DNA from: Clostridiales bacterium
GTDB taxonomy: Bacteria > Bacillota > Clostridia > Oscillospirales > Acutalibacteraceae
Direction: 5' to 3'
Length of the DNA stretch: 64,000 nt
NCBI GenBank assembly: GCA_036831405.1
Contig: DAISMS010000002.1
Location: 26,202 to 90,201, forward strand
Shown here: positions 1-64,000 of the stretch, one piece after another
How positions within the stretch are numbered: the stretch's first letter is position 1
Layout: each line of letters starts with the position of its first letter
Program-made: the position numbers and the translations under genes
Notes under the pieces: generated by a model
The model's database searches: none
What the model saw: only the letters and a program-made list of their open reading frames with translations
What the model was told of the DNA's origin: nothing

Positions 1-1
1 C

Positions 2-1612
2 ATCCTTGTTGATGGAGATTTTGAGGCGAATATGTCAACTCCTGATGCTTATAATGGCTTGTTTTCAGGAGACGGCACATGGTATGTAGGCACTGCTGGC
101 GGTACCGGTGCCGCAAAAGACAGACTGTGCACACTCACAATCGCAACCGAAAGCTCTGCCGCTGATGCAAAATATGTGCGTTCAGGCAAAGGTGCCTTGC
201 ATATAACAGACAGACCGGGTGCTCACCAGAGCATTGCAGTAGACATGAAGAGCATTATCAATGAGGTCGGTGCACTGGCTCCCGGAGAAGGCTATACCAT
301 GTCGGTTTGGATGCGCGCAGAAGACGGCGAGACGGTTAAAGTACAGCCTATATTTGGTGCGTCTACCAAAGGCAGCGGATTTATCGTCGGCGGCGACTTC
401 ACTACAGTAACCGACGAATGGACCGAAGTTGGTATTCTTAACGACGGCACATATTCAATGTTCAAAACAGATAGCGGCGGTTTCTTTGATCCTTATGGTG
501 GGGCATGGGCGAACATCCGCCTGCGCACCGAAGGGACAGAAAGCTTCTATGTAGATGATTTTAAAGTAATGGGTCCCCAAAAGCCGGGCGATGCAGTATC
601 CGGGTTTGTTCAAAGCGTTAACTCGCTTCCTGCTCCCGATAAGATTACCCACGCCAATGAGGCTATCATCGTTTCCCTTGAAGCTGCGTATGCAGCAATT
701 GATCAGTCGGTTTTGACTGACGAGCAAAAGGCTGAGCTGGCAACAGCCAAGGCCGCGCTGGATGCAGCGCGCGAGGCGTTTGATGCACTTCCTCCTCCTC
801 GGAAATCCTTCCAGCCAGAATATGATTTCAAGAATCAAGCCAACCTGATTGCGCCCTACGGCGACCTGGAAACCTTTGGGCTCGGCGATTATGTCTGGAA
901 TGAGGAAAATGCCGAGAACGGAACCCCAACCTATACCCTGATTACAGACAAGGATATTGCACATGGCGGAAATAATGCCCTGTTGATTTCAGGTCGTGAA
1001 AAGACCCAGCACGGTGCGTCATTTACCCTAACCGATGTAATCAGACAAAACGGCGGCGGCAAATATTACTTCTCTGCCTGGATGAGAACCAAAAACCCCG
1101 GTGAAGTAATGGATGTTTTCCCGCTGCTGTATATCGGCGGCTTAGGGATGGAGTTCTACATTAACGGAGACGAACGTTATACCATAACCAACGAGTGGAC
1201 TTTCGTGGGCGTAACATATGATAATCTGGATGGATTCTACAAGTCCAACGGGCAGGAGATTCCTGACCTTGACGAAAAGGCAACCTATGTTGCGCTTCGT
1301 TTCTACGGACAAAATGAGACGCTGGAGAGCGCGGATGACGGCGTTATGTTCCCTGACTACTACATCGATGACCTGAAATTCTGGAAGGCATTTGACGGTC
1401 AGGAGGACTATGTCGATCCCGATGCGCCTCCGGCAGGTTCGGATGAAGAAACACCTCCCCCTTCAGACAACGACGATGACAAGGATTCAGACGACAAAAC
1501 ACCGGATGACAAGGAAAGCCCCAAGACAGGCCATCCTGTTTCAATTGCACTTCCGATTTTGGGTGCAGCCTCCCTCGGTGTCATATTGTTGGGCAAACGT
1601 CGTAAGAAATAA
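2..1612 (+). CDS. sortase-anchored surface protein with two CBM-like (CBM4/9/22-type) modules; 5' partial
   Basis: The frame stays open from nt 2 to the first ATG at 32, so the gene probably starts upstream of the window. Two internal modules share the pattern G..AL.I..R....Q/H ... G..Y..S.WMR seen in carbohydrate-binding modules. The C-terminus has an acidic D/P/S linker, SPKTG (LPXTG-like), a hydrophobic helix and an RRKK tail. Confidence 0.6.
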   Translation: MLVDGDFEANMSTPDAYNGLFSGDGTWYVGTAGGTGAAKDRLCTLTIATESSAADAKYVRSGKGALHITDRPGAHQSIAVDMKSIINEVGALAPGEGYTMSVWMRAEDGETVKVQPIFGASTKGSGFIVGGDFTTVTDEWTEVGILNDGTYSMFKTDSGGFFDPYGGAWANIRLRTEGTESFYVDDFKVMGPQKPGDAVSGFVQSVNSLPAPDKITHANEAIIVSLEAAYAAIDQSVLTDEQKAELATAKAALDAAREAFDALPPPRKSFQPEYDFKNQANLIAPYGDLETFGLGDYVWNEENAENGTPTYTLITDKDIAHGGNNALLISGREKTQHGASFTLTDVIRQNGGGKYYFSAWMRTKNPGEVMDVFPLLYIGGLGMEFYINGDERYTITNEWTFVGVTYDNLDGFYKSNGQEIPDLDEKATYVALRFYGQNETLESADDGVMFPDYYIDDLKFWKAFDGQEDYVDPDAPPAGSDEETPPPSDNDDDKDSDDKTPDDKESPKTGHPVSIALPILGAASLGVILLGKRRKK

Positions 1613-1631
1613 GCAGAACTGATAACAGGCA

Positions 1632-1669
1632 CTTTCCCGGGCAGGAAAAATTGATTCTGTCCGGGAAAG
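1632..1669 (+). terminator. hairpin downstream of the surface-protein gene
   Basis: CTTTCCCGGGCAG / CTGTCCGGGAAAG inverted repeat with one mismatch. A T-run (CTTTTCT) follows only after a short gap, so this is a weak intrinsic terminator. Confidence 0.45.
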
Positions 1670-1753
1670 ACAGCCGCTTTTCTGCAGTAACTATAATATC
1701 TTCTTGCCATTTGAGCTATATGCGGAAAAGGCGGAAAGGCGTGAATTGTTAGC

Positions 1754-2626
1754 ATGAATCAACAACCTTATCTTTCGCTTGACAGACCGCTCGGTTCCTG
1801 GGTGTGGAATGTTTCCTATTATGTAGTAAACTCAGAGGAAATGTTCAATTTTTGCAGAAAAAACCATGTAACCGAATTGTATTTGTCTATAAACAGAGAT
1901 GTAACCGATCTTGCCTATGTAGATCTAATCCGCAAGTGCGCTTCTTACGGCATTCGTGCGGCGGCACTTTCAGGGGATCCGTCATGGATTATTCCGTCCA
2001 GACAAAACGGATATTATGATTATCTGGAACGGGTTGACAGGATCAATGAATTATGCGGAGACGGTCCCAAATTCTATTCCCTCCATCTTGACGTTGAGCC
2101 CCACGTTCTGCCGGAAGCCAAGCGTGACGGATTGCAGGGCTTTGTTAAATATTTTGTTGACTTTATTAAAGAGGCTCGTGTGCATGCCGATGAGCGTTCT
2201 CTTTTACTTGAATGGGATATTCCGGCATGGTTTGGAAGATTTACCGATGAAGAAGCCGATTGTCCGTTAACCGAGACCATCTTCAGATATTGTGATGCGG
2301 TGGGCATAATGGCATACAGTGATACGGCGATGGGGCAATACAATGTCGTGATGCCAAATGTAGAAATGGCCAAAAAAATGGGCAAGTCATTAATGATCGG
2401 CACCGAAACAATGGATCTTGATGAAGCCAGACGTGAAGACGGAAACTGTGCCATTTCCTATTATGAAGAAGGCAAAATTTATATGTATCGCTGCCTGACT
2501 CAAATTAATTCTATGGTTGAAAAAACATACGATCAGTTTGGCTTTGCCATTCATGACATGAAGAGATGGATTGCACTTCAACCACATGTGCTGCCCCAAT
2601 ATGCGGAGGTGTACGCAAAATGCTGA
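1754..2626 (+). CDS. hypothetical protein, possibly a TIM-barrel glycoside-hydrolase-like protein
   Basis: 290-aa ORF. Its stop overlaps the next start (ATGCTGA at 2620-2626), implying co-translation with the GH94-like gene. I cannot name a signature motif, so the function is a guess from context. Confidence 0.5.
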   Translation: MNQQPYLSLDRPLGSWVWNVSYYVVNSEEMFNFCRKNHVTELYLSINRDVTDLAYVDLIRKCASYGIRAAALSGDPSWIIPSRQNGYYDYLERVDRINELCGDGPKFYSLHLDVEPHVLPEAKRDGLQGFVKYFVDFIKEARVHADERSLLLEWDIPAWFGRFTDEEADCPLTETIFRYCDAVGIMAYSDTAMGQYNVVMPNVEMAKKMGKSLMIGTETMDLDEARREDGNCAISYYEEGKIYMYRCLTQINSMVEKTYDQFGFAIHDMKRWIALQPHVLPQYAEVYAKC

Positions 2627-5238
2627 CGCGCAAGGTAGTGGATGCCAGAGAAAATGCAAACAGGCTGGCGGAGATTTATGACCGGTTAAATGCAGGGGCG
2701 TTTCATGATTGTGCACTGCCCGGAAAAACATGGTTTATTGAGCATGATGAAATTCTAACCTTACCTCGGGATGATGGGGATTGCCGCTATCCCTATGGTA
2801 GTGATGGATTTAATTTCTGGGCGTATACTTCGGGCTATATGCATAGCAATGAAGGCATTTTTTCTCCTTTTCTTCGAAGCACCGAAGGGCAGGAACCCAA
2901 GCTATGCTGGTTTGCCGCTTTTCCGAATGAAAACGGTATGGAAGTCGTTCCGTTGCTTTCGGTTCCCGACCTATCGGATGATGCCGTTCGGTATACGGTG
3001 TTTAATAAATCGTTTGTTACCTATATTACCGAGGCCAAGGGAATCCGGTTCAGTATCCGCGTATACGTGGCGGGGGACAGAGAGACCAGGATTACTCTAT
3101 GCGCTCAAAATTTAAGTAAAAAAGTAATCGATTTCTATATATCTTCCTATATGAATCCGTTTCTCTTGCATGACGTAAACGAAAACGGGGAAAACCGTTG
3201 GTTCAGAGAGGTTTCAGTATGTGCAAACGAGAACAAGACTTTGCTTCCTGATTTTGTGGTGCGCTGCAGCGAAAATCTCAGCAGAACAAAACAGGTAAAT
3301 AACTACGGAGTGCTGAAACGTGCCCTCAGCTTGTCTGGCGGAGCCTCTCTTCTGTCCCATGAGGAAACCACCTCCCGATATCGATATACAGGCGGCAGTC
3401 GATCCAGTCTGCATAATCCGGCAGGTGTTCGCAAGGGAACCTTTGGTGAAACCCGTCATGTTACCACATTTACCGAGGTTGGTATCTGCGGTGATCTGCT
3501 GAAGTTTTCTCTTCCCGCCGATGGAGCGATTCGCCAGGACAGTGCATTCTCTTATCGCATTCATTGTGATAATGCGGCACCGATGGAGGAAATGAGATCA
3601 AAACATCCTTCTGCCGATGTTTTTGATTCAGAACTCGAAGCCCTGTTAACCCAAGAGGAAAATAAGAGCGCCGGACTTAAGATTGCCTTTGAGGAAGGGG
3701 AAAGTGAAAAGCTTTCTTCCGGAGTGATGAACGCGTTTACCGAGCATTTGAAAAAGCAGGTAGAGTTCTGTGCCACAATCAAAGGATACATACAGCTTAG
3801 CGCAGGCTCCCTGATTGGCATCCGGGACGTTTTCCAGGCGCTTGAAGCATATTTGATGTGGCAGCCCGGCGAAGCCCGCGCCAAAATGCTGGAAGCACTT
3901 AGCTTTACCGACCCGTCGGGACGTTGTCCCCGTCAATATGCCCTGCCTGTTAGGGAAGGCGCCTCCCCTTCCATGGATCTTCGCCCCTTTATCGATCAGG
4001 GCGTTTGGGTGATTTCCACCATTGTAAACTACTTGAAATATACCGGAGACTTCGGCTTTTTGAATGAAGTTTGCGGATATTATAATATCGTTGATGAGAA
4101 AAAGCGTCTTGTGGAAAAGAGCAGCGAAAAGGATACGGTGCTGGAGCATATGCTTCGCATCATGAATTGGCTGCTGGATAAAACAGATCCCAAAACAAAC
4201 TGTATTCGGGTGCTTTTCGGTGACTGGAATGATGCGCTGGATGGATTGGGTGTCAGTGAGGATCCGAATCAAGAATACGGAAGCGGCGTTTCGGTCATGG
4301 CTGCAGCTCAGGTCTGGCAAAATCTCAATGAGATGATGCAGCTGCTTTCTTTGCTCAACTCTGACAAATATTCCGATACCATAACCGAGTATTCGGAACG
4401 TGCAGATGCTCTGGCGGTGGGGCTGCGGAAATACGGCATCGTTCACAACCAAAACGGTGAGGTGCGCATCAGCCATGGGTGGGGAGATCAGCTATCCTAT
4501 CATGTAGGCGGCTGGAATGATCCCGACGGAGTGTCCAGGCGTAGCTTGACTTCCAATGCATTTTGGGTACTAAGCGGACTGTACGATCGGGATATCGGTT
4601 TGCATGATATAATCAAAAATGATATTATGCAGCTTGATTCAAAATACGGGCTGAGAACCTTTGACCCGCACTTTGAGCCTGACGCCAAAGGCGTCGGACG
4701 TATTCCAAAACTGCCTGCCGGAACTGCCGAAAACGGCGCCGCTTATATTCATGCCTCTGTATTCGGTGTGATGGCGCTATTCAGAATGGGTTGCGCCAAG
4801 GAGGCGTGGGACAAACTGTTGAAGTCTCTGCCTGTAACCCATAAAACCATTTCGGTATCACCCTTTGTCATGCCCAATTCTTACTGTGAGAACCCGGAAA
4901 AGAATATAGACGGGGAATCCATGATGGATTGGCAGACCGGCAGCTCTAATGTTGTGCTGAAGCTGTTGATGCGTTTTGTAGCCGGTATTAAGCCGGAATA
5001 TGACGGCGTCTGGATCCAGCCTGCCAACTACTGCCCGTTTAAGGGATATAAGGCAGAGTTGATGGTAAAAGGCGCAAAAATAAAAGTGGAGTATCGCAAA
5101 ACCGGTTTGGGCGATCGCAAGTTTACGGTAAATGGGGAGCCGATGGACGGCAAATATAACGAATTTTTGAAAACAAAACGCTTGTGGATGCCCGCATCAA
5201 AGCTGGTCGATACTGTAGATATTGTGGTGGAAGACTAA
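2620..5238 (+). CDS. GH94-like glycoside phosphorylase (cellobiose/chitobiose phosphorylase superfamily)
   Basis: Start placed at ATG 2620 (MLTRKVVDARE), which overlaps the upstream stop; the 2566 ATG lies inside the previous gene. FGDWNDALDG resembles the catalytic-Asp DWND segment of GH94 phosphorylases. Size is about 870 aa. Confidence 0.65.
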   Translation: MLTRKVVDARENANRLAEIYDRLNAGAFHDCALPGKTWFIEHDEILTLPRDDGDCRYPYGSDGFNFWAYTSGYMHSNEGIFSPFLRSTEGQEPKLCWFAAFPNENGMEVVPLLSVPDLSDDAVRYTVFNKSFVTYITEAKGIRFSIRVYVAGDRETRITLCAQNLSKKVIDFYISSYMNPFLLHDVNENGENRWFREVSVCANENKTLLPDFVVRCSENLSRTKQVNNYGVLKRALSLSGGASLLSHEETTSRYRYTGGSRSSLHNPAGVRKGTFGETRHVTTFTEVGICGDLLKFSLPADGAIRQDSAFSYRIHCDNAAPMEEMRSKHPSADVFDSELEALLTQEENKSAGLKIAFEEGESEKLSSGVMNAFTEHLKKQVEFCATIKGYIQLSAGSLIGIRDVFQALEAYLMWQPGEARAKMLEALSFTDPSGRCPRQYALPVREGASPSMDLRPFIDQGVWVISTIVNYLKYTGDFGFLNEVCGYYNIVDEKKRLVEKSSEKDTVLEHMLRIMNWLLDKTDPKTNCIRVLFGDWNDALDGLGVSEDPNQEYGSGVSVMAAAQVWQNLNEMMQLLSLLNSDKYSDTITEYSERADALAVGLRKYGIVHNQNGEVRISHGWGDQLSYHVGGWNDPDGVSRRSLTSNAFWVLSGLYDRDIGLHDIIKNDIMQLDSKYGLRTFDPHFEPDAKGVGRIPKLPAGTAENGAAYIHASVFGVMALFRMGCAKEAWDKLLKSLPVTHKTISVSPFVMPNSYCENPEKNIDGESMMDWQTGSSNVVLKLLMRFVAGIKPEYDGVWIQPANYCPFKGYKAELMVKGAKIKVEYRKTGLGDRKFTVNGEPMDGKYNEFLKTKRLWMPASKLVDTVDIVVED

Positions 5239-5351
5239 CGGTTGGATTCAGCATGTAAATGAAGTTGTTTCGAGCAATAGAGGATCTGTCGGTCAAGGGG
5301 CAGCCGACAAATCCGCGGTGGATCATCCCAGAAAACGCCCCTTTTCAAATC

Positions 5352-5403
5352 GGTTTTATATCCTTTCCGGGTATAAAACCCGGAAAGGATATGAATCTGA
5401 ATT
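5352..5403 (+). promoter_or_regulatory. conserved hairpin leader element, copy 1
   Basis: GGTTTTATATCCTTTCCGGGTATAAAACCCGGAAAGGATATGAATCTGAATT lies directly before the ATG at 5404. It has a perfect 14-bp stem, ATATCCTTTCCGGG/CCCGGAAAGGATAT. Near-identical elements occur at 36262 and 38829. Confidence 0.45.
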
Positions 5404-6810
5404 ATGATTCAATTTGGAACAGGCGGCTGGCGCGCCATTATAGGAGACGGCTTTACAAAGGCAAATGTTCAGCTGCTTACCGCTGCCCTTGCGCGAAAAA
5501 TGAAGGATGCCGATCTTTCCGGCTTCGTCATCGGATATGATCGCCGATTTCTGTCCAAACAGTCTGCATATTGGGCGGCTGAAGTTATGGCTGGGGAAGG
5601 TGTCCTGTGCAAGGTTATCAACTACGATGCTCCGACACCGTTGGTTATGTTCTCTGTGAAGTATTTTGATTTGAGCTTTGGTATGATTATAACTGCCAGC
5701 CACAATCCTGCCATCTATAACGGCATCAAGGTATTTACCAAGGGCGGCAGGGATGCGGATGAAACGGTTACTGCTGAAATCGAGAAGTACATTTGCGGGA
5801 TTGATCCGGAGACCATCCGCACAATTCCGTATGAGGACGCACGCTCAAGCGGCTTGATAGAGGAGATTAATCCACAGAACGCGTATCTAGATTCGATTAT
5901 CCGCGGCATTAATATCGATGCCATTCGGAGCAGAAATCTGAAGATTGTATTGGACCCCATGTACGGTGTATCCAAAACCTCATTACAGACCATCCTACTG
6001 ACCGCTCGCTGTGATGTAAATGTGATCCATGAGCGGCATGATACCCTGTTCGGCGGACGCTTGCCTGCTCCCAATGTCGAGACGCTGAATGCCCTCAAAA
6101 ACTATGTCATGGAAAGTCATGCCGACATCGGGATTGCAACCGACGGAGATGCAGACCGTCTGGGAATCATCAATGACGAGGGAGAATTTGTTCATCCCAA
6201 TCAAATTCTTGTTATTCTTTACTATTATCTTTTGAAATATAAGGGCTGGCATGGCCCTGCCGTACGCAACATCGCAACCACCCACCTGCTTGACAAGGTT
6301 GCGGATGCATTCGGCGAAACCTGTTATGAAGTACCGGTTGGCTTCAAGCATATATCGGGAAAGATGATAGAAACCAATGCGGTGATCGGCGGAGAGTCCT
6401 CGGGCGGGTTGACGGTTCGCGGACATATTCAGGGCAAGGATGGAATTTATGCTGCTTCCCTTCTCGTCGAGATGCTGGCGGTTACAGGCAACAATCTTTC
6501 TCAAATTTATGACGATATAACCAATGAATTCGGACATCTTGTTATGGCCGAGCGGGATTATCGCTTTACCGAACAGAGAAAAGCAGAAATCAAGCAAATG
6601 CTCATGGAAGAAAAGAAGCTTCCCGAATTTCCCTGTGAGATCGAAAAGGTATCCTATCTGGATGGCTGCAAGGTGTATTTCAAAAACGGCGGCTGGATTA
6701 TTGCCCGCTTTTCCGGTACCGAACCGCTGATTCGTATCTTCTGTGAGATGCAGGAGAAAGCCCAGGCGGATCAGATCTGCGACATCATGAAGGATTTTCT
6801 TGGTCTGTAG
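5404..6810 (+). CDS. alpha-D-phosphohexomutase (phosphoglucomutase / phosphomannomutase / GlcNAc-phosphate mutase family)
   Basis: All four family loops are present: TASHNPAIYNGIK (active Ser), GIATDGDADR (Mg), GGESSGG (sugar) and RFSGTEPLIR (phosphate). Confidence 0.9.
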   Translation: MIQFGTGGWRAIIGDGFTKANVQLLTAALARKMKDADLSGFVIGYDRRFLSKQSAYWAAEVMAGEGVLCKVINYDAPTPLVMFSVKYFDLSFGMIITASHNPAIYNGIKVFTKGGRDADETVTAEIEKYICGIDPETIRTIPYEDARSSGLIEEINPQNAYLDSIIRGINIDAIRSRNLKIVLDPMYGVSKTSLQTILLTARCDVNVIHERHDTLFGGRLPAPNVETLNALKNYVMESHADIGIATDGDADRLGIINDEGEFVHPNQILVILYYYLLKYKGWHGPAVRNIATTHLLDKVADAFGETCYEVPVGFKHISGKMIETNAVIGGESSGGLTVRGHIQGKDGIYAASLLVEMLAVTGNNLSQIYDDITNEFGHLVMAERDYRFTEQRKAEIKQMLMEEKKLPEFPCEIEKVSYLDGCKVYFKNGGWIIARFSGTEPLIRIFCEMQEKAQADQICDIMKDFLGL

Positions 6811-6840
6811 AACTTATGGGCATGGAAAGGACAGGCTTTT

Positions 6841-8043
6841 ATGAGGGATAGTAAATGCACGGTTTTTACCAATGTCAAGGTCATTACCCCTGATCGGGTG
6901 ATTGAGAATGCGGCGGTGGTGGTCGAAAACGGCAGGATACAGGATGTCTTGCTTGATCATGAAAGTCGGCATGCATTGGACGGGGTCAAGATTGACGGGC
7001 AGGGGTGTTATCTCGCCCCGGGGTTTATTGATCTGCATTGCCACGGCGGCGGCGGTCATGATTTTATGGACGCAACCCCCGAGGCTTTTATAGGTGCGTG
7101 CGAAACCCATTCCCGGTTCGGTACAACCACCCTGCTTCCCACCACGCTTGCGGGGGATGACGACGATCTCAGGCAGACCTTTGAGGTGTTCCATCAGGTC
7201 AAAGACAAGGAATATAACGGTGCCCGTATGCCGGGGCTTCATTTGGAGGGACCTTACTTTTCGGTGGAGTATAAGGGCGCACAGGACGAAAAGTATATCC
7301 GGAACCCCCAGCCCGAGGATTATCACAGGATTTATGAATGGTCGCAGGGTGCCATCATCCGCTGGAGTGCAGCGCCGGAACTGGAAGGCGCCGGATTGTT
7401 TGCGGATTTCTTGGCTGATAAAGGGATTATTGCTTCCATTGCTCATACCGCCGCAGCTTATGAGGATGTTTTGGATGCATATCAAAAAGGCTTTAGGCTG
7501 ATTACCCATCTCTATAGCTGCATGTCCACCATCACCCGGAGAAAAGGATATCGCATTCCGGGTGTTGTGGAAAGCGCTTACCTCATCGACGATATGAAAG
7601 CCGAGCTGATTGCAGACGGCTGCCATCTTCCGCCGGCGCTGCTTCAACTGGCTTATAAGTCCAAGGGTGCGGATCGGCTGGTGCTGGTGACCGATTCTAT
7701 GCGGGGCGCGGGGATGCCCGATGGGGAGAGCATTCTTGGCAGTCTGGGGCATGGTCAGAGGGTTATCGTAGAGAATGGTGTCGCCTATCTGCCCGACCGC
7801 GAGGCATTTGCAGGCAGCGTATGTACCGCCGATAGGCTTGTTCGAACCATGGTGAAAGAGGCAGGCGTTCCGCTTTGTGATGCTGTAAAAATGATGACAG
7901 CCACTCCTGCCGAAATTATTGGCAAGTCGGCATCAAAAGGCACTGTCGCAAAAGGGTTTGACGCAGATCTGGTGCTGTTTGACCATGCGATTAACATAAA
8001 ATTGACCATGATTGATGGCAGAGTGATTTACAAATCGGATTGA
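6841..8043 (+). CDS. nagA: N-acetylglucosamine-6-phosphate deacetylase
   Basis: GFIDLHCHGGGGHDFMD metal motif, HLEGPY, and a length of about 400 aa, as expected for NagA. Confidence 0.9.
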   Translation: MRDSKCTVFTNVKVITPDRVIENAAVVVENGRIQDVLLDHESRHALDGVKIDGQGCYLAPGFIDLHCHGGGGHDFMDATPEAFIGACETHSRFGTTTLLPTTLAGDDDDLRQTFEVFHQVKDKEYNGARMPGLHLEGPYFSVEYKGAQDEKYIRNPQPEDYHRIYEWSQGAIIRWSAAPELEGAGLFADFLADKGIIASIAHTAAAYEDVLDAYQKGFRLITHLYSCMSTITRRKGYRIPGVVESAYLIDDMKAELIADGCHLPPALLQLAYKSKGADRLVLVTDSMRGAGMPDGESILGSLGHGQRVIVENGVAYLPDREAFAGSVCTADRLVRTMVKEAGVPLCDAVKMMTATPAEIIGKSASKGTVAKGFDADLVLFDHAINIKLTMIDGRVIYKSD

Positions 8044-8070
8044 TAGAAAAGGGCTAGAGGAAAGGTGAGC

Positions 8071-8853
8071 ATGTTGGTATTAGAACATAGAGCGGGGAAA
8101 CTGCTTGTAAAAGTATTTGAAACCCCAAGAGGGTTAGGTGAGGCGGCAGCTTTGGAGGCGGTGGCTGCACTCAATGAGGTGGTTGAGAGGAAGGGCGAGT
8201 GCAACATAATATTTGCGGCTGCTCCCTCTCAAAATGAGTTTCTAGCTGCCCTTTGCAACAGCAATGTGGACTGGAGCAAAATCAACGCATTTCATATGGA
8301 TGAATACATTGGGCTACCGGCGGATGCTCCACAGGGATTCGGCAACTTTCTAAAGGACAAGATATTTAATAAGGTCTCATTTAAAAGCGTCATGCTGATA
8401 AACGGACAGGCAGATTCCATAGATCATGAAATAAATCGTTACAGCAATCTGATTCAGCAAAATCCACCTGATATTGTATTTATGGGAATCGGTGAAAACG
8501 GACATATTGCGTTTAATGATCCCCATGTTGCCCATTTTGACGATACAATGGAAGTGCGGGCGGTTGAGCTGGACGAGAAATGCAGACAGCAGCAGGTAAA
8601 TGACGGATGCTTTGAATCGCTTGATCAAGTTCCGACCCATGCCCTGACCCTGACGATTCCGGCATTGATTTCTGCTTCCAGAATCCTTTGCATGGTGCCG
8701 TATCATACCAAAACCCAGGCAGTTACCAAAACAGTGTTTGGTGAAATCCGTGAAACCCTCCCGGCATCTATTCTGAGGCTTCATCCGGATGCAACCCTTT
8801 ATATCGACAGTGACAGCGGACGAGACGTAATCAAAGCTTTGGACAAGCATTAA
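8071..8853 (+). CDS. nagB: glucosamine-6-phosphate deaminase
   Basis: MGIGENGHIAFNDP motif and the NagB/Pgl fold pattern. ATG 8071 sits 5 nt after GAGGAAAGG. The track start at GTG 8065 is an alternative. Confidence 0.85.
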   Translation: MLVLEHRAGKLLVKVFETPRGLGEAAALEAVAALNEVVERKGECNIIFAAAPSQNEFLAALCNSNVDWSKINAFHMDEYIGLPADAPQGFGNFLKDKIFNKVSFKSVMLINGQADSIDHEINRYSNLIQQNPPDIVFMGIGENGHIAFNDPHVAHFDDTMEVRAVELDEKCRQQQVNDGCFESLDQVPTHALTLTIPALISASRILCMVPYHTKTQAVTKTVFGEIRETLPASILRLHPDATLYIDSDSGRDVIKALDKH

Positions 8854-8925
8854 AATTTAACCCCCGGTATTCGGGGGTTTCCTATGGCTAAAAAATAACT
8901 AACCGGTTACTTAGGAGTTGAGGGC

Positions 8926-10230
8926 ATGGATGTAACGACACTAAAAAATAAGGTCTGTGCAGAGATAGACAGGAATAAAGATACCATTCTATCCTGGGGG
9001 AATACCCTTTTACACCATCCGGAGCTTGGATACAAGGAGCTCAAAACCAGTGCTTTTATCCGAAGTAAGCTTGATGAATTAAATATCCCCTATATCTATC
9101 CGGCTGCGGTGACAGGAATCAAGGGAAGGATAAGCGGAAATTCGGCTGACCTGAATATTTGTATCATCGGTGAAATGGATGGGGTCATCTGCACGGATCA
9201 CCCGAATGCCGACGGGCTGACAGGTGCGGCGCATGCCTGCGGACACAATGCGCAGGTTGCCGCAATGCTGGGAGCGGCCTGCGGTCTGTTGAAAAGCGGG
9301 GTAATGCCTGAGCTGTGGGGAAGCGTCACCTTTTTGGCGGCTCCGGCAGAGGAGTACATGGATATCGCCTACCGAAGGCAGCTCAAAGAAAACGGTACAA
9401 TCAAATATTTTGGCGGAAAGCAGCAGCTTCTTTATGAGGGCATGTTTGATGATGTTGATTTGGCAATAATGATTCATTCACATGCCGAAACACCCGAAAC
9501 AAAGCTTTTTCTGCAGGGTGGAAGTCTGGGGTTTGTTTACAAGACCATGGAATTTAAAGGCAGGGAATCCCACGGAAGCGAGCCGTATAAAGGGGTCAAC
9601 GCCCTTAACGCGGCAATGCTGGCACTGATGGGGATTCACGCCAACCGTGAGACCTTTCGAGATGAGGATAAGATTCGGATTCACCCGATTATCACCAACG
9701 GGGGCGAGATTGTAAACACCATCCCGGCAAACGTGACCATGGAAACCTATGTCAGAGCAGGCAATCTGGAAGCAATGAAAGATGCAGCACTAAAGGTGGA
9801 TCGGGCGGTAAACGGAGCGGCGATGTCTGTTGGGGCAAAAATAAAAATCAAAACGACGGCGGGCTACCTGCCATTAATGCAAGATAACAACCTGAGTGCA
9901 GTGTTTGAAGGGAATGCCGCCGCATTTGTTCCACAGCGGGATATATACCATGGTGTTGATATGACAGGCTCCACCGATATGGGTGATTTAAGTCATCTGA
10001 TTCCTTGTATCCAGCCCACCATGGGTGGCTTCTCGGGCACTGCTCACAGCAGGGATTTTGGTATTGCCAACCCCGATGCTGCATATATCCTTTCGGCAAA
10101 AATATTGGCAATGACGGTTATTGACCTCCTATATGACAAGGCAAAATCAGGGACCGAAATTAAAAATACGTTCAAGCCGGTTATGACCAAAGAGGAGTAT
10201 ATACGTTATTTAGATCAACAGGAGAGATGA
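8926..10230 (+). CDS. M20-family amidohydrolase (AbgB / hippurate-hydrolase-like)
   Basis: HACGHNAQVAAMLGAA metal-binding segment, and a two-lobe M20D-like length of 434 aa. Confidence 0.8.
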   Translation: MDVTTLKNKVCAEIDRNKDTILSWGNTLLHHPELGYKELKTSAFIRSKLDELNIPYIYPAAVTGIKGRISGNSADLNICIIGEMDGVICTDHPNADGLTGAAHACGHNAQVAAMLGAACGLLKSGVMPELWGSVTFLAAPAEEYMDIAYRRQLKENGTIKYFGGKQQLLYEGMFDDVDLAIMIHSHAETPETKLFLQGGSLGFVYKTMEFKGRESHGSEPYKGVNALNAAMLALMGIHANRETFRDEDKIRIHPIITNGGEIVNTIPANVTMETYVRAGNLEAMKDAALKVDRAVNGAAMSVGAKIKIKTTAGYLPLMQDNNLSAVFEGNAAAFVPQRDIYHGVDMTGSTDMGDLSHLIPCIQPTMGGFSGTAHSRDFGIANPDAAYILSAKILAMTVIDLLYDKAKSGTEIKNTFKPVMTKEEYIRYLDQQER

Positions 10231-10233
10231 ATT

Positions 10234-11259
10234 ATGCAAAAGAAATGGACAGAGGATAAACTAAACCATATGCTGACAGAACCTTCACAGGCACTGATTC
10301 AGGATATGAAACAAATATCCGGCGATATCATGGTTCTGGGTGCAGGCGGCAAAATGGGGCCTACCCTTTGTATTCTGGCAAAGCGGGCGCTTGAAAAAGC
10401 CGGCAATCCTGCCAAGGTAATTGCAGTTTCAAGGTTTTCGGGTGCAGAGGAGCTGGAGCTTCTTCAAAAAAACGGGGTTGAGACCATCCGTTGTGATTTG
10501 CTGAATCACCAACAACGGCAGGCGCTGCCAAAGGCCGAGAATATTATTTTTATGGCAGGAAGAAAATTCGGAACAAACGGGCAAGAATGGCAGACTTGGG
10601 CGATGAACGCCACTCTGCCCGCCTTTATCGCGGAGCAGTTTCATGAATCCCGTATAGTGGTTTTTTCATCGGGCAATATCTACCCGATGGTGCCGATTCA
10701 TACCGGAGGATGCACCGAAGCCGACAGACCCCGGCCGGTGGGGGAATATGCAATGAGCTGCCTTGCCCGAGAACGTGCATTTGAGTATGCCGCCAACCAT
10801 TATGGAACAAAAGTATTTTTATATCGCCTGAATTTTGCGGTGGATCTTCGGTACGGTGTGCTTTATGATTTGGCGAATAACATATTGCAGAAAAAGCCCA
10901 TTTCTGTCACAACGCCCTGTATGAACTGCATCTGGCAGGGCAGCGCCAATGAAATTGCGCTGCGGGGATTGCTTCACGCTTCCTCACCTGCCTTAAAGAT
11001 GAATGTAACCGGGCCTGAAATCATTTCGGTGAAAAAAGCCGCCCGTCGTCTGGGTGAGATTCTCGGGAAAGAACCGATATTTGAGGGGACGGAAAGCAAT
11101 GATGCTTATCTGAATGATGCATCCAAAGCAATGGAGCTGTTCGGCTATCCGACTGTGCCGGTCCATACCTTAATCGAATGGCAGGGCGAATGGCTGAAAG
11201 ACGGTGGCAGGGGACTCGGTAAGCCCACCCATTTTGAAGAGCGCGGCGGCAGCTACTAA
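10234..11259 (+). CDS. NAD-dependent epimerase/dehydratase family protein (atypical SDR)
   Basis: Rossmann motif VLGAGGKMG near the N-terminus. The expected YxxxK region reads EYAMSCLARE, with no Lys at +4. There is a 4-nt gap to the upstream gene. Confidence 0.65.
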   Translation: MQKKWTEDKLNHMLTEPSQALIQDMKQISGDIMVLGAGGKMGPTLCILAKRALEKAGNPAKVIAVSRFSGAEELELLQKNGVETIRCDLLNHQQRQALPKAENIIFMAGRKFGTNGQEWQTWAMNATLPAFIAEQFHESRIVVFSSGNIYPMVPIHTGGCTEADRPRPVGEYAMSCLARERAFEYAANHYGTKVFLYRLNFAVDLRYGVLYDLANNILQKKPISVTTPCMNCIWQGSANEIALRGLLHASSPALKMNVTGPEIISVKKAARRLGEILGKEPIFEGTESNDAYLNDASKAMELFGYPTVPVHTLIEWQGEWLKDGGRGLGKPTHFEERGGSY

Positions 11260-11272
11260 GGAGAGTATATTT

Positions 11273-12301
11273 ATGAACAGACAGCAACAGGCTTTAGAAA
11301 TCTTTGCAGCGGGAACGGTGATACCCGCAACACCTTTAGCGCTGGATGAAAACCGTCGGTTCGATGCAGCAGCGCAGAAAAAACTCACCCGATACTACCT
11401 TGATGCAGGTGTGGGCGGAATTGCGACCGCTGTCCACACCACCCAGTTTGAAATCCGTGATCCGGAACACAACCTGCTGGAACCGGTTTTGCAGACGGTC
11501 GGCGAAGAAATTCAATGTTTCGAGCAAGAGACGGGGAGAACCATCGTAAAGGTGGCAGGGGTATGCGGCGACACCCAAAACGCTGTTAGAGAAGCCGAGC
11601 TTGCCAAGCAGTATGGCTATGATGCGGTTCTTCTCAGCCCGGGGGGACTAAACCACCGTTCCGAGGAGGAGCTGATTGAGCGGACAAAAGCGGTAGCCGC
11701 CGTGATGCCGATTATCGGGTTTTATCTGCAGCAATCGGTGGGGGGGCGGGTGTTCAGTTATCGATACTGGCAGCGAATATGCGAGATTGAAAATGTAATT
11801 GGAATCAAATGCGCCTCCTTTAATCGCTATACAACCATTGACGTGGTTCGTGCCGTCGCCTTTTCGTCGCGCAGGGATGCAATCACCCTGTATACAGGAA
11901 ACGATGATAATATTGTGGTTGACTTATTGACGCCATACCGTTTTACTGTGGACGGCAAGACGGTGGAAAAACGCTTTGAGGGGGGTCTGCTGGGACATTG
12001 GTCGGTTTGTACCAAATCGGTTGTTGCGATGTTTCAAAAAATAAAGGAGGCAGCCGGACAGCCGTGTATTCCCCAGGAGCTGCTGGCGCTTGGGGTAGAG
12101 GTGACCGACGCAAATGCCGCCTTCTTTGACGTGGCAAACGGCTTCAAGGGCTGTATTGCCGGTATTCATGAGGTGCTGCGCCGTGACGGGCACATGAACG
12201 GAATCTGGTGCCTGAATCCCGCAGAAACCCTCTCGTCCGGTCAGGTTGAGGAAATTGACAGGGTACTTGATATGTACCCGAATTTGAGAGATCCGAAATG
12301 A
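11273..12301 (+). CDS. DapA/NanA-family class I aldolase-like protein
   Basis: Start at ATG 11273 (MNRQQQ), preceded by AAGGAG. VIGIKCASFN resembles the Schiff-base Lys strand of DapA/NanA aldolases. The stop overlaps the sdaAB start. Confidence 0.6.
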   Translation: MNRQQQALEIFAAGTVIPATPLALDENRRFDAAAQKKLTRYYLDAGVGGIATAVHTTQFEIRDPEHNLLEPVLQTVGEEIQCFEQETGRTIVKVAGVCGDTQNAVREAELAKQYGYDAVLLSPGGLNHRSEEELIERTKAVAAVMPIIGFYLQQSVGGRVFSYRYWQRICEIENVIGIKCASFNRYTTIDVVRAVAFSSRRDAITLYTGNDDNIVVDLLTPYRFTVDGKTVEKRFEGGLLGHWSVCTKSVVAMFQKIKEAAGQPCIPQELLALGVEVTDANAAFFDVANGFKGCIAGIHEVLRRDGHMNGIWCLNPAETLSSGQVEEIDRVLDMYPNLRDPK

Positions 12302-12963
12302 ATGTATTTGATATTATCGGACCGGTGATGGTGGGACCGTCCAGCTCACATACAGCGGGCGCGGCGAGAGCGGGAAAGGTGGCGCGCCAACTGCTGGGGG
12401 CAGCCCCCGCAAAGGCGGAAATCATACTTTACGGTTCCTTTGCCTGTACCTATCGTGGTCACGGAACAGACAAAGCCATCATAGGCGGCTTGCTGGGCTT
12501 TGATGCGGATGATGTACGTATGATTGACAGCTTTGCGCTTGCAAAGCGGCAGGGGCTTGAATTTAAGTTTGTAAAGGGCAGCTCGGACAAATATCATCCC
12601 AATACAGCAAAAATTCGGTTACAGGGTTCTGGCGGGGAAGACACGACTGTTGTAGTTTCTTCGGTGGGGGGCGGAGCCATCAAAGTTGTAGAAATCAACG
12701 GCATCGAGGTCTCTTTTTCGGCTGATTATTACACAACCGTTATTATTAACCGGGATAAAGCCGGGGTTGTTGCAGAGATGGCAGCCGTTCTGGCTGAAAA
12801 CCAAATCAATATCGCATTTATGCGGCTGTTCAGGCAGGCGAATATAAATCAGGCAATCATGGTGGTGGAAACCGACCAGCCTGTAAGCCAAGATGTTCAG
12901 GCTTGTCTTAAAAAAATTTTACACATTAAAAAGGTTCTGGTGATTGAGCCATTATCGGCTTAA
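12298..12963 (+). CDS. sdaAB: L-serine dehydratase, iron-sulfur type, beta subunit
   Basis: N-terminus MNVFDIIGPVMVGPSSSHTAGAARAG plus a C-terminal ACT-like domain. Confidence 0.9.
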   Translation: MNVFDIIGPVMVGPSSSHTAGAARAGKVARQLLGAAPAKAEIILYGSFACTYRGHGTDKAIIGGLLGFDADDVRMIDSFALAKRQGLEFKFVKGSSDKYHPNTAKIRLQGSGGEDTTVVVSSVGGGAIKVVEINGIEVSFSADYYTTVIINRDKAGVVAEMAAVLAENQINIAFMRLFRQANINQAIMVVETDQPVSQDVQACLKKILHIKKVLVIEPLSA

Positions 12964-12978
12964 GGGGGCTGATGCAGA

Positions 12979-13851
12979 ATGAAAGAAATCAAATCTGTAA
13001 GCCAGCTTGTGGGGGAAGCAAACAGAGGGAGCTGTAAAATATCAGACGTGGTATTGCGGATTCAATCGGAGCAAATGGGTGTTTCGCAGGACGAGATTAT
13101 TGGGAAAATGCATCGGCAGTTGTCGGTTATGAAGCAAGCGGCAAAGGGCGGCTTTGGGGATAAGAGGTCGGCGAGCGGGCTCAGCGGGGGAATGGCGAAA
13201 CGTTATTCCGAAAGCAGCCAAAGCGGACGCCTGCTTTCCGGCGTGGCACATAGAGCTATTGCCATTGCACTTGCGGTGGCTGAGCACAACGCTTGCATGG
13301 GTCTGATTGTGGCTTCTCCCACCGCCGGTTCATGCGGTATTTTGCCCGGTGTGCTGCTTTCGGTAGGGGAATTATATCATAAATCGGATGTAGAACTGGT
13401 AAGTGGATTGTTCAACAGCGCCGGAATCGGGATGGTGATTGCAAAGCGTGCCTTTGTATCCGGCGCACAGGGGGGCTGTCAGGCGGAATGCGGAAGTGCA
13501 GCGGCTATGGCTGCATCAGCGGCGGTTGAACTGATGGATGGTACGCCTGAAATGTGCGCTTGGGCATGTGCCTTCAGTCTGAAATTCACAATGGGTTTGG
13601 TGTGCGATCCGGTTGCGGGACTGGTTGAGGTCCCCTGCGTTAAGCGAAATGCATCAAACGCAGCGATTGCACTGACCGCAGCCGAGCTTGCACTCACCGG
13701 AATTGAAAGCGCAATTCCGGCGGATGAGGTGATTGACGCAATGCGGGATGTTGGATTAAAAATGCCGGAAGCTCTCAAAGAAACATCACTCGGAGGTTTG
13801 GCGGCAACCAAAACTGCAAAAGCGATTGAGAATAGACTTTATATGGCATAA
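12979..13851 (+). CDS. sdaAA: L-serine dehydratase, iron-sulfur type, alpha subunit
   Basis: SPTAGSCGILPG and GGCQAECGSAAAMAA cluster-ligand segments. Confidence 0.9.
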   Translation: MKEIKSVSQLVGEANRGSCKISDVVLRIQSEQMGVSQDEIIGKMHRQLSVMKQAAKGGFGDKRSASGLSGGMAKRYSESSQSGRLLSGVAHRAIAIALAVAEHNACMGLIVASPTAGSCGILPGVLLSVGELYHKSDVELVSGLFNSAGIGMVIAKRAFVSGAQGGCQAECGSAAAMAASAAVELMDGTPEMCAWACAFSLKFTMGLVCDPVAGLVEVPCVKRNASNAAIALTAAELALTGIESAIPADEVIDAMRDVGLKMPEALKETSLGGLAATKTAKAIENRLYMA

Positions 13852-13969
13852 GGTTACGCCTGTAGATGTACCAAAAATTCATATTGCTCAATAAGCCTCT
13901 CACATGGAGGGAGTGGCGATTTATAACGCGGATTTCAGCCGGAATTCATATCAGAAAGGAAGTGAGCAG

Positions 13970-14581
13970 GTGAAAAAGTCGGAATTGACCAAGCAGCGTA
14001 TTCTGGAAGCGGCGGAAACCGAGTTTGCCGCAAAAGGAATATACGGAGCCCGGGTGGATGATATTGCCGAAAGGGCCAAGGCAAACAAACGAATGATTTA
14101 TGAATACTTTGGCAGCAAGGAGCAGCTATATTCGGAGGTTCTTGGTGTTGTTTACTCAAGGATTACGGAACGTGAGAAGGAGCTGCTAAATGACAATACT
14201 GATTGTATTCAGGCAATTCGCAACATCATTGCAATGTATTTTGAATTTTTAAACAGTGACCGGAATTTTGTGAAGCTCATTATGTGGGAAAACCTCAACC
14301 AAGCAAGATATATCAAGGCAAACGATGTGCCGATGATCAAGGATTACGCCATTCGTGCCGCCCGCCGTGTTCTTGAAAGAGGGATTAAACAAGGCGTATT
14401 CCGGCAGGACACGGATATCGAAGAAATCATTCTGTCACTGAATATGTTTACATTCTCTTACTTTTCCAACATCCATACCATGTCACAGGTTATGCAGATT
14501 GATTTTAATAAGCCGGAACAGATACAAAAACGTACAGATCACGTAACAAACATGATTCTCAATTTTATTGTAACAAAATAA
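13970..14581 (+). CDS. TetR-family transcriptional regulator
   Basis: N-terminal HTH (TKQRILEAAETEFAAKGIYGARVDDIAERAKANKRMIYEYFGSKEQLY). GTG 13970 follows AAAGGAAGTGAG. The track start at 13904 is an alternative. Confidence 0.8.
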   Translation: MKKSELTKQRILEAAETEFAAKGIYGARVDDIAERAKANKRMIYEYFGSKEQLYSEVLGVVYSRITEREKELLNDNTDCIQAIRNIIAMYFEFLNSDRNFVKLIMWENLNQARYIKANDVPMIKDYAIRAARRVLERGIKQGVFRQDTDIEEIILSLNMFTFSYFSNIHTMSQVMQIDFNKPEQIQKRTDHVTNMILNFIVTK

Positions 14582-14610
14582 TTATTGCAATGTTTGGAAA
14601 GGATATCGGT

Positions 14611-15756
14611 ATGAAAAGGATAAAAACAGTAGCATTGTCGGGCATTGGCGGATACGGTATGATATATGGCACTGCTTTTCTGGAAGAATGCGAGAAACGG
14701 GGACTGGAATTCACCGGTTGTATTGACCCCTATGCCGAAAAGTGCAGTTATATTAATCAGTTGCGAGATAAGAATATTCCAATTTATGAAAGCATGGAAG
14801 ATTTTTATAAAGAACAAGAAGCGGATCTCATGTGTATTGCCACCCCCATTCATCTGCATGAATCCCAGACACTCTATGCGCTACAGCATGGCAGTCATGT
14901 GCTATGTGAAAAACCCCTGTGCGCCACAATGGATGAGGCGCACAGAATGCTTGACGCTCAGAACGGCAGCAGCCTGCAGGTGGCAATCGGTTACCAGTAT
15001 TCTTTTAATCCGGGGATTCAGGCAATCAAAGCAGATATAATGAAAGGTAGATACGGGCAACCCCTGCTTTTTAAGGATATCACCTTAGGACCGAGAGACA
15101 GTATTTATTATCAGCGGGGATGGGCAGGCAGAATCAAGGCGGGCGACAACTATGTTTATGACAGTGTTGCCAACAACGCCTGCGCCCACTATCTGCACAA
15201 CCTGTTTTATCTGGCGGGGAAAACCATGAATACCTCGGCACTTCCCACATCTCATGAAACCGAGCTGTATCGGGCAAACAAGATAGAGAATTTTGATACC
15301 ATTACAACCAGAATACAGACCGACTGCGGAATCCCGCTGTATTTTGCAGCTTCCCACGCCATTGACAGATTGCAGCAGCCGTATTTTGAACTGGAATTCG
15401 AAAACGCGGTTATCAAATGCAATATGGTAACCCGCAAGGTTGAAATTTTTGCCGGCGGTAAGAATTATGAAGGGAGCCTTGCGCCCGACCCAAAGGAGCG
15501 GGAGAAAATATGGGCGGTCATTGAAACCATCAACAGTGGAAAACCGGTTGCCTGCGGCATCGAAACCGCCATGTCCCACACACGTTTCATCAATATGATT
15601 CAGTCCGAGGTTGAAATCCGGAATTTTGAGGAAGGCCGCATTCTCAAGAAGCAGAAACAGAACCCCAGCAGTGTGATAACATATGTGGACGGGCTGTATG
15701 ACCGATTGCAGACATGCTTTGAAAAGGCAGTTTTGTTAAGTGAAAGTGAGGGATGA
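14611..15756 (+). CDS. Gfo/Idh/MocA-family oxidoreductase
   Basis: ALSGIGGYG dinucleotide loop and the VLCEKPL (EKP) motif. ATG 14611 lies 7 nt after GGAAAGGA. Confidence 0.75.
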   Translation: MKRIKTVALSGIGGYGMIYGTAFLEECEKRGLEFTGCIDPYAEKCSYINQLRDKNIPIYESMEDFYKEQEADLMCIATPIHLHESQTLYALQHGSHVLCEKPLCATMDEAHRMLDAQNGSSLQVAIGYQYSFNPGIQAIKADIMKGRYGQPLLFKDITLGPRDSIYYQRGWAGRIKAGDNYVYDSVANNACAHYLHNLFYLAGKTMNTSALPTSHETELYRANKIENFDTITTRIQTDCGIPLYFAASHAIDRLQQPYFELEFENAVIKCNMVTRKVEIFAGGKNYEGSLAPDPKEREKIWAVIETINSGKPVACGIETAMSHTRFINMIQSEVEIRNFEEGRILKKQKQNPSSVITYVDGLYDRLQTCFEKAVLLSESEG

Positions 15757-16514
15757 AAATGTTTTCTACCGGAGTTACCTCTGTCACCTTTCGGAAATTA
15801 GATGTATCAGCTGTTATACAGCTTGCAGTAGAGGCTGAATTGGATGGAATCGAATGGGGCGGCGATATTCATGTGCCGCCAACCGATATTGAAAATGCCG
15901 AGAAAACAGGAGCGGCTACCAGGAAAGCTGATTTAAAGGTGCTTTCGTACGGGTCTTATTACACGCTTTCCGATTCTGTAAATCCGAGAGAGGATTTTAT
16001 GCCGATTTTGGAAACCGCGGCGGCGCTTGGTGCTCCATTGATTCGGGTATGGTGTGGAAACCGTTCCCCTGACAAAGCAGACCATACCTATTATGATAAG
16101 GTTATAGAAAATGGGAAAATCATGGGGGATATGTGCGCCAAAAAAGGTATAAAAACAGCCTTTGAGTATCATCGCAACTCTCTAACCCAAGAAAGCGAAA
16201 GCGCCTGCAGGGTGTTAAAAGGCATCGATCATCCCTTTGTCTGTACCGGATGGCAGCCAAACCCCCAAATAAGCCATGCAGATAATTTGGGGGAATTGCA
16301 GCAAATAAAGCCGTGGCTTGCCAATGTTCATGTTTTTCACTGGGAGGCGAATGAACGCTTTCTGTTAAAAGAAGGCTTCGATGCATGGTCTGCCTATCTC
16401 AATATAATAAAAGACGGAAATCATGCCATCATTCTCGAGTTTGTTAAGAACGATTCCATAGAAGCATTCATACAGGATGCCGAAACGCTAATAGAGCTGT
16501 CGGTCATATCGTGA
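15753..16514 (+). CDS. sugar-phosphate isomerase/epimerase (xylose-isomerase-like TIM barrel)
   Basis: 253 aa. Its start overlaps the upstream stop. The GIEWGG...IHVP and EYH pattern is typical of AP_endonuc_2 TIM barrels. Confidence 0.65.
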   Translation: MKMFSTGVTSVTFRKLDVSAVIQLAVEAELDGIEWGGDIHVPPTDIENAEKTGAATRKADLKVLSYGSYYTLSDSVNPREDFMPILETAAALGAPLIRVWCGNRSPDKADHTYYDKVIENGKIMGDMCAKKGIKTAFEYHRNSLTQESESACRVLKGIDHPFVCTGWQPNPQISHADNLGELQQIKPWLANVHVFHWEANERFLLKEGFDAWSAYLNIIKDGNHAIILEFVKNDSIEAFIQDAETLIELSVIS

Positions 16515-16587
16515 AATCGGGAGGGTGATATATTTTTAGAATCATGATAACCCTGTTTACAAAGCCAAATTCAGCTTGTATACAGGG

Positions 16588-17472
16588 TTATTTTTCTTTC
16601 TCTATTTGCCGAAATTGATTTCGATATGCGCTGGGTGAAATTCCGTTTTCCTTACGAAAGGTATTGGTAAAATAATTAGAATCACTATAGCCGATCCTTT
16701 CAGAAATTTCGCCAATTTGCAACCTAGATTCAGTCAGCAGCATTCGGGCCTTTTCCATTCGCAGTCCGGTAATATAGCGCCAGACAGTACCTTTGCCCTT
16801 GTGCTTGAAGATCTGCATGATATAGGATTTACTGCAATGACATTGACTCGCTATTTGTTCCAGTGTAACACGCTGGTTGTAATTCCGGTTCAGGTAATGG
16901 ATGATATAGCTATAAATATAATCCGAATTACAGTCATTGATGCTCATGGTTTCATAGATTCTCAGCCATGTGATATACAACAGCCGAAGCATGGCGCATA
17001 GGGGAGAAACCATGGTGTCGACAAACATCTGTGGCGGGGGGGGTTCACGTAAATGTTGCTGATAAATCTGCTTGAGCTGCTCTTTGTCCAGCAAGTACTT
17101 TTTAGACAGAATCTCCATACGGCGGCATGCCTGTTCAGGATCGGTTCGATATCCGCTTACACTAACAAACCCGATAATGCCCTGCCCGTCTGTGACAGGA
17201 AGGACATATTCCTCCACGCCTGCATAGCACATACCGTAAAATATACCATTTTGGCAATGCTCAATCACCTTTTGTTGCCGACATATACATTGGTTCCATA
17301 CATCCTTGTTTGTCTTGACGTAGAGGCAGTAAGAATTTTCATGAATATTATAAGGAACTAGCTCAATGAAGTTAGACAGCATCCCTGTAAACCCATGGAT
17401 GGTTATCTGGAATTCGTATTCTTTATTCAGATGCTGAATATAACGAGAAATTTGCTTTACAAGCTCTGTCAA
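16588..17472 (-). CDS. AraC-family transcriptional regulator
   Basis: C-terminal double HTH (LEQIASQCHCSKSYIMQIF ... IGYSDSNYFTNTFRKENGISPSAYR). Divergent from the FAD oxidoreductase gene. Confidence 0.85.
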   Translation of the reverse strand: MTELVKQISRYIQHLNKEYEFQITIHGFTGMLSNFIELVPYNIHENSYCLYVKTNKDVWNQCICRQQKVIEHCQNGIFYGMCYAGVEEYVLPVTDGQGIIGFVSVSGYRTDPEQACRRMEILSKKYLLDKEQLKQIYQQHLREPPPPQMFVDTMVSPLCAMLRLLYITWLRIYETMSINDCNSDYIYSYIIHYLNRNYNQRVTLEQIASQCHCSKSYIMQIFKHKGKGTVWRYITGLRMEKARMLLTESRLQIGEISERIGYSDSNYFTNTFRKENGISPSAYRNQFRQIEKEK

Positions 17473-17641
17473 TTAAATCCCTTCTAATTGTGTAATATAT
17501 TTTAGATATATTATAGTTTATTTAAGGTGCTTAACTTATTGTAGTAGTATCATTATAATGAAAAGTGTTGTGTGACGCAATGTTTTTCGGCTTTTATTAA
17601 TAATGCGCCTTTCCGGTCGGGGCGCAGAAGGTGTGATTTTT

Positions 17642-18925
17642 ATGACAAATCGAGTGTATATTGAACCCCGGCGAGAGATACCAATTGTCCGCAATGTTGA
17701 TGTTCTTGTGGTCGGGGGAGGTCCATCCGGCGTGGCAGCTGCGGTTTCGGCAGCACGGACAGGCGCAAAAACGATGTTAATCGAACAGCAGGGAACAGTA
17801 GGCGGAATGTCCACAGCGGGACTGATGAGCCACTGGACGGGCAGCGTGGAAAGCAAGATGTTTAGCGAGATCATTCGGGAAAGCGCCCGTTGCAACGAGG
17901 GCGCTTTTCACGAAAAACCAGATGTATGGATTAATCCGGAGAAGCTTAAGAACGTTTATTGGAACATGCTTTCGGATGCGGGTGTTGAGGTATGGCTTTA
18001 TACCGTGGCTTGCCTGCCAATTGTAGAAGACGGACGCGTGGCCGGTGTCATTACCGAGAGCAAATCGGGACGATCGGTGCTAAGGGGAAAGATCATCATT
18101 GATGCGAGCGGTGACGGTGACATTGCAGCGGCCAGCGGAGTAGAATATCAAAAGGGGAGAGAAGAAGACGGCAAAATGCAGCCTGCTACTCTTATGTTCA
18201 AGGTTGCAGGAGTGGATACCTCCCGCGCGGTTTATCTGCATTCATTTGAAAGCACCTTTGAAACACCGAAAGGTGAGCTGCAGCAACTGGCAAGAAAACA
18301 TCTGCCAAATCCGGCAGGGCACGTGCTTTTATATCCCACCACCCTTCCGGGCGTGGTTACCTGCAATATGACAAACTGCGTTGACGTGGACGGTACCGAT
18401 GTTCTATCCCTGACGCGTGCGGAAGCGGTCTGCCGGGGACAACTCTATTCCATCGAAGCATTCCTACGTGAATACGTACCCGGATATGAAAAATGCTTTA
18501 TTGTTTCCTCCGCATCCTTGATAGGCATACGTGAAACAAGGCACTTCAAGGGTGTTTACCAACTGACCCAAGAGGATATTCTCCAAGCGAGGCAATTTGA
18601 GGACTGGGTCGTGCGGGGAGCGCACTTTAATTTTGATGTTCATAACCTGACTGGATCAGGATTGGACGAAACGGGAGTTCAGAAGCATTTCCCCCATCAA
18701 AAGAGCTATACCATTCCTTATAGGTGCATGGTGCCAGAGAAAATTGAAAATCTGCTGCTCTGCGGGAGAAACATATCAGGAACGCATATGGCACACTCGA
18801 ATTTCCGCGCTATGCCGATCTGTGCTGCAATTGGAGAAAGTGCCGGAATTGCTGCAGCACTTTGTGCAACTAAGAATATTCCGCTACGCAAACTGGCTGC
18901 GGCAGAAATACAGTCACGATTATAG
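17642..18925 (+). CDS. FAD-dependent oxidoreductase (FAD_oxidored-type)
   Basis: VDVLVVGGGPSGVAAAVSAARTGAKTMLIEQ dinucleotide motif. Start taken at ATG 17642 (MTNRVYIEP). Confidence 0.75.
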   Translation: MTNRVYIEPRREIPIVRNVDVLVVGGGPSGVAAAVSAARTGAKTMLIEQQGTVGGMSTAGLMSHWTGSVESKMFSEIIRESARCNEGAFHEKPDVWINPEKLKNVYWNMLSDAGVEVWLYTVACLPIVEDGRVAGVITESKSGRSVLRGKIIIDASGDGDIAAASGVEYQKGREEDGKMQPATLMFKVAGVDTSRAVYLHSFESTFETPKGELQQLARKHLPNPAGHVLLYPTTLPGVVTCNMTNCVDVDGTDVLSLTRAEAVCRGQLYSIEAFLREYVPGYEKCFIVSSASLIGIRETRHFKGVYQLTQEDILQARQFEDWVVRGAHFNFDVHNLTGSGLDETGVQKHFPHQKSYTIPYRCMVPEKIENLLLCGRNISGTHMAHSNFRAMPICAAIGESAGIAAALCATKNIPLRKLAAAEIQSRL

Positions 18926-18994
18926 AAGTATCTAAGAACCCTACAGAGAAGATTAAGTGCCTGACCAAATCCGTAAAAAGAATATGGTTTTATC

Positions 18995-19030
18995 AACACC
19001 CAAAGGGCTGTGCGCAGCTTTTTGGGTGTT
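18995..19030 (+). terminator. hairpin after the FAD oxidoreductase gene
   Basis: AACACCCAAA ... TTTGGGTGTT 10-bp stem with a T-rich 3' arm. Confidence 0.5.
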
Positions 19031-19188
19031 CAATATATCTATGCCCAATTAAGCAAAAGCTGCACAATCTCGCCCCTCGCCTCCGAACCGCGATATTTGG
19101 ATATCACTCAAGGAATTTGCCAAAGTGTCAGATGTCTTGCTTTATAATGATACCATTCTGTTCTTGCCCATACATAAATTATATTCGG

Positions 19189-20331
19189 TTACTGCTTTTC
19201 AAACAGCAATTTACATTGCCGTAATACTTTATATAAATACCTGGTAAGCCGATAAAAGCGTTTTGTATGATATAACCTGTCCATTATCATAATATAAAAT
19301 TTATATACGAGATCTTTTATATTGTTTTTAAAAAGAACAAATCTGTAATTAATGCGATATCGTTCTGTCCAATGTAGTTTGTACTCTTCTTCCCCTCTCA
19401 TAAGATCCACCTCTGTAATTTCGCTGTTTTGTATAAAACCAAGGTCATACGATGCAGCTAAATGTCCAGGACTGTATTTTGCAAAATCGGGGTCGTAGGT
19501 TTTTATATACCAATATATCTTGTTGTTATATTTAAATGCATACGTAAATGCAATATAATCATCGTTATATTTTATTGATGAAAATGAAAGCCAAAAATTC
19601 CGAGAAAATTTTCGAATTATTTCCGAGTGAAATTTTCTGTATTTATCAAAAGCAAAATCGCTTACTTTTCCGCATTTTCGCCATTTCCTGATATGCATTT
19701 CAAAAAAACGCTGCAATAGTTCCTCATCAATATTTTGAAATTCGCAATGCGTGAAATTGCCTAAACGCGTGAGCTTTTTTGCACGATTTTGAATTTTAGA
19801 AAAAAATTTATTATTATATTCATGGATAAAAAATTGCTGGTTTTTTGATATATAATAGCATTTTCCCAAGCTGTAAAATTTAACGTCAAATATTTTTTTA
19901 TATATGTTGCAATTTTTACTTAAATATTGATATAGAGTGGTTACTTCTGGAATCTGCTGCATATCAAAAATGTCCCATCGCAGATTGGTGTATATAAAAT
20001 CAAACGCTTGATCCAAAATCTCATCAGCATCAAAAGTTTTATCTATAATAAAGCATCCGTAATCTGATATCCCGGTGCCGATAAAACTTAAAATTTTAAT
20101 TAATCCAGCTTTTCTTATATATAACGGGAGAATAGATATAATTTTACTGTCATTTTTTATGAGAATAATCGACAATTCCCCTTTCCCAAAAAAGTTCCAC
20201 CATGTTCGCAGCCATTCATAAGTCAGAAAAATGTCATTATAATCACTTCTGGACAGCAGTGCATTCCAATCAAATTCGATGTGTTCCCATTCCTCTGTTT
20301 TGGTGATTACACTGCATGAGTATTTATACAT
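19189..20331 (-). CDS. GNAT / CelD-like acetyltransferase (polysaccharide modification)
   Basis: The N-terminus (EEWEHIEFDWNALLSRSDYNDIFLTYEWLRTWWNFF) matches the CelD/BioF2-like GNAT pattern. Lies in the AT-rich island. Confidence 0.6.
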   Translation of the reverse strand: MYKYSCSVITKTEEWEHIEFDWNALLSRSDYNDIFLTYEWLRTWWNFFGKGELSIILIKNDSKIISILPLYIRKAGLIKILSFIGTGISDYGCFIIDKTFDADEILDQAFDFIYTNLRWDIFDMQQIPEVTTLYQYLSKNCNIYKKIFDVKFYSLGKCYYISKNQQFFIHEYNNKFFSKIQNRAKKLTRLGNFTHCEFQNIDEELLQRFFEMHIRKWRKCGKVSDFAFDKYRKFHSEIIRKFSRNFWLSFSSIKYNDDYIAFTYAFKYNNKIYWYIKTYDPDFAKYSPGHLAASYDLGFIQNSEITEVDLMRGEEEYKLHWTERYRINYRFVLFKNNIKDLVYKFYIMIMDRLYHTKRFYRLTRYLYKVLRQCKLLFEKQ

Positions 20332-20372
20332 GAGTTCACCCCAATAAACTATATTTATGTATAGTCATGTTA

Positions 20373-21986
20373 TTAGCGACGCAACATTATGTTCTTCATT
20401 CTACTTTTAATTTTTTTAACAATGGAATCCAGCTCTTCTACTTTCATAGCGTAAAGAAGCCCTATATATGTGATGATTCCAATCGAAATAATTAATGCAA
20501 GAATTCCTGATTTGACAATAAATGTTGGTTGGTTTTCCAAAGTAAATAAACCGCATCCATTGATTATAAAAATAAGAGCTCCCATCAAGTATGATGCAGT
20601 TAATGCCTGTAAAAGAGTTTCTGCAATCTTTTTTAAATCAAGCAGTGCTAGCTTTCTTTTCAGTCTGATTAACATAAATATGCAACCCGCTGTTGAGGCG
20701 ACCGATACTGACAGGGCTAACCCCCCGATATCTAAAATCCTCACCAAAATTAAGCTTAATACGATATTTAAAACCACAATAAAAATATCATTGGTCATGG
20801 GTGTCTTGGTATCCTTCATAGAATAGAAGGCCTTCGTCAGCAGTGCATAAACGCATATGGCCGGTATACCCAGAGAAAAAAACCCCAACGCAGTGGATGT
20901 GGCTAAAGTATCCTGCCTGCCAAATATCCCCCGCTCATATAGAATACTGATTATAGGAACTCTCAGTACGAACAAGATTGCTGTAATCGGAAAAGCAATA
21001 TAGATTATGGCGTTCAGGGTGGTCATGATGTGATTGCAGAACTGTTTCAAGTTGTCATGTATAAATGACAATCTGGGGTATACCACCACAATAATAGGAC
21101 TAACGATAATGTTGTACACAATATAATTTGCTTTGTCTGCATAATCCAGAGCTGATATACTTCCGGCAACCAGAACCGAAGCCAGCATTTTGCTGATAAA
21201 CAGGTATGCCTGACTAAAGGTGCTGCTGATCAATACAGGAATCATCAGACGCAATGTTTTTCTGATATTTTTATCTTTAAGATCCATTACCATTTTATAT
21301 CGATAGCCGGACTTTCTCATGAACGGGATCTGAATCAGAAACTGACAGGCAACCGCAAGAAGGCTTCCCACTGCGGCTGCTCCTATACTATAGCCGGGAA
21401 AAAGGATACCGGCTATGATGAACAGGTTGAAAGGAATAGCGGCAAAAACAGTAATTGCAAATACTTTATTTACTTGCAGGAATCCTTCAGATATATTTGT
21501 TAAGGCATAAAATAGGATTGAAGGCATCGTAATGATTGAAAGCTTAACTGCCAGATCGAACACATCACTGTGGAACCCGGGGGCAATTATTTTTACGATT
21601 GCCGGTGTAAATGATATTCCGATAACAATTATCACATAGGAGATGAATGCAACGATATTCATCATATTGTTGATATAATCATTCGCCTTCTCCCTTGAAT
21701 CTTGCTTCAGCATATCAGTGTAGACGGGAATCAGTGTTGTAGCGATTGAAGCACTCAGCGTAAAAAGAATCATGGTTGGAATAGAAAAAGCAACTTTAAA
21801 TGCATCTGTTTCAAATGAGGCTCCATATTTTGATGCCAGTATACTTTCACGAACCAGTCCCAGACCTCGTCCGACGATAGATATAAACATAATCAAAAAA
21901 GCCGTTTTTGCTATATTATCAGTATGTGTATTGCTTTTACGCATTTGAAGCCGCACCCTTTCCGCAACTTTTGAACGGTAAGGCAT
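20373..21986 (-). CDS. MurJ/MviN-type MOP flippase
   Basis: IVGRGLGLVRESILASKYGASFETDAFKVAFSIP matches the MurJ N-terminal signature. About 14 hydrophobic segments. Confidence 0.8.
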   Translation of the reverse strand: MPYRSKVAERVRLQMRKSNTHTDNIAKTAFLIMFISIVGRGLGLVRESILASKYGASFETDAFKVAFSIPTMILFTLSASIATTLIPVYTDMLKQDSREKANDYINNMMNIVAFISYVIIVIGISFTPAIVKIIAPGFHSDVFDLAVKLSIITMPSILFYALTNISEGFLQVNKVFAITVFAAIPFNLFIIAGILFPGYSIGAAAVGSLLAVACQFLIQIPFMRKSGYRYKMVMDLKDKNIRKTLRLMIPVLISSTFSQAYLFISKMLASVLVAGSISALDYADKANYIVYNIIVSPIIVVVYPRLSFIHDNLKQFCNHIMTTLNAIIYIAFPITAILFVLRVPIISILYERGIFGRQDTLATSTALGFFSLGIPAICVYALLTKAFYSMKDTKTPMTNDIFIVVLNIVLSLILVRILDIGGLALSVSVASTAGCIFMLIRLKRKLALLDLKKIAETLLQALTASYLMGALIFIINGCGLFTLENQPTFIVKSGILALIISIGIITYIGLLYAMKVEELDSIVKKIKSRMKNIMLRR

Positions 21987-22054
21987 AAATATTTCTCCCT
22001 GTTGAAAGGATGTAGCCTACCCGCGTTCCGCCGCTGTTAAGCGATCAAATATTA

Positions 22055-23194
22055 TTAATCCGCACGTCGGGAGCGTGGGGTTTCAACATATAATTCGTGA
22101 TGCTGTTGTGCGACGCGTTCAATATTAAATAGCGAGTTAACCCTTTCAAAGCCTGATTTAATAAATCTGTTTTTTAAATTTTCATCACATAATACATTAA
22201 TAATCGCCGCGGCAAAACCTGAAGTATCACAGGGGGGGATCAGCGTGCCTGTTTCTCCATCCAATATTACATCGGGAATTCCGCCTATATTTGATGCCAC
22301 TACCGGTATACCGTTCGCCATATACTCTGCCAATACAAGCCCAAAGCCTTCCCATTGCGAGGTAAGCACCCCTATATCAAAAATGTTTATATAATCCTGT
22401 GCGTTTTCAACCCATCCTGTAATTAAAAACCTATCGGAAAGCCCCAAATCCAGAACTTTCTGTTCAACCTCAGCCCTAAGCTCTCCGTCTCCTACTAATA
22501 TAAAATACGCAGTATGTCCCGAATCGGCAATAATCTTTGCGGCTTTCACAAAAGTGAGCGGGTCTTTTTGAGGGGCAAGCCTTCCGACCATTCCAATTAC
22601 CAAAGCGTTTTCTTTAATGCCTAGCTGTTTCTTCATAAAATCCTTTTTTTTAGGTTTAGGAGCAAATCTATTAACATCAATTCCGTTTGAAATAAGCTTT
22701 ATTTTATTTTTACCGGTAATGCGGTATTGCAGCGCTATGTTATTTTCAAATTCAGATATAGCAACAATCCAGCGGCACAGCAACGCCAGTAATTTTTCCA
22801 TACAGATATATATCATTTTTTTTAGTTTGCCTACACCCATGCTGAAGGACCAGCCGTGAGCAGTATAAATGCAAGAAGTCCTGCACAAAAAGGCTGAAAT
22901 CCTGCCAATTGCTCCGGCTTTTGAACTGTGGGTGTGGATGAGGTCAAAGTCGTTTGATTTAATATACCGCACCAGATGACAGATTGAACGGGCGTCTTTG
23001 ACAATAGATATTTCCCGCACCATTTCAATGATATAAACTTTTATCCCCATCTCCTCAAGCTCCATTTTCATTGGGCCGTCAGATGGACAGACAACCGTTA
23101 TTTCATGCCCTTTTTCCGCGAGACGCGGAATTAACAGCTTAAAATATTCCAGTGTTCCGCCTATGGTGGATTGTGTAACAAAAAGAAGCTTCAT
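22055..23194 (-). CDS. glycosyltransferase family 4 (GT-B)
   Basis: MKLLFVTQSTIGG...; the C-terminal half has the EGFGLVLAEYMANGIPVVASNIGGIPD (E-x7-E) motif. Confidence 0.85.
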   Translation of the reverse strand: MKLLFVTQSTIGGTLEYFKLLIPRLAEKGHEITVVCPSDGPMKMELEEMGIKVYIIEMVREISIVKDARSICHLVRYIKSNDFDLIHTHSSKAGAIGRISAFLCRTSCIYTAHGWSFSMGVGKLKKMIYICMEKLLALLCRWIVAISEFENNIALQYRITGKNKIKLISNGIDVNRFAPKPKKKDFMKKQLGIKENALVIGMVGRLAPQKDPLTFVKAAKIIADSGHTAYFILVGDGELRAEVEQKVLDLGLSDRFLITGWVENAQDYINIFDIGVLTSQWEGFGLVLAEYMANGIPVVASNIGGIPDVILDGETGTLIPPCDTSGFAAAIINVLCDENLKNRFIKSGFERVNSLFNIERVAQQHHELYVETPRSRRAD

Positions 23195-23208
23195 ATTTAC
23201 TAAACCAC

Positions 23209-24321
23209 CTATGATTGATTATTTAACTTTACATATACAGCCTCTGTGTTTTTAACCATTTCTTCCAGCGAAAATTGCTGTTCGATCCGTTTTTGACCTT
23301 CCCTGTTAAACCTAAGATATTTTCTTGCCTTTACATTGCCCAGAATCGCCTGAACAAAACTTTGAATTTCGGGTGATACGCATTCACCGGCATCCCCGAG
23401 CAATTCTGAAGTACCGCCTACATTATTCGCAATTACATTTTTACCTAATGCCAGTGCTTCGAGGATAACCATTGGCGCTGTGTCCCATTGGGAAGGGAGG
23501 ATAATAAGATCGCAGTCATTCATTATGGCATATGGGTTGTATTGAAATCCGGTTAAGTGAATATGATTCTCCAAACCATTTGCCTTGATATCATACATTA
23601 GTGTATTTTTGCAATGACCTTCCCCGACGACGATAAGTACGATCTTCTTGTTGTATTTTGTAATAATTTCCATTGCCTTAACTAGTTGACCCACACCCTT
23701 TTCCTCGGAAAGCCTTCCAAAGTATCCGAGTATTATTTTTCCGTTTGCTCTTAAAGATTGCGTGAGTTCATTGTGCAGATCAACCAACATCAGCTTCTTT
23801 AAGCGTTCGACATCCACTCCGTTATAAATTTGATATAGTTTTTCCTCACGCATTCCATACCGAATCAAGCTGTTCTTGCTGATATTGGTAATCGCAATGG
23901 TATCTGTTTTCATAAGCTTCAGGATTTTAGCGCTTTTTCTTTCGATATCCTTTGTCGGTCCTCCGTGAAGCGTCAAGACAATCTGCGGTTTTTTGGCACC
24001 AAATGGTATACCTGCCACAACCGATAATTTGGCGATCAAGGTTGTATACACCGAGCTGGTATGAATAATGTCTGTTGTATGAGTTCTCAAAAGTTTGATA
24101 AGCTGCGCTACCGACTTTAATGAATGTAAAAGCCCCTTCTTGTGCAGGCTTTTAATATGAATGTGGGCAATGCCAATGGAGGTCAGGTGAGACACCCGAA
24201 TTCCCCCGCCGGAAGCAATCATAACCGAATGCCCAAGCTTTATCAGTCCAGTTGAAAGGTTTTCAATATAGGTTTCTGTTCCCCCTGTATCAAACACAGG
24301 TGTAAGCATTAAAATATTCAT
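23209..24321 (-). CDS. glycosyltransferase family 4 (GT-B)
   Basis: MNILMLTPVFDTGGTE...; PMVILEALALGKNVIANNVGGTSE motif. Confidence 0.85.
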   Translation of the reverse strand: MNILMLTPVFDTGGTETYIENLSTGLIKLGHSVMIASGGGIRVSHLTSIGIAHIHIKSLHKKGLLHSLKSVAQLIKLLRTHTTDIIHTSSVYTTLIAKLSVVAGIPFGAKKPQIVLTLHGGPTKDIERKSAKILKLMKTDTIAITNISKNSLIRYGMREEKLYQIYNGVDVERLKKLMLVDLHNELTQSLRANGKIILGYFGRLSEEKGVGQLVKAMEIITKYNKKIVLIVVGEGHCKNTLMYDIKANGLENHIHLTGFQYNPYAIMNDCDLIILPSQWDTAPMVILEALALGKNVIANNVGGTSELLGDAGECVSPEIQSFVQAILGNVKARKYLRFNREGQKRIEQQFSLEEMVKNTEAVYVKLNNQS

Positions 24322-25037
24322 ACTTTCACACCTTGATTAACCATTGTAGAGTGATTAAAATTTTTGTAACTGGCTGAAAAGCTGAGGTATAGGACAAACG
24401 GCATTAAGTTCATGCTGTGTCTGAAAACTGATCCGAAATCAGGTTCAAACAGAACCCCCACCAGGAAGAAGCTGAATATATATATATGAATATGTGTGAT
24501 CCTTCGAGATTCTTTTTGTATTACGTCCGGCAGAGTTTTTCTATTCTTGATATAATGTGACACGACCGGAATATATCTAACAAATATATAATTAATAATC
24601 AGCTGCAATGGGAAGAAAATCATTCCCCTGGAAGGGGACTTCCATAAAACTTCGACGGGGAATATTAGCCTTATTGCAATTAAAATATAATTTGAAGCAT
24701 ATTTGAGAATATTTTTTTCTCCGGGAAGGATAGGAATAACATCCCGTATAACAGTATTCGTAAAGCCTGACAAAAAATCGTAGGAATAATATCGTAGGAG
24801 CATTACTTTATCAAAGTAGTTTGTGTAATAAAACATCACACTGAAACCTGCTGCAAACAGTAAGAAAAGCAGGATACGTGCTTTGAATTTAATAGTAGCC
24901 GCCAATTTCAACATATAAAAAAGAAACAGGATTATAATATAATACTCTCTGAAAAAAATTGCATAGATACCTATCAATATTATGATAAAAACATCTCTGC
25001 CTTTACAATCTGAAATAATAAGCCTCAATACCAACAC
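24318..25037 (-). CDS. polytopic membrane protein, possibly a short Wzy/EpsG-like polymerase
   Basis: 239 aa, multiple hydrophobic segments, GTG start, in-frame TAG 51 nt upstream. Short for a polymerase; the function is inferred from position only. Confidence 0.4.
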   Translation of the reverse strand: MLVLRLIISDCKGRDVFIIILIGIYAIFFREYYIIILFLFYMLKLAATIKFKARILLFLLFAAGFSVMFYYTNYFDKVMLLRYYSYDFLSGFTNTVIRDVIPILPGEKNILKYASNYILIAIRLIFPVEVLWKSPSRGMIFFPLQLIINYIFVRYIPVVSHYIKNRKTLPDVIQKESRRITHIHIYIFSFFLVGVLFEPDFGSVFRHSMNLMPFVLYLSFSASYKNFNHSTMVNQGVKV

Positions 25038-25148
25038 GCTTACAAGAAGAGAAACAAAATCCTTTGATGGCTGAAACAGGAAGGCCTATGAATATCGATT
25101 AACCGAACTTTTTCCTGGCAACCTTTTTCTATATTAGACATAAAGCAA

Positions 25149-25886
25149 TCAATTCTCCCTGCGCTTTATAATTTTATTTAGCCATTCCCTATACTTTTTA
25201 TTGCTGTCATAATAGTCAAAATCCATGTAATACTCTCTGTAATCCACTGCAGGGATTTTATTTAACACCACTCCAAGCAAGTTTATCTTTGATTTTTGCA
25301 GCTGATCTTTTACCATTTCAATATTTTTATAGTGAACTTTGCCCGGTTGTATTACAAGAATGGTGCCATCAGTCTGAGACGCAACAATCATACTGTCTAT
25401 AACACTAGCCAGAGGAGGGGTGTCGAAAATAACCATATCATATTGATCACAAACAGTTGCCATTAATTCCTTGAATTCGGCTGAACCTAATAATACCGCG
25501 GGGTTAATGGGCGTTACACCGCAGCTTATATAGTGGAGATTTTCAATTGATGTGAAGTTTATGGCTTCATTCAGTTCTGCATATCCAAGCAATACGTTAG
25601 ATAACCCTAAATTATTGTCACCTTTCAGTTCCTTCATCAATTCTGGTTTATGCAAATCGGCATCTACAATGAGCACCTTTAAACCGGACTTGACCATGGA
25701 GACAGCAAGATTACAGGCGGTTGTTGTTTTCCCTTCTCCCGCTCTGCAGCTGGTTATGGTCAAAGTTTTAATGTTTTTTGTACCAAAATCATATAACCGA
25801 ATATTTGCTTTAAGAGTCTCATAGGACTCCTTTACTGGCAACTTCAGTTTTTTGTAAGCATCAGATATTGTACTATTCATTTTCAT
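25149..25886 (-). CDS. BY-kinase (CpsD/CapB-type tyrosine autokinase)
   Basis: Walker A GEGKTTT, A' VLIVDADLHKP, B MVIFDTPP, and a C-terminal Tyr cluster DYREYYMDFDYYDSNKKY. ATG 25886 overlaps the stop of the upstream Wzz-like gene. Confidence 0.85.
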   Translation of the reverse strand: MKMNSTISDAYKKLKLPVKESYETLKANIRLYDFGTKNIKTLTITSCRAGEGKTTTACNLAVSMVKSGLKVLIVDADLHKPELMKELKGDNNLGLSNVLLGYAELNEAINFTSIENLHYISCGVTPINPAVLLGSAEFKELMATVCDQYDMVIFDTPPLASVIDSMIVASQTDGTILVIQPGKVHYKNIEMVKDQLQKSKINLLGVVLNKIPAVDYREYYMDFDYYDSNKKYREWLNKIIKRREN

Positions 25887-26457
25887 CTCTCCCACAACCG
25901 ATTTCAAAACTGGGTATTGTCCCTAAAATAAAAGTACCCATACATTCCTCAACCTCATCAACAGTCTTAATTGTATCGTCAAGGTACTCCATGGAAAATA
26001 TGATACCGATTGAAGCTAGGAGTCCAACGACTGCAGCAATCAGTGAATATAGCAGGAAGTCGGGCTTTACCGGCTTATCAGGTTTTTCCGCATGATCAAT
26101 AACACTTAAACTATTAGTATTTAACCAAGATATTGCTTGATCTACAAGAACCTGACTATAGGTTTCAGTAAGGGACTTTGCCATTAAATCGGTAACGTCA
26201 GATGAATATTTAATTTCTCCGGATATTAGGTGCGGTCGACCTGCAGATATCTGCCATGTATCCGTAGTCATCTGTCCATGTACTTTTCCGACAAAAACGA
26301 CAGCTACTATTTTAACAACAACAACCGATCCGCCATGCGTACCTCCTGGGTCTTGTTTTTTTGGAATTATCATAGCGCTATTGTTTATTTTAGCTATTGT
26401 ATTTATAGTTTTATTATTTCCGAAAATTAAGTGTAAATTTTGTAAATCAAGCAACAA
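25873..26457 (-). CDS. Wzz/CpsC-type chain-length determinant (kinase modulator), divergent N-terminus
   Basis: The C-terminal part (VIDHAEKPDKPVKPDF + TM + EYLDDTIKTVDEVEE..LGTIP) is typical of CpsC/YwqC. The N-terminal 60 aa are atypical. Confidence 0.6.
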   Translation of the reverse strand: MLLDLQNLHLIFGNNKTINTIAKINNSAMIIPKKQDPGGTHGGSVVVVKIVAVVFVGKVHGQMTTDTWQISAGRPHLISGEIKYSSDVTDLMAKSLTETYSQVLVDQAISWLNTNSLSVIDHAEKPDKPVKPDFLLYSLIAAVVGLLASIGIIFSMEYLDDTIKTVDEVEECMGTFILGTIPSFEIGCGRDENE

Positions 26458-26777
26458 ATTAGGGGTTAATTTCGTAAATACAAAGGTTGATATCGATAAA
26501 AAAATTGACTATGAAAAGAAACTCGATAATTGCATAAACGGGAAAGACTGTAAAAAGCATGGTGAAAATCATGGTGATAATAAAAGATAAATTTTATTAC
26601 TGGTAATTAGTTTCGATAGGTTAATAAAGTGGAGACTGTTGATAACAATTTAGCGTTATAAATAAAATTATAAAGCTCTCATAAATTGAATTATGTTATG
26701 AAAGCTTTATAATACTACTAAAAAACCAGCCATAATCTTTCGATTACGACTGGTTTTTGGTAGTATGTACCACATGA

Positions 26778-26854
26778 TGGTCGGAGTGATGTGACTCGAA
26801 CACACGGCCTCTTGGTCCCGAACCAAGCGCTCTACCAAACTGAGCTACACCCCG
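26778..26854 (-). tRNA. tRNA-Pro (anticodon CGG)
   Basis: The reverse complement folds as a cloverleaf: acceptor CGGGGTG/CACTCCG, D arm GCTC..GAGC, anticodon stem CTTGG/CCAAG with loop TTCGGGA, T arm GTGTG-TTCGAGT-CACAT, discriminator A and an encoded CCA. Confidence 0.9.
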
Positions 26855-26934
26855 ATGTTAACGTAGCTCAGTTTTAATGAGCTACACCCCGATGTTAACG
26901 TAGCTCAGTTTTAATGAGCTACACCCCGATGTTA
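26842..26934 (-). repeat. 37-bp tandem repeat (about 2.5 units) that re-copies the first 14 nt of tRNA-Pro plus its 5' flank
   Basis: GAGCTACACCCCGATGTTA starts at 26842, 26879 and 26916, a period of exactly 37. Each full unit also holds GTAGCTCA-N7-TGAGCTAC, a hairpin built from the D-arm sequence. Confidence 0.8.
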
Positions 26935-26938
26935 GCAT

Positions 26939-26974
26939 CCCTTATATACTTGCTAACCCTTATATACGTGCTAA
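26939..26974 (-). repeat. 18-bp tandem direct repeat in the tRNA-Pro leader
   Basis: CCCTTATATACTTGCTAA / CCCTTATATACGTGCTAA are adjacent, with one mismatch. Confidence 0.7.
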
Positions 26975-27010
26975 GTATAATAGCAAAGCTTTTACCCAAA
27001 CAGCCTTGCT

Positions 27011-27039
27011 ATTATACTTCAATCTAAGCAGTTTGTCAA
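27011..27039 (-). promoter_or_regulatory. consensus sigma-A promoter reading toward tRNA-Pro
   Basis: The minus strand reads TTGACA, then 17 nt, then TATAAT (TTGACAaactgcttagattgaagTATAAT), about 150 nt upstream of the mature tRNA 5' end. Confidence 0.55.
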
Positions 27040-27235
27040 TTAGTCGAGTTGACAATTATAGATTATAGAGTAAACCCTTATGAGACATAAAATAACGCAT
27101 AAAAGCTGACGTTGATACGTTCAACTTCTCCAACCACGAAAAGGAACCCTGAGGACAGCGTTCCCTACGGATTGACTGTCGATCATCACATCGTGTGCCC
27201 AACGCACGGAGGGTATGATTTATATTAATGATCAA

Positions 27236-27868
27236 TCAGGTATTCTTCATTATGATGCTTTCCACCACGTTCGCAACATGCTCACACGAATCGCAGCACT
27301 TTTCCAGACGGTCAAATATTTCGCTCCAGACCATCAGGTCAACTGCATTCTGCGTTCCCATATAAAGTCTCCGCACTGCCTTTGTATACAGGGCGTCGCC
27401 TTCCTCTTCAAGGCGGTTGATTTCAACAATGCTTTTGGAAATGGAATCTGACTTACGGAAATGACGAAACTCCCTCAACATTTCTTCCATTGCCTCGCAG
27501 CATTTGTAAATCAGCTGCGTGAATTCAAGGGCTTCGTTGCGGATTGAAAGTACATTGAACATATACAAGCGAAGCAGAACATCCTCAACCGCATCGGTAA
27601 CATCATCAAGCTCCTGGGTTAGAAGCATGATGTCCTCTCTCTCGATGGGGGTAATGAAGGCACGCGCAAGCTCTCTGTTCAATTCGTGCTTAGCGATATC
27701 GGCTGCATGCTCCACAGCGTGCATTTCACTCATTTTTTCCTTTAACGTATCGGGATCAAAATTCTGCATAACATTGTGCAGCAGATCGGCCGCCTGAGCC
27801 GAATATTCTGCAGCACGGGTAAACATTTTAAAATAATCGAATACATTCTTTCGTGCCATTTCTATCAT
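27236..27868 (-). CDS. DUF47-family (PhoU-like) phosphate-transport regulator
   Basis: Helical-repeat protein immediately downstream of a Pit transporter, the usual DUF47-Pit pairing. The likely true start is the second ATG (27859, MARKNVFDYF). Confidence 0.8.
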   Translation of the reverse strand: MIEMARKNVFDYFKMFTRAAEYSAQAADLLHNVMQNFDPDTLKEKMSEMHAVEHAADIAKHELNRELARAFITPIEREDIMLLTQELDDVTDAVEDVLLRLYMFNVLSIRNEALEFTQLIYKCCEAMEEMLREFRHFRKSDSISKSIVEINRLEEEGDALYTKAVRRLYMGTQNAVDLMVWSEIFDRLEKCCDSCEHVANVVESIIMKNT

Positions 27869-27900
27869 CCTTTCAATTGGTTGAAAAAGTTAGGCTTCCG

Positions 27901-28956
27901 CTAAAATATCAATGCGAAAAACTTAACCATCAAAAAGCCGATCAATCCGCATCCCGGGAATGTCAGCACCCATGTCCAGACCATTTCTTTTACAACACCC
28001 CAGTTGACCGAGGAAAGCCGCTTTGAAGCACCAACACCCATGATCGCGGTTGTTTTTGTATGGGTTGTGCTGACGGGTATTCCGGTGAGCGATGACAGCA
28101 AAAGACATCCGGCTGCTGCAATATCTGCCGAAAAGCCCTGATAGGTTTCGAGTCTTACCATGTCCATTCCAACTGCTTTTATTATACGGTATCCGCCGAT
28201 TGATGTTCCGACAGCCATGACGATCGAACACAGGAGCATAAGCCAAATTGGAATAGAAAAATTGGTAGCGTCAGCCTGTCCTTTGCTAAGAAACATGCCG
28301 AGCAAAAAAACACTCATAAACTTCTGCCCATCCTGTGCGCCGTGCATGAATGCCATTGCCGCTCCGCCGCCGATCTGTGCGGATTTAAAAAACTTGTTGG
28401 TTCGGCGTCTGTCCATGCTGCGGCAAATACATGCCGTCAGCTTTGCAGTTGCCCACCCCGCTCCAAATCCAAGCCCGGTTGACAAGCCCAGCCCGTATAA
28501 AACCTTAATCCACTCGGAGCCATTGATTCCTCCAAGACCGCCTTGCAGTGCAATGGCGGCGCCAGAGAGACCTGCAATCAGCGCATGACTTTCACTTGTG
28601 GGAATTCCAAAATACCATGCGGCTGTCGCCCATACCACGATTGCAAAAAGTGCAGCGCACAATGCAACCAGAGCATCATGAGAATCGCCGCGGAAATCCA
28701 CCATTTTGTAGACGGTTTGAGCAACTTCAGAATTGATGGCAGTCATAATAAAAACGCCCAAGAAATTAAAGACAGCCGCCATCATAATAGCTGCCCTAGG
28801 CCCGATTGCACGTGTGGATACACAAGTGGCAATGGCGTTTGGTGCATCCGTCCAACCGTTGACAAAAATAACGCCCATCGTAAGCAGAACCGTCAACAAC
28901 AGAACCGGATTCGCGCCAACGTCAGACAAGAACTGTACAAACGTCGGTGTCGTCAT
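27901..28956 (-). CDS. PiT-family inorganic phosphate transporter
   Basis: GWTDAPNAIAT and FMHGAQDGQK signature repeats. ATG 28956 lies 7 nt after AAGGGG. Confidence 0.9.
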   Translation of the reverse strand: MTTPTFVQFLSDVGANPVLLLTVLLTMGVIFVNGWTDAPNAIATCVSTRAIGPRAAIMMAAVFNFLGVFIMTAINSEVAQTVYKMVDFRGDSHDALVALCAALFAIVVWATAAWYFGIPTSESHALIAGLSGAAIALQGGLGGINGSEWIKVLYGLGLSTGLGFGAGWATAKLTACICRSMDRRRTNKFFKSAQIGGGAAMAFMHGAQDGQKFMSVFLLGMFLSKGQADATNFSIPIWLMLLCSIVMAVGTSIGGYRIIKAVGMDMVRLETYQGFSADIAAAGCLLLSSLTGIPVSTTHTKTTAIMGVGASKRLSSVNWGVVKEMVWTWVLTFPGCGLIGFLMVKFFALIF

Positions 28957-29131
28957 TAAAGTACCCCTTTCAACAAATGAAACTTTTTTATTCACAAACA
29001 TTCTAAGTATACATTGTTTTTATTCGTCTGAAAAGGGGTAATTTAAAATTATGCAGATAATTCCGCAGAATTTTAACCCAAAAAAGGTGATTCATCATAT
29101 TTCATGATAAATCACCTTCCGGCAAAAGAGA

Positions 29132-30688
29132 TTATCCCAATATCTTCTTCAAATCCTCTTCAGGAGTGGAGATGGGAGATATATTAAAGTTATCGACAAG
29201 AAATTGAAGAACATTGGAGGAGATAAAGGCGGGAAGCGTCGGCCCAAGATAGATATTTTTGATACCGAGAGAGAGCAGGGTAAGCAGGATGCAGACCGCT
29301 TTCTGTTCGTACCAAGACAGAACAAGGGTGAGCGGCAGCTCGTTTACGCCGCAGTCAAAGGCGTCTGACAATGCCAGAGCGACACGTATGGCGCTGTAGG
29401 CGTCGTTGCACTGACCCATGTCCATGATGCGCGGGAGTCCGCCGATATCGCCGAGATCCAGGTCGTTGAAGCGATATTTTCCGCACGCCAATGTAAGGAT
29501 TACAGAATCGGAGGGAGACTGCTTCACAAACTCGGTGTAATAATTACGTCCGGGTTTTGCGCCGTCACAGCCGCCGACAAGAAAGAAGTGCTTAATGGCA
29601 CCGTTTTTCACCGCGTCAATCACCTTATCTGCCACAGACAGAACCGTACCATGTCCGAAACCGGTGGTAACCTGTGTTCCGCCATTGATGCCGGTCATGA
29701 CTTGATCCTCGACGTAACCGCCCAGTTCCAGCGCTTTCTCAATCACCGGCGTAAAGTCCTTGTTGTCATCAATATGTACCATGCCGGGGTATGCAACCAC
29801 CTCGGTTGTAAAAATGCGATCGCGATAGCTGTCTTTAACAGGCATTAGACAGTTTGTGGTGAACAAAACCGGGGCGGGGATATTGTGAAACTCTTTTTGC
29901 TGGTTCTGCCATGCAGTTCCGAAATTACCTTTAAGATGAGGATAGGCTTGCAGCTTGGGGTAAGCATGCGCCGGCAGCATTTCGCCATGGGTGTAAATGT
30001 TGATACCCTTGTCCTTGGTCTGCTCCAGCAACAGATGAAGGTCATAAAGATCATGGCCACTGATTACGATAAACGGCCCTTTTTCAATTGTGAGCGGAAC
30101 AGTGGTGGGAACCGGTGTTCCATAGGTTTGGGTGTTTGCCTTGTCAAGCAGCTCCATGCACTTGAGGTTGGCTTTTCCGGTTTCCATGACAATGGGAAGC
30201 AGCTCATCCATTCCGATGTCCTCGCCGATGGCTTTCATTCCCTTGTAAAAAAAGCTGTCGACCTCTGGGTGGGTATAACCGAGCATCAGTGCGTGATACG
30301 CATAAGCAGCCATTCCACGAAGTCCGAAAAGAATTAAGGATTTGAGTGAGCGTATATCCTCATGATCGTTCCAAAGCTTTTGCATATCGTAATCACGGCA
30401 GCTCGGGTCAAGCACATTCTTCTCTTTATGTACGGCTTGGATATGACTTCTGACTGCATCATCATCAAAATTGACATTGGTGATGGTTGTAAACAGACCC
30501 TCCAGCATGGCTCGGTTAGCATGTGCAGTCGGTTGTTTCCCCTCGGCCGAGCGGGCAAGTCCCACAAGTGCGCCGGTGAGCTGGTCCTGCAGGTTTGAGT
30601 TATCCGCAGTTTTACCGCATACCCCCATCCTTCCTGTACATCCGCTGCATCCAGCAGTCTGCTCACATTGAAAACAAAACATTGACAT
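29132..30688 (-). CDS. hcp: hybrid-cluster protein / hydroxylamine reductase
   Basis: N-terminal MFCFQCEQTAGCSGCTG..GVCGK Cys motif. ATG 30688 lies 8 nt after GGAGG. Confidence 0.9.
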   Translation of the reverse strand: MSMFCFQCEQTAGCSGCTGRMGVCGKTADNSNLQDQLTGALVGLARSAEGKQPTAHANRAMLEGLFTTITNVNFDDDAVRSHIQAVHKEKNVLDPSCRDYDMQKLWNDHEDIRSLKSLILFGLRGMAAYAYHALMLGYTHPEVDSFFYKGMKAIGEDIGMDELLPIVMETGKANLKCMELLDKANTQTYGTPVPTTVPLTIEKGPFIVISGHDLYDLHLLLEQTKDKGINIYTHGEMLPAHAYPKLQAYPHLKGNFGTAWQNQQKEFHNIPAPVLFTTNCLMPVKDSYRDRIFTTEVVAYPGMVHIDDNKDFTPVIEKALELGGYVEDQVMTGINGGTQVTTGFGHGTVLSVADKVIDAVKNGAIKHFFLVGGCDGAKPGRNYYTEFVKQSPSDSVILTLACGKYRFNDLDLGDIGGLPRIMDMGQCNDAYSAIRVALALSDAFDCGVNELPLTLVLSWYEQKAVCILLTLLSLGIKNIYLGPTLPAFISSNVLQFLVDNFNISPISTPEEDLKKILG

Positions 30689-30709
30689 AATTGTTACCTC
30701 CAAAGTTAA

Positions 30710-30898
30710 TTAGTCTTCGATTGATATCACTGACACCGGACAGTTTATACGGGCCTCTTCCGCAGCGTCCGCAGAACCGTCATTGGGTTGGGCATAGACC
30801 TCGGCAAGCCCGTCATCACCCATGCGGAATACATCCGGACAGATTTCGGCGCATAAACCGCAGCCGATACATCCCGAGCGGTCAATATATGCCTTCAT
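30710..30898 (-). CDS. small 4Fe-4S ferredoxin
   Basis: 62 aa from ATG 30898 (GGAGG 7 nt upstream): MKAYIDRSGCIGCGLCAEICP....NCP. The stop lies 6 nt before the hcp SD region. Confidence 0.8.
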   Translation of the reverse strand: MKAYIDRSGCIGCGLCAEICPDVFRMGDDGLAEVYAQPNDGSADAAEEARINCPVSVISIED

Positions 30899-30965
30899 AA
30901 CATAACCTCCTGTATTTATTACAACGCTTGTTCGTGCATTGAGTATATATGATTTCCAAACATAA

Positions 30966-30987
30966 ATATGTTGCAGCTGCAACATAT
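30966..30987. promoter_or_regulatory. perfect 22-bp palindrome upstream of ferredoxin-hcp (candidate operator)
   Basis: ATATGTTGCAGCTGCAACATAT is its own reverse complement (core GTTGC-N4-GCAAC). Its centre is about 80 nt upstream of the ferredoxin ATG. Confidence 0.45.
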
Positions 30988-31168
30988 ATGCAAATTTTGT
31001 AAAAATATAAAGAAACAAAAAATCACTTTTAACACTAAGTGGGTTAGAAGTGATTTTTTGCCGTATTCTTTCCTATGAGGAGAAGTCGTCACCGTTGGGT
31101 GATGGTTGAGGTGTTTCTACGGAGTGTGCCCCAAAAGGAATTAATTCGATTACATACTATACGAATTA

Positions 31169-31246
31169 CTAATCATCCAGAATCAGAAATATAATGATAA
31201 TGAAAAGTAAAATTGAACAATCAAATTCACCACAGCCTTTTCCCAT
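31169..31246 (-). CDS. tiny hydrophobic Cys-containing peptide, paralog A (25 aa)
   Basis: GAAGGAGGgcagttatATG; MGKGCGEFDCSILLFIIIIFLILDD. Below the 60-aa track cutoff. Paralogs at 31462 and 36015. Confidence 0.5.
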   Translation of the reverse strand: MGKGCGEFDCSILLFIIIIFLILDD

Positions 31247-31461
31247 ATAACTGCCCTCCTTCTACTGTTCTCTTTTCCATTATATGTACAAGAATAAATA
31301 TTGTCCATCGTATATATGAAATCTGCCCATAGTTGCGGCATACGCAAACTATGGACAGGTTTTTCTGCCACATATTTGGCTGTATCAAGTCTTGGTTTAT
31401 TAATAACCCTTCTTTTTATATGCTTGATACAATAAAACTATACTTGTCGTGCAATACACAG

Positions 31462-31560
31462 TTAGCAGTGATCGTCATTACAGAAGCACAATAAGAAAAT
31501 GACGATCAGAATAATCCACAGACAGCAATCATTGTCTCCGAACAGTCCGCCTCTACCCAT
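31462..31560 (-). CDS. tiny hydrophobic Cys-rich peptide, paralog B (32 aa)
   Basis: AAGGAGGTaaggcaaATG; MGRGGLFGDNDCCLWIILIVIFLLCFCNDDHC. Confidence 0.55.
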   Translation of the reverse strand: MGRGGLFGDNDCCLWIILIVIFLLCFCNDDHC

Positions 31561-31734
31561 TTGCCTTACCTCCTTATTTTGCTCTGTTCCATACTATGCT
31601 GTGGATACATAAGTGTTAATTAAAATAGGGTGTATTGCAAATCGATTTTGCAATACACCCCTTGACCCATTTTGCAACAGCCGGTTAAGACGAAAATTCT
31701 GATTTCAGCATATAAAATGAGACACTGCGCGAAT

Positions 31735-32169
31735 TCATGGATGAAACCCTGTGTATGGAAATAGTCCCTCTTCCATAGAAATGTCTGCGATGCGCCAAAA
31801 GCAATCCTCCCTCACAATATTCAGGACTGCATTATAATCCCCTGCGGGGCCTGTTGAAGTTGCGGTAGAAAACCTTAACTCAATGGTACTGGAATCGGTA
31901 TCGGGAAACTTTATATCCACAGTCCGATAACCCGACACCCATGGGCTCGATATCCCTGTAACCCAGTTGGGAGCATTTGTTTCCAGCTGACGGGCATATT
32001 CTACTTTAAGCGCCTCTGTCATGACAGCATACTGCAGGGCTGCGCTTCTGTTTACTAAACCGCTTGCCCATACTTCAGCGGCGTCCTTGGGACAGCAGAC
32101 ACCCACCTGATTCATGGCTTCTTTTAGCAGCCGGTTCTGTATTTCACAGTTTGTTTGGTTGAACTCCAC
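31735..32169 (-). CDS. hypothetical protein (144 aa)
   Basis: A clean ORF with no motif I recognise. A 13-bp perfect hairpin (GGTGTATTGCAAA/TTTGCAATACACC) follows it at about 31630-31660. Confidence 0.55.
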   Translation of the reverse strand: MEFNQTNCEIQNRLLKEAMNQVGVCCPKDAAEVWASGLVNRSAALQYAVMTEALKVEYARQLETNAPNWVTGISSPWVSGYRTVDIKFPDTDSSTIELRFSTATSTGPAGDYNAVLNIVREDCFWRIADISMEEGLFPYTGFHP

Positions 32170-32358
32170 ATATATTCCCTCCCATATTCATGTCAGCAAT
32201 ATATGTATATTCATGGGTTTGTTATTCATAACATTGTTGCTATGAATAATATATGGCTTAATGACCTCCTCCCGTCATCCCTCGGCAATAAAAAAGATAT
32301 AACAAAAAAGATACTGATACCTAAATTCACAATAGAAATCGCAACTTTTCCATTCTTT

Positions 32359-34038
32359 TTATCCCTGTTTCTTTGCAATCACAATAAGGGATTGCCTATC
32401 AAACGTGTCAGAACGTTTTTGGGAAAGCAATTTTTCAAACTTTACCTGCTTGCCTGTGTAAGGGTCGTTGAAATAATAATTTTGCTTATCATAACCAATC
32501 AAAACCATGCAGTGCTCGTTAGCAGTCCAAGTGTAAGTTGTACCATCGGCAAGGGTCCAGGTGTTTGTTAGATAAGTGTCAATCATATTAATGCTTGTCC
32601 AAACAATGACAGGGATGCCGTTATCGATATACCCCCGGCAAAGCTCATCAAGAGTCATCCCCGTTGTATTCAATACACGTTCCTCATTGCCAAAGTAATT
32701 CTTAAGTGCTCGTTCAATGACAGGAGCCATACAGCCGTAGGAAGCTTTGCTCCGAGGATCACCGATAAAATGCTCCCACGGACTTGGTCCGTATCTTTTT
32801 CCGTTTGAATAATAAAAATTCAAACTCTTTTCCAAATAATTGTCTATAAATTCATCTACAGAAACATGTTCTCCCGCAAATTGAAGCGCCATAACAGCGC
32901 TGACCGACTCACAGCCGGTGGGATAGGAGGGCATTTGGGCAATAACAGGAACATTTTGGATTAGCGTTCCATCTTGCACATGAGTTGTTTCAACCGATGG
33001 CTCTAAACTGCCGGACACTGTACTGGAATTCGTACTGCTTTCATCTTGAAATGCCATGGGTGTCATTTCGGCTTTTAAAAGATTGCAATAATACAATCGG
33101 TTTTGGCTGGATTCACCTTTGGCAGAAATCAGAAGCGTATCTTCATCAAGAAAAACCGCTTGTTGTACCTTGGCATTAATGGGGACTTCTTGGATTTCTT
33201 TATTGTGGATATCGTATATCCGCAGCAGGTCACTATCATGAATGTTTACGAGAGTCGCAAACCCGTTTTGATAAGCAACAAGTGCAATTTCATCAATGGA
33301 AGTCATTTGAATATAATTATTCTTATGTCGGTTTTGTGCAGAAATCGCTAAAAATGAAGCATCAACCCTGCCGACACCATAATCTTTTGTGTAAAGTCGA
33401 ATAGCCGGATCGTAGTACACCGATTCCATTGCCTCGTCGTCAAGACCGATTCGCAGCAGCTCTCCCTCTGCGTTATGTAAATAGAACTGATTATCACGGC
33501 AGCCGAGTTCTGCAATATATCCATGGATTTTTCCAACCACAGTCTGTTTGCCGTCTTTTAAAGAATAGCGAATGATTTCTGCGTTTTTTGAATGTCCAAG
33601 CAGCAGATAATCGGCAGTTTCATTTAAAATTCCAAAGCCCCAATAATTTCCGGCATCGGTGATTTTATGCCGAAATTTTTCTGACCCGTTCAAGCCATAG
33701 ACTACAATCTCCTGACGCAAAAGGGATATTGCATAGAATCCGTCGTCGGTCAAGCCGGTATTCCACGCATCTTCTCCTAAATCCACTTCGCAAAGCTGTT
33801 TTTTCTTGCTGAGGGAGTAAAGAATTACTCGCAAATTTGTCGTATACAGCTTCGGTTGAATGCAGTCAATTTTTATAATATCATCTCTCGCTGAAATTTC
33901 TATCATTTCTGAAGATAAATTTAATTCCTTACCCAAAACGTTCAAAAGCTCATTGCTTTTTGTTTTTGAGTTACAACCGCTTAGAAACATGGTCAGGATA
34001 ATAATACTAATGAGATAAATTATGAATATTTTTTTCAA
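32359..34038 (-). CDS. lipoprotein with a C-terminal C39-like (papain-fold) peptidase domain
   Basis: Signal peptide plus lipobox (FLSGC). VPVIAQMPSYPTGCESVSAVMALQF matches the Peptidase_C39_2 catalytic Cys region. The N-terminal ~330 aa look repeat/beta-rich. Confidence 0.7.
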   Translation of the reverse strand: MKKIFIIYLISIIILTMFLSGCNSKTKSNELLNVLGKELNLSSEMIEISARDDIIKIDCIQPKLYTTNLRVILYSLSKKKQLCEVDLGEDAWNTGLTDDGFYAISLLRQEIVVYGLNGSEKFRHKITDAGNYWGFGILNETADYLLLGHSKNAEIIRYSLKDGKQTVVGKIHGYIAELGCRDNQFYLHNAEGELLRIGLDDEAMESVYYDPAIRLYTKDYGVGRVDASFLAISAQNRHKNNYIQMTSIDEIALVAYQNGFATLVNIHDSDLLRIYDIHNKEIQEVPINAKVQQAVFLDEDTLLISAKGESSQNRLYYCNLLKAEMTPMAFQDESSTNSSTVSGSLEPSVETTHVQDGTLIQNVPVIAQMPSYPTGCESVSAVMALQFAGEHVSVDEFIDNYLEKSLNFYYSNGKRYGPSPWEHFIGDPRSKASYGCMAPVIERALKNYFGNEERVLNTTGMTLDELCRGYIDNGIPVIVWTSINMIDTYLTNTWTLADGTTYTWTANEHCMVLIGYDKQNYYFNDPYTGKQVKFEKLLSQKRSDTFDRQSLIVIAKKQG

Positions 34039-34227
34039 ACCATTTCCTCTTTCCGCAGACTTAATTACTCTTATACTTCATATATTCTATTTTATGAAGC
34101 TAGTTCTATTATAATATACATAGTCCACTTAAACAAACGGCAGGTATTGTAAGGTTTTCAATAATGGGCGAACCCATCGAAAATTAAAAATATCGAACAC
34201 CGAATCCAAGTGAAAAAATCGGAACAC

Positions 34228-34287
34228 TTGACATGTATTCTGAATATAAGTATATTAGTAAGTGCTAAAATACTTAAACACTAATAT
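34228..34287 (+). promoter_or_regulatory. sigma-A promoter with an overlapping inverted repeat (candidate ArsR operator)
   Basis: TTGACA (34228), then 17 nt, then TATATT (34251). ATATTAGT (34252-34259) and ACTAATAT (34280-34287) form an 8-bp inverted repeat with an inner AAGT/ACTT pair. Confidence 0.45.
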
Positions 34288-34302
34288 AAGGTGGTAAACA
34301 AA

Positions 34303-34521
34303 ATGAAAAAAATCGCTAACATTTTACCTGAATGCGTTGCCTGCGGATATTGCATGAAAATATGTCCGTTGCGGGCTATTTCGGTTCCCAAAGGGATTGG
34401 TGCAGAAATAGATGAAAGCAAATGTATAGGATGCGGAAAATGTGCCAAGGGTTGTCCAGCGCAGGTCATCACAATTATTGAAAGGGGGAGAGCTGATGTC
34501 AAAGCAAAAGCGGTGGTATGA
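34303..34521 (+). CDS. 2x[4Fe-4S] ferredoxin-domain protein
   Basis: CVACGYCMKICP and CIGCGKCAKGCP motifs. ATG 34303 follows AAGGTGG. Confidence 0.75.
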   Translation: MKKIANILPECVACGYCMKICPLRAISVPKGIGAEIDESKCIGCGKCAKGCPAQVITIIERGRADVKAKAVV

Positions 34522-35104
34522 TTACCTCTGGATTTTTTCGGCTATTTATCTCTGCCTTGGCTTTTTTAATATTTTATTTGCATGGCTTGGACTAATCTGC
34601 TTTATTACTCCATTATTGATAGCTATTTTGAGGGGGAATAAAGCATACTGTAATAAATATTGCGGACGGGGACAGTTGTTTGAGATTTTAGGTAACCGGC
34701 TTGGTCTGTCAAGAAAAAATGCTCCTCCGAAATTCCTGCGTTCCAACTGGTTCAGATACGGATTTTTAACATTCTTTATGGCTATGTTCTGCATAATGCT
34801 TTATTCGACCTATCTGGTTTTTGCCGGCGCTACTTTAAAGGAAGCCGTAACACTGTTATGGGTATTTAAACTGCCATGGAATTGGGTTAATACCTCATTT
34901 GTACATCCGGGAATAGCACAGTTTGCCTTCGGGTTCTATAGCGTAATGCTGACCTCAACTGTTCTAGGATTAATTACTATGGTTCTATTCAGACCCCGTT
35001 CATGGTGTGTTTATTGTCCGATGGGGACCATGACGCAGGCGATATGCAAAATAAAGCACAGAAAGGAAATATCAAATGGAAGAGAAAGTGAAGAAGGTTG
35101 CTGA
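34496..35104 (+). CDS. membrane 4Fe-4S-binding protein (NapH/4Fe4S_5-like)
   Basis: Start at ATG 34496 after GGGGGAG. Four to five TM segments with CNKYCGRG and WCVYCPMG Cys motifs. Confidence 0.7.
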   Translation: MSKQKRWYDYLWIFSAIYLCLGFFNILFAWLGLICFITPLLIAILRGNKAYCNKYCGRGQLFEILGNRLGLSRKNAPPKFLRSNWFRYGFLTFFMAMFCIMLYSTYLVFAGATLKEAVTLLWVFKLPWNWVNTSFVHPGIAQFAFGFYSVMLTSTVLGLITMVLFRPRSWCVYCPMGTMTQAICKIKHRKEISNGRESEEGC

Positions 35105-35357
35105 ACTGCTAAAGGTATTGGCAAATGAAAATAGGCTGATGATTTTATGTGCGCTGATTGAAGCCCCGCAGTCGGTAGGCAAGCTCGCCGAAAAAATACC
35201 AAATATCACTCAATCTGCGTTATCACAGCATTTAGCTATATTAAAAGCATATGGGATACTGGATTATTCAAAATCAGGGCAAAGCATTACCTATTCGATA
35301 GCCGACCATCGTGTCGAAGCTGTTTTGGATGTGCTTAAAAAATACTATTGTAATTAA
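35076..35357 (+). CDS. ArsR/SmtB-family transcriptional regulator
   Basis: LKVLANENRLMILCAL......VGKLAE....TQSALSQHLAILKAYGIL winged-helix signature. Overlaps the upstream gene. Confidence 0.85.
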   Translation: MEEKVKKVAELLKVLANENRLMILCALIEAPQSVGKLAEKIPNITQSALSQHLAILKAYGILDYSKSGQSITYSIADHRVEAVLDVLKKYYCN

Positions 35358-35457
35358 TAACTCAACCACCCTAGGCTGAAAGCCGAGGGGCTGGATTGCG
35401 GCAGAGGCCGCCTAAAGCCCAAAACAAAAATCCTGCCGAATAGATTCGACAGTCTGA

Positions 35458-35506
35458 GCATTCCTCTGTCGAGGAACGCTCTTTCTTCTGGCCCGCCCGG
35501 AGGGAT
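35458..35506 (-). repeat. duplicate of the tRNA-Arg 3' end (18 nt) plus its downstream terminator
   Basis: The 49-nt segment 35458-35506 matches 35641-35689 at 43 of 49 positions by my hand count, including an identical TGGCCCGCCCGGAGGGAT. Confidence 0.7.
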
Positions 35507-35671
35507 ACAGCCGGCTTTGCCGTCTTGCATCCTTGCGGCATAGCCGGTGCGGACTTCGGGGCTAAAAACAGTCCCCCGGACTATTTTCTTAACGCCCCTC
35601 ACCCTCTCAGGGTTCGAAACCCTCCGAAATAAAAAAGAGAGCATCCCTCTGACGAGGAACGCTCCCTTTTT

Positions 35672-35748
35672 TGGCCCGCCCGGAGGGATTCGAACCCCCG
35701 GCCTTCAGAATCGGAATCTGCTGCGATATCCAGCTTCGCCACGGGCGG
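35672..35748 (-). tRNA. tRNA-Arg (anticodon CCG)
   Basis: Reverse-complement cloverleaf: acceptor CCGCCCG/CGGGCGG, D arm GCGA..TCGC, anticodon loop TTCCGAT, variable AGGCC, T arm GGGGG-TTCGAAT-CCCTC, discriminator G and an encoded CCA. The C1-G72 pair is unusual for Arg. Confidence 0.85.
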
Positions 35749-36014
35749 ATGGAAGGCAACGATTATTCTACACTGAAACCGGCTCTTTTGCAACCCCTAA
35801 TTTAGACCGAATCAATTTTTTCGAAAATCATAACCATGTATCTGAACACTTGGTTGCGATTAAATTTTAAGGTGTTAAATCATTTCTCGCCGATGGTATC
35901 ATAGATGAATCCTTCCCTCTGTCGCTTGACAGAGGGAAGGATTCACTTCATAAGGCGAAATAGATAATCGAAAGAAAGCGATCCTTTGATTAAGGAGGAG
36001 GAAAATCTGTTCCG

Positions 36015-36098
36015 CTAGTCTTGAAGAAGCAGAATGATAATGATGATAAAAAGCAGCAAAGAGCAATCCATGTCATCAAATAAATTTCTCAGACTCAT
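36015..36098 (-). CDS. tiny hydrophobic peptide, paralog C (27 aa)
   Basis: AAGGGGGTaagcgcATG; MSLRNLFDDMDCSLLLFIIIIILLLQD. Shares the F-D-x-DC-[SC]-L core plus an Ile/Leu helix plus an acidic end with A and B. Confidence 0.5.
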   Translation of the reverse strand: MSLRNLFDDMDCSLLLFIIIIILLLQD

Positions 36099-36261
36099 GC
36101 GCTTACCCCCTTTCATGGGCTCATCATATATTATGAAATTGAATATAATGTGGTTACAGAATCCGCACCCACATAACATTGAATAAAAAACAACATGATT
36201 GCATAGGATATCGGCAGAAAGTACTTGTTTGACTAAATATTCAACCCCTATTTTTAAATGT

Positions 36262-36313
36262 GGTTTTATGTCTATTCGGGGGCATAAAACCCGGAAAGGA
36301 TATGGAGTTTAAA
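36262..36313 (+). promoter_or_regulatory. conserved hairpin leader element, copy 2
   Basis: GGTTTTATGTCTATTCGGGGGCATAAAACCCGGAAAGGATATGGAGTTTAAA lies directly before the ATG at 36314. Confidence 0.45.
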
Positions 36314-36517
36314 ATGAAAAAATCAGGTTTTGGATTTGGCGGTCATTCGAAAGGCAGGAGGTATCTGCCGGATAACGATTGGGAAGTAGCTGAAGAGATA
36401 TCCCCCGACCCGTTTTCAGAAGAGGAACATTCACAAATCCATGCGCGAAGGTTTGTACAGCCAAAATATAACAACAAGAAAATCAAAGAAAAAACGAACA
36501 ATCCGGAGCATACGTGA
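36314..36517 (+). CDS. small hypothetical protein (67 aa)
   Basis: ATG 36314 with GGAG 7 nt upstream; MKKSGFGFGGHSKGRRYLPDNDWEV... No recognised motif. Sits immediately upstream of the ctsR promoter. Confidence 0.5.
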   Translation: MKKSGFGFGGHSKGRRYLPDNDWEVAEEISPDPFSEEEHSQIHARRFVQPKYNNKKIKEKTNNPEHT

Positions 36518-36562
36518 GATAAATTAAAAAAATCATCTCTAGAAAAACAATATAAAGTAAAT

Positions 36563-36637
36563 ACTGACCTTTTCTGACTTTGACTATCTCTGATCATTAG
36601 GTGTATAATATGGTCAAGAAAGTCAGGGAAGGTCAGA
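36563..36637 (+). promoter_or_regulatory. ctsR promoter flanked by two CtsR operators
   Basis: TTGACT (36580), then 18 nt, then TATAAT (36604). The minus strand at 36563-36579 reads AGTCAGA-AAA-GGTCAGT. The plus strand at 36621-36637 reads AGTCAGG-GAA-GGTCAGA, with an extra heptad GGTCAAG at 36612. Both fit the RGTCAAA-NAN-RGTCAAA consensus. Confidence 0.75.
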
Positions 36638-36671
36638 CCCAGTGAATAAAAAGACAAGGAGACAAACCGTT

Positions 36672-37130
36672 ATGCGTTTAAGTGATGAGATTGCAGCCTA
36701 TATTCTTAATATGCTAGAGTGTGCGGATGACGGAGAAGCCGAGCTTAGAAGGAACGAATTGGCTGAAGAGCTGGGTTGTGTTCCAAGCCAAATTAATTAT
36801 GTTCTGACCTCGCGCTTTACACCCGAGCAAGGGTATATTATCGAAAGCAGAAGGGGCGGCGGAGGCTATATTCGCGTTCGCCGTGTAAAGCTCGGCAGGG
36901 GGACATCTCCGCTTATGCATACTGTTAATGCGGTCGGGCATACCCTCAATTCGGCAACCGCCCAGGCCATTGTTGAAAATTTGATGTATCAGAAGATGAT
37001 TTCGGAAACTGCGGCGCGTGTTTTGCTGGCAGCTTTGTCGGACCAAGGTTACCGCGATGTTCCGCCCGAGTATCGTGATATGCTTCGCGCAAGCCTTCTC
37101 AAGCAGATGCTTACCGCTTTAATTACTTAA
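36672..37130 (+). CDS. ctsR: class III stress-gene repressor CtsR
   Basis: LGCVPSQINYVLTSRFTPEQGYIIESRRGGGGYIRV is the CtsR signature. ATG 36672 follows AGGAGA. Confidence 0.9.
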   Translation: MRLSDEIAAYILNMLECADDGEAELRRNELAEELGCVPSQINYVLTSRFTPEQGYIIESRRGGGGYIRVRRVKLGRGTSPLMHTVNAVGHTLNSATAQAIVENLMYQKMISETAARVLLAALSDQGYRDVPPEYRDMLRASLLKQMLTALIT

Positions 37131-37168
37131 TTTAAGTTTTATATCTAACGATGAAAGGATGAACGATT

Positions 37169-37675
37169 ATGTTGTGTCAAAATTGCGAAAAACGTACGGC
37201 AACAACCTTTATTAAAAAAACAATAAACGGAAAAACAACGCAATGGCATCTTTGTGCCGAATGCGCCGCCAAGCAGGGATTTGATTCCATGTTTAACGGG
37301 GTGGGATTTGACCTTGGAGATTTTTGGGGCAGCCTATTTGCTGAGCCGTCTGCACGTTCAATTACAGATGCGGTTCGGTGCAAGGGCTGCGGACATAGCT
37401 TTCGAGAAATTGCCGAATCGGGTAAGGCAGGCTGTCCTACATGTTATACAACTTTTTATGACCGCCTTCTTCCATCGATTCAGCGGATCCATGGCAAAAC
37501 AGGACATACAGGGAAGGTTCCGAACAGCGGCGGCATCCAGCTAAAAAATGAAAGAGAGCTTGACCGTCTGCGCAAGGAGCTGACAGACTGCATTGCGGCG
37601 CAGCAGTATGAAAAGTGCGCGTCGCTGCGTGATCGCATACATGAAATCGAAAAAGAGGAGAATCCGGAGCAATAA
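37169..37675 (+). CDS. mcsA: McsA (zinc-finger / UVR-domain activator of McsB)
   Basis: CQNCE...CAEC and CKGCG...CPTC zinc-finger pairs plus a C-terminal UVR motif (LRKELTDCIAAQQYEKCASLRDRIHEIE). Confidence 0.85.
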   Translation: MLCQNCEKRTATTFIKKTINGKTTQWHLCAECAAKQGFDSMFNGVGFDLGDFWGSLFAEPSARSITDAVRCKGCGHSFREIAESGKAGCPTCYTTFYDRLLPSIQRIHGKTGHTGKVPNSGGIQLKNERELDRLRKELTDCIAAQQYEKCASLRDRIHEIEKEENPEQ

Positions 37676-37715
37676 CCTTCCGGTTACGTTAAGCCAGAAA
37701 GGAATGGTGAACAAT

Positions 37716-38759
37716 ATGTATAATAAATCTGCGAAATGGTACCAAAAAAGCGGCACTCAAGGAGATGTCGTCATCAGCACCCGTGTGCGGCTGGCACGAA
37801 ATTTAAGCAGCGTTCCTTTTCCCGCGGGACTGAGCGCCGAACGCAGGAACGAGGTAACCCAAAGAACCCGGGAAGCATTGAAAGAGAGCGACAGAGCGGG
37901 AGACTATGATTTTCTTGAAATGGAAAACATGGAAACCAGAGATGCTCTCTCAATGGTAGAACGGCACCTAATCAGTCCGGAGTTTTCCAAGTGCGACAAA
38001 GGCAGCGCAATGCTGCTCAAAAAGGATGAGAGCGTAAGCGTTATGATCAATGAAGAGGATCATCTCCGCATTCAGGTGATGCGCCCCGGACTGGATCTGG
38101 ATGAAGCTTACAAAATTGCCGATGAAATCGACACGCTGCTTGATGAAAAGCTGAAATTCGCCTTTGACGATAGACTGGGATACCTTACGCAATGCCCCAG
38201 CAACCTCGGAACCGGAATGCGGGCGTCCATCATGCTTCACCTGCCCGCCTTGCATGAGCGGGGAGCAATCCAGCAGTTGGCAAATACGGTTTCTAAACTA
38301 GGGCTTACCATCAGAGGGCTGTACGGCGAGGGCAGTAAGCCGGAAGGGGCAATTTATCAGCTTTCCAACCAGGTTACTCTCGGTATTTCCGAGCAGGCTG
38401 CAATTGAAAATTTGAAAGGAATTGCGGCTCAAATTATTCGTGAGGAACGTGCCGGGCGGGAACAGCTTCGCCGCAACCCGCGTTTTGAAGATATGGTTTG
38501 GCGTTCGCTCGGGCTGCTCCAGACGGCAAGACTTTTGTCTCATGACGAGTTCATGACGTTGATTTCAAACCTTCGTGTCGGCGTGGCACTTGGTATTGTG
38601 GAAGGAATCAGTCTTGACACATTGAGCGGGCTAATCAGCGACGCACAGCCCGCAACCATTATGGCGGCTGCGAGAAAGGATATGGAGCCTGCTCAACGAG
38701 ATGTGGAACGTGCAAGCATGGTGAGATCGCGGCTTACCCGTACCGGAGAACTTTCATAG
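37716..38759 (+). CDS. mcsB: protein arginine kinase McsB
   Basis: VISTRVRLARNL, EEDHLRIQ and CPSNLGTGMRASIMLHLPAL guanido-kinase motifs. The start (37704 or 37716) is uncertain. Confidence 0.9.
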   Translation: MYNKSAKWYQKSGTQGDVVISTRVRLARNLSSVPFPAGLSAERRNEVTQRTREALKESDRAGDYDFLEMENMETRDALSMVERHLISPEFSKCDKGSAMLLKKDESVSVMINEEDHLRIQVMRPGLDLDEAYKIADEIDTLLDEKLKFAFDDRLGYLTQCPSNLGTGMRASIMLHLPALHERGAIQQLANTVSKLGLTIRGLYGEGSKPEGAIYQLSNQVTLGISEQAAIENLKGIAAQIIREERAGREQLRRNPRFEDMVWRSLGLLQTARLLSHDEFMTLISNLRVGVALGIVEGISLDTLSGLISDAQPATIMAAARKDMEPAQRDVERASMVRSRLTRTGELS

Positions 38760-38828
38760 AAACCTAAGATATTTTATCGATAAAAGATTGTTGGTCACAA
38801 GGGCGACTGATATTGCCCTCATAAAAAA

Positions 38829-38878
38829 GGTTTTATGTCCTTTGGGGGACATGAAATCCGGAAAGGACATGGATTATT
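38829..38878 (+). promoter_or_regulatory. conserved hairpin leader element, copy 3 (mcsB-clpC spacer)
   Basis: GGTTTTATGTCCTTTGGGGGACATGAAATCCGGAAAGGACATGGATTATT lies directly before the clpC ATG at 38879. Confidence 0.45.
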
Positions 38879-41347
38879 ATGTATCGTTTTAAAGGATTTA
38901 CCGAAAAAGCAAATACAGCTCTAAATCTTGCGATTCAAGCAGCCCAGGAACTTGGCCATACTTATATCGGAACCGAGCATCTTGTACTGGGGCTCCTCCG
39001 TGAGGGAACCGGTGTTGCGGCTTCGGTTATGGGCACAAGAGGGGTAACAGCCGCCCAGTATCAAGAGGCAATTTCCCATGCTGAATCGTCGGGTGAGCCC
39101 AACAGACTGTCTCCCGAGGATTTTACACCCCGCGCAAAAAAAGCCATGGAGATGGCTATGAGTGAAGCCGCTGCTATGCAGCACGGATATGTAGGAACAG
39201 AGCATATTTTGATGGCAATCCTGCGTGATGAAAGCAGTGTTGCGGTTCGTCTGCTTGCTGCGCTCGGCGCAAGAACCGATGATCTGTTCGGAGATATCTC
39301 ACAGGCGATTGGGATGAGTACCCCTCAGACTGCATCCGAAGGAATTCGCGGAGGAAGATCCAATGTGGCAAGATCAGGCGGCAAAACCCCGACGCTTGAC
39401 CAGTTCGGACGCGATTTAACGCAGTATGCCCGTGAAGGCAAGCTTGATCCGGTTATTGGGCGCGCCAACGAGATAGAACGCGTGATTCAGATTTTATCAC
39501 GCCGTACAAAAAACAATCCCTGCCTGATTGGCGAACCGGGTGTCGGTAAAACCGCGATTGCAGAAGGTCTTGCACAGAAGATCGCTTCGGACGAAGTGCC
39601 CGAGCTGCTGCATGGCAAGCGGGTTGTGACACTTGACTTGACCGGGATGGTAGCAGGTACAAAATACCGTGGCGATTTTGAAGAGCGGATTAAGAATGCA
39701 ATCGATGAGGTAATCAAAGCCAAAGACGTCGTTTTGTTTATTGATGAGATTCATACGCTAATCGGAGCGGGTGCCGCCGAAGGCGCAGTCGACGCTGCCA
39801 ATATACTAAAGCCATCTCTGGCGAGGGGCGAGCTGCAGATCATTGGTGCAACCACCCTTGATGAATATCGGAAGCATATTGAAAAGGATGCTGCACTGGA
39901 ACGGCGCTTCCAGCCGGTTACGGTAGGAGAACCCACTTCGGAAGAGGCGGTGCAGATTCTTCGCGGACTACGCGATAAATATGAAGCGCATCATAAGGTT
40001 AAAATTATCGACCAGGCGATTGAAGCGGCTGTCCGGTTGTCGGTACGTTATATTTCCGACCGCTATCTGCCCGACAAGGCGATTGACCTTGTGGATGAGG
40101 CGGCTTCCAGAGTACGCCTGCGCGCTTTTACACCGCCCCCTGATTTAAAGAGGCTTGAAGACGAGGTCAAGCGGTTGGATGAGGAAAAGAAATCAGCCGT
40201 TAACGAGCAGGATTTTGAACGTGCTGCCCGTCTGCGCGATCAGCAGAAGATTGTCGAGGAAAATCTAAAATCCATGAAAAATGAATGGCAGGAAAAGAAT
40301 TCGGGTATCACCGGTCAGGTGAACGAGCATGAAATTGCCGAGATTGTATCAAGCTGGACGGGCGTGCCTGTTGTACAGCTTACCGAAGAGGAAGGGCAAC
40401 GACTGCTTCGCATGGAGAATATTCTCCATGAACGGATTGTAGGTCAGAATGAAGCGGTAACCGCCGTTTCAAAAGCGATACGGCGCGGAAGAGTGGGGCT
40501 TAAGGATCCAAAGCGTCCCACCGGTTCATTCATTTTCCTCGGCCCGACGGGTGTTGGCAAAACTGAGTTATGTAAGGCGCTGGCAGAGGCGATGTTTGGA
40601 GACGAGGACGCCATGATTCGACTGGATATGTCTGAATATATGGAAAAGCATTCGGTATCCCGCCTTGTAGGCTCACCTCCCGGATATGTCGGCTATGATG
40701 AGGGAGGACAGCTCACCGAGAAAATCCGACGCAAGCCTTACTCCGTTTTATTGTTTGATGAAATTGAAAAAGCTCACCCCGATGTGTTCAATATGCTGCT
40801 CCAGATTCTTGAGGACGGTATACTGACCGATGCACAGGGAAGAAGAGTCGATTTTAAAAACTCCATCATCATCATGACGTCAAATGTCGGCGCAAGACTG
40901 ATCACCGAAAAGCACAGTCTCGGCTTCGGAGATGCGGGGCGTGGGGAGAGCGATGAAGCCGATCAGAAGAGGATACGTGACAATGTTATGGGCGAGCTGA
41001 AACGTGCCTTTCGTCCCGAGTTCCTCAACCGGGTGGACGATATTATTGTTTTCAGCAAGCTTTCCCAGAAGGATATACAGGAGATTGCCCGCCGTATGCT
41101 CAGCCAGCTTGACAAGCGATTGGCCGATATGGACATACGCGTTTCGGTGACCGATGAAGCGGTTGAGCAAATTTCTAAAGAAGGATTTGATCCGGTTTAC
41201 GGAGCTCGTCCGCTCCGTCGCGCCATTCAGTCCAAGATTGAGGATGCCATGGCGGAAAGTCTGTTGGAAGGCAAGTTTAAAGCCGGAAGCAATATTGTGG
41301 TCGATGCGGATGAGAACGGATTTGTATTCAAAAGCAGCGATGAATGA
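38879..41347 (+). CDS. clpC: ATP-dependent Clp protease ATP-binding subunit ClpC
   Basis: Clp N-repeats, two AAA+ modules ([16 protein letters not shown]) and a UVR linker; 822 aa. Confidence 0.95.
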
Positions 41348-41364
41348 TGCCGCACTTTCTATCG

Positions 41365-41406
41365 AAAAACTACTTGCGGGCTAGACAATGCTCGCAAGTA
41401 GTTTTT
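41365..41406 (+). terminator. intrinsic terminator of clpC
   Basis: AAAAACTACTTGCG / CGCAAGTAGTTTTT 14-bp stem followed by a T-run. Confidence 0.8.
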
Positions 41407-41539
41407 CTTCTGATTTCGCATATTTATAAGAGCGAGATAACCCTGTTTCTATGAATATGCCATGAACCGCATGATGGTTTATCCAAAATTTCCGGCAATA
41501 TTTCTGCGTTATTTTATGTCTCATAAAGGTTTAGATTAC

Positions 41540-41656
41540 TTGACATTTATTTTTTGGCATGTTACAATGTCGAATGCCGCATGTTCCGGGCATGTAAGTG
41601 GGTGTTTGCCCCGCCTATAACAGCGAGTCCTAAAGAAAAGCAGGTGCTTTCCACAA
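41540..41656 (+). promoter_or_regulatory. sigma-A promoter plus rplU leader (possible L21-leader RNA)
   Basis: TTGACA (41540), then 17 nt, then TACAAT (41563), then a roughly 85-nt GC-rich structured leader before rplU. An L21 leader motif is known in Firmicutes, but I cannot verify the fold by eye. Confidence 0.5.
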
Positions 41657-42013
41657 ATGTATGCCATTATTGAAACCGGAGGCAAGCAGTACAAGGTGCA
41701 GAGCGGCGATGTTCTGTACATTGAAAAGCTGGATGCCGCCGAGGAATCTACAGTCACATTTGAAAATGTGATTGCTCTCCACAACGACAAAACGCTCAAG
41801 CTGGGCAAGCCCAACATTAAGGGTGCCAGCGTTGAAGCGCGTGTGCTGAAAAACGGAAAAAGCAAGAAGATCACCGTTTTCACCTATCGCCCCAAGAAGG
41901 GAAGCAAGCGCAAGATGGGCCATCGTCAGCCCTATACAAAGGTGCAGATTGAAACCATCCACGCCAAAGCCCCTAAGGCAAAGGCTGAAGAAAAGGCCAA
42001 TGACGCGGAGTAA
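41657..42013 (+). CDS. rplU: 50S ribosomal protein L21 (with a Lys/Ala-rich C-terminal tail)
   Basis: [25 protein letters not shown] is the canonical L21 N-terminus. Confidence 0.9.
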
Positions 42014-42326
42014 GTTTTTTATAAGGCAGGGCATTCTGGTCGGTTTTGAATTGAGAGGTCATTCAGGCTTCGGATGTTTTGGCAGAGACATTGTCTGTGC
42101 AGCGGTGTCATCCGCAGCGCTGATGACTGCCAATACCATTACCGAGATTATGGGTGTACCGGCTGATATTCAGGAGCGCGAGGGTTTTCTCCGGGTTATA
42201 CTGACCGACAGCCAAGCCAATCGTTGCCGTGATGTTCTGGAAGGCTTTCGCCTGCATCTAGCAGAAATGCAAAAACAGTACCCACACAATATCAAGGTGA
42301 TTTACGGAGGTGTAACAAATGCTTAA
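42000..42326 (+). CDS. prp: ribosomal-processing cysteine protease Prp (YsxB family)
   Basis: [19 protein letters not shown] motif. Lies between rplU and rpmA. The start is uncertain; ATG 42000 overlaps the rplU end. Confidence 0.8.
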
Positions 42327-42603
42327 AATAAACATTCAGCTTTTTGCTCATAAAAAGGGCGTCGGCTCTACAAAAAACGGACGCGATTCCGAATCAAAGC
42401 GTCTCGGTGTCAAGCGCGCCGACGGTCAGTTTGTGCTGGCTGGTAATATCCTTGTTCGCCAGCGGGGCACACACATCCATCCGGGTGACGGTGTCGGCAT
42501 CGGTTCCGATGATACCTTGTTTGCGCTGGTTGACGGGAAAGTCAGATTTCAGCGTATGGGCAAGGATCGCAAGCGTGTTTGCGTATATGCTGCGGAGCAA
42601 TAA
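42319..42603 (+). CDS. rpmA: 50S ribosomal protein L27 with an N-terminal Prp-cleaved extension
   Basis: [32 protein letters not shown], a Firmicutes-type propeptide ending in F before AHKK. Confidence 0.95.
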
Positions 42604-42634
42604 TGTTTGCACCGCTATATGCCTTTTGAACCGT

Positions 42635-42664
42635 ATCCCCGCCGCTTCAGGCGGGGATTTTTTT
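42635..42664 (+). terminator. intrinsic terminator after rpmA
   Basis: ATCCCCGCC-gcttcag-GCGGGGAT followed by TTTTTTT. Confidence 0.85.
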
Positions 42665-42811
42665 AAACATTTCTTTTTGGAAGAATATGTTGCCAAACCG
42701 ATTGATTTTCTCGTAAAAAATCTGGGTATTCTATAAGGTGAACGAATTTTCCAGCGTTTAATGCAGACTGTGGACACTACAATCGAATCCCTTATACTTA
42801 AGGAGCCGCAT

Positions 42812-44086
42812 ATGTTTATTGATACAGCGATAATTAAAATAAAAGCCGGAGACGGGGGAGACGGCGCAGTTTCCTTTCACCGTGAAAAATATGTTGCCGC
42901 CGGAGGTCCCGATGGCGGAGACGGCGGACAGGGCGGTAATGTGGTATTTACTGTAGATGATGGTATAAATACTCTTTCAGACTTCCGTTATCAAAGAAAA
43001 TTCTTGGCTGAAAACGGAAAACCGGGCGGACGCAAGCGCTGTTTTGGAAAGGCCGGCGGCGACATTATCATACCGGTTCCGCGTGGGACATTGGTTTATG
43101 ACAATCAAAGCGGACGTCTGATGGCAGACATTTCGGGGGATGAACCGTTTATTGCTGCAAAAGGTGGCCACGGGGGTTGGGGCAACAGTCATTTTGCAAC
43201 CCCGACAAGGCAGGTTCCACGCTTTGCAAAGCCGGGTATACCGGGGGAGTCATATGAGATAAGGCTGGAACTCAAGCTGCTGGCCGATGTCGGACTGGTG
43301 GGATTCCCCAATGTCGGGAAATCCTCGCTGCTTGCTGTAGTAAGCGAGGCCCGCCCTGAAGTGGCAAACTATCATTTCACCACCATAACTCCTGTTTTGG
43401 GTGTTGTCAGAGTATCCGAAGGGGTATCCTTCGTCATGGCGGATATTCCCGGCATTATTGAAGGCGCAAGTCAAGGCACGGGACTGGGTCATGATTTTCT
43501 GCGACATGTCGAGCGCTGCCGTCTGCTGATTCATGTTGTGGATGTTTCGGGCAGCGAAGGACGTGATCCGCTGGAGGATATTGCTGCCATCAACAAAGAG
43601 CTACGCGAATTCAACCCTGAGCTGGCGTCCCGTCCTATGATTATTGCCGGCAACAAATGTGATCTCACCGATGATCAATCGGTTGAAAGGGTTGCCGCCG
43701 CTGTGCGTGAGCAGGGTTATGAATTTTTCCCTATGATGGCAGCAATTGCACATGGTACCGATGCGCTAATAAAAAAATGTGCCGAGCGTTTGTCCAAGCT
43801 GCCGCCCATCAAGGAATACACACCCGAGCCTGTTCTCGCACCCGACATTGAGTCTGTGCGGGATCGCAGCGTGAACATTTCAAGGCGTGATGACGGCGCT
43901 TATGTTGTCGAGGGTGAGTGGCTTCTCCGTTTCCTGCGGGGCGTCAACATGGACGATTATGACAGTCTGCAATATTTTCAGCGTATTCTGCAGACCAGCG
44001 GTGTAATCGACTCGCTTCGAAATGCAGGAGTAACAGACGGTGACACCGTCAGCATCTTCGATTTTGAGTTTGATTTTGTAGAATAA
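42812..44086 (+). CDS. obg: GTPase Obg/CgtA
   Basis: MFIDTAIIKIKAGDGGDGAVSFHREKY, Gly-rich Obg fold, GFPNVGKSSLL, DIPG, NKCD. ATG 42812 follows AAGGAG. Confidence 0.95.
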   Translation: MFIDTAIIKIKAGDGGDGAVSFHREKYVAAGGPDGGDGGQGGNVVFTVDDGINTLSDFRYQRKFLAENGKPGGRKRCFGKAGGDIIIPVPRGTLVYDNQSGRLMADISGDEPFIAAKGGHGGWGNSHFATPTRQVPRFAKPGIPGESYEIRLELKLLADVGLVGFPNVGKSSLLAVVSEARPEVANYHFTTITPVLGVVRVSEGVSFVMADIPGIIEGASQGTGLGHDFLRHVERCRLLIHVVDVSGSEGRDPLEDIAAINKELREFNPELASRPMIIAGNKCDLTDDQSVERVAAAVREQGYEFFPMMAAIAHGTDALIKKCAERLSKLPPIKEYTPEPVLAPDIESVRDRSVNISRRDDGAYVVEGEWLLRFLRGVNMDDYDSLQYFQRILQTSGVIDSLRNAGVTDGDTVSIFDFEFDFVE

Positions 44087-44148
44087 GGATATGTTTCCCC
44101 TGATTGAATGGGGCGACGTGTTTTTCCCGGAAAGGTATGGTTTATGAT

Positions 44149-44526
44149 ATGAAACGACTGGTTCCCTATGATGTGGATGTTCGTATACTAAGCCCATTGA
44201 CGCTTGCTTTTGTCGGAGACGGGGTATATGAGCTGATGGTACGGGAAACACTGGCGTGTCAAGCAAACCGCCCCAACGGCGAGCTGCACAAAATGTCTGT
44301 TGCGATGGTGCGTGCCGAGGCACAATCGGCGGCAATGGACGTTATTATGCCCTTGCTTAGCGAAGAGGAGGCTGCCGTCTATCGAAGGGGGCGCAATGCG
44401 CATACCCAGCGCGCAGGCGGGGATTATCACCGCGCGACAGGGCTGGAGGCTTTGTTTGGGTATCTCTACTTAACCGGAGACATTGAAAGACTTCGGGTAC
44501 TTTTCGATGCGGTTCACCGAACGTAA
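44149..44526 (+). CDS. mrnC: mini-ribonuclease III
   Basis: LSPLTLAFVGDGVYELMVRE and RRGRNA motifs; 125 aa from ATG 44149. Confidence 0.8.
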   Translation: MKRLVPYDVDVRILSPLTLAFVGDGVYELMVRETLACQANRPNGELHKMSVAMVRAEAQSAAMDVIMPLLSEEEAAVYRRGRNAHTQRAGGDYHRATGLEALFGYLYLTGDIERLRVLFDAVHRT

Positions 44527-44727
44527 CAGCCGCCCTACATCATCTAAATATATTAAATTTTTTTATACTGACAAAGCCCGCCGAAACGGCGGGCTTTGTC
44601 AGTAGTCTGACCACTTACAGTATAATCTATAAGTGGTGTTTGCTATCTAAAATTTCAGCCAAATTGTGTTATACACCTTGTTTATGGCAACAATATTGAT
44701 TGTATAAAGAAAATTCAGGCATAAGGA

Positions 44728-45603
44728 ATGATAGAGTTGATGCGAGATAACAGCAAAGTTCTGCGCGCGCTTACCGATGGGCTGTTTTATTTTGTAGGCA
44801 GTGCATTTTATGCACTGGCGGTGGTTATATTTATCTCACCCAAAAATATATCACCCGGCGGACTGACAGGCGTTGCCATGCAGATTAATTATCTGACGCC
44901 AATTCCAATCGGAATTGCAATCCTAGCCATGAATATTCCCCTTATGCTTGCGGCATGGCGAAGAATCGGATTTGACTTTACGGTTCGCACTTCGGTCTGT
45001 ATCTTGATATCTTCGTTAATGATTGACTTGTTTGAGATATATATCCCGCCTTTTCACGGAGATATTATACTGACTGTTATTTTCGGCGGCGTTTTTTCGG
45101 GTGTCGGTCTGGGATTGATCTATATGCGCGGAGGCACAACGGGGGGCAGCGAGCTAATCGCCCGACTGATTGGGCAAAAGCTCCAACATGTTCCCGTGGG
45201 ACGTCTTCTCCTGCTTGTGGATGCAGTGGTGGTAGCAAGCGCAGCGGTTGTTTACCGCAACATTGAAAGCGCACTTTACGCCATTATTCTGATCTTTATT
45301 ACTACGGTGCTGATGGATGCCTTGATTTATGGAAAGAACAAGGGAAAAATGCTGTTGATTGTCACAAAATATGAGTATCAGTCAGCAACTGAAATCATGC
45401 AGAAAATGCGGCGAGGTGTTACCATCCTGAAAGGGGTTGGCGCCTATTCGGGCAAGGATACACAGGTTCTGTTGTGCGCCGTACGCCCATCCGAGGTCTA
45501 TACCCTTCGCACCCTTGTCTATGATATTGACCCGTCGGCATTTATTGTGGTTTTGTCAACCGATGAGGTACTCGGTGAGGGCTTCCTTCCGCTAGGCAAA
45601 TGA
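44728..45603 (+). CDS. YitT-family membrane protein (DUF2179 C-terminal domain)
   Basis: FYFVGSAFYALAVVIFISPKNISPGGLTGVA pattern, five to six TM segments, and a soluble C-terminal domain. Confidence 0.8.
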   Translation: MIELMRDNSKVLRALTDGLFYFVGSAFYALAVVIFISPKNISPGGLTGVAMQINYLTPIPIGIAILAMNIPLMLAAWRRIGFDFTVRTSVCILISSLMIDLFEIYIPPFHGDIILTVIFGGVFSGVGLGLIYMRGGTTGGSELIARLIGQKLQHVPVGRLLLLVDAVVVASAAVVYRNIESALYAIILIFITTVLMDALIYGKNKGKMLLIVTKYEYQSATEIMQKMRRGVTILKGVGAYSGKDTQVLLCAVRPSEVYTLRTLVYDIDPSAFIVVLSTDEVLGEGFLPLGK

Positions 45604-45674
45604 GATCCGGCTTCATAGGTCTAATAGATTTTCTTTGCCCAACAAAAATCATAATGTAATAAAGGAACAATACT

Positions 45675-46658
45675 ATGTCGTCAAAATCCACATTTAACCG
45701 CATGACAAAAATATTTAACTCTGCGCCGGAGATCGCCTTTGACAATTCATCCAAGCTGGTTTTGCTGAGCGACTGCCACCGGGGAGACGGAAGCTGGATT
45801 GACGATTTTATGCACAATCAAAATCTCTACTATGCCGCCGTCAGATATTATTTCAACAACGGATTTACCTATTTTGACTTGGGTGACAGTGATGAGCTGT
45901 GGAAAAATAAAAAGTTCTGTGAAATAAGCAGTGTATACCCTGATATTTTTCGCCTGCTCCATGACTTTTATAAGCAGGGGCGATATCATCTGGTTTATGG
46001 AAACCATGATATGGTAAAAAGGTATTCTCACTTTGTGAACAATCATCTGGAGAGCTATTATAACAGCTACAATGATAGCTTTGAGCCTCTGCTTGAAGAG
46101 ATTGTCCCACATGAGGGATTGATTCTCAAGCATGCCGAAACCGGAACGAAATTTTTACTGATACATGGGCACCAGGGCGATTTCATTAGTGATATATTCT
46201 GGAAGCTGGGAAGGTTTCTCTCCAGATATTTATGGAAAAGGCTGGAGCTGTTTGGACATAAGGATATCACCAGTGCGGCCAAAAATTATGCCATCAAGAA
46301 AAAGGTGGAAAGAAAAATTCAGGAATGGATCAAAGTGAATCAATATGCCGTAATTGCAGGGCATACCCACAGACCCGCCTGTCCTCCTTCAAAGGAATTA
46401 CCGTATTTCAATGTGGGAAGCTGTGTGCATCCCACCTGTATCACCGGAATTGAAATTGTCAATGCCGAGATAACGCTGATTAAATGGATGGTAAAAACAG
46501 ATGGCGATCGGGCCTTGTATATTGACAGGGAGCCGATCGCCAAACCCAGAAAAATCATTAGGGAAGAGCTAAATCATTTTGGTCGTAAGCTTAAACAGGA
46601 AAATATGCCCGGCGATGGCGACCAGGACTGCATCGAGCAGACAGACCAGATACGGTAG
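45675..46658 (+). CDS. calcineurin-like metallophosphoesterase
   Basis: LLSDCHRGDG, DLGDSDELW, GNHD, IHGHQGD and GHTHRP motifs. Paralog of 53424-54320. Confidence 0.75.
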   Translation: MSSKSTFNRMTKIFNSAPEIAFDNSSKLVLLSDCHRGDGSWIDDFMHNQNLYYAAVRYYFNNGFTYFDLGDSDELWKNKKFCEISSVYPDIFRLLHDFYKQGRYHLVYGNHDMVKRYSHFVNNHLESYYNSYNDSFEPLLEEIVPHEGLILKHAETGTKFLLIHGHQGDFISDIFWKLGRFLSRYLWKRLELFGHKDITSAAKNYAIKKKVERKIQEWIKVNQYAVIAGHTHRPACPPSKELPYFNVGSCVHPTCITGIEIVNAEITLIKWMVKTDGDRALYIDREPIAKPRKIIREELNHFGRKLKQENMPGDGDQDCIEQTDQIR

Positions 46659-46680
46659 TACGCAGCTGCCGAGTTTCTTT

Positions 46681-47169
46681 CTAGGGTGAAGGAATTTTAT
46701 ATTTCCGTACCCCGTCGTGCTTCTTCCTTTGGATTGCCCGGCTGAAATCAAATCCCAGCACATTCCCGTCTGGAAAAAGATCGGCGAGGGGGACAAGCAC
46801 AAACCCGCGTTCCCCCATTCTCGGGTGGGGAAGCGTCAGCTCGCTGTGATTCAAAGTGATGTTTTCATACACCAGAAGATCAATATCAATCACCCGGGGG
46901 CCGTTTTGGAATTGACGTACCCGTCCCAGCGCTGCTTCAATGCCGAGGCAGGCGCCCAGCAGTGCATGCGGTGTAAGCTGCGTTTCTATAATGGCGGCGG
47001 CGTTGAGAAACAGCGGCTGGTCGGCAAAGCCTACCGGCTCAGTTTCATAGATGTCGGAGATCTTTAAGCAATTTGTGTGCGGCAGCAAGGAAAGCGACCG
47101 GATCGCCCCACGGATATTTTTTTCCCGATCACCGAGATTGCTTCCCAGCGATAAAACAGCGCGACTCAT
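46681..47169 (-). CDS. folK: 2-amino-4-hydroxy-6-hydroxymethyldihydropteridine pyrophosphokinase
   Basis: AVLSLGSNLGDREKNI and PRVIDIDLL motifs. Confidence 0.9.
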   Translation of the reverse strand: MSRAVLSLGSNLGDREKNIRGAIRSLSLLPHTNCLKISDIYETEPVGFADQPLFLNAAAIIETQLTPHALLGACLGIEAALGRVRQFQNGPRVIDIDLLVYENITLNHSELTLPHPRMGERGFVLVPLADLFPDGNVLGFDFSRAIQRKKHDGVRKYKIPSP

Positions 47170-47534
47170 TCCATCCCCTCCCGTGTACGGGTGATTTCAA
47201 CTCCGACATAGTCAAAATCTGCTTTCATGGGTGCCTCGGGTTTTTTAAGCAAAACCGTCACCGTCTCAACCGGATAATTTTGAAGTATCGCATCCGCCAC
47301 TTGCGTTGCGGCACGTTCAATTAAATCATATTTCTCCGCCTGCATTACGGCAACCACCAGCTTTGATACCTTGGCATAGTTTATGGTTTGATTCAGGTCG
47401 TCTGTTTGTCCGGCTTTTGACAGATCCACCCACAGCGTGATGTCCAGCTCAAACATCTGCCCGTTTTGCTTTTCCTCAGGATTTACCCCATGATATGCAA
47501 AAACCCGCAGCCCTTTTATCAGGATTTTATCCAT
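47166..47534 (-). CDS. folB: dihydroneopterin aldolase
   Basis: MDKILIKGLRVFAYHGVNPEEKQNGQMFELD; 122 aa; overlaps the folK start. Confidence 0.9.
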   Translation of the reverse strand: MDKILIKGLRVFAYHGVNPEEKQNGQMFELDITLWVDLSKAGQTDDLNQTINYAKVSKLVVAVMQAEKYDLIERAATQVADAILQNYPVETVTVLLKKPEAPMKADFDYVGVEITRTREGME

Positions 47535-47611
47535 TGCCTATCACTCGCTTTCTTTTTATGCGGATCATAATATATTCTTCTACATCTCCCAATTTGTATA
47601 ATATTGGATAA

Positions 47612-48484
47612 TTATACAAATTGTTGTCGAAGCGAATCGATAACGCGGACCGCCTGAACCGCCTCGGCGACATCATGCACCCGCAGAATATGCGCACCGT
47701 TCCATACGGCGATGGAATGAATCGCAATAGTGCCCGCAAGCCGCTGATCGGGAGGCGTTTCGACATTACAGCAGGAGGCGATCACCCGCTTGCGGGATGC
47801 CCCCACAAGTAGAGCGGTTTGGGGTAGATCGTACAATAGCTCAGGCAGTCGGGCGACCAGCTGTAGATCTCCCCGACGGTCTTTCCCAAAACCGATGCCC
47901 GGATCCAGACATACCCTTTCGATGGGTAGTCCGGCATTGGCGGCGCGCACAATTGCCTGTTTAAAATAGGATCTGACGGTCTTAATTGCATCGGTGTGAT
48001 GGCCGACATCATCGGCTCCTTCGCCTGCATGCATCATAATCAAGCCCGCCCCGGTTTTGGCAGCCACCTCGGGCATCCCGTTTTCAAGGCTGCCCGAAAC
48101 ATCGTTTATTATCGAAGCCCCGGCAGAAATGGCCGCCGTTGCAACCTCAGGGTAGAATGTATCCACCGAAATCGGCACGGTAATTCTGCCCTTAAGGGCA
48201 GACAAAATCGGGCAAAGCCTTTTCCACTCCTGCTCGGGGGTAACAGGTATATGACCCGGGCGGGTTGATTGCGCACCAATATCAATAATATCGGCACCAT
48301 CCTGCACCATGGCAAGGGCGTGTGATACTGCGGCTTCAGAATCATTATATTTCCCGCCGTCCGAGAAGCTGTCCGGGGTGACATTCAGTATCCCCATAAT
48401 TTTGGTTTGTTTCCCCAGCACCATACTGTCTTTCCCAAAACGGAAAAACGGCATATCATCACTCCTCAATTGCTGTTTTAGCAT
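47612..48484 (-). CDS. folP: dihydropteroate synthase
   Basis: IMGILNVTPDSFSDGG, DIGAQSTRPG and LVGASRK motifs. The exact start is uncertain. Confidence 0.9.
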   Translation of the reverse strand: MLKQQLRSDDMPFFRFGKDSMVLGKQTKIMGILNVTPDSFSDGGKYNDSEAAVSHALAMVQDGADIIDIGAQSTRPGHIPVTPEQEWKRLCPILSALKGRITVPISVDTFYPEVATAAISAGASIINDVSGSLENGMPEVAAKTGAGLIMMHAGEGADDVGHHTDAIKTVRSYFKQAIVRAANAGLPIERVCLDPGIGFGKDRRGDLQLVARLPELLYDLPQTALLVGASRKRVIASCCNVETPPDQRLAGTIAIHSIAVWNGAHILRVHDVAEAVQAVRVIDSLRQQFV

Positions 48485-48646
48485 ATAGACTTAGCGCCTC
48501 CTATTTATAGGAGGCGCATTTTTTGTTTTGACTGTTACGTCAGAAAGTGGGCAATGAAAGTCACTCCAACAAAAAATCCGCAGATTGTGATTTATATGCC
48601 CTCTCTTGAGGAAGTGGTCAGAAAATGACTTTCAAAGTAAAAAACA

Positions 48647-48745
48647 TCTCCCTCAGTCGCCACGGGCGACAGCTCCCTCCTTGAGGGAGCCGAGGTTTCC
48701 CTCAAGGAGGGAGGTGCAGGCAGAAGCCCGACGGAGGGGAGTTTT
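48647..48745. repeat. GC-rich nested-palindrome element just downstream of pyrG
   Basis: GTCGCC-acg-GGCGAC, then CTCCCTCCTTGAGGGA (48673-48688) pairing with TCCCTCAAGGAGGGAG (48698-48713). The 60-aa track ORF here is probably just its translation. Confidence 0.5.
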
Positions 48746-48774
48746 TCTATAAAGATGGGTCGGTGCGTGGTCAT

Positions 48775-50379
48775 CTAACGGGATTTTTGGTTTTTTAAAG
48801 CGGCAGCTATCAGACCGCGGAACAGCGGATGGGGGCGGTTTGGACGGGACTTAAACTCAGGATGGAATTGGCAGCCCACAAACCACGGATGATCGGCAAT
48901 TTCGATCATCTCGACGATATGCTTGTCCGGTGAAATACCCGCAAGGATTATGCCGCTCTTTTCGATCTCTTCCCGGTAGTCGTTATTAAGCTCATAACGG
49001 TGGCGGTGACGCTCATAAATGAGCTCCTCACCATAATCCTGATATGCTTTTGAGTTAATATCAAGAACACAGGGATACTTGCCCCGCCGCATTGTACCTC
49101 CGAGCTGATTCACATTCAGCTGATCCGGCATAAGATTAATGATGGGATGGGTTGTGGTGGGATCGATTTCGCTTGAATTTGCATCGGCATATCCCAGAAC
49201 ATTGCGGGCAAACTCAATCACTGCCACCTGCATGCCGAGGCATATTCCGAGATATGGAAGTTTGTTTTCTCTTGCATACCGAGCCGCTGCAATTTTACCG
49301 TCAATGCCGCGTTTTCCAAATCCGCCTGGCACAAGAATTCCATCTACATCGCAGAAGGTTTGGGCTGCGTTTTCCCATGTTACCTTTTCGGAGTCTATCC
49401 ATTTTATATTTACAGCTGAATCACTTGGAATGCCGCCATGCTTAAGCGCCTCGGCGATACTGAGGTATGCATCGCGCAGCTCAATATACTTGCCGACCAG
49501 CGCAATGGTTACGCTCTCTTTTGGGTAGCGAAGTGCTTCAACCATGCTTGTCCACTCTGTCAAGTCAAGTTTCAGCTCGTCAAGACCGAAGTGGCGGCAG
49601 ACGATATGTGCAAGTCCCTCTTGTTCTAGCACAAGAGGGGCTTCATATAACAGCGGAACATCACAGTTGGCTATAACGCAGTCCTTTTGGACATTGCAGA
49701 AAAGAGCAATTTTATCCTTAATATCCTGTGACAATTGGTTTTCTGCCCGGCATACAATGATATCGGGCTGGATACCAAGTGAAAGCAACTCCTTGACAGA
49801 ATGCTGTGTGGGTTTGGTTTTCATTTCCTGGGATGCTGCAATATAAGGAACGAGCGTCACATGCAGAAACAGGCAGTTTGCACGTCCGTGCTGAATGCTG
49901 AACTGGCGGATGGCCTCAAGAAAGGGCAGGCCTTCAATATCTCCTACCGTTCCCCCAATTTCTATAATATGAACATCATATTTATCAGAATCCAGGGCAA
50001 TCCGCCTTTTTATTTCATCGGTGATATGCGGAATAACCTGAACGGTGCCGCCGTTATAGTCGCCGTTGCGTTCCTTTTGCAGAACATTCCAGTAAACCTT
50101 TCCGGAGGTGACCGAGCTATTTTGGCTCAGACTGATGTCAATAAAACGTTCGTAGTGGCCAAGATCGAGGTCGGTCTCAGCGCCGTCGTCCGTAACAAAC
50201 ACCTCACCATGCTGTATCGGGTTCATGGTGCCCGGATCAATATTGAGATAGGGATCCAGCTTCTTTACAGACACACTGAGCCCCCTACATTTAAGAAGTC
50301 TACCGAGTGAAGCCGCAGTAATTCCCTTGCCAAGACCAGATACCACGCCTCCGGTTACAAAAACATACTTTGATGCCAT
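48775..50379 (-). CDS. pyrG: CTP synthase
   Basis: [24 protein letters not shown]-terminus and the GICLGMQ glutaminase Cys. Confidence 0.95.
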
Positions 50380-50528
50380 AAAAATATCAATTCCTCTCTT
50401 GTTGATCTTTCGGTGGATTCAGCCGCATACAACCACCGGAATACAACCGGTGTATGTTGAATTTTAATCTCTGGATTTAATATAAACTTTGGGGGTTAAT
50501 ACCCAACCACTTGCCGGGGAAGGCTCAT

Positions 50529-51299
50529 TTAAAGCACAGGACGCACAGGGATTCCACGCGCCCCAAGATACCCCTTCAGTTCCGGAATATCCACCTCATG
50601 ATAATGGAAGAGGGATGCAGCAAGGACAGCGTCTGCTTTGCCAATCAAAAAAGCATCGGCAAAATGCTGCATGCTGCCCGCCCCGCCCGAAGCGATTACC
50701 GGGATTCGCGCCCTGCCTGAAACCGCCGCAGTAAGTGCAAGATCATAGCCTTTTTTGGTTCCGTCACAGTCCATGCTGGTTAGCAAAATTTCACCGGCAC
50801 CCAGCCGCTCAACCCTTTCTGCCCATTCCAGCGCGTCAAGCCCGGTATTGATTCTGCCGCCGTTTTTATACACATCCCAGCCCGAACCGTCGCTGTGGCT
50901 GCGAGCGTCAATTGCAACAACAACGCATTGGCTGCCAAATTTTTCAGCCGCCTCGGAGATTAACTCGGGGCGTTCAATTGCAGCCGAGTTGATTGATACC
51001 TTATCCGCACCGCATAAAAGCACCTCTCGGAAATCCTCAACACTGCGTATCCCGCCCCCAACAGTAAAAGGGATAGAAAGATGTTCCGCCACGCGGGATG
51101 CAAGCGCGATAACCGTCGTACGCTGTTCGTGGGAAGCAGTAATATCAAGAAATACAACCTCATCGGCACCTGATTCCGAATATGCCGCCGCCACCTCCAC
51201 GGGATCACCAGCATCACGCAGGCTGACAAAATTGACTCCTTTTACAACCCGCCCGTTTTTGATGTCCAAGCAGGGTATAATCCGTTTTGCATACATCAT
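50529..51299 (-). CDS. hisF: imidazole glycerol phosphate synthase, cyclase subunit
   Basis: [17 protein letters not shown] and a (beta/alpha)8 pattern. ATGA overlap with the hisH stop. Confidence 0.9.
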
Positions 51300-51919
51300 T
51301 CCGCCTCCCCGACAGTACACATAGCAGCAAAATTTTTCAATATAATCTGCCCCGTTCTTCCGGATTTTTCAGGATGGAACTGTAGACCCATCACATTTCC
51401 CCGCTGAATCGCAGAGTGAAACAAACCCCCGTATTCGGTTTCTGCCAGAACATCATCGCGGTGCTTGGCGTGGCAGGCGAAGGAATGAACGAAATAGGTA
51501 TAAGGGAAAGGGGGAAGCCCTTTGAAAAGAGGACTTTCCTTTACAGCGTTTAGGCTGTTCCATCCCATGTGGGGGATTTTCAGCCCGCATTCCGGAAGCC
51601 GACGGACAAATCCCGAGATTAGACCCAGCCCTTTCATGTCGGCACCCTCCTCACTCCCATCAAAAAGAGCTTGCATGCCGAGACATATCCCGAGAAACGG
51701 ACGCCCCGAAGCCGCAAACTCCAGAATGGTCGGTATCAGTCGGCTGCGGTCAAGCGCCGACATTGCATCCCCAAACGCACCCACCCCGGGCAGAATCACA
51801 CCATCCGAAGCCGAGATTTCGGCTGCATCTCCGGTTACCTTAGCCCTTGCACCCGCCCTGAGAATACCCATCTCAACGCTGCGAAGATTGCCCGCACCAT
51901 AATCGATTATAGCAATCAA
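51296..51919 (-). CDS. hisH: imidazole glycerol phosphate synthase, glutaminase subunit
   Basis: [22 protein letters not shown] and FHPEKS triad motifs. Confidence 0.9.
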
Positions 51920-52172
51920 CGCGGCATCCTCCGTTTCAATCTATAAAATCATCAAATTATAAAACTATTCACATATTCTATCACATATCCTGAAAGTAAA
52001 TCAATACCTAAATACAGTTGAGAATCAGATAATTTCCCAGAGTTTGCGGCGGCTTTTTAAATGTGATAAAAATTCACATAAAATTGACGAAAAATGTCGA
52101 ATTTAGTATTATTGATATAATATACAACAAATGGGGGAAATGGCAAATATACGTCGCGGGAGAGAATGTCTT

Positions 52173-53180
52173 ATGAGATTTCTAAGGCTTCTGATTGTTA
52201 TTTTTCTGCTGGGAACATTGCTTTCATTTTGTTATACTGCCTCTGCTCAGGGGATTAGCCTGATGTCAGAAAACACGTTGGACTGGACTTCTGTTGATGC
52301 AGTCTTATTTGGGGAGGTGTCCAATGCAGCGCTTTGGATTTCAAACAGCGTTTGGAAATTCGGGAACACTGCCGGATTATGGCCGGGAATGAAGCATATA
52401 CTTGGTGACGAGATTATATTTAACATAAATACTGACCGAATTGCTTATGATTTTACACCTTTTGTTCAGACAAGCTTTCATATTTTTTTCAAAAGCAGTA
52501 CGGGAGAGTCCCAGACAGTGGTTATCAACCCTGTAGTTCACGGTGCGACCATTGACCCTGCTACTGGTGACATTCAAGCATCATCAATTCCGCTTAAGGG
52601 TGAACTCTCACTTCGGGGGCTGACAACCGGAATGTACAACGGCAAGAGCTATGAAGGCAAGGATATCAGCGAATTTGCAAATACCAAGGGGGATATATAC
52701 ATCACCGGTATTTGCATTTTTATTATAGGTACATCAGAGAAAACAGTTGACGTGAGAGCCCTTTCAGTAGTAGATCCTGTAATAACAAATACTAGGTCTA
52801 CAACCACAACAAGGATAAAGCTTTCAACAAGTACGGCAAGTAAAACAGTCACTCAGAGGGGCAACAAAACCACCCGAAACACAACAAAAAAAGCCGCGCG
52901 CATCACCACAACCAGTCAAAGTAAAGCGACAGGCGATATTTCTTACAATATTTCGAGTGGTTTCATAAAGGATGAACCGAAAACTGTACCCCAAGGCGAT
53001 CACCCGCCGAATGCGGTATCTTCCGATACCAGCCGGGCATCAAGAATTATAAATTCTCATTCAAATGAAAGCAAAAACCGAGATAGAAAACGAGCCGTGT
53101 TGGTGCTCGGATGTCCCATCCTGGTTACAGCCTGTTTTCTGTTTATCAGAAGAAAGCCCGAACAAAAGAACGGTAATTGA
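52173..53180 (+). CDS. secreted, C-terminally membrane-anchored protein with a Thr/Ser-rich stalk
   Basis: Signal peptide from ATG 52173 (MRFLRLLIVIFLLGTLLSF..ASAQG), a roughly 200-aa globular part, a T/S/K-rich low-complexity stalk, and a terminal TM plus RRK. Confidence 0.55.
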   Translation: MRFLRLLIVIFLLGTLLSFCYTASAQGISLMSENTLDWTSVDAVLFGEVSNAALWISNSVWKFGNTAGLWPGMKHILGDEIIFNINTDRIAYDFTPFVQTSFHIFFKSSTGESQTVVINPVVHGATIDPATGDIQASSIPLKGELSLRGLTTGMYNGKSYEGKDISEFANTKGDIYITGICIFIIGTSEKTVDVRALSVVDPVITNTRSTTTTRIKLSTSTASKTVTQRGNKTTRNTTKKAARITTTSQSKATGDISYNISSGFIKDEPKTVPQGDHPPNAVSSDTSRASRIINSHSNESKNRDRKRAVLVLGCPILVTACFLFIRRKPEQKNGN

Positions 53181-53234
53181 AAATAAAACCTGCAAAGTGT
53201 GTAATACTATTAATCGATGAAGGAGGGATTACAC

Positions 53235-53387
53235 ATGGCAAAGGCGGGTATGCGCCGACCTGACCCGGAAGAGCCCCACGGAACCGAAACCCATCAGCGA
53301 AACCATTTCAAAAAAAACACGGTTCACCCTGTACCCGAAATTCAGGGCAAGGCAAAAAAAGGGAAGAAAAAAGCAAAACCGTTATAG
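53235..53387 (+). CDS. small basic protein (50 aa), not on the ORF track
   Basis: GAAGGAGGgattacacATG; MAKAGMRRPDPEEPHGTETHQRNHFKKNTVHPVPEIQGKAKKGKKKAKPL. The stop is followed at once by a 12-bp-stem terminator. Confidence 0.55.
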   Translation: MAKAGMRRPDPEEPHGTETHQRNHFKKNTVHPVPEIQGKAKKGKKKAKPL

Positions 53388-53388
53388 T

Positions 53389-53422
53389 CAATACCACCGG
53401 CTTAGCTTAGCCGGTGGTATTG
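53389..53422. terminator. bidirectional hairpin between convergent genes
   Basis: CAATACCACCGG-cttagcttag-CCGGTGGTATTG. Confidence 0.7.
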
Positions 53423-53423
53423 G

Positions 53424-54320
53424 CTATCTGGTTTTGACCGACTCAGGGCTCAATTTCCTGGGGGCTTCCAGCATTTCACGTCCAACAGATACAGTACCGT
53501 CTTTTTTAATGAAATACGCCCATTTGGCAAGCATAATTTCGCCGCCTGCAATCTCAATACAGGTGATGCAGCGGGGATGCACACAGCTTCCGTCATTATA
53601 ATAGGCGGGTTCTTCTGCCGAAGGAAACACCGGTCGATGTGTATGCCCCGCAATCAACATGCAGTCTCCTTTTTTTACCCAATCTATCAGCTTACGTTCA
53701 ACCGAGATCCGCCTCTTATAGTTTTTGGCCGCACTGGTCGGGTCACGTACGCCGATTGCTTCGAGTGGTTTCCAGACGTATCTGACAAGAAAACGCGATA
53801 TCATCCAAAGATTGTAATTAAGAAAATCGGCCTGATGCCCGTGAATCAGCAGTATTTCTTGATTGCTGTTCTCGTGCTTTAGAACCAATGATTCAGGAAA
53901 TTGAATACCTGGACAACAAGCACACATGCAATTCTTACGGGAATCAAAAATTGTATCCAGGCATTTCGTTTTTTTTGGATTTCTTTTTTCCATATCATGA
54001 TTTCCGAAAAGCATATGAAGACGGTTTTTTGAATAAAATCGGGAAAATAAACGATATATATTGCGGTAGGTATCCACAATATCCTGCAGCCTTTTGTTTT
54101 CCCAAAGTTCATCCCCGTCTCCAAGCTCAATATACGTGAAACCGCTATCATAATAATGGTTTAGTGCGTGGTAATAAAGTCCCTGGTTTTTTGCAAAATT
54201 ATCCGCCCAGCTTCCTTCTCCTCTGTGACAGTCGCTGAATATGACGATTTTAGAGCGGTTGTTAAAAGGAATACGGGCGGCAGTTTCATACAGCTTATTC
54301 AGACGATTGTTGATTGTCAT
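53424..54320 (-). CDS. calcineurin-like metallophosphoesterase (paralog)
   Basis: IFSDCHRGEG, ELGDGDELW, GNHD, IHGHQADF and GHTHRP. Its start overlaps the upstream gene by 26 nt. Confidence 0.75.
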   Translation of the reverse strand: MTINNRLNKLYETAARIPFNNRSKIVIFSDCHRGEGSWADNFAKNQGLYYHALNHYYDSGFTYIELGDGDELWENKRLQDIVDTYRNIYRLFSRFYSKNRLHMLFGNHDMEKRNPKKTKCLDTIFDSRKNCMCACCPGIQFPESLVLKHENSNQEILLIHGHQADFLNYNLWMISRFLVRYVWKPLEAIGVRDPTSAAKNYKRRISVERKLIDWVKKGDCMLIAGHTHRPVFPSAEEPAYYNDGSCVHPRCITCIEIAGGEIMLAKWAYFIKKDGTVSVGREMLEAPRKLSPESVKTR

Positions 54321-55269
54321 TGGCAGCTTCCCTCTCTCTCTTCAGTTTGTTAAGAGATTGGAACAACTCCCTCTGCTTACCGAAATGAATTGCCATATTG
54401 TACAATTCTTCATTCTCTTGGCGCAGGGCGTTGAGTTTATCGGTGATCGAATTGAAAGGAGCGGTTATTCTCTGGTAGATTTCGCAGAATTCTCTATTTC
54501 TGCTCTGTGTCAGACTGTCTGTGATTTTGGTTCTGGTAAGTGGCTGTGAAGTGTGTGGCGTTCCGTAATAAATCGCAACCATATCTCGTTTTACACGGTA
54601 TTCCTGCGGGCTGTATCCGGCCTCACGCAGTCCTTTCAAAAAGGCGTCACGCATTTCTAAATCCTTAAAAGTCAGACGAATGATCATAGAAAGTTCTTCA
54701 GGTTGCGAGAACTCTCCGAGTACAAATCCGGTCAGCCACCAATGCTTTTCGTGGCGGGTAAAAAGGGGGTGGCTGTTTTTGTATAAGGTCTGATATATAT
54801 CTAATCGCTCATCATCAGAAACACATTTATAAAGTCTTCCGTTCCAGTCGATCAGTTCGGTATCATCGCTGTCTGTGCAATAGATACCTACCTCTCCGCC
54901 TGTGGTCATACCGTATTGGCCCTTCCAGAATTGTATCAGCCAATGCCTGCCGTCATAATCAAAGTAGATGGGTTCGGCATCTATAATCATACTTAAGGTT
55001 GCCATAGCTTCATCGTAAAATCTACAGTAGCCGAAGTCTCTCTGCCATGGATTCATGAGGGAATAAAATATATCTTGGCTCTCATCATATGCGAAACCGG
55101 TAAACTCGATTGCTTCATTCAGTTCCGGAATGGTCGAAAAAAGCGGCACGGGTTTTCCTGCAATGGAGGCAGTTTTTTTATGCTTGCGGTTTATAATAAT
55201 AGACAGAACGATTATAACAAGTGCGGATGCTCCGATAAACACGCCTGTCCAGACCGGGTCCATGGTCAA
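54295..55269 (-). CDS. N-terminally anchored membrane protein (DUF4474-like by recollection)
   Basis: One N-terminal TM helix. The FAYDESQDIFYS...WQRDFGYCRFYDEA...FDYDGRHWLIQFWKGQYGMTTGGEVGIY block resembles what I recall of DUF4474. Confidence 0.5.
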   Translation of the reverse strand: MTMDPVWTGVFIGASALVIIVLSIIINRKHKKTASIAGKPVPLFSTIPELNEAIEFTGFAYDESQDIFYSLMNPWQRDFGYCRFYDEAMATLSMIIDAEPIYFDYDGRHWLIQFWKGQYGMTTGGEVGIYCTDSDDTELIDWNGRLYKCVSDDERLDIYQTLYKNSHPLFTRHEKHWWLTGFVLGEFSQPEELSMIIRLTFKDLEMRDAFLKGLREAGYSPQEYRVKRDMVAIYYGTPHTSQPLTRTKITDSLTQSRNREFCEIYQRITAPFNSITDKLNALRQENEELYNMAIHFGKQRELFQSLNKLKREREAANDNQQSSE

Positions 55270-55385
55270 CAGATATTCCTCCTTTCTTTTTACTTCATTC
55301 TATGCGTAAGGAGGAGTATCTGTTATAATGGAAACAGGATAAAATTTTAGATATAGCAGAATATAAAACTCTGAGGAGGAAAGAA

Positions 55386-55706
55386 ATGCATATTACAACA
55401 ACACCATCAATCGAAGGCAAAAAAATTGTTGAATACAAAGGCATTGTTTTTGGCGAGGTGGTATCCGGTGTAGACTTTGTCAAGGATTTTGCCGCCGGGC
55501 TGTCAAACTTTTTTGGAGGCCGTTCGGGCAGTTATGAGGATGAGCTGACACGTGCCAGGGAAAATGCACTGCGCGAGATGGAACAGCGCGCCTATCAGCT
55601 TGGAGCAAACGCCGTTGTAGGTGTCGATATTGACTATGAGGTTCTTGGCACAAATAATGGCATGCTGATGGTTTCGGCATCCGGAACCGCCGTACGCATA
55701 GAGTAG
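55386..55706 (+). CDS. YbjQ/UPF0145-family protein
   Basis: [23 protein letters not shown]...G......F..G...GGRS..YE......AR..A...M...[15 protein letters not shown]. Confidence 0.85.
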
Positions 55707-55780
55707 GAAGCTGACGGAGGGAGAATAAACCAAGTGATTCAGATTTACAGCCCGTTTTTAATGTAGAGGGTGACTACGAT

Positions 55781-56109
55781 ATGGAATTACCAAAACGAAA
55801 ATCCAATCGGTTAAATGGATATGATTACAGTAAAAACGGAGCCTATTTTGTTACAATATGTACGAATAACCGTGAAATATTATTTGGTGATGTAGGGGCG
55901 GAAATTGTGCAATCGTTTAAGCGGTACTCAACCATTGAATATATTAAAATGGTCAAGCAGGGATTATTGCCGCCCTTTGAAAAACATATTTGGCAACGGT
56001 CGTTCACGACCATATTATTCGCAATGACGAGGACTATCAAAAAATATGGGAATACATTGATACAAACCCGGTGAAATGGGAGCAAGATTGTTTTTATATA
56101 AAAACATAA
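55781..56109 (+). pseudogene. decayed REP-associated / IS200-like Y1 transposase (RAYT-like)
   Basis: The N-terminus KRKSNRLNGYDYSKNGAYFVTICTNNREILFG is typical. After WQRSF the frame breaks near 56003-56005. The +1 frame continues HDHIIRNDEDYQKIWEYIDTNPVKW to TAA 56109. The HUH-containing middle part appears to be missing. Confidence 0.65.
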
Positions 56110-56176
56110 AATATGCAAGAGAAATATGGATTGTAAAAACATCATTGGCATCTTTCCGTTACTTATTTACATAAAC

Positions 56177-56206
56177 AAAAAGGCGGGATGCCACATCCCG
56201 CCTTTT
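56177..56206. terminator. bidirectional intrinsic terminator
   Basis: AAAAAGGCGGGATG-ccac-ATCCCGCCTTTTT. Confidence 0.75.
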
Positions 56207-56249
56207 TATGTGCCCGGCTTGGGCGGTTAAGTCTGATTTGCCCCCCGGC

Positions 56250-57812
56250 TTAGGTTGACCGCCTTACCGGTCTCACCCATTTAATATCCCTTTTGTTCAG
56301 ACACCCGAACAAAAACAGAAGAAGGGTGTACACAAGGATTACTACCACCGATGCAAGGCAGATGGCTACCATGTCCAGCAATCCGGCGTTGCATAATATC
56401 CTATAAAGCATGAAAGCCCCAACACAGGAGGTTGTGATGGCCAGAAGGGGCTTTAGGATCCACTGCGCCCATTGCATGTTTACCTGGGTTACAGTCAAAA
56501 GACGATGGATGTTTAGGGATGCCGTCAGGATATTGCTTAAAATCATAATAAACAGAAAGCCTTTGATTCCCTGTATTGGCACGATTAACACGATTGCAGC
56601 AATGCGGATCACCGAATCAAGCACACTGTATTTGAGAGAGCTGACCTGCTGATCAAGCCCCTTAAGAAGCCCGTCAACCACGCTCTCAAGGTACATGAAC
56701 GGCATAATCGGGGCAAGTACGCCAATGAGAAAACCCACCTCGTTGCTTTGGTAGATCAGCATTCCAAGCTGCCCCGAAAACATTGTAAACAGACCGCTAA
56801 TCGGAATGGACATAAGCAGGGTGATCCTGAGGGACTGAATTACCGCCTGGTTTACCTTACCTTTTTTATGAAGCACCGCAGCTTCGGATATTTCGGGAAT
56901 CAATAGGGTTGAAAAGGCTGACAGAACGGTGGACGGGAAAAACAAGATGGGCATTGCCATTCCTTTAAGCATACCAAACTCGGACAGCGCGCGACCACGC
57001 GATCCGGAGAATTTTGTAAGACAGTTGGGAACCAGCAGATTCTCGACGGTACGCAGTGCGGTGTTGAGATAGCGCCCGGCAGTAATGGGCACGGCGATAC
57101 AAAGCAGCTTGCGCAGAATACGCGGCCTTTTTGAAGCGCTGCCAGATGTAAAGGTGGGCAGACGCCTTCTGTCACGAAGATAACCGATCGCCAGATGCAG
57201 GCAGGCTCCTGTTTCAGCAAGGGTATCAGCAATCATTACCGCAGCGCAGGCAGCACCGATTCCCATGGAAGAGAAACGGTCAATGATCAGGATGATTACG
57301 GCAATCCGGATGAATTGCTCCAGCAGCTGTGCGTTGGTAGAGCGTGATATCTTTCGCCTCGCGATGAAATATCCTCTCAAGCAGGAGGAAATTCCCATAA
57401 ACGGCAGACCGAGGGATAGGATTTGCAGGGCAGGGACGGCACGCAGATCGCCCAAACCGTAGCGGGCAATTGGTTCTGCCCCCAGTATGATGATTAGAGT
57501 TGATGCCATTCCGATTGCCAGACTGACGGAGATGGCGCGCCGAAGAATACGGCGGACGCTCTTGCGGGTACACTGACCCGCCTGCTCGGCTACCAGCCGC
57601 GTAACTGCCGTTGAAATGCCTGAGGTTGCAAAGGTTGATGCTAATATATATATAGAAAATACGAGCTGATAAAGGCCCATACCTTCGGCGCCGATTTTAT
57701 TGGATAAATAAACGCGGAAAAAGATTCCGACTGTACGCAGTAGAAGAGATGTTGCTGTTAATATAAAGGCGTTTTTAAGAAAGGTAAACTTTTTCAATGC
57801 TGCACTTCCCAC
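56250..57812 (-). CDS. spoVB: stage V sporulation protein B (MOP-family flippase)
   Basis: FLKNAFILTATSLLLRTVGIFFRVYLSNKIGAEGMGLYQLVFSIY...TAVTRLVAE parallels the B. subtilis SpoVB N-terminus. About 14 TM segments. Confidence 0.8.
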   Translation of the reverse strand: MGSAALKKFTFLKNAFILTATSLLLRTVGIFFRVYLSNKIGAEGMGLYQLVFSIYILASTFATSGISTAVTRLVAEQAGQCTRKSVRRILRRAISVSLAIGMASTLIIILGAEPIARYGLGDLRAVPALQILSLGLPFMGISSCLRGYFIARRKISRSTNAQLLEQFIRIAVIILIIDRFSSMGIGAACAAVMIADTLAETGACLHLAIGYLRDRRRLPTFTSGSASKRPRILRKLLCIAVPITAGRYLNTALRTVENLLVPNCLTKFSGSRGRALSEFGMLKGMAMPILFFPSTVLSAFSTLLIPEISEAAVLHKKGKVNQAVIQSLRITLLMSIPISGLFTMFSGQLGMLIYQSNEVGFLIGVLAPIMPFMYLESVVDGLLKGLDQQVSSLKYSVLDSVIRIAAIVLIVPIQGIKGFLFIMILSNILTASLNIHRLLTVTQVNMQWAQWILKPLLAITTSCVGAFMLYRILCNAGLLDMVAICLASVVVILVYTLLLFLFGCLNKRDIKWVRPVRRST

Positions 57813-57829
57813 CCGTTGTTATGAACAGT

Positions 57830-59002
57830 TCATGATTGATTGTCGGTATGCTTACGGGATTCTTGGAACAGAATCGTAAGATCTTTCTGCCCGGACGGAA
57901 GGGGAATCAGGTCAATATACTGGATTGCAGTGATCCCGTTATAGAGGGGTATGCCTGAATAACGTGCACCGCAGTACCCGTTGGCCGAGACTTCTATTGT
58001 GCAGGGAGCGGGGGGATCGCACAATGGGATTGCCACAACCGGTGTACTCCCGCTGCCGTCGGTTCGGACGGTTTTATGCACCTTTTGAGTTGAAAATCCG
58101 GCTCTGGTTATGGTTACACGTGCGTCGTAAATCGGAACAGGGTTGCGTCCCGAGGTGACCTTCACCTGAAGATTGGCGGGTTTGGATGAATCAGGTTTAG
58201 GCATCGAGGCAAGAACCGCTTTTTTATCGGCTCGGAAGGGACGAAATTTCGATGGAGCGGTGGGGCATTCATCATCTGGAAAGGAAACGAATGAATGGTT
58301 TGCCGGAACGGGTTGATTTGTTTCCTGGGAGACGGCGGAGGTATCCTGAACCGGGCGAAACATGGAGGGAGCAGGCGGACAGTCATCCTCAACCATAAAG
58401 GACGCTGGGGTGCCGTCCACGGGAGTATCCCGCAGCAGGTCACCGTTGACCCGTGAGGTCTGAATTGTGGGTTGGGGGCGAAACATGGATGGTGAAAGCG
58501 GGGAATCATCGTCGAATAGATTGGAGACTTCAACCAGATTGGGTTCTTGTGGGGTGTTCTGTACAGCTTCTCTTTTTTCAAGGGCAACAGCAGCCGATAT
58601 CCCTACGTTGTTTGGACGAAACATAGAGGGGGAGGGAGAGCATTCTTGCTCAGGCTGGTTCGACATAATACTTTGAACCATTGAAGAAACAGCGACGGGG
58701 GATGGGACAAAAACGGAGGGTGCCGCGGCGGCAGGGGGGGTGCCGAATTTAGCGGGTTCCCGATCATCCGCTTTCGGTTCTTGATTATGTAAGCGGACAG
58801 GGGTGTTTTCTGACTCCTGTCGAGGTTCCTGCTGGAATTTCTTTCGGGGTTCACTCCCTAATTCCGGTGTTTCAGGTTTTGCTGATTGCTCCGGCTTTTG
58901 AGTATCGGACAGTTTTTTTCGTTTATAGGAAGCCATGAGCTCGTTTTGATATTTTTGTATCATTTCCTGAAGCTGCGAGGGGGTATACTGTTCCTGATTC
59001 AT
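57830..59002 (-). CDS. Pro-rich protein with four PSMFRP repeats and a C-terminal beta-sandwich-like domain
   Basis: Repeats: EQECSPSPSMFRP, DDDSPLSPSMFRP, EDDCPPAPSMFRP, DDECPTAPSKFRP. The stop lies 18 nt before the spoVB start. Confidence 0.6.
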   Translation of the reverse strand: MNQEQYTPSQLQEMIQKYQNELMASYKRKKLSDTQKPEQSAKPETPELGSEPRKKFQQEPRQESENTPVRLHNQEPKADDREPAKFGTPPAAAAPSVFVPSPVAVSSMVQSIMSNQPEQECSPSPSMFRPNNVGISAAVALEKREAVQNTPQEPNLVEVSNLFDDDSPLSPSMFRPQPTIQTSRVNGDLLRDTPVDGTPASFMVEDDCPPAPSMFRPVQDTSAVSQETNQPVPANHSFVSFPDDECPTAPSKFRPFRADKKAVLASMPKPDSSKPANLQVKVTSGRNPVPIYDARVTITRAGFSTQKVHKTVRTDGSGSTPVVAIPLCDPPAPCTIEVSANGYCGARYSGIPLYNGITAIQYIDLIPLPSGQKDLTILFQESRKHTDNQS

Positions 59003-59155
59003 CTCATGTCACCGACCTTTCAAAGAACAGGGATTTCCGTATCATGTATATGAACGGTCAGGACAAATAATGCGTAGCAGAAAATGATCTGGTTTAAAAT
59101 ATAATCCCAAATATAGAAAAAACCATTTCCTTTATCGGTGAAAACGGCTTAAAAG

Positions 59156-59190
59156 CTACAAAAAGCGGCGAGCATTCTAGCCCGCCGCTT
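59156..59190 (-). terminator. intrinsic terminator (minus strand)
   Basis: The minus strand reads AAGCGGCG-ggctagaatgct-CGCCGCTT followed by TTTTGTAGCTTTT. Confidence 0.65.
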
Positions 59191-59353
59191 CACCATATAA
59201 TCTGCGGCAAGCGTGGGGTCGCTCCTTAGCATTGCTCCATTTATGCCGCAATAAAAGTAATAAAAAATTATTTTTACAAAAATGTGTACCCAAGCCGTTA
59301 GTAGGGCTTGGAACTTAGTATAAATGCATAAGACAATATATTGTTATATATTA

Positions 59354-60541
59354 TCAACTTGTATAATAGCTTATGGTAATGTTGCTAGGGAGATTGGACA
59401 GCTTATAAAATAAAGCACCGTCCGGGATTATTCCAACATGTTGTCCATATGCTCCAGTGCCATCAATAGCGAAAACAGGTGCACCACTATCTCCAGATTG
59501 CGAAAAATAATTTGCCAAGACTAAATCTTCATGATTAAAACCAGCATAAGTTGTTTTCACGCTTGGAATGGTGATTGTGCCCGGGCGCTCACCAGATGTA
59601 GAGCCATGCATGTAAACTTTTTGTCCAGCTTTATAATTAGTCGTGCTCGTTCTGTTATATGGTAAAGTTCTTCCTTTGGGAGTCTCTGGATTCGGTACCC
59701 AACTAGAGTCTTCTCTGGTTACAAACGAAAAATCGGTTTTACCTGATTCATTTTTGAAGGTAACCTTCCCTGCTTTTTTACCATCGCCTCGGTATACAGG
59801 AGAATTAATAGCCTGTCCATGATGTCCGGTAATTAAGAAACCCTTGGTACCATTGTATGTGGCTCCCCATGCTGCAGTGAATCCACCGTTGCCACAGGTA
59901 TACCTTGTTCCTCCCATAACTGTATTAACGTGGTATTCAAAGTTAGATTGTTTTTCCTTAAAGAAAACCATCCTTAAATCTACAACTTTTGCTACTTTAT
60001 CCCTTATTTCTTGGGTAAGTTTATCGACCCGCACTTCAACATACCCGTTTTTTTCATCACGCCCAACAAAAGTGATATCCAAGTCTTTCATATTATCGCC
60101 CAATTTGTTATAGCAATCGACTAATTCTTGCAATGTGAACGCTACAACTTTTGTTTTGTAATCTATGCCGTTTTTTAAAGTAATCATGTTCTGGGCATCA
60201 ACAAATTTTTTAAGCTGCATGCTTTTTTCACTTAACCTGCCGACCAAATTGATAACTAACGCACCGTCATCGTCATAGTAAGAACCTCCAAAATCCTTGG
60301 GTGAAAATGTTTCATCTATTTTATTGGCAAGTATGTGAAGTTCTTTTTGTTGTGCAAATTCTTCTTTCGATATCAAGTCTGAATATGATTCGTCCCAGCC
60401 TTCGTATAATCGCTCTTTTTCAAAATTAAAATTCCCGGAAGCAGCTGAAGCGGATATCATAAGAATTAAAGAAGACAAAAGAAGCGAAGTAAAGACTTTT
60501 TTAACATATTTTGCTCTTTTCACAAGTATCAATCCTTTCAC
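59354..60541 (-). CDS. secreted S1-family (chymotrypsin/streptogrisin-like) serine protease with a prodomain
   Basis: Signal peptide, LITGHHG (His), and GDSGAPVF (Ser). AT-rich gene. Confidence 0.75.
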   Translation of the reverse strand: MKGLILVKRAKYVKKVFTSLLLSSLILMISASAASGNFNFEKERLYEGWDESYSDLISKEEFAQQKELHILANKIDETFSPKDFGGSYYDDDGALVINLVGRLSEKSMQLKKFVDAQNMITLKNGIDYKTKVVAFTLQELVDCYNKLGDNMKDLDITFVGRDEKNGYVEVRVDKLTQEIRDKVAKVVDLRMVFFKEKQSNFEYHVNTVMGGTRYTCGNGGFTAAWGATYNGTKGFLITGHHGQAINSPVYRGDGKKAGKVTFKNESGKTDFSFVTREDSSWVPNPETPKGRTLPYNRTSTTNYKAGQKVYMHGSTSGERPGTITIPSVKTTYAGFNHEDLVLANYFSQSGDSGAPVFAIDGTGAYGQHVGIIPDGALFYKLSNLPSNITISYYTS

Positions 60542-60729
60542 ATATAATTTCCAATCATGCTATTAGTATACATTAATTACCATAATTGCGCTATATGCAA
60601 AATTACCAATAACAATCCATAAAAACTGCAAACTTACACAAAATAGACAAAAAGGCATAAAAACACTTCACATTTTACATATTATACAATATACTATAAC
60701 TATTATAAGGTGTTAGGAGGAAATATTTT

Positions 60730-61185
60730 ATGAAGTACCTTTTTCTATTTTTGACTGTTATTCTGATTTTAGTTTCGCTTATAGCTTGTAACAAGCCTGA
60801 AAATCCGGAAAAGCCGGAAACCTTTACTTTCAAGACAAATATAAATGATTATGACGAAAATTTAACATTAAAACTGGGCGATGAAATCACCGTTACCGCG
60901 GAGATAATTAACAATACAAATAAAAAACAGACTATTTTACATGGTGAACAGCCAATATTTCTTTATGTAGGTGAGTATGATACACTTTATGGATATAGTG
61001 ATATTGCTTTTTACACAGACGTAAAACCCAAAGAAATAATTAAAAAAGAATTATCGTATAAGGCCGATAAAGCAGGGAAATATGTAATAATTCTTCATTC
61101 CGATTTTTCTTACGGCAACAAAAAAGGTGTGTACGATATCAATGTTAAAAATGATAAGAAAATTATTGTTGAGGTTGTAGAGTAG
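60730..61185 (+). CDS. small lipoprotein, function unknown
   Basis: MKYLFLFLTVILILVSLIAC lipobox. AT-rich. 151 aa. Confidence 0.6.
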   Translation: MKYLFLFLTVILILVSLIACNKPENPEKPETFTFKTNINDYDENLTLKLGDEITVTAEIINNTNKKQTILHGEQPIFLYVGEYDTLYGYSDIAFYTDVKPKEIIKKELSYKADKAGKYVIILHSDFSYGNKKGVYDINVKNDKKIIVEVVE

Positions 61186-61207
61186 CTTCAAAAATCTTAT
61201 GAAACCA

Positions 61208-61235
61208 TTGACTTTCAGAATAAATGGCATATAAT
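61208..61235 (+). promoter_or_regulatory. sigma-A promoter of the aspS leader
   Basis: TTGACT, then 16 nt, then TATAAT. Confidence 0.55.
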
Positions 61236-61261
61236 AGTGAATAATATCATAAAAACATTGA

Positions 61262-61510
61262 CGGGAAGAGTAGACTCGACAGGACGTTTCAGAGAGCCGG
61301 GGAAGGTGCAAGCCCGGTACCGATAGTCGGGAGGAAGAACATCCCTGAGTTTCCATCCGAAAGCCTTTTCAGGTCAGTAGGCGTGGACGTCGGGCGGCAC
61401 GTTACAGCCGTAAACCATAGGTGATGAGTGGATCGTTAAACGGTCTATTTGGGTGGTACCGCGGAAGCATCGTCTTTCGTCCCAGTTTCAGGGATGAAGG
61501 GCGTTTTTTA
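61262..61510 (+). ncRNA. T-box riboswitch leader, specifier read as AAC (Asn)
   Basis: Stem I: GGGA-AGAGUAG, AG bulge CAGAGAG, distal loop GGUGCAA. The 3' side of the specifier loop reads GGAAG-AAC-A directly before the closing UCCC and the UGA K-turn. T-box sequence TTTGGGTGGTACCGCG at 61448-61463. Terminator at 61471-61509 with G-U pairs plus TTTTTT. Confidence 0.85.
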
Positions 61511-61570
61511 TTGGTTGAAAATTGGCAAGAGCAGAGCCCTTGCCCTACAAGATGAAAGGACATGGATTAA

Positions 61571-63652
61571 ATGAAACGAACCGACTATTGCGGCGCATTG
61601 CGTGAAAAGGATGTAGGCCGCACCATTACGGCGATGGGCTGGGCACAGAATAAGCGTGATATGGGGGGCGTTATTTTTATTGACCTGCGGGATAGAGAGG
61701 GTACGCTGCAGGTGGTTTTTGATGCGCGCAATCTTTCAGCAGAGGATTTTACGGCGGCCGAGCTTCTTAAGGTGGAATCAACCATTGCCGTCACCGGACT
61801 GCTGCGCCCTCGTGACCAGGAAACCTATAATCCGAGACTGGCGACAGGCACAATCGAGCTTGCCGCTACAAAGCTGGAGGTACTCTCCGAGGCCGAAACC
61901 CTGCCGTTTCAGCTGGAGGATGCAGCCAATGTTCGGGAGGATCTGCGACTAAAATACCGCTTTATTGATCTCCGCCGCCCCAAGCTGCTGAATAATCTGC
62001 GGTTCAGAGCCGCTGTTGTCAAGACGGTCTGTGATTATCTCGACAACGATGGATTTATTCAGATAGAGACGCCCATGCTGACCAAAAGCCCGCCCGAGGG
62101 TGCGAGGGACTACCTTGTTCCCAGCCGGGTGCATCAGGGCAAGTTTTACGCCCTGCCCCAGTCACCACAGATATTTAAGCAGCTTTTGATGGTGGGGGGA
62201 ATCGATAAATATTATCAGGTTGCCCGCTGCTTTCGCGACGAGGATCTGCGCGCCGATCGCCAGCCTGAATTCACCCAGGTGGATATGGAGATGTCGTTTG
62301 TTGGTCAGGAGGAGATTCTTATCCGGCTTGAAAAGCTGTTCAAGCATATTTTCAGCCGGACGCTGGGATTTGAATTCACCCAAGCCTTTCCCCGACTGAC
62401 ATGGCGTGAGTGTATGGACAGATACGGCAGCGATAAGCCGGATCTTCGATTTGATCTTCCCATCATCGACCTGACCGAGCAGATGCGGGGCTGCGGATTC
62501 TCAGTGTTCCGCAATGCAGTAGACAAAGGCGGTTATGTCCGCGCCATCAATGTCAAGGGCAGCGGTGATTTTACCCGCGGCACCATTGAGGATCTCACCG
62601 CCAAGGCACAGGGCTACGGCGCAAAGGGCATGGCATGGATTGCCATGAAGGAGGACGGAACACCCTATTCCATCCTGACCAAGTATTTTACTGAAAATGA
62701 ATTCGACAGCCTGCTTGGGGCAGTGGACGCAAAAGCGGGGGATTTCATTCTGTTCTGCGCCGACAAATATTCCACCGTCTGCCGCACCCTCGGCGGACTG
62801 CGGCTTGACCTTGCCGATATGATTGGGCTCCGCCGCAAGGATGATTATAAATTCCTGATTGTCACCGATTTCCCGGAATTTGAATATTCCGAGGAGGAGG
62901 GGCGCTATCTCGCAACACACCATCCGTTTACCATGCCCTACCCCGAGGACATCCCCTATCTCCTATCCGATCCGGGACGGGTGCGCGCCCAGGCCTATGA
63001 CGTGGTTCTCAACGGTGTCGAGCTGGGCAGCGGTAGCATCCGTATCCATCGCCGGGATGTACAGCAAACCATGTTTGAGGCACTGGGATTTGACGACGAG
63101 CAAATTGAAGAGCGGTTTGGATTTATGGTAAACGCTTTCCGTTACGGAACGCCTCCCCATGGGGGATTTGCATTCGGTCTTGACCGTCTTGTCATGCTGA
63201 TGTTGGGAGAGGATTCGCTTCGTGAGGTTATCGCATTCCCCAAGGTCAAGGACGCCAGCTGCCTGATGACCGATGCACCCAATGTCGTGGATCAGGAACA
63301 GCTGGATGTGCTGGGATTGACAGCCGGTCTGCTTGAGCAAGAACCGGCGGCTGCCACTCAAAACAAGCAGGTGGAAAAAATAAATGTGGACAACGTCGCC
63401 GAGCTCACCAAGCTCCAAATGAGCCAGAAGGAAAAAAAGGAGCTTGAAGCCGAATTGGAGACAATGATTGACTTTGTAAGTCAGCTTAAGGAGCTGGATA
63501 CCACCGGCGTGCCGGTTACCGATCATGCAGTACCGCTGAAAAATGTGCTTCGTGAGGATGTCCCCCATCAGCTTTATGACAGAGATGAGCTGCTTGCAAG
63601 CGCACCCCAAAAACAGGACGGATATATATTCGTACCGCAGGTCGTGGAATAG
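61571..63652 (+). CDS. aspS: aspartyl-tRNA synthetase fused in frame to a C-terminal GatC domain
   Basis: Class IIb AspRS motifs are present (FYALPQSPQ, FRDEDLRADRQPEF, GSIRIH, GGFAFGLDR). The normal AspRS end (AFPKVKDASCLMTDAP) is followed by a linker and a roughly 90-aa GatC-like module (nt 63380-63649). Confidence 0.9.
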   Translation: MKRTDYCGALREKDVGRTITAMGWAQNKRDMGGVIFIDLRDREGTLQVVFDARNLSAEDFTAAELLKVESTIAVTGLLRPRDQETYNPRLATGTIELAATKLEVLSEAETLPFQLEDAANVREDLRLKYRFIDLRRPKLLNNLRFRAAVVKTVCDYLDNDGFIQIETPMLTKSPPEGARDYLVPSRVHQGKFYALPQSPQIFKQLLMVGGIDKYYQVARCFRDEDLRADRQPEFTQVDMEMSFVGQEEILIRLEKLFKHIFSRTLGFEFTQAFPRLTWRECMDRYGSDKPDLRFDLPIIDLTEQMRGCGFSVFRNAVDKGGYVRAINVKGSGDFTRGTIEDLTAKAQGYGAKGMAWIAMKEDGTPYSILTKYFTENEFDSLLGAVDAKAGDFILFCADKYSTVCRTLGGLRLDLADMIGLRRKDDYKFLIVTDFPEFEYSEEEGRYLATHHPFTMPYPEDIPYLLSDPGRVRAQAYDVVLNGVELGSGSIRIHRRDVQQTMFEALGFDDEQIEERFGFMVNAFRYGTPPHGGFAFGLDRLVMLMLGEDSLREVIAFPKVKDASCLMTDAPNVVDQEQLDVLGLTAGLLEQEPAAATQNKQVEKINVDNVAELTKLQMSQKEKKELEAELETMIDFVSQLKELDTTGVPVTDHAVPLKNVLREDVPHQLYDRDELLASAPQKQDGYIFVPQVVE

Positions 63653-63664
63653 GAGGAAGCCGGA

Positions 63665-64000
63665 ATGAAAGAGCAAATAACAAAAATGACGGTTAGCCGG
63701 TTGAGTGAAGGGCTGTCAAGCAAAGAGATTTCGGCTGTCGAGGCCGCAAAGGCGTATCTGGACAAAATAACCGCTTGTGATAAAGAGATTGGCGCCTATC
63801 TCCAAGTGACTGCCGAGCAAGCCTTAAAACAAGCCCAACAAGTCGATCAGCTACGTGCCGCAGGAGAGCGGCTTTCCCCCCTTGCCGGCATCCCAGCGGG
63901 AATCAAGGATAATATTTGCGCAAAGGGTATAAACACAACCTGTGCTTCCCGTATGCTGGAGAACTTTGTTCCGCCTTACAATGCCTTTGTAATGCAGCGG
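63665..64000 (+). CDS. gatA: Asp/Glu-tRNA amidotransferase subunit A, 3' partial
   Basis: AGGAGGaagccggaATG; ...EISAVEAAKAYLDKI....LAGIPAGIKDNI (amidase signature start). Open to the window end. Confidence 0.9.
   Translation, partial: MKEQITKMTVSRLSEGLSSKEISAVEAAKAYLDKITACDKEIGAYLQVTAEQALKQAQQVDQLRAAGERLSPLAGIPAGIKDNICAKGINTTCASRMLENFVPPYNAFVMQR

What the first reader, a model, noticed from the sequence alone, without database searches (positions are those of the whole stretch)
31169..31560. Unannotated family of tiny Cys-containing hydrophobic peptides (three paralogs in the window)
Three minus-strand mini-ORFs, all below the track cutoff, each have a strong SD at 6-8 nt spacing:
- A, 31169-31246: MGKGCGEFDCSILLFIIIIFLILDD
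- B, 31462-31560: MGRGGLFGDNDCCLWIILIVIFLLCFCNDDHC
- C, 36015-36098: MSLRNLFDDMDCSLLLFIIIIILLLQD

They share a short polar head, an F/G-D-x-D-C-[SC] core, one Ile/Leu-rich helix and an acidic tail.

Each has a CATAnnnT box 29-33 nt upstream of its ATG (CATATAAT, CATAGTAT, CATAATAT), with an AC dinucleotide 16-17 nt further upstream. This is the shape of mother-cell sigma-K/E promoters.

Two readings are possible:
- sporulation-specific tiny-TM proteins, reminiscent of the Bacillus YjcZ tiny-TM family
- type-I-toxin-like membrane peptides

A and B lie next to a hypothetical gene and a C39-like peptidase lipoprotein, which could hint at processing, but that link is speculative.
Basis: partly seen in the sequence, partly recalled or inferred. 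Interest (0 to 1): 0.6.

Follow-up and report, generated by a model that had tools for sequence, protein, structure and literature searches.

The report
Three tiny sporulation-type membrane peptide genes
Three overlooked 25- to 32-codon genes are real members of a large, uncatalogued family of tiny greasy peptides in gut and digester Clostridia, and their conserved promoter points to production late in spore formation.

Summary
All three minus-strand mini-ORFs exist exactly as described, each with a ribosome-binding site and an AC-N16/17-CATAnnnT box.

**They are real genes, not chance ORFs.**
- A profile built only from 192 public relatives picks out exactly these three among 2,418 six-frame segments of the window.
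- C is the positional orthologue of a tiny gene lying divergently upstream of ctsR/clpC in at least 27 Acutalibacteraceae/Oscillospiraceae species.
- C is under strong purifying selection (pS 0.88, pN 0.12 against the nearest orthologue).

**The family** has about 290 near-non-redundant public members and no Pfam or NCBIfam model. A typical member has an M-C-N-x-F-G-G-N-C-[STC]-W head, a helix of about 12 Ile/Leu residues and a Cys/Gly/Asn-rich tail. The window's copies are short-tailed, acidic-ended variants.

**Promoter.** 22 of 30 family genes carry a strict AC-N15-17-CATAnnnT promoter, about 1000 times the background rate. The -35 element is the sigma-K type (AC), not the sigma-E type (ATA).

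**RNA.** Metatranscriptome contigs cover B. They also cover the Acutalibacter orthologue, at depths of 2.9-46.5 across runs and above its neighbours in two runs.

**Rejected readings.** There is no antisense promoter, almost no basic residues, and no link to the C39-like peptidase.

**Closest known** is the Bacillus YjcZ family, which is analogous but not detectably homologous.

Expression in sporulation and peptide location remain inferred.

The parts
31169..31246 (-). Gene A, 25 codons (MGKGCGEFDCSILLFIIIIFLILDD). A tail-less, acidic-ended member of the family.
   Evidence: - The ORF is.
- The external-only HMM scores it E=3.8e-5, third of 2,418 window segments.
- Against paralogue C it shows pS 0.73 and pN 0.20, binomial p=0.007.
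- No orthologue was found outside the species.
31254..31262 (-). Ribosome-binding site of A (GAAGGAGGG), 7-8 nt from the ATG.
   Evidence: Read directly.
31279..31304 (-). Promoter of A: AC-N16-CATATAAT. It also fits a sigma-A promoter (TGGACA-17-TATAAT, 11 of 12), so its sigma factor is ambiguous.
31323..31358 (-). 12-bp hairpin between B and A, with no T-run. It is a possible 3' end structure of the B transcript.
   Evidence: Read directly. The RNA contig over B stops at 31367, just before the hairpin. The role is inferred.
31367..31551 (.). Stretch covered by a 185-nt metatranscriptome contig with 0 differences. It spans most of gene B and its 3' flank.
   Evidence: In run X1 it is one of only two pieces in 20 kb that lie on the window over their whole length. 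Strand is unknown, and DNA carry-over is not excluded.
31462..31560 (-). Gene B, 32 codons (MGRGGLFGDNDCCLWIILIVIFLLCFCNDDHC). It is the most canonical family member in the window.
   Evidence: The ORF is. The external-only HMM scores it E=1.4e-8, the best segment in the window.
31568..31575 (-). Ribosome-binding site of B (AAGGAGGT), 7-8 nt from the ATG.
   Evidence: Read directly.
31591..31616 (-). Promoter of B: (TTA)AC-N16-CATAGTAT, sigma-K type.
   Evidence: It has the same layout as the relatives' promoters.
31627..31661 (-). Intrinsic terminator of the upstream 144-aa gene (15-bp stem followed by ATTTTAATT). It makes B a separate transcription unit.
36015..36098 (-). Gene C, 27 codons (MSLRNLFDDMDCSLLLFIIIIILLLQD). 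It is the positional orthologue of the conserved tiny gene divergent from ctsR.
   Evidence: - The ORF is.
- The external-only HMM scores it E=2.1e-5.
- Orthologues lie in L011, L012 and others.
- Against L011 it shows pS 0.88 and pN 0.12, p=1.3e-5.
36105..36113 (-). Ribosome-binding site of C (AAAGGGGGT).
   Evidence: Read directly.
36128..36154 (-). Promoter of C: (GTA)AC-N17-CATAATAT, sigma-K type. Both elements are conserved in the L011 orthologue while the surrounding DNA diverges.
35907..35944 (-). 17-bp hairpin 71 nt downstream of C, with no T-run. It is a possible terminator.
   Evidence: Read directly. The role is inferred.

Best explanation
A, B and C are three separately transcribed genes. 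Each has its own promoter, strong ribosome-binding site, 25-32-codon frame and hairpin. They are paralogues in a large, uncurated family of tiny peptides of Oscillospirales Clostridia.

**Shown**
- The frames are conserved coding sequences under purifying selection.
- Typical family members have three parts: a short polar head (M-C-N-x-F-G-G-N-C-[S/T/C]-W), one helix of about 12-16 very hydrophobic residues, and a Cys/Gly/Asn-rich tail.
- The window's copies keep the head and helix. The tail is replaced by a short acidic end.
- The family gene normally lies divergently upstream of the ctsR/clpC operon, which is the position C occupies.
- A and B are extra copies specific to this lineage.

**Inferred from the conserved promoter**
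- The -35 element is (G)TAAC, the spacer is 15-17 nt and the -10 element is CATAnnAT.
- On this basis the genes are transcribed by sigma-K RNA polymerase in the mother cell late in sporulation, as short monocistronic mRNAs.

**Inferred from composition**
- The peptides insert their short helix into the outer forespore or mother-cell membrane, or into a hydrophobic layer of the spore coat.
- The thiol-rich ends of typical members could cross-link or bind metal.
- The tail-less copies here suggest that the head plus helix is the functional core.

This is the same kind of role proposed for the Bacillus YjcZ peptides.
For: **Gene reality**
- The external-only HMM singles out exactly these three frames.
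- About 30 members occur in about 25 species, all with AAGGAGG-type sites and ATG starts.
- 292 proteins score E<=0.01 in the nr90 collection, and 161 cluster representatives score E<=0.001. None carries a Pfam domain, and the few that are named are 'hypothetical protein'.
- C against L011 gives pS 0.88 and pN 0.12 (p=1.3e-5). A against C gives pS 0.73 and pN 0.20 (p=0.007).

**Synteny**
- The gene lies on the strand opposite ctsR, 130-860 nt upstream, in 27 of 77 loci that hold enough upstream DNA.
- In another species it is divergent from clpC where ctsR is absent.

**Promoter**
- 22 of 30 members have a strict AC-N15-17-CATAnnnT, against 0.02 per 100 nt of background. Most boxes end 28-32 nt before the ATG.
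- A -35 of AC marks sigma-K and ATA marks sigma-E (PMC3789822).
- Bacillus subtilis yjcZ is in the sigma-K regulon (PMC517825).
- A SpoVB-like gene in the window (E=7.5e-89) suggests a sporulating organism.

**Transcription**
- A 185-nt RNA contig covers B.
- Discrete RNA contigs of 152-194 nt with 0 differences cover the Acutalibacter caecimuris orthologue in six runs. Their depths range from 2.9 to 46.5. In runs X9 and X10 they are 46.5 and 27.5, against 15 or less for the other long pieces listed in that 20 kb. None extends beyond the predicted start site.

**Structure**
- AlphaFold2 predicts one helix at residues 10-22 and disorder elsewhere.
- Most relatives carry an intrinsic terminator just after the stop codon.
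Against: - No experiment links any member to sporulation. The sigma-K assignment rests on motif similarity alone.
- RNA contigs carry no strand information, and mouse-gut RNA does not show that the cells were sporulating.
- A's promoter is also a near-perfect sigma-A promoter (11 of 12).
- A and B have no orthologue in 80 loci holding related hcp genes. Their support is therefore paralogy, signals and one RNA contig.
- The hydrophobic run of about 12 residues in A and C is short for a membrane-spanning helix, so membrane insertion is not certain.
- 50 of 77 related loci lack the gene at the ctsR position.
Confidence: 0.6

Rival explanations
1. The genes encode real small hydrophobic peptides that are expressed in growing or stressed cells and are unrelated to sporulation. 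The CATA-type box would then be a variant vegetative promoter. The peptides would act as small membrane, thiol-redox or metal-binding modulators, perhaps tied to the neighbouring ctsR/clpC stress operon.
For: - A's promoter fits sigma-A at 11 of 12 positions, and B's at 9 of 12.
- The gene is placed divergently from the ctsR/clpC stress operon across many species.
- RNA is readily found in ordinary gut metatranscriptomes.
- Typical members have a median of 9 Cys.
Against: - The most conserved promoter bases are the C of CATA and the AC of the -35 element. Sigma-A does not require these, whereas they define sigma-K promoters.
- The sigma-A -35 G (TTGACA) is absent from the family consensus GTAACA.
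- Spore formation does occur in the gut, so RNA found there does not argue for vegetative expression.
Confidence: 0.17
2. The genes encode type-I-toxin-like or holin-like peptides that damage membranes. They would be either selfish toxin-antitoxin modules or a device for lysing the mother cell.
For: - Each peptide is tiny, with a single hydrophobic helix, a strong ribosome-binding site and an independent transcription unit.
- Multiple paralogues and tandem copies occur (L037 and L070).
- Late mother-cell timing would suit a lysis function (inference).
Against: - None of 30 loci has an antisense sigma-A-like promoter of 10 or more matches out of 12, against 0.7 expected.
- Rfam found no antitoxin RNA in the window.
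- Lys and Arg together make up only 1.7% of residues, unlike the charged ends of known type I toxins.
- No Pfam or NCBIfam toxin model matches.
- The position is a stable chromosomal one next to ctsR/clpC, not in a prophage or island.
- Known Bacillus type I modules use sigma-A promoters (PMC10730256).
Confidence: 0.1
3. The peptides are precursors of a secreted or modified peptide (a bacteriocin or RiPP) that is processed by the neighbouring C39-like peptidase lipoprotein.
For: - A and B lie 1-2 kb from a Peptidase_C39_2 lipoprotein gene on the same strand.
- The family head contains a Gly-Gly pair.
Against: - No homologue of the peptidase or of the 144-aa gene lies within 10 kb of the family gene in 80 related loci.
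- There is no maturase or transporter gene, and the head of 8-13 residues is too short to be a double-glycine leader.
- A strong terminator separates B from the upstream genes.
Confidence: 0.03
4. One or more of the three frames, most plausibly A, is a decaying or non-translated copy and not a functional gene.
For: - A and B have no orthologues outside the species.
- A has lost the N-terminal Cys, the Trp and the tail, and no RNA contig covers it.
Against: - The frame, ATG, ribosome-binding site and promoter are all intact.
- A against C shows an excess of synonymous change, p=0.007.
- The tail-less form is shared with C and with the conserved L011 orthologue.
Confidence: 0.07

Closest known systems
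YjcZ family sporulation proteins of Bacilli (Pfam PF09680, NCBIfam TIGR01732 'tiny_TM_bacill')
   Same: - Both are about 27-70 aa, with a short Gly-rich head, one very hydrophobic helix and a Gly/Cys/Tyr-rich tail of variable length.
- Bacillus subtilis yjcZ belongs to the sigma-K regulon (PMC517825). The family here carries a sigma-K-type promoter.
- Both often occur as several paralogues per genome.
   Different: - No HMM match was found at E<=10.
- The invariant YjcZ core G-F-A-L-I-V-V-L-F-I-L-L-I-I-V-G is absent. It is replaced by C-[STC]-W-I-I-I-L-x-L-L-C-C.
- hhalign gives a probability of 8% over 20 columns.
- This family is far richer in Cys (median 9) and Asn, and usually starts M-C.
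- It is found in Oscillospirales, not Bacilli.
Type I toxin peptides of Firmicutes (Fst, TxpA, BsrG and similar)
   Same: Both are tiny single-helix hydrophobic peptides encoded by free-standing units that usually go unannotated.
   Different: This family shows no antisense RNA signal, almost no basic residues, a sigma-K-type promoter in place of a sigma-A one, and a conserved housekeeping neighbourhood.
SpoVM and CmpA, small mother-cell morphogenetic proteins of Bacillus subtilis
   Same: Both are peptides of 26-37 aa made in the mother cell that act at the forespore surface (PMC10730256). This is the kind of role proposed here.
   Different: - SpoVM is an amphipathic helix under sigma-E control.
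- There is no sequence similarity, and the peptides here are uniformly hydrophobic and Cys-containing.
- This comparison is by function only and was not tested.
Other uncurated Cys/Gly/Asn-rich micro-peptide families of gut Clostridia noted earlier in this scan
   Same: The earlier notes describe the same architecture, a sigma-K-type promoter and a missing annotation. They are unchecked AI notes.
   Different: - Those cases lie at other loci (near mutL, groEL or uvrA) and keep long Cys-rich tails.
- Here the copies are tail-less and acidic, and one holds the conserved position divergent from ctsR.
- Sequence relatedness to those cases was not tested.

Membership tests
YjcZ family (PF09680 / TIGR01732) | Match to the family HMM at or above the curated cut-off | tested here: not met
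   No match at E<=10 for A, B, C or eight longer relatives, in either Pfam or NCBIfam. True YjcZ proteins all carry PF09680.
YjcZ family (PF09680 / TIGR01732) | Invariant core F-A-L-x-x-x-L-F-I-L-x-x-I-x-G | tested here: not met
   The YjcZ alignment A2 has F, A, L, L, F, I, L, I and G invariant. Alignment A1 of this family has none of these in register.
YjcZ family (PF09680 / TIGR01732) | Profile-profile homology | tested here: not met
   hhalign of A1 against A2 gives probability 8.2% and score 16.8 over 20 columns.
YjcZ family (PF09680 / TIGR01732) | Tiny size with a single hydrophobic helix and a Gly-rich head | tested here: met
   Members are 25-61 aa, with one helix predicted at residues 10-22 and a head rich in N, G and C.
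YjcZ family (PF09680 / TIGR01732) | Sigma-K-dependent expression | not testable with these tools
   Only the promoter motif could be tested. AC-N15-17-CATAnnnT is present in 22 of 30 members. Dependence on sigK needs a mutant.
Uncurated 'MCN-FGGN-C[STC]W' micro-peptide family of Oscillospirales (alignment A1) | Significant match to a profile built without the window's sequences | tested here: met
   B scores E=1.4e-8, C 2.1e-5 and A 3.8e-5. The next window segment scores 0.43.
Uncurated 'MCN-FGGN-C[STC]W' micro-peptide family of Oscillospirales (alignment A1) | Head motif F-G-x-x-[DN]-C-[STC] followed by a run of about 12 Ile/Leu residues | tested here: met
   The motif is present in A (CGEFDCS), B (FGDNDCC) and C (FDDMDCS).
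Uncurated 'MCN-FGGN-C[STC]W' micro-peptide family of Oscillospirales (alignment A1) | N-terminal M-C, Trp as the first helix residue, and a Cys/Gly/Asn-rich tail | tested here: not met
   Across the family, 76% start M-C, 89% have the Trp, and the median Cys count is 9. In the window, none starts M-C, only B has the Trp (after an inserted Leu), and the tails are 2-7 residues and acidic. The window's copies are therefore atypical, reduced members.
Uncurated 'MCN-FGGN-C[STC]W' micro-peptide family of Oscillospirales (alignment A1) | Position divergent from ctsR/clpC | tested here: met
   This is met for C, whose ATG lies about 545-575 nt upstream of ctsR, as in 27 of 77 related loci. It is not met for A and B, which lie upstream of the ferredoxin-hcp genes.
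Uncurated 'MCN-FGGN-C[STC]W' micro-peptide family of Oscillospirales (alignment A1) | Sigma-K-type promoter ending about 30 nt before the ATG | tested here: met
   All three copies have it. A's promoter also fits sigma-A.
Type I toxin-antitoxin toxin | Overlapping antisense RNA gene with its own promoter | tested here: not met
   None of 30 loci has an antisense sigma-A-like promoter of 10 or more matches out of 12. In the window only a 9-of-12 match occurs, at chance level. No Rfam antitoxin was found. This was a consensus scan only; stranded RNA-seq would be decisive.
Type I toxin-antitoxin toxin | Charged (Lys/Arg) residues flanking the helix | tested here: not met
   Lys plus Arg make up 1.7% of family residues. 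A, B and C have acidic ends.
Type I toxin-antitoxin toxin | Toxicity on overexpression | not testable with these tools
   This needs expression in a laboratory host.

The most novel reading that the evidence does not exclude
Spore-forming Oscillospirales may carry a previously undescribed class of sigma-K-driven micro-peptides that form a minimal structural element of the spore envelope. A helix of about 12 residues, too short to span a normal bilayer, would pack into the outer forespore membrane or into a hydrophobic coat sublayer. The thiol-rich ends of typical members would harden the layer or scavenge oxygen once the anaerobe's spore meets air. The tail-less, acidic copies in this genome would then be natural minimal versions, showing that the DC[S/C]-plus-helix core suffices. 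The fixed position back-to-back with ctsR/clpC might couple their synthesis to late mother-cell proteostasis.
Probability: 0.2. Interest if true: 0.75.

Novelty: new variant of a known kind. Interest (0 to 1): 0.5.

Why it matters
Spores are how many strictly anaerobic gut and digester Clostridia survive oxygen and spread between hosts. Yet the envelope components of their spores are almost unknown outside Bacillus and Clostridioides difficile.

This family is widespread, with about 290 near-non-redundant public sequences. Its RNA is readily detected in mouse-gut samples. It is invisible to annotation because it has no Pfam or NCBIfam model and is often shorter than gene-caller limits.

Recognising it would:
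- add a set of candidate late-sporulation genes for Oscillospirales;
- give a sequence-defined sigma-K promoter for this order;
- offer naturally truncated variants, found in this window, that show which part of the peptide is indispensable.

If the sporulation link is wrong, the genes would still be conserved, transcribed micro-proteins of unknown role.

Tried and rejected
I therefore could not count paralogues in the whole genome or check for sigK and other sporulation genes.
A 43-aa stop-to-stop extension of B found nothing. Only an alignment of relatives taken from syntenic loci worked.

**Searches that gave no useful variation or no orthologues**
- Same-species contigs L001-L010 are 99.75-100% identical over A and B, so they give no usable variation. 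The apparent 199-nt insertion in L002 is a run of N, an assembly gap.
- A metagenome scan with the 144-aa neighbour found no relative.
- A scan with Hcp returned 80 loci at 70-82% identity. None has a family member, so A and B have no detectable orthologues at that position.
- No RNA run was found for C.

**Readings rejected**
- The C39-peptidase link.
- The type I toxin reading.
- YjcZ homology.

**Other**
- An automatic re-anchoring of the promoter boxes mis-registered several sequences. I used the alignment.
- The first HMM included A, B and C and was therefore circular for them. I repeated the search with external sequences only.
Full report
**Observation**

The three minus-strand ORFs are present at the stated coordinates with exactly the stated translations.
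- Each has a strong ribosome-binding site 7-8 nt from an ATG: GAAGGAGGG for A, AAGGAGGT for B and AAAGGGGGT for C.
- Each has a CATAnnnT box that ends 32, 30 or 29 nt before the ATG.
- Each has an AC dinucleotide 16-17 nt upstream of that box.

The genes are unannotated.
- The exact peptides are absent from a collection of 15 billion proteins.
- No gene is called at these places in ten same-species contigs from fermentation and digester metagenomes, although the three frames are there unchanged.
- No Pfam or NCBIfam model matches them.

**Organism and setting**

The window holds the ctsR-mcsA-mcsB-clpC operon, hcp, ferredoxins and a SpoVB-like gene (TIGR02900, E=7.5e-89, below the curated cut-off). 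CtsR relatives place the organism among uncultured Acutalibacteraceae/Oscillospiraceae; the best match has 80% identity.

**A conserved family**

I fetched 80 loci around ctsR from species-representative genomes and searched their six-frame translations. About 30 tiny ORFs in about 25 species resemble A, B and C.
- All have AAGGAGG-type ribosome-binding sites and ATG starts.
- Nearly all lie on the strand opposite ctsR, 130-860 nt upstream of it.
- 27 of the 77 loci with at least 400 nt of upstream DNA have one there.
- C occupies this same position, so it is the positional orthologue.
- In another species the gene sits back-to-back with clpC although ctsR and mcsAB are absent.

A profile of these sequences found 292 proteins (E<=0.01) in the collection clustered at 90% identity, and 161 representatives at 50% identity (E<=0.001). 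None has a Pfam domain. The few that are named are 'hypothetical protein'.

Features of 194 cleaned members:

| Feature | Value |
|---|---|
| Length | 31-61 aa |
| Start with M-C | 76% |
| Trp as first helix residue | 89% |
| Head composition | N/G/C-rich |
| Tail composition | G/C/N-rich |
| Median Cys per peptide | 9 |
| Lys + Arg | 1.7% of residues |

AlphaFold2 on the family alignment gives a single helix at residues 10-22 and disorder elsewhere, at low confidence (pLDDT 59).

**The three window copies are members**

My first HMM included A, B and C, so it was circular for them. I rebuilt it from 192 public members only. Among 2,418 six-frame segments of the window:
- B scores E=1.4e-8.
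- C scores 2.1e-5.
- A scores 3.8e-5.
- The next segment scores 0.43.

There are therefore exactly three paralogues in the window. They are reduced variants: none starts M-C, only B keeps the Trp, and the tails are 2-7 residues and acidic. The nearest orthologue of C (L011, MCLKNLFEDLDCSWLLFIIILILLLED) is also tail-less. The closest public subfamily (MCLRNLFGGNDCTW...) has tails ranging from long to nearly absent. The Cys-rich tail therefore seems dispensable in this clade.

**Coding evidence**

| Comparison | Synonymous differences / sites | Non-synonymous differences / sites | pS | pN | Binomial p |
|---|---|---|---|---|---|
| C vs L011 orthologue | 14.5 / 16.5 | 7.5 / 64.5 | 0.88 | 0.12 | 1.3e-5 |
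| C vs L012 | 10.0 / 16.5 | 11.0 / 61.5 | 0.61 | 0.18 | 0.006 |
| A vs C (paralogues) | 9.0 / 12.3 | 9.0 / 44.7 | 0.73 | 0.20 | 0.007 |

In the window-to-L011 alignment, the promoter boxes, the ribosome-binding site and the ORF are conserved while the flanks diverge.

A and B have no orthologue in 80 metagenome loci holding related hcp genes (70-82% identity), and the 144-aa neighbour has no relative at all. They appear to be extra copies specific to this lineage.

**Promoter**

Anchoring the upstream regions on the -10 box shows a conserved (G)TAAC(A/C) element, then about 14-16 nt, then CATAnnAT. In most members the box ends 28-32 nt before the ATG.
- A strict AC-N15-17-CATAnnnT occurs within 100 nt upstream of 22 of 30 members.
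- The background rate in the same loci is 0.02 per 100 nt.

[quoted passage not shown] The family therefore fits sigma-K.

The conserved C of CATA and the missing G of TTGACA argue against sigma-A for the family as a whole. A's own promoter is nevertheless also an 11-of-12 sigma-A match.

Bacillus subtilis yjcZ is assigned to the sigma-K regulon (PMC517825).

**Transcription units**

- A 15-bp terminator at 31661-31627 closes the upstream 144-aa gene just before B's promoter.
- Hairpins follow B and C.
- Most relatives have a canonical intrinsic terminator 20-60 nt after the stop codon.

**RNA evidence**

In one digester metatranscriptome, a 185-nt contig with 0 differences covers 31367-31551, which is most of B and its 3' flank. 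In that run it is one of only two pieces in 20 kb that lie on the window over their whole length.

For the Acutalibacter caecimuris orthologue (L074), six RNA runs from at least three studies each hold a discrete contig of 152-194 nt with 0 differences, spanning 9565-9768.
- That is the ORF plus its flanks. No contig extends past the predicted start site.
- Contig depths range from 2.9 to 46.5 across the six runs.
- In runs X9 and X10 the depths are 46.5 and 27.5, against 15 or less for the other long pieces listed in that 20 kb.

These contigs carry no strand information, depth is only a rough measure, and DNA carry-over cannot be excluded. No RNA run was found for C.

**Rivals**

- *Type I toxin.*
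  - None of 30 loci has an antisense sigma-A-like promoter.
  - Rfam finds nothing but a T-box and two tRNAs in the window.
  - The peptides lack basic residues.
  - The genomic position is a stable housekeeping one.
  - Known Bacillus type I modules use sigma-A promoters (PMC10730256).
- *C39 processing.* No homologue of the peptidase or of the 144-aa gene lies near any relative's copy.
- *Vegetative small protein.* This is the main surviving rival, because sigma-K dependence is inferred from sequence only.

**Comparison with known families**

True YjcZ proteins were retrieved and all carry PF09680. They have an invariant FAL..(V)LFIL..I.G core that this family lacks. hhalign gives a probability of 8%. 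The two families share size, architecture and a sigma-K context but are not demonstrably homologous. This family works like YjcZ but is not a member.

Earlier notes of this scan describe similar uncurated Cys-rich, sigma-K-type micro-peptide genes at other loci in other gut Clostridia. They agree with this reading but are unchecked and are not independent evidence. I reached my reading before consulting them.

**Verdict**

- The best-supported mechanism is sigma-K-driven synthesis, late in the mother cell, of tiny one-helix peptides that join the forespore membrane or the coat (confidence about 0.6). The timing is inferred from the promoter and the location from composition.
- This is a distinct, uncurated family analogous to YjcZ, hence a new variant of a known kind and of moderate interest.

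Noticed in passing
window 31735-32225 (- strand): The 144-aa hypothetical gene just upstream of B has no Pfam or NCBIfam match, and no relative in one metagenome scan. It is preceded by AC-N15-CATATATT and a GGGAGGG ribosome-binding site, so it may be another late mother-cell gene. With B and A it would form a row of three such units.
   Followed up: partly
window 36314-36517 (+ strand): A 67-aa ORF (85 aa from an upstream GTG) lies between gene C and ctsR, in the same orientation as ctsR. It was called as a gene in same-species contigs and is conserved at 53% over 47 residues in L011. It has no family match.
   Followed up: partly
window 54298-55323 (- strand): A 324-aa DUF4474 protein gene is preceded by AC-N17-CATAGAAT and a ribosome-binding site 27 nt downstream of the box. 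It is another candidate sigma-K-type unit.
   Followed up: no
window 56253-57812 (- strand): A SpoVB-like gene (TIGR02900, E=7.5e-89, below the curated cut-off) hints that the organism sporulates.
   Followed up: partly
L037 1468 and 1901; L070 961 and 1163: Two species carry tandem duplicate family genes upstream of ctsR. In L070 the second copy has no promoter box of its own and may be co-transcribed with the first.
   Followed up: no
L091-L093, 7422-10510: In another uncultured species the family gene is back-to-back with a clpC-like gene, with no ctsR or mcsAB. An 82-aa AbrB/MazE-fold (PF04014) gene converges on it. The association with the clpC upstream region therefore outlasts the loss of ctsR.
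   Followed up: partly
L019, L027, L033, L082, about 60-100 nt upstream of the family gene's -35 element: Tandem AGTCAnnnAAAGTCAA repeats lie in the shared intergenic region, close to the tiny gene's promoter. From memory of the CtsR consensus, they look like CtsR operators of the divergent ctsR promoter. Whether CtsR also affects the tiny gene is unknown.
   Followed up: no
window 61249-61487 (+ strand): A T-box leader (109 bits) lies upstream of a 693-aa ORF at 61571-63652.
   Followed up: no

What the first reader, a model, noticed from the sequence alone, without database searches (positions are those of the whole stretch)
36262..36313. A conserved ~50-nt hairpin leader sits directly 5' of at least three unrelated start codons
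Three near-identical elements all end exactly at an ATG on the + strand:
- 5352-5403, before the phosphohexomutase gene
- 36262-36313, before a 67-aa ORF upstream of ctsR
- 38829-38878, before clpC

Consensus: GGTTTTATrTCyttTnnGGGnnAYAwAAAyCCGGAAAGGAyATGrAnnT...ATG.

The arms (ATATCCTTTCCGGG / CCCGGAAAGGATAT in copy 1) form a 14-bp stem. The third stem position varies as A-U, G-U and G-C across the copies, and other differences are U-G wobbles. That pattern looks like RNA-level rather than DNA-level conservation. The 3' arm is a GGA-rich run (ccGGAaaGGAyatGGA).

A weaker fourth copy (…TTTTTCCCGGAAAGGTATGGTTTATGAT-ATG) precedes mini-RNase III at 44110-44148.

I cannot match it to any riboswitch or leader class I know. 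Possible roles are a 5' stabiliser or processing hairpin, a protein-binding (CsrA-like GGA) site, a thermosensor, or a small mobile repeat that inserts next to SD sequences.
Basis: seen in the sequence. Interest (0 to 1): 0.62.

Follow-up and report, generated by a model that had tools for sequence, protein, structure and literature searches.

The report
Repeated hairpin-plus-ribosome-site leader cassette
Three unrelated genes in this uncultured gut/fermenter bacterium (family Oscillospiraceae) carry the same inserted ~50-130-base leader, an RNA hairpin fused to a standard ribosome-binding site placed right before the start codon; it is a new small repeat family of a kind seen before in other bacteria, and its effect on expression is untested.

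Summary
The three copies are real: 5352-5403, 36262-36313 and 38829-38878, all on the + strand. A covariance model scores them 57-62 bits; the next best window hit is 13.6. The "fourth copy" at 44110 is only the genome's ordinary Shine-Dalgarno (SD) site, GAAAGGA, which about 20 of 51 window genes use.

The family-specific part is a hairpin, GGUUUUAUGUCC...GGACAUAAAACC, ending 1-2 nt before that SD. It is an alternative fold that uses the same 5' arm.

There is no Rfam hit. At least 12 further copies occur in related Clostridia MAGs and fermenter or sludge metagenomes. Every one is sense-oriented and lies just 5' of a start codon, before unrelated genes.

Sister genomes have empty sites:
- Upstream of the PGM-family (phosphoglucomutase/phosphomannomutase) gene, a 133-nt insertion (5270-5402) ends 1 nt before the ATG. 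The old SD has decayed upstream of it.
- The clpC spacer is 119 nt here, against 24-72 nt in relatives.

So this is an interspersed, copy-and-paste leader/RBS cassette. The closest functional parallels are Neisseria REP2, Borrelia IR and mycobacterial MIRU repeats. Predicted SD occlusion is only modestly above background. The function (translation damping or gating, or mRNA stabilisation) is inferred, not shown. No RNA data exist.

The parts
5352..5403 (+). Copy 1 core. Hairpin A is 5352-5380 (GGUUUUAUAUCC-UUUCC-GGGUAUAAAACC), the SD GGAAAGGA is 5382-5389, and a 14-nt spacer runs to the ATG at 5404 (PGM/PMM-family gene). Alternative 18-bp helix: 5355-5372 paired with 5378-5395, which buries the SD.
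   Evidence: (62.0 bits).
5270..5402 (+). Full insertion carrying copy 1 (133 nt). It is absent from the sister genome L139, where the GH94-PGM spacer is 34 nt.
   Evidence: blastn breakpoints are window 5269|5403 against L139 2725|2729, with flanking genes about 84% identical at nucleotide level. Sequences.
5254..5266 (+). Decayed ancestral SD region. TGTAAATGAAGTT here corresponds to TGAAAGGAAGTT in L139. It is now stranded upstream of the insertion.
   Evidence: direct comparison of the two spacers.
36262..36313 (+). Copy 2 core. Hairpin A is 36262-36291, the SD GGAAAGGA is 36293-36300, and a 13-nt spacer runs to the ATG at 36314 (conserved 67-aa ORF upstream of ctsR).
   Evidence: (62.1 bits).
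38829..38878 (+). Copy 3 core, in the mcsB-clpC spacer. Hairpin A is 38829-38858 (13 bp, the MFE structure), the SD GGAAAGGA is 38860-38867, and an 11-nt spacer runs to the ATG at 38879 (clpC).
   Evidence: (56.8 bits).
38760..38828 (+). 5' module of the long form, shared collinearly with copy 1 (5270-5351). It holds a GUYGG..CCGAC hairpin, AGGGC..GCCCU and an A/U-rich linker. It is absent from the 24-72-nt mcsB-clpC spacers of relatives.
   Evidence: Semi-global alignment score 28 against 11.1 +/- 3.7 in 1000 shuffles; z 4.3; relatives.
44110..44148 (+). NOT a copy. This is the ordinary SD (GGAAAGG) and spacer of the mini-RNase III gene.
   Evidence: no hairpin, z +1.8; 10.8 bits, E 0.46; generic SD list.

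Best explanation
This is a lineage-restricted interspersed repeat that acts as a portable leader/RBS cassette.

Anatomy:
- The core, about 50 nt, is an RNA hairpin of 9-13 bp (GGUUUUAUGUCC - variable loop - GGACAUAAAACC). It is fused 1-2 nt upstream of the organism's canonical SD (GGAAAGGA) and followed by an 11-16-nt spacer.
- A long form of about 100-133 nt adds a 5' module.

Origin (shown): DNA copies have been pasted directly in front of start codons of unrelated genes, mostly between co-directional genes. There they replace the native ribosome-binding site.

Function (inferred):
- In the mRNA, the cassette supplies the SD that the downstream gene now uses.
- The 5' arm and loop of the hairpin are anti-SD-like (UCCUUUCC). 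The same arm can therefore pair with its 3' partner, leaving the SD free, or with the SD, hiding it. The likely effect is to damp or gate translation initiation.
- A secondary or alternative effect is a structured 5' block that stabilises the downstream mRNA segment.
For: Repeat family:
- Three copies score 57-62 bits, with a gap down to 13.6 bits or less for everything else in 64 kb. There are no further copies in about 17 kb of flanking contig.
- Eight further copies occur in related genomes or metagenome contigs. Three are in one MAG, JAEZCT01; the others are L012, L081, L031, L121 and L125.
- About four more occur in biogas and sludge contigs.

Placement:
- Every copy is on the sense strand, with GGA 11-16 nt before a start codon.
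- Downstream genes are unrelated: PGM, clpC, an ABC ATPase, an S41 protease, transketolase-C, Rrf2, deoC, DUF436, GH123 and a Met-gamma-lyase family gene.
- In 8 of 9 copies the upstream gene is co-directional.

Insertion:
- L139 has a 34-nt spacer where the window has 165 nt. The breakpoints are 5269|5403, and a decayed old SD survives upstream.
- clpC spacers are 24-72 nt in L131, L132 and L134, against 119 nt here. The model finds no copy in four orthologous loci.

RNA hairpin:
- The RNAalifold consensus is hairpin A, with 12 pairs, 3 of them showing compensatory changes.
- 97% of cells are paired, against 22-54% when the partner columns are slid. All 10 one-sided changes are G.U on the + strand.

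SD supply and occlusion:
- GAAAGGA is the generic SD of the genome.
- The SD-hiding fold is the MFE in 6 of 11 copies.
- Median predicted SD accessibility is 0.33, against 0.52 for 49 other window genes (one-sided Mann-Whitney p 0.016).
Against: - There are no RNA data at all, so transcription start, processing and any translational effect are unshown.
- SD occlusion is inconsistent: 0.00 in copy 1 but 0.49, at background level, in copy 3. The p value is modest.
- No transposase, target-site duplication or terminal inverted repeats were found, so the copying mechanism is unknown.
- At the copy-2 site, the relative L132 has a loosely similar leader (about 55-60% identity). That copy may be old or native rather than inserted.
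- Genome-wide copy number could not be measured.
- Cores are only 57-84% identical, and no more alike within a genome than between genomes. That fits long-term constraint or exchange better than a recent burst.
Confidence: 0.55

Rival explanations
1. Translational operator regulon. Hairpin A is the binding site of a trans-acting RNA-binding protein or sRNA. Sitting next to the SD, the bound factor would co-regulate a scattered set of genes.
For: - The stem sequence GGUUUUAU/AUAAAACC is conserved across different genera at non-orthologous sites, where neutral intergenic DNA is unalignable.
- The hairpin always abuts the SD, as classical translational operators do (established knowledge, for example the thrS operator).
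Against: - The loop, usually the recognition surface, varies in sequence and length (5-13 nt).
- Sites are not conserved at orthologous genes in relatives with 83-93% identical proteins.
- The gene set has no functional theme.
- No candidate factor was identified.
Confidence: 0.15
2. Intercistronic processing and 5'-stabiliser module. An endonuclease cuts in the A/U-rich linker just 5' of hairpin A. The hairpin then caps the downstream mRNA against 5'-3' decay and uncouples its level from the upstream cistron.
For: - 8 of 9 copies lie between co-directional genes.
- A U/A-rich stretch (UUUUCAAAUC, UAUUUUUAAAUGU, CAUAAAAAA) precedes the hairpin in most copies.
- The architecture resembles known Firmicute stabilisers and the cggR-gapA processing site (established knowledge).
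Against: - No 5'-end or RNA-seq data exist.
- In copy 1 the stable fold is the SD-burying helix, not a free hairpin plus open SD.
- The idea does not explain the anti-SD content of the arm and loop.
Confidence: 0.15
3. Selfish or neutral repeat with no regulatory role. It persists only because it carries a working SD and so does not kill the gene it lands in front of.
For: - Presence/absence differs between sister genomes.
- The native SD decayed after insertion.
- SD occlusion is heterogeneous across copies.
Against: - Hairpin pairing is maintained, with wobble and compensatory changes, in copies as divergent as 57-84%.
- Copies from different genera remain recognisable although flanking intergenic DNA is saturated.
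Confidence: 0.12
4. Ligand-sensing riboswitch, RNA thermometer, or a palindromic DNA operator for a transcription factor.
For: - The element has two mutually exclusive folds that involve the SD.
- It contains an inverted repeat.
Against: - No Rfam family matches, even at E up to 10.
- About 30 nt with a variable loop leaves no room for a conserved pocket, and the downstream genes are unrelated.
- SD accessibility is nearly flat from 25 to 50 C.
- Half-site spacing varies from 11 to 15 nt, the changes are G.U-type and strand-specific, and orientation relative to the SD is fixed. These argue against a dimeric DNA operator.
Confidence: 0.03

Closest known systems
Neisseria REP2 (CREN) repeats and the similar Borrelia plasmid IR sequences
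   Same: - They are interspersed intergenic repeats placed immediately upstream of unrelated ORFs.
- They bring 5'-UTR sequence and a ribosome-binding site.
- They have no terminal inverted repeats but have internal inverted repeats predicted to form RNA stem-loops.
- Copy number is in the tens, and unit size is 120-150 bp, comparable with the 100-133-nt long form here (PMC3184786).
   Different: - There is no evident sequence relationship, and the phylum differs (Bacillota versus Proteobacteria or Spirochaetes).
- REP2 also carries a promoter and its own ATG. No convincing promoter was found here, and the ATG belongs to the gene.
- Here the hairpin abuts the SD and its arm is anti-SD-like.
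- REP2 marks a co-regulated gene set; nothing of that sort is known here.
Mycobacterial interspersed repetitive units (MIRU)
   Same: - They are 40-100-bp repeats in intercistronic spacers of operons, in the same orientation as the flanking genes.
- They are co-transcribed with the flanking genes.
- Filled and empty sites are seen between related species (PMC3184786).
   Different: - MIRUs contain small ORFs that overlap the flanking stop and start codons, occur as tandem arrays, and show short direct repeats at filled sites.
- None of these is seen here.
REP/REPIN and MITE elements (including Correia, RUP, BOX, ERIC)
   Same: - They are short, non-coding, hairpin-forming interspersed repeats.
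- When transcribed they can alter expression or mRNA stability of neighbouring genes.
   Different: - REPs are high-copy, occur in both orientations, typically lie 3' of genes, and are linked to RAYT transposases.
- MITEs have terminal inverted repeats and target-site duplications.
- Here orientation is strictly sense, the position is at -1 of start codons, the inverted repeat is internal, and no duplication is seen at the copy-1 junctions.
SD-sequestering leader hairpins (riboswitch expression platforms, RNA thermometers, RNase III-activated leaders such as E. coli adhE)
   Same: An anti-SD strand can pair with the SD. A competing upstream pairing frees it.
   Different: - There is no sensor domain.
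- No temperature response is predicted.
- The element is repeated at many unrelated genes and is inserted rather than vertically conserved.

Membership tests
Any Rfam family (riboswitch, leader or sRNA) | A covariance-model match at or above the gathering score. | tested here: not met
   Window scan at gathering threshold finds only a T-box and two tRNAs. E-value scans of two copies return only sub-threshold miRNA-like hairpin noise.
REP / REPIN | Extragenic palindromes in both orientations, typically 3' of genes or between convergent genes. | tested here: not met
   All 11 fully sequenced copies, and about 4 metagenome copies, are sense-oriented and lie directly 5' of a start codon.
REP / REPIN | High copy number (more than 100 per genome) and an associated RAYT transposase. 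| not testable with these tools
There are 3 copies in about 81 kb of contig. The genome scan was truncated.
MITE | Terminal inverted repeats at the ends of the unit. | tested here: not met
   The inverted repeat (hairpin A) is internal to the 133-nt insertion 5270-5402. The ends of the insertion are not complementary.
MITE | Target-site duplication flanking filled sites. | tested here: not met
   Comparing the filled site in the window with the empty site in L139 shows no direct repeat at the junctions GTT|TCGAG and GAATT|ATG. This rests on a single site.
REP2/CREN-like 5'-UTR/RBS repeats (a functional class, not a homology family) | A repeat immediately upstream of unrelated ORFs that carries the RBS. 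| tested here: met
   The SD GGAAAGGA lies inside the repeat, 11-16 nt before the start codon, in all copies. The native SD has decayed at copy 1.
REP2/CREN-like 5'-UTR/RBS repeats | Internal stem-loops at RNA level and no terminal inverted repeats. | tested here: met
   Hairpin A is supported by consensus folding and pair counts.
REP2/CREN-like 5'-UTR/RBS repeats | The repeat carries its own promoter. | tested here: inconclusive
   The sigma-70-type scan finds none at the three copies. Copy 2 has only a weak TTGACT-17/19-TTTAAAT. Other sigma types are not covered.
MIRU | Intercistronic position, co-oriented with the flanking genes. | tested here: met
   In 8 of 9 copies the upstream gene is co-directional, with gaps of 1-254 nt.
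MIRU | Tandem arrays, and small ORFs overlapping the flanking stop and start codons. | tested here: not met
   Each site holds a single copy. The internal ATG (GGAYATG) is in frame with the gene in only some copies and lies 1 nt after the SD.
RNA thermometer (fourU / ROSE type) | SD pairing that melts over the physiological temperature range. | tested here: not met
   Predicted P(unpaired SD) changes by about 0.15 or less between 25 and 50 C in 9 of 11 copies, the largest rises being 0.21-0.23 in L012 and L091. Copy 1 stays at 0.00, with -25.6 kcal/mol at 50 C. This is prediction only.
CsrA-type binding site | GGA motifs presented in hairpin loops or as a spaced pair specific to the targets. 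| tested here: not met
   The GGA run is the genome-wide SD consensus, found in about 20 of 51 genes. It lies outside the loop of hairpin A.

The most novel reading that the evidence does not exclude
The cassette may be a previously unrecognised kind of mobile element: a self-contained 'portable translation-initiation region' that is copied specifically to position -1 of start codons. There it would displace native ribosome-binding sites and put the captured genes under a shared bistable anti-SD/SD switch read by an unknown trans-factor or condition.
Probability: 0.12. Interest if true: 0.8.

Novelty: new variant of a known kind. Interest (0 to 1): 0.5.

Why it matters
If the reading holds, bacteria of the Oscillospiraceae, a major and mostly uncultured gut and fermenter group, rewire translation initiation by pasting a ready-made hairpin-plus-SD leader in front of genes as important as clpC. 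That would have three consequences:
- It would be a natural counterpart of the insulated RBS parts used in synthetic biology.
- It would be a source of between-species expression differences that gene-content comparisons miss.
- It would be an annotation hazard: the internal ATG and the open frame through the element invite wrong start calls. ClpC homologues in the database range from 809 to 856 aa, though whether that reflects start calls was not checked.

The insertion point, exactly at the start codon, also raises an unanswered question about the copying mechanism.

Tried and rejected
- Genome-collection scan. The pattern GGTTTTAT-N17-24-CCGGAAAGGA was too loose. It did not reach the window's own genome, so genome-wide copy number is unknown.
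- Metagenome scan with a tighter pattern. It gave 11 loci, only 5 of them real, and 2 of those duplicates.
- Viral contigs. Only chance hits.
- RNA-seq search. No runs hold the locus.
- Laying the MAG-level run (X3) on copies 1 and 2 to count paralogues. Only the bait locus itself was laid; even the other known copies were missed, so the method is too insensitive below about 85% identity. It did recover extra copies from biogas and sludge runs. The copy-2 bait found none.
- H-type pseudoknot (hairpin A loop pairing with the SD while the stem stays closed). Considered and rejected on sterics: stems of 9-12 bp with connecting loops of 0-1 nt. This is my own reasoning.
- Weak model hits at 53977-54055. 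They lie inside a minus-strand ORF and are noise.
- Promoter in the A/T-rich linker. No consistent -35/-10 pair.
- Flanks beyond the element. No similarity among copies, apart from the 5' module shared by copies 1 and 3.
- Literature searches for an SD-carrying repeat in Clostridia. Nothing specific turned up. The REP2, Borrelia IR and MIRU analogies come from PMC3184786.

Full report
**Observation**

Reading the four places confirms three near-identical + strand elements:
- 5352-5403, ending at the ATG of a PGM/PMM-family gene (Pfam).
- 36262-36313, ending at the ATG of a 67-aa ORF upstream of ctsR.
- 38829-38878, ending at the ATG of clpC (gene calls).

CCGGAAAGGAYATG occurs three times exactly. 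With up to 2 mismatches it gives 7 matches against 0.72 expected, and 0 of 100 shuffles reach 7. A covariance model (R1) run over the whole window with filters off scores the three at 62.1, 62.0 and 56.8 bits, and every other + strand site at 13.6 bits or less.

The proposed fourth copy at 44110 has no hairpin (z +1.8) and scores 10.8 bits, E 0.46. It is not a copy.

**What is specific and what is generic**

A survey of 51 window genes shows that GAAAGGA(Y), 8-14 nt before the start, is simply this organism's usual Shine-Dalgarno (SD) sequence. The gene at 61571 has GAAAGGACATGGATTA-ATG, almost the same as the tail of copy 3. So the 'GGA-rich 3' arm' and the fourth 'copy' are ordinary SDs.

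The family-specific part is the roughly 30 nt in front: GGUUUUAUGUCC - loop - GGACAUAAAACC, ending 1-2 nt before the SD.

**Structure**

The 5' arm (segment 1) is complementary to two downstream partners:
- Segment 2, giving hairpin A, which leaves the SD free.

It is interrupted in copy 2 and is not the MFE structure in copy 3.

Across 10-11 copies the evidence favours hairpin A:
- The RNAalifold consensus is hairpin A, with 12 pairs, 3 of them showing compensatory changes.
- For its 9 basal pairs, 97% of cells are paired, against 22-54% when the partner columns are slid.
- All 10 one-sided changes are G.U on the + strand, and pair 9 switches between G-C and A-U.
- The shuffle control is weak (30-56 of 500 shuffles reach the observed value). 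The search patterns had fixed much of the stem, so this supports a sense-strand RNA (or top-strand) hairpin but does not prove it.

Hairpin A alone is worth -4.5 to -17 kcal/mol. The SD-hiding fold is the MFE in 6 of 11 copies.

Median predicted SD accessibility is 0.33, against 0.52 for 49 other window genes (one-sided Mann-Whitney p 0.016). The spread is wide: 0.00 in copy 1 and 0.49 in copy 3. Accessibility barely changes between 25 and 50 C.

**Known families**

Rfam gives nothing at the gathering threshold. At E up to 10 it returns only hairpin noise.

**Distribution**

The window comes from an uncultured Oscillospiraceae/Ruminococcaceae MAG found in fermentation metagenomes.

- The one genome-collection scan was too loose and was truncated. 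It still yielded true relatives: three copies in one MAG (JAEZCT01: L052, L087, L091), one in JAAYKB01 (L012), and L081 and L031.
- The metagenome scan added L121 and L125.
- Laying biogas and sludge contigs on copies 1 and 3 revealed about four more loci.

Every copy is sense-oriented, with GGA 11-16 nt before a start codon. The downstream genes are unrelated: an ABC ATPase, a CtpB-like S41 protease, the transketolase C subunit, Rrf2, deoC, DUF436, GH123 and a Met-gamma-lyase family gene. In 8 of 9 cases the upstream gene is co-directional.

There are no further copies in about 17 kb flanking the window or in viral contigs. Core identities are 57-84%, and are no higher within a genome than between genomes.

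**Empty sites**

This is the most informative result.

- PGM site. In L139 (PGM 93% identical, flanking DNA about 84%), GH94 and PGM are 34 nt apart with a plain SD. In the window they are 165 nt apart.
  - The blastn breakpoints are 5269|5403, so a 133-nt block (5270-5402) sits 1 nt before the ATG.
  - L139's TGAAAGGAAGTT survives upstream of the block as decayed TGTAAATGAAGTT.
  - L140 has a 36-nt spacer.
- clpC site. Relatives with 83-89% identical ClpC have 24-72-nt mcsB-clpC spacers without the hairpin, against 119 nt here. Alignability resumes exactly at the start codon.
- Model scans. R1 finds no copy in about 140 kb of these orthologous loci.
- Copy-2 site. L132 has a loosely similar leader and 40 fewer nt, so copy 2 may be older or native.

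Copies 1 and 3 also share a collinear 5' module (score 28 against 11.1 +/- 3.7 in shuffles; z 4.3). This implies a long form of about 100-133 nt. A biogas contig shares GAAAACGCCC(C)TTTT..AATC with copy 1.

No target-site duplication or terminal inverted repeats are seen.

**Interpretation**

Shown:
- This is a real multi-copy family.
- Placement is strictly sense and proximal to start codons.
- Insertion relative to sister genomes, with replacement of the native SD, is shown at the PGM site; at clpC only the extra DNA is shown, and copy 2 may be native.
- A maintained sense-strand hairpin abuts the SD.

Inferred:
- The cassette supplies the working SD.
- Its anti-SD-like arm damps or gates initiation.
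- Alternatively or additionally, the hairpin stabilises or delimits the downstream mRNA.

The copying mechanism is unknown.

Rivals and how they stand:
- An RNA-binding-factor regulon, a processing or stabiliser module, and a neutral selfish repeat all remain open.
- A riboswitch, a thermometer, a CsrA site and a double-stranded DNA operator are disfavoured.

**Comparison with known elements**

The nearest known kinds are Neisseria REP2/CREN and Borrelia IR repeats. These are 120-150-bp repeats immediately upstream of unrelated ORFs, carrying an RBS and internal stem-loops and lacking terminal inverted repeats. Mycobacterial MIRUs are also close: intercistronic, co-oriented, with filled and empty sites (PMC3184786).

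This element resembles them in how it behaves but shows no evident homology to them. It lacks REP2's promoter and ATG and MIRU's tandem arrays and overlapping ORFs. It differs from REP/REPIN and MITE elements in orientation, position and end structure.

I therefore rate it a new variant of a known kind, of moderate interest. The main gaps are genome-wide counts and any RNA-level evidence.

Noticed in passing
window 36314-36517 (+): The 67-aa ORF upstream of ctsR has no Pfam match. A 60-72-aa ORF is called at the same position in four related genomes, and the first residues are similar in the two nearest relatives (MKKSGFG here, MKRSGFG in L132, MKNSYLG in L131). It looks like an uncharacterised small protein linked to the ctsR-mcsA-mcsB-clpC operon.
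   Followed up: partly
window 36566-36609 (+): A strong sigma-70-type promoter for ctsR (TTGACT-18-TATAAT, 11 of 12 matches) overlaps CtsR-box-like heptad repeats read on the opposite strand (CTGACC-TTT-TCTGACT). This is the expected autoregulatory operator. It shows that ctsR has its own promoter downstream of the small ORF.
   Followed up: partly
window 61249-63652 (+): A T-box leader (109 bits) precedes a 693-aa protein that combines aspartyl-tRNA synthetase domains with a GatC domain (PF02686). gatA and gatB follow. This is an apparent AspRS-GatC fusion at the head of the transamidation operon.
   Followed up: no
window 5254-5266 (+): This is a fossil of the original PGM ribosome-binding site. 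It is mutated away from GAAAGGA and stranded 138 nt from the start codon by the insertion.
   Followed up: yes
window 5270-5351 and 38760-38828 (+): Copies 1 and 3 share a collinear 5' module. It contains a small GUYGG...CCGAC hairpin and an AGGGGC...GCCCCU pairing followed by a U/A-rich run, which looks like a weak terminator. Its role is unknown, and copy 2 lacks most of it.
   Followed up: partly
window 36150-36160 and the corresponding sites in L131-L134: A GGTTACA motif is conserved about 110-160 nt upstream of the small ORF in the window and all four relatives, although the surrounding intergenic DNA is otherwise divergent. It may be a promoter or an operator element.
   Followed up: no
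window 38771-38790 (+): A perfect AT-rich palindrome (TATTTTATCGATAAAAGA) lies in the mcsB-clpC spacer, just 5' of the region shared with copy 1.
   Followed up: no
L131 1-7000: In this relative, the region upstream of the ctsR operon is packed with fragmented transposase genes (DDE_Tnp_1, ISL3, DUF772). That points to high mobile-element activity in this lineage.
   Followed up: no

Follow-up and report, generated by a model that had tools for sequence, protein, structure and literature searches.

A T-box leader that very probably senses tRNA-Asn precedes an AspRS-GatC fusion operon in a Clostridiales bacterium

Results

The aspS::gatC Operon and Its Fused First Gene

The window, by which we mean the whole stretch of 64,000 nucleotides that was analysed, ends within an operon on the forward strand. 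Its first gene, aspS::gatC (61571-63652), encodes a fusion protein of 693 aa in which residues 1-584 are an aspartyl-tRNA synthetase (AspRS; TIGR00459, 740 bits) and residues 601-693 (nt 63371-63649) a C-terminal GatC (TIGR00135, 84 bits). It is followed on the same strand by gatA (487 aa; 63665-65128), of which the 5′ part (63665-64000) lies in the window and the rest on contig C2, and then by gatB, at 65125-66561 of contig C2 in window numbering. The lysine and the two serines of GatA align with those of S. aureus GatA (2DF4) in the motifs IKDN, GGSSGG, and TGGSVR; the catalytic triad is intact, and the protein looks active as judged from its residues. The order of AspRS and then GatC in one chain is that of the bifunctional aspartyl-tRNA synthetase/GatC family of NCBIfam (NF009460, PRK12820). 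The fusion protein scores 618 bits against a family cut-off of 1379, however, and is not an equivalog member; it therefore probably belongs to a lineage of fusions separate from that family.

The ribosome-binding stretch in front of aspS (61553-61573; GAAAGGACAUGGAUUAAAUG) is preceded by a small hairpin (61524-61544) and resembles the ribosome-binding site of a cassette elsewhere in the window (36294-36315; GAAAGGAUAUGGAGUUUAAAAUG). The hairpin and ribosome-binding site were considered together as a copy of the hairpin-plus-ribosome-binding-site cassette at 36262-36315. Only the ribosome-binding part (GAAAGGAYATGGA) is alike, and the candidate was rejected; no further copies of this cassette were found within the window.

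The Leader Carries the Elements of a Complete T-Box

Upstream of the operon, a sigma-70-type promoter on the forward strand (TTGACT-16 nt-TATAAT, 61208-61235) matches the consensus at 11 of 12 positions. The T-box model RF00230 then aligns to 61249-61487 of the same strand with 109 bits (E 3.6e-23; gathering score, 93 bits), and the match covers model positions 1-219, the full length of the model, through Stem I, Stem II/IIA-B, Stem III, and the antiterminator. The first-pass annotation of this DNA had credited the leader with the full set of T-box landmarks, and both the alignment and the individual motifs bear this out. The UGA/AGUA K-turn region lies at 61259-61272. In the RF00230 alignment, the closing helix of the specifier loop is formed by GGGA (61263-61266) and its partner UCCC (61342-61345). 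Farther along, AGAGA (61291-61295), which provides the AG bulge of Stem I, is followed by the distal loop GGUGCAA; both are motifs of the platform for the tRNA elbow. The 3′ side of the specifier loop (61334-61341) consists of an S-turn GAA (61334-61336), a spacer G61337, the triplet AAC (61338-61340), and the purine A61341.

The T-box sequence itself, GGGUGGUACCGCG, is found at 61451-61463. The antiterminator (61450-61484) is made of a UGGG/CCCA and a GCGGA/UUCGU helix, which flank a 7-nt bulge, UGGUACC (61454-61460). Within the bulge, UGGU (61454-61457) is the predicted partner of the tRNA 3′ end, G73-C-C-A, with U61457 as the variable base. The intrinsic terminator (61471-61509) comprises a 13-bp stem (61471-61503) and a run of six U residues (61504-61509). 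When folded alone, the antiterminator reaches −10.1 kcal/mol and its UGGUACC bulge stays open, and the terminator stem with its U-run reaches −20.4 kcal/mol (z −6.45). Bases 61476-61484 are common to the terminator and to the 3′ strand of the antiterminator, and the two folds are mutually exclusive. Minimum-free-energy folding did not recover Stem I, either in the whole leader (z −1.93) or in Stem I alone (z +0.25). Since Stem I is built on non-canonical K-turn and S-turn motifs, this is expected and is no evidence against a T-box.

The leader thus shares with other RF00230 T-boxes, such as those of B. subtilis tyrS and glyQS, the Stem I K-turn, AG bulge, distal loop, S-turn, and specifier followed by a purine, as well as the UGGN antiterminator bulge and the competing intrinsic terminator. 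It differs from those examples only in its specificity for Asn, in the genes it regulates, and in a discriminator-bulge pair that is predicted to be G-U.

The Specifier Triplet Is AAC

AAC at 61338-61340, followed by A61341 and the UCCC/GGGA helix, had been proposed as the specifier from the sequence alone, and the covariance-model alignment arrives at the same coordinates: the specifier columns hold AAC, neither GAC nor GAU. Both Asp codons are also absent from the specifier loop as a whole, the 3′ half of which reads GGAGGAAGAACA. One other codon overlaps the triplet. The loop reads GAAC, so that a shift by one base gives GAA at 61337-61339.

The specifier columns of RF00230 were calibrated on the other T-boxes of the genome, and 8 of 9 show a codon that fits the downstream gene. 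The leaders of tyrS, pheS, alaS, and thrS read UAC, UUC, GCC, and ACC, those of cysE and ilvB UGC and AUC, and those of a trpB-like gene and of an ABC substrate-binding protein gene both UGG; a further leader, on contig C73, has CUC in front of a gene that is cut by the contig end. Among these other T-boxes, UGGA is the bulge of the leaders for Cys and Thr, and the remainder have UGGU. The two Trp (UGG) T-boxes lie outside the window, at C4:54794-55052 and C5:43693-43942; one stands before the ABC-type substrate-binding protein gene and the other before the TrpB-like gene. The former gene is a candidate for part of a tryptophan-related transporter.

tRNA-Asn and Its Fit to the Antiterminator Bulge

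ARAGORN reported no tRNA-Asn in the 136-contig assembly. A pattern search found an otherwise intact-looking copy that is truncated where contig C91 ends, with the 3′ part ...GUUGGUUCGAGUCCAAC-UUGGGGA-G-CCA, and hence with A72 and the discriminator G73. Full-length tRNA-Asn genes from genomes of the same genus and the same family have U1, A72, and G73, and U1-A72 is the identity pair for GatCAB (PMC1635274). In the genome itself, tRNA-Asp has G1-C72 and G73, and tRNA-Glu and tRNA-Gln both have A73. A tRNA-Asn 3′ half (ACUGUUAACCGCAGGGUCGUUGGUUCGAGUCCAACAGGGGGAGCCA) was also seen behind unrelated sequence at C133:224-270, outside the window; this fragment has the appearance of an attachment site that was duplicated when an element inserted into a tRNA-Asn gene.

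Pairing of the tRNA-Asn discriminator with the UGGU bulge had been put forward as a check, and G73 can pair with the bulge, though only as a G-U wobble; UGGC, capable of Watson-Crick pairing, occurs in 16 of 55 relatives. In the present leader, then, the discriminator-bulge pair would be G-U and not Watson-Crick. That the G73-U61457 contact is only a wobble counts somewhat against the main reading. Of the 55 related leaders, 39 have a UGGU bulge and 16 a UGGC bulge, and A or G never occupies the variable base, as predicted for a ligand tRNA that carries G73. Because tRNA-Asp and tRNA-Asn both have G73, the bulge cannot separate Asn from Asp, and this distinction is left to the specifier.

Taken with the calibrated specifier, these features make it very likely that the leader works as a T-box riboswitch of the classical type, which attenuates transcription and is specific for tRNA-Asn(GUU); the mechanism is assigned from membership of the family.

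The Operon Is the Only Route to Asn-tRNA(Asn) in the Genome

In the assembly, which is 99.75% complete, no asparaginyl-tRNA synthetase (AsnRS) was found at the family cut-off: the best match to TIGR00457 reached 105 bits, where 342.6 are required, and the matches were LysRS and two AspRSs. The same model recovered a true AsnRS in 17 of 30 relatives. gatA, gatB, and gatC are each present once in the genome, all within the aspS::gatC operon. From the lack of AsnRS and this sole set of gatC, gatA, and gatB, it follows that, by gene content, the operon is the only route to Asn-tRNA(Asn) in the genome. GlnRS is encoded (712 bits), and GatCAB is therefore unneeded for Gln-tRNA(Gln).

The second AspRS, of 599 aa, is 51% identical to the fused one, and its gene immediately follows hisS on contig C24, a gene pair at which no T-box was found. 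Both the second aspS and the missing asnS had been envisaged in the first-pass annotation. The two synthetases differ in the L1 loop of the anticodon-binding domain, a position of which reportedly matters for AspRS discrimination. The loop of the C24 enzyme, QRDLGQLVF, resembles that of the discriminating E. coli enzyme, RRDLGSLIF. In the fusion protein, it reads KRDMGGVIF, which is similar to the RRDHGGVIF of the solved non-discriminating AspRSs (P. aeruginosa, mycobacteria) but lacks the His. We infer that the synthetase of the fusion does not discriminate and charges tRNA-Asn, as is required of it in a genome without AsnRS. The earlier proposal of an AspRS-amidotransferase pair dedicated to Asn fits the gene content.

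Two asparagine synthetases are encoded outside the window, both AsnB-type (C43:6518-8137 and C18:21070-22662), and no AsnA was found in the genome. Their presence in a genome that is unable to charge free Asn onto tRNA counts against the main reading; for the AsnB-type pair, a supply of free Asn or another amidation, for example in the cell wall, is possible.

The Asn Specifier Is Conserved among Related Fusion Operons

Thirty related genomes contain 12 further AspRS-GatC fusion genes (∼700 aa), every one of them with a T-box upstream (12/12; 84-124 bits). When these leaders were aligned with that of the window, AAC and the following A were invariant in all 13; of these, 11 have G in front of the triplet and 2 have A, and 12 carry a UGGU bulge, the remaining one UGGC. 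AsnRS is found as well in 6 of the 13 fusion-bearing genomes, and the operon is therefore not always the sole route but redundant there. Within the genus, AsnRS is a mosaic, present in 9 of 16 genomes (the present one counted among the 16) and absent from 7, without tracking the fusion operon, a pattern suggesting that the direct Asn-tRNA pathway was repeatedly gained or lost in the genus.

A scan of species-representative genomes yielded 80 full-length fusion loci (62%-85% protein identity), nearly all from uncultured Oscillospiraceae, Ruminococcaceae, or Clostridia MAGs of guts and digesters. A T-box core lies at most 500 nt upstream in 63 of the 80 and further upstream in 6 more; for about 9, no T-box was seen within 1.2 kb upstream. 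AAC is present in every leader inspected, at least 66 in all; these include 53 recovered with a pattern, 8 read by eye, and 3 aligned with the covariance model. In the 53 leaders, the preceding base is G in 41, U in 7, and A in 5, and the closing helix varies too; the base after AAC in related leaders is mostly A and sometimes G or C. At four of these 6 loci (L084, L086, L129, and L130), the distance from the Asn T-box (∼240-630) to the fusion gene downstream (start 1201) is 600-900 nt, which leaves space for another gene between the T-box and aspS::gatC.

Three shorter, unfused aspS genes from other genera (576-583 aa) are preceded by a compact, divergent T-box that scores 43-45 bits, well under the gathering score (L038, 402-582; L046, 232-417 on the reverse strand; L050, 477-613). 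One of their genomes (G016) belongs to the same family, and the other two (G020 and G027) to other families of the same order. These T-boxes contain GGGAAC(A/G)CUUC and UGGC and appear, from these motifs, to be a variant of the Asn leader with a reduced Stem I. Since the unfused genes carry this GGGAAC T-box, Asn control of a second aspS seems to be older than the AspRS-GatC fusion.

Discussion

Could the Leader Read Another tRNA?

The overlap of AAC with GAA raises the possibility of a two-codon T-box of the kind described for C. acetobutylicum (the NT-box), in which tRNA-Asn would be read at AAC or, after a shift by one base, tRNA-Glu at GAA (61337-61339), with U61457 pairing with both. For the leader of C. 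acetobutylicum, accounts of the published work report a dual response to Asn and Glu (PMC4052509, PMC4574755). GAAC is found in the present leader and in 41 of 53 related ones, and U is the only base that suits both ligands, as it forms a Watson-Crick pair with A73 of tRNA-Glu and a wobble with G73 of tRNA-Asn. Moreover, UGGU occurs in 33 of 41 leaders with G before AAC versus 4 of 12 others, an association for which Fisher's test gives p = 0.0035 when kinship is ignored. On the protein tree, however, there are 4 changes of the base before AAC and 5 of the bulge base, which amount to 3-4 independent contrasts, and the association of GAA with UGGU is therefore without phylogenetically valid support. 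In addition, the 12 of 53 leaders with U or A before AAC offer UAA or AAA in the shifted frame, neither of which is a Glu codon, and 16 leaders have UGGC, which is unable to pair with A73. The rationale published for sensing Glu is also weaker here, where GlnRS is present and GatCAB is unneeded for Gln-tRNA. A two-codon T-box thus appears improbable at this locus, and it is similarly doubtful that the leader and those of most Oscillospiraceae relatives are switches for two tRNAs, Asn and Glu, in which U was chosen to suit both and lineages without GAA drift to UGGC. If that were true, two-codon T-boxes would be a widespread and evolvable class that extends beyond the single case of C. acetobutylicum.

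That the T-box senses tRNA-Asp, as an ordinary aspS leader would, with AAC as an incidental triplet, is very hard to sustain. The first gene does encode an AspRS, and tRNA-Asp also has G73. Against this, neither GAC nor GAU occurs in GGAGGAAGAACA, the 3′ half of the loop around the specifier, and AAC occupies the calibrated columns and is invariant in the inspected leaders while the flanking bases vary. That the leader is a relic, decayed or always terminating, without a part in regulation, a reading to which the minimum-free-energy fold of the whole leader without Stem I (z −1.93) might point, is scarcely credible given the full-length match above the gathering score, the conserved motifs, all intact, the retention of leaders across dozens of species at 62%-85% protein identity, and an operon that the cell cannot do without when AsnRS is lacking, which excludes permanent termination.

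Proposed Mode of Regulation

For the preferred reading, a T-box specific for tRNA-Asn, the following mode of action is proposed by analogy with the family. Transcription would start ∼7 nt past the TATAAT at 61230-61235. Uncharged tRNA-Asn would dock on Stem I, with its GUU anticodon on AAC (61338-61340) and its elbow on the platform, and its free G73-C-C-A end would pair with UGGU (61454-61457). In T-boxes, the antiterminator is the weaker fold and prevails only with the help of the tRNA 3′ end; here, pairing of the 3′ end would stabilize the antiterminator (−10 kcal/mol) against the terminator (−20 kcal/mol). With the antiterminator held, RNA polymerase would read into aspS::gatC-gatA-gatB. 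Aminoacylated tRNA-Asn would be unable to contact the bulge, so that the terminator would form and transcription would stop at the U-run (61504-61509). Binding of the tRNA and antitermination at this leader are, in this sense, predictions from family membership.

On the enzymatic side, the fused AspRS would make Asp-tRNA(Asn), which GatCAB would amidate, and the hisS-aspS copy would serve tRNA-Asp. The operon and its leader would then form a self-contained indirect pathway dedicated to Asn, in which the charging level of the product feeds back to repress the machinery that makes it.

Relation to Known Systems and Implications

The first-pass annotation pointed to T-box control of an amidation operon in C. 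acetobutylicum, and correctly so: in the published descriptions, a T-box (NT-box) of that organism controls the operon for tRNA-dependent transamidation (Saad et al. 2012 J Biol Chem 287:20382; Saad et al. 2013 PNAS 110:12756; via PMC4574755, PMC4052509). When compared by published description only, the two systems have in common a T-box with an Asn codon and an overlapping GAA in front of aspS and gatCAB, induction of the operon by uncharged tRNA-Asn, which is reported there and predicted here, and a second, housekeeping AspRS elsewhere in the genome. They differ in that GatC is fused here to the C terminus of AspRS. They also differ in that the present genome has no AsnRS but has GlnRS, so that the operon is its sole route dedicated to Asn; C. 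acetobutylicum has redundant routes and is not known to have a GlnRS. As far as those descriptions go, the arrangement as such is already described in C. acetobutylicum, and the differences here are the fusion, the lack of AsnRS together with the presence of GlnRS, and the wide conservation in uncultured Oscillospiraceae.

No new mechanism is revealed. The leader nevertheless fixes the annotation of the operon, in which AspRS-GatC and GatAB would be a factory for Asn-tRNA(Asn) regulated by how far tRNA-Asn is charged, in a bacterium that, by its gene content, cannot charge tRNA-Asn directly. The related leaders, with G, U, or A before AAC and UGGU or UGGC in the bulge, provide a natural series of variants for the rules of T-box specificity. 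A regulatory logic that has been shown by experiment in one Clostridium would, on this reading, be conserved in many uncultured Oscillospiraceae of guts and digesters.

Follow-up and report, generated by a model that had tools for sequence, protein, structure and literature searches.

A conserved aspS::gatC fusion gene behind an asparagine-specifier T-box leader suggests a covalently tethered Asn-transamidosome in Clostridia

Transamidosomes are textbook examples of substrate channelling, in which the genetic code is guarded from a deliberately mischarged tRNA, and GatC is the small subunit that clamps GatA to GatB. In the stretch of DNA analysed here, a 64-kb window from an Oscillospiraceae bacterium, an earlier note had described an AspRS carrying GatC as an in-frame C-terminal module, encoded directly upstream of gatA, and had proposed that the amidotransferase is thereby tethered to the synthetase. 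The locus thus raises the question of whether AspRS and GatC are genuinely one protein and, if so, what such a tether might do. All features given below lie on the forward strand of the window.

The fused ORF occupies positions 61571-63652, starts with ATG, ends with TAG, is free of internal stops and encodes 693 aa; the statement that it is about 100 aa longer than an ordinary AspRS is correct, because the unfused Clostridia AspRS proteins in our comparison loci measure 593-601 aa. Its AspRS module (residues 1-583, 61571-63319) is of the bacterial type according to NCBIfam and Pfam profiles, with an OB anticodon domain (PF01336, residues 20-105, 61628-61885), a class II catalytic core (PF00152, residues 123-559, 61937-63247, E=9.5e-117) and a GAD insertion (PF02938, residues 313-407, 62507-62791). 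Residues 604-693 form the GatC module (63380-63652, including the TAG stop), delimited by NCBIfam, Pfam and PDB chain alignments, within which PF02686 matches residues 618-688 (67.5 bits, cutoff 23; E=1.2e-18). All four Pfam domains that the earlier note had suggested looking for (class II core, OB, GAD and GatC) are therefore present. The NCBIfam models likewise score well above their curated cutoffs: the aspS equivalog PRK00476 reaches 806 bits over residues 1-584 (cutoff 443), the AspRS model TIGR00459, run on the whole protein, 740 bits (cutoff 374), and the gatC equivalog TIGR00135 84 bits over residues 601-693 (cutoff 47), aligning at 93 of 93 profile positions. In PDB sequence comparisons, the AspRS part matches the Thermus thermophilus enzyme (1EFW) at 599 bits and the non-discriminating (ND) AspRS of Pseudomonas aeruginosa (4WJ3) at 588 bits, while the GatC module aligns end to end with GatC of Aquifex aeolicus (3H0L, residues 7-93 of 94) and Staphylococcus aureus (2DF4, residues 4-95 of 100) and nearly full-length with the GatC chain of 4WJ3. 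The gene is a genuine, conserved, bifunctional aspS::gatC, and the reading of its last 90 residues as GatC holds over the full length of the profile. An AlphaFold2 model built on a nine-sequence alignment (mean pLDDT 50.8, pTM 0.37) is too poor to describe the linker or the docking of the modules.

The next ORF, which begins at 63665 and is cut by the window end (63665-64000), is the N-terminal part of GatA (Pfam Amidase), in keeping with the position claimed for the fusion. Its start is the 13th nucleotide past the fusion stop, leaving an intergenic gap of 12 nt, and its Shine-Dalgarno (SD) sequence AGGAGG overlaps the stop codon of the fusion gene; a strong SD precedes gatA at every fusion locus compared. 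On a contig of the same species, the fusion is followed by a 487-aa GatA and a 478-aa GatB, with gatB overlapping gatA. ORFs assigned to GatA and GatB by size also lie downstream in L002, L004, L005 and L006, that is, wherever the contig reaches far enough, the contig of L003 being too short. The operon order is T-box(Asn)-aspS::gatC-gatA-gatB, with the fusion as its first gene. By tblastn, no second aspS, asnS or gatC was found within the 64-kb window; the other large ORFs there are unrelated and encode, by Pfam, CTP synthase, a ClpB-type ATPase, MurJ and a prismane protein, among others.

Upstream of the operon, a sigma-70-like promoter (TTGACT-16 nt-TATAAT, 61208-61235, 11 of 12 consensus matches) precedes a T-box leader (61249-61487) that matches RF00230 over its entire model (1-219 of 219), scoring 109 bits where the gathering score is 93 (E=3.6e-23). 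This leader does not figure among the observations of the earlier note. It contains the conserved T-box sequence GGTGGTACCGCG (61452-61463), whose antiterminator bulge UGGU pairs with the tRNA 3' NCCA, and an intrinsic terminator (61471-61509) with a 13-bp stem, a 7-nt loop and a TTTTTT tract (MFE -27.1 kcal/mol, z=-3.25). The specifier triplet was placed by the position rule established for T-boxes: within the specifier loop GAAGAACA (61334-61341), AAC (61338-61340) lies in the unpaired 3' side and is followed by the purine A61341, just before the helix strand UCCC (61342-61345). The specifier of the fusion leaders is the asparagine codon AAC, which, together with the purine, is invariant in seven of seven Firmicute fusion loci, and 17 of the 23 Stem I pairs covary across these loci through compensatory changes. 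The leaders of the window, L002, L004 and L005 pass the Rfam gathering score; those of L003, L006 and L007, which fall below it, were found by motif search alone.

Taken together, domain content and operon structure fit the proposal that the amidotransferase would be tethered to AspRS, and we consider it probable that this is a tRNAAsn-regulated operon in which AspRS is covalently joined to GatCAB as a hard-wired Asn-transamidosome. Transcription would begin at the sigma-70-like promoter and, as long as no uncharged tRNAAsn is bound, end at the terminator of the leader. When this tRNA binds, base-pairing of its GUU anticodon to the AAC specifier, and of its free 3' end to the UGGU bulge, would stabilize the antiterminator. 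The AspRS module is expected to dimerize, because it is a class II enzyme, and would carry a complete GatC, attached to its C-terminus through a flexible stretch of about 20 residues. Each protomer would consequently be bound permanently to one GatAB, giving an (AspRS-GatC)2·GatA2·GatB2 particle wired covalently and independently of tRNA. Within it, AspRS would load aspartate on tRNAAsn and the tethered GatCAB would amidate it at once to Asn-tRNAAsn, the tether fixing the stoichiometry and limiting the escape of mischarged Asp-tRNAAsn. The fused architecture and its conservation, the operon, and the T-box with its Asn specifier are observed, and from them we infer the charging of tRNAAsn, the assembly of the complex and the channelling.

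This scheme presumes a non-discriminating AspRS, a reading that gains indirect support because the leader carries an Asn-specifier T-box. The residues of the anticodon domain point neither way: at the positions of what we take to be the ND determinants of P. aeruginosa AspRS, H31 and G83, the fused enzyme has M31 and E84, which is neither the ND state nor that of the D-AspRS of Escherichia coli and T. thermophilus, both of which have leucine at the first of these positions. In a bolder proposal, the fused enzyme would represent a second AspRS lineage alongside the housekeeping hisS-aspS, dedicated to and specialized on tRNAAsn. Wired permanently to GatCAB, it would act within a single particle as a two-step 'AsnRS in cis' from which Asp-tRNAAsn never escapes, a solution that would have arisen at least twice independently and be biochemically unstudied; we regard this as tentative and rather doubtful as a whole. 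Helicobacter pylori GluRS2, which is specialized on tRNAGln, offers a parallel for such a tRNAAsn-dedicated lineage. The unfused Clostridia AspRS loci differ from the fused ones: hisS lies immediately upstream of aspS in five, and a T-box at the gathering score was found in none of the 13 unfused loci searched.

In a neighbour-joining tree of the AspRS core, these unfused Clostridia genes are sister to the Firmicute fusions, and the Firmicute and Syntrophales-type fusions make up distinct clades, unfused AspRS branching between the two (a single tree without support values). This topology suggests that the fusion arose independently at least two times; the Syntrophales lineage is probably independent in origin, and a third lineage probably so too. 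The NCBIfam model NF009460/PRK12820 represents a Syntrophales lineage: the window protein scores 618 bits against its cutoff of 1379, aligning over residues 5-688, whereas the Smithella-like L058 and L029, whose C-terminal module is below the TIGR00135 cutoff and in which no T-box was found, score 1348 and 1203 bits, respectively. The breadth of the fusion can be described qualitatively from a search with residues 526-693, in which about 20 of the best 150 matches span both modules, the sequences searched being mostly fragments. Among the 600 stretches listed in a scan of genome contigs, the fusion is encoded as a single ORF in Oscillospiraceae, other Clostridia, Ca. Limiplasma and Tissierellaceae. 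In two look-alikes joined by tblastn, L008 and L045, a stop codon separates aspS from gatC, and these are unfused adjacent genes.

Such separate neighbours mean that loss of a stop codon is an easy route to a fusion, and the tether might be a neutral accident of this kind, bringing no kinetic or fidelity gain to what would remain an ordinary dynamic transamidosome. GatC is very small and accepts additions at its N-terminus (PMC4027206), and the linker is unconstrained in sequence. The latter (TAGLLEQEPAAATQNKQVEK, residues 584-603, 63320-63379) is hydrophilic and comprises 20 aa, as the earlier note had estimated, a length that could bridge no more than about 70 Å. Its mean pairwise identity among close orthologs is 22%, whereas the AspRS and GatC modules average 80% and 55%, respectively, the GatC module retaining 23 invariant residues and hence being under constraint. 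What drifts among the fusion orthologs, however, is the linker sequence, while its frame and length are retained, at 19-20 aa in close orthologs and about 19-25 aa across more distant Firmicute fusions. Retention across several Firmicute orders, together with the recurrence of the fusion in Syntrophales and probably in a third lineage, suggests that it is at least mildly advantageous, and we therefore judge a purely neutral origin unlikely.

Another reading is that GatC also, or even chiefly, arises as a separate protein through internal initiation or linker proteolysis, in which case the functional GatCAB would be untethered. The linker of the window does contain an SD-like AGGTGG (63367-63372) followed after 13 nt by an in-frame GTG (63386), so that some free GatC is possible in the host species, and proteases could have access to the linker, which is hypervariable and presumably disordered. 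Yet 13 nt is a long spacing for an SD, and no conserved internal start or SD was found at the junction across the fusion loci compared: AGGTGG is not conserved, the junction of L002 has no in-frame ATG, GTG or TTG, and that of L005 offers a TTG without SD as its sole candidate start. Moreover, position 604 is an invariant isoleucine in the ortholog alignment, neither methionine nor valine. We therefore do not adopt internal initiation as the source of GatC and consider a free functional GatC, by either route, very improbable.

The same fusion is present in at least 120 clusters. In the best 120 clusters (at 90% identity), assembled from NCBI, ENA, JGI and Logan data, the ORF measures 692-693 aa, always includes the GatC domain and is 72-100% identical to that of the window; individual clusters are represented by as many as 318 contigs, and gut metagenomes commonly contain the fusion. 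It is also present in the isolate [Clostridium] leptum DSM 753, under the UniRef name 'Multifunctional fusion protein', and in six further species-level genomes. Since the independent assemblies carrying it are so many, running to hundreds of contigs and including the isolate genome, an indel that erased a stop or shifted the frame between two genes can be dismissed, the general propensity of metagenome assemblies for indels being all that speaks for it.

One Gln-transamidosome was crystallized only after GatC had been fused artificially to the synthetase, and the natural fusion would offer a ready-made stable particle in which the bacterial-type Asn-transamidosome of a mesophile could be studied by cryo-EM. 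Many gut Clostridia carry the protein and C. leptum can be cultured, and a comparison of split and fused versions could show whether the tether improves fidelity or flux. More generally, the fusion exemplifies the recurrent joining of consecutive pathway enzymes. Annotation is affected as well: in NCBI records the proteins bear only the name 'aspartate--tRNA ligase', and carrier genomes can therefore appear to lack gatC.

As for whether this architecture is new, the earlier statement that it had not been characterized stands in part. Our literature search found no experimental study of a natural AspRS-GatC fusion, and none was found in the PDB, but the fusion is already catalogued, in UniRef and as NF009460/PRK12820 ('bifunctional aspartyl-tRNA synthetase/aspartyl/glutamyl-tRNA amidotransferase subunit C'); it is known to databases and, it seems, biochemically uncharacterized. 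Proteins of the PRK12820 lineage resemble that of the window in having AspRS followed by a GatC-like module and in being encoded upstream of an amidase and gatB, and differ in their separate AspRS clade, their lack of a T-box and their weaker C-terminal module.

The closest regulatory parallel comes from Clostridium acetobutylicum, whose operon for AspRS and GatCAB is reportedly governed by a tRNAAsn-dependent T-box (Saad et al. 2012, JBC), said to be a 'two-codon T-box' (NT-box) that binds both tRNAAsn and tRNAGlu via overlapping codons (Saad et al. 2013, PNAS). The specifier loop of the window holds GAA overlapping AAC (GAAC), which, by sequence alone, recalls these overlapping Asn and Glu codons. 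The aspS and gatC of C. acetobutylicum are reportedly separate genes, in contrast to the single ORF of the window, and the T-box and the transamidation operon are common to both. T-box control of an operon serving tRNA-dependent transamidation is also cited in PMC4052509.

Additions to GatC have precedents elsewhere. In yeast, the GatC-like GatF tolerates an N-terminal extension that contacts GatA (PMC4027206), and in Mycobacterium smegmatis, a gatC-gatA fusion of mutational origin joins GatC to GatA and causes mistranslation (PMC7541841). Both resemble the window fusion in that the heterotrimer still forms with extra polypeptide on a GatC terminus (PMC4027206; PMC7541841), and differ in having no link to a synthetase. 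Such a link exists in chain C of 3AL0, the engineered GatC-linker-GluRS fusion of the Thermotoga maritima Gln-transamidosome crystal, which is artificial, places GatC at the N-terminus (the opposite polarity) and involves a class I GluRS and the Gln pathway; it nonetheless shows that tethering GatC covalently to the non-discriminating synthetase is compatible with a transamidosome.

[quoted passage not shown] GatC is required for the folding of GatA and for the GatA-GatB complex (PMC2330236). These non-covalent particles assemble only via tRNAAsn, and the bacterial-type complex of H. pylori is dynamic (PMC3367201; PMC2330236), whereas the peptide linker of the window fusion would give a constitutive 1:1 association of synthetase and amidotransferase.

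As the earlier note had proposed, an AspRS with an in-frame C-terminal GatC domain is encoded in the window by one ORF (61571-63652, forward strand; 693 aa, no internal stops). All four domains expected for such a protein were detected with Pfam: an OB anticodon domain (residues 20-105), the class II D/K/N core (123-559, E=9.5e-117), the GAD insertion typical of bacterial AspRS (313-407) and GatC (PF02686; 618-688, E=1.2e-18). Residues 1-584 matched the NCBIfam equivalog for aspS (PRK00476; 806 bits versus a cutoff of 443) and residues 601-693 that for gatC (TIGR00135; 84 bits versus a cutoff of 47, 93/93 model positions), and the C-terminal module aligned over nearly the full length of stand-alone GatC chains from solved GatCAB structures (residues 7-93 of 94 in 3H0L, 4-95 of 100 in 2DF4 and 10-103 of 104 in 4WJ3). 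The gatA gene does lie directly downstream: its amidase N-terminus was detected by Pfam from 63665 (forward strand), 12 nt after the fusion stop codon, which is overlapped by the AGGAGG of gatA. On L001, a contig from the same species, a 487-aa GatA is followed by a 478-aa GatB, and ORFs of GatA and GatB size trail the fusions wherever the contig is long enough (that of L003, another Firmicute fusion locus, is too short).

The fusion ORF is not an assembly artefact, because an ORF of the same length recurs across the best 120 clusters at 90% identity (72-100% identity, every one 692-693 aa with PF02686), many independent contigs (65-318 for single clusters, from NCBI, ENA, JGI and Logan) and one isolate, [Clostridium] leptum DSM 753 (EDO60551.1, UniRef100_A7VUA1), where it is labelled 'Multifunctional fusion protein' in UniRef and 'aspartate--tRNA ligase' at NCBI. 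Among nine orthologs, mean pairwise identity is 80% in the AspRS part, 55% in the GatC part (23 invariant residues) and 22% in the linker (19-20 aa, with many K, A, G, T, E, S and Q residues), a sequence profile of two constrained domains with a flexible spacer between them. Within the linker, an SD-like AGGTGG is followed after 13 nt by an in-frame GTG (63367-63388, forward strand), which may have been left over from the ribosome-binding site of the ancestral gatC. Internal initiation of GatC would be at most a species-level side route, because no such start is conserved in the other Firmicute fusion loci: L002 has none, and L005 has a TTG alone, without an SD.

Absent from the earlier account is an Asn T-box upstream of the gene, a full-length leader at 61249-61487 (Rfam, 109 bits versus a gathering score of 93) with a promoter (TTGACT-16-TATAAT, 61208-61235) and a terminator (13 bp plus a T-run, 61471-61509). 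The unpaired 3′ side of its specifier loop reads GAAGAACA, immediately 5′ of the closing helix UCCC. In T-boxes, the specifier is the triplet preceding the conserved purine at the end of the loop; on this sequence rule we read it as AAC, an Asn codon, because that triplet precedes the purine. T-box leaders were also found upstream of the fusions in L002, L004 and L005 (above the Rfam gathering score) and in L003, L006 and L007 (by motif searches). The loop is GAAGAACA in the window, L002, L006 and L007, GAAGAACG in L003, GAACGAACA in L004 and GAAAAACA in L005, so that AAC plus purine is constant in 7/7 loci while flanking bases differ. The Stem I consensus fold shows compensatory changes in 17 of 23 pairs and leaves the specifier-loop bases unpaired. 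At window positions 61334-61341 (forward strand), GAA overlaps the Asn codon (GAAC), as it does in six of the seven fusion loci, the exception being L005 (GAAAAACA); in sequence, this recalls the T-box with two overlapping codons (Asn and Glu) that has been reported in C. acetobutylicum. None of 13 unfused Clostridia AspRS loci has a T-box at the gathering score, and all five checked for the upstream gene lie in classic hisS-aspS operons. As a clade, the unfused genes are sister to the fused ones, and the picture looks like two Clostridia AspRS lineages, one housekeeping and one joined to the transamidation operon.

The leader, when read through, drives aspS::gatC-gatA-gatB, and its specifier matches the tRNAAsn anticodon. 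No asnS, glnS, second aspS or free gatC was found within the 64-kb window, nor was a tRNAAsn gene, in which U1-A72 is the GatCAB identity pair; a tRNA-Pro(CGG) (26778-26854) and a tRNA-Arg(CCG) (35672-35748) lie on the reverse strand. Four neighbours are ordinary genes, none of them tied to the metabolism of Asn or Gln: a GH94-family glycoside phosphorylase-like protein (2566-5238, forward), a prismane/hybrid-cluster protein (29132-30703, reverse), a ClpB/ClpC-type AAA+ chaperone (38879-41347, forward) and CTP synthase (48775-50379, reverse). Two reverse-strand ORFs had no Pfam match, one proline-rich (57830-59002; 390 aa, about four copies of 'D(D/E)CPxAPS(M/K)FRP', C-terminal region beta-rich) and one, at a threshold of 1e-5, with a signal-peptide-like N-terminus and an 'SGDSGAPV' recalling chymotrypsin-fold serine proteases (59354-60541; 395 aa).

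At two anticodon-domain positions, which we take to be the P. aeruginosa determinants of non-discrimination, the window AspRS carries M31 and E84, corresponding to neither state; the AspRS module is a candidate non-discriminating enzyme. Such an AspRS, GatCAB and tRNAAsn form the transamidosome that channels Asp-tRNAAsn, an assembly that is normally tRNAAsn-dependent and, with the bacterial-type AspRS of H. pylori, dynamic (PMC3367201, PMC2330236). GatA folding and GatA-GatB association need GatC (PMC2330236), GatC-like subunits such as GatF tolerate N-terminal extensions (PMC4027206), and the T. maritima Gln-transamidosome crystal 3AL0 contains an engineered GatC-linker-GluRS chain. In the fusion, each protomer of an AspRS dimer would bear one GatC, and each tethered GatC would recruit GatA and GatB into a constitutive 2:2:2 particle, which would aspartylate tRNAAsn and then amidate it without ever releasing the intermediate.

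A non-exhaustive tblastn scan of GTDB species genomes, the taxa of which are a minimum, identified single-ORF fusions in at least further Oscillospiraceae and Clostridia MAGs, Ca. Limiplasma, one Tissierellaceae isolate and two Syntrophales-like Deltaproteobacteria. A single NJ tree of the AspRS core, with no support values, places the Firmicute fusions in one clade and those of Syntrophales type in a separate, distant one, from which we conclude that the fusion probably arose at least twice. A third type, on a 1.7-kb metagenome contig (L082, 215-1696), combines an 'AFPLNGNAQD' AspRS C-terminus with a GatC module and a downstream amidase. Two loci with tblastn-joined matches, L008 and L045, were rejected as fusions, a stop codon separating aspS from gatC; they represent the unfused adjacent state, whence fusion can arise via stop-codon loss. 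L045 (711-2467), from an Acutalibacteraceae MAG, resembles L082 with the stop kept. L008 (JACQJF010000039.1, ~3400-5507), binned as the DPANN 'Candidatus Iainarchaeum archaeon', has an AspRS-like gene (49% identity to residues 1-578 of the window protein) followed by a separate gatC; it adjoins the Syntrophales-type fusions in the NJ tree, a placement that could reflect misbinning or horizontal transfer. The NCBIfam model NF009460/PRK12820, 'bifunctional aspartyl-tRNA synthetase/aspartyl/glutamyl-tRNA amidotransferase subunit C', aligned with residues 5-688 of the window fusion at 618 bits, below its cutoff of 1379; it fits the two Smithella-like loci (L058, 3381-6718, and L029), which scored 1348 and 1203 bits, and their GatC-like module is diverged, below the TIGR00135 threshold. 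Downstream of the L058 fusion, Pfam detected an amidase and GatB, the amidase being just 400 aa, with its best stretch at profile positions 156-445. The Syntrophales-type (PRK12820) fusions may have a remodelled GatCAB.

The earlier note's view that the architecture had not been characterised stands insofar as our literature search found no paper that describes or tests a natural AspRS-GatC fusion and the PDB yielded none, but the architecture is already catalogued, by an NCBIfam model (from another lineage), a UniRef label and Pfam annotations on hundreds of proteins. What we would file as new is a Firmicute bifunctional AspRS-GatC lineage, distinct from the PRK12820 family, inside a known T-box-controlled transamidation operon. 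The fusion is unsurprising to a specialist but offers a useful natural tool for structural work on transamidosomes and for asking whether the tether makes a difference. In C. acetobutylicum, a T-box controls the transamidation operon (Saad 2012, 2013, via PMC4052509), and, as relayed there, the operon logic is already published for a Clostridium. The operon design of the fusion locus resembles it, whereas in the window aspS and gatC, reportedly separate in C. acetobutylicum, are one gene.
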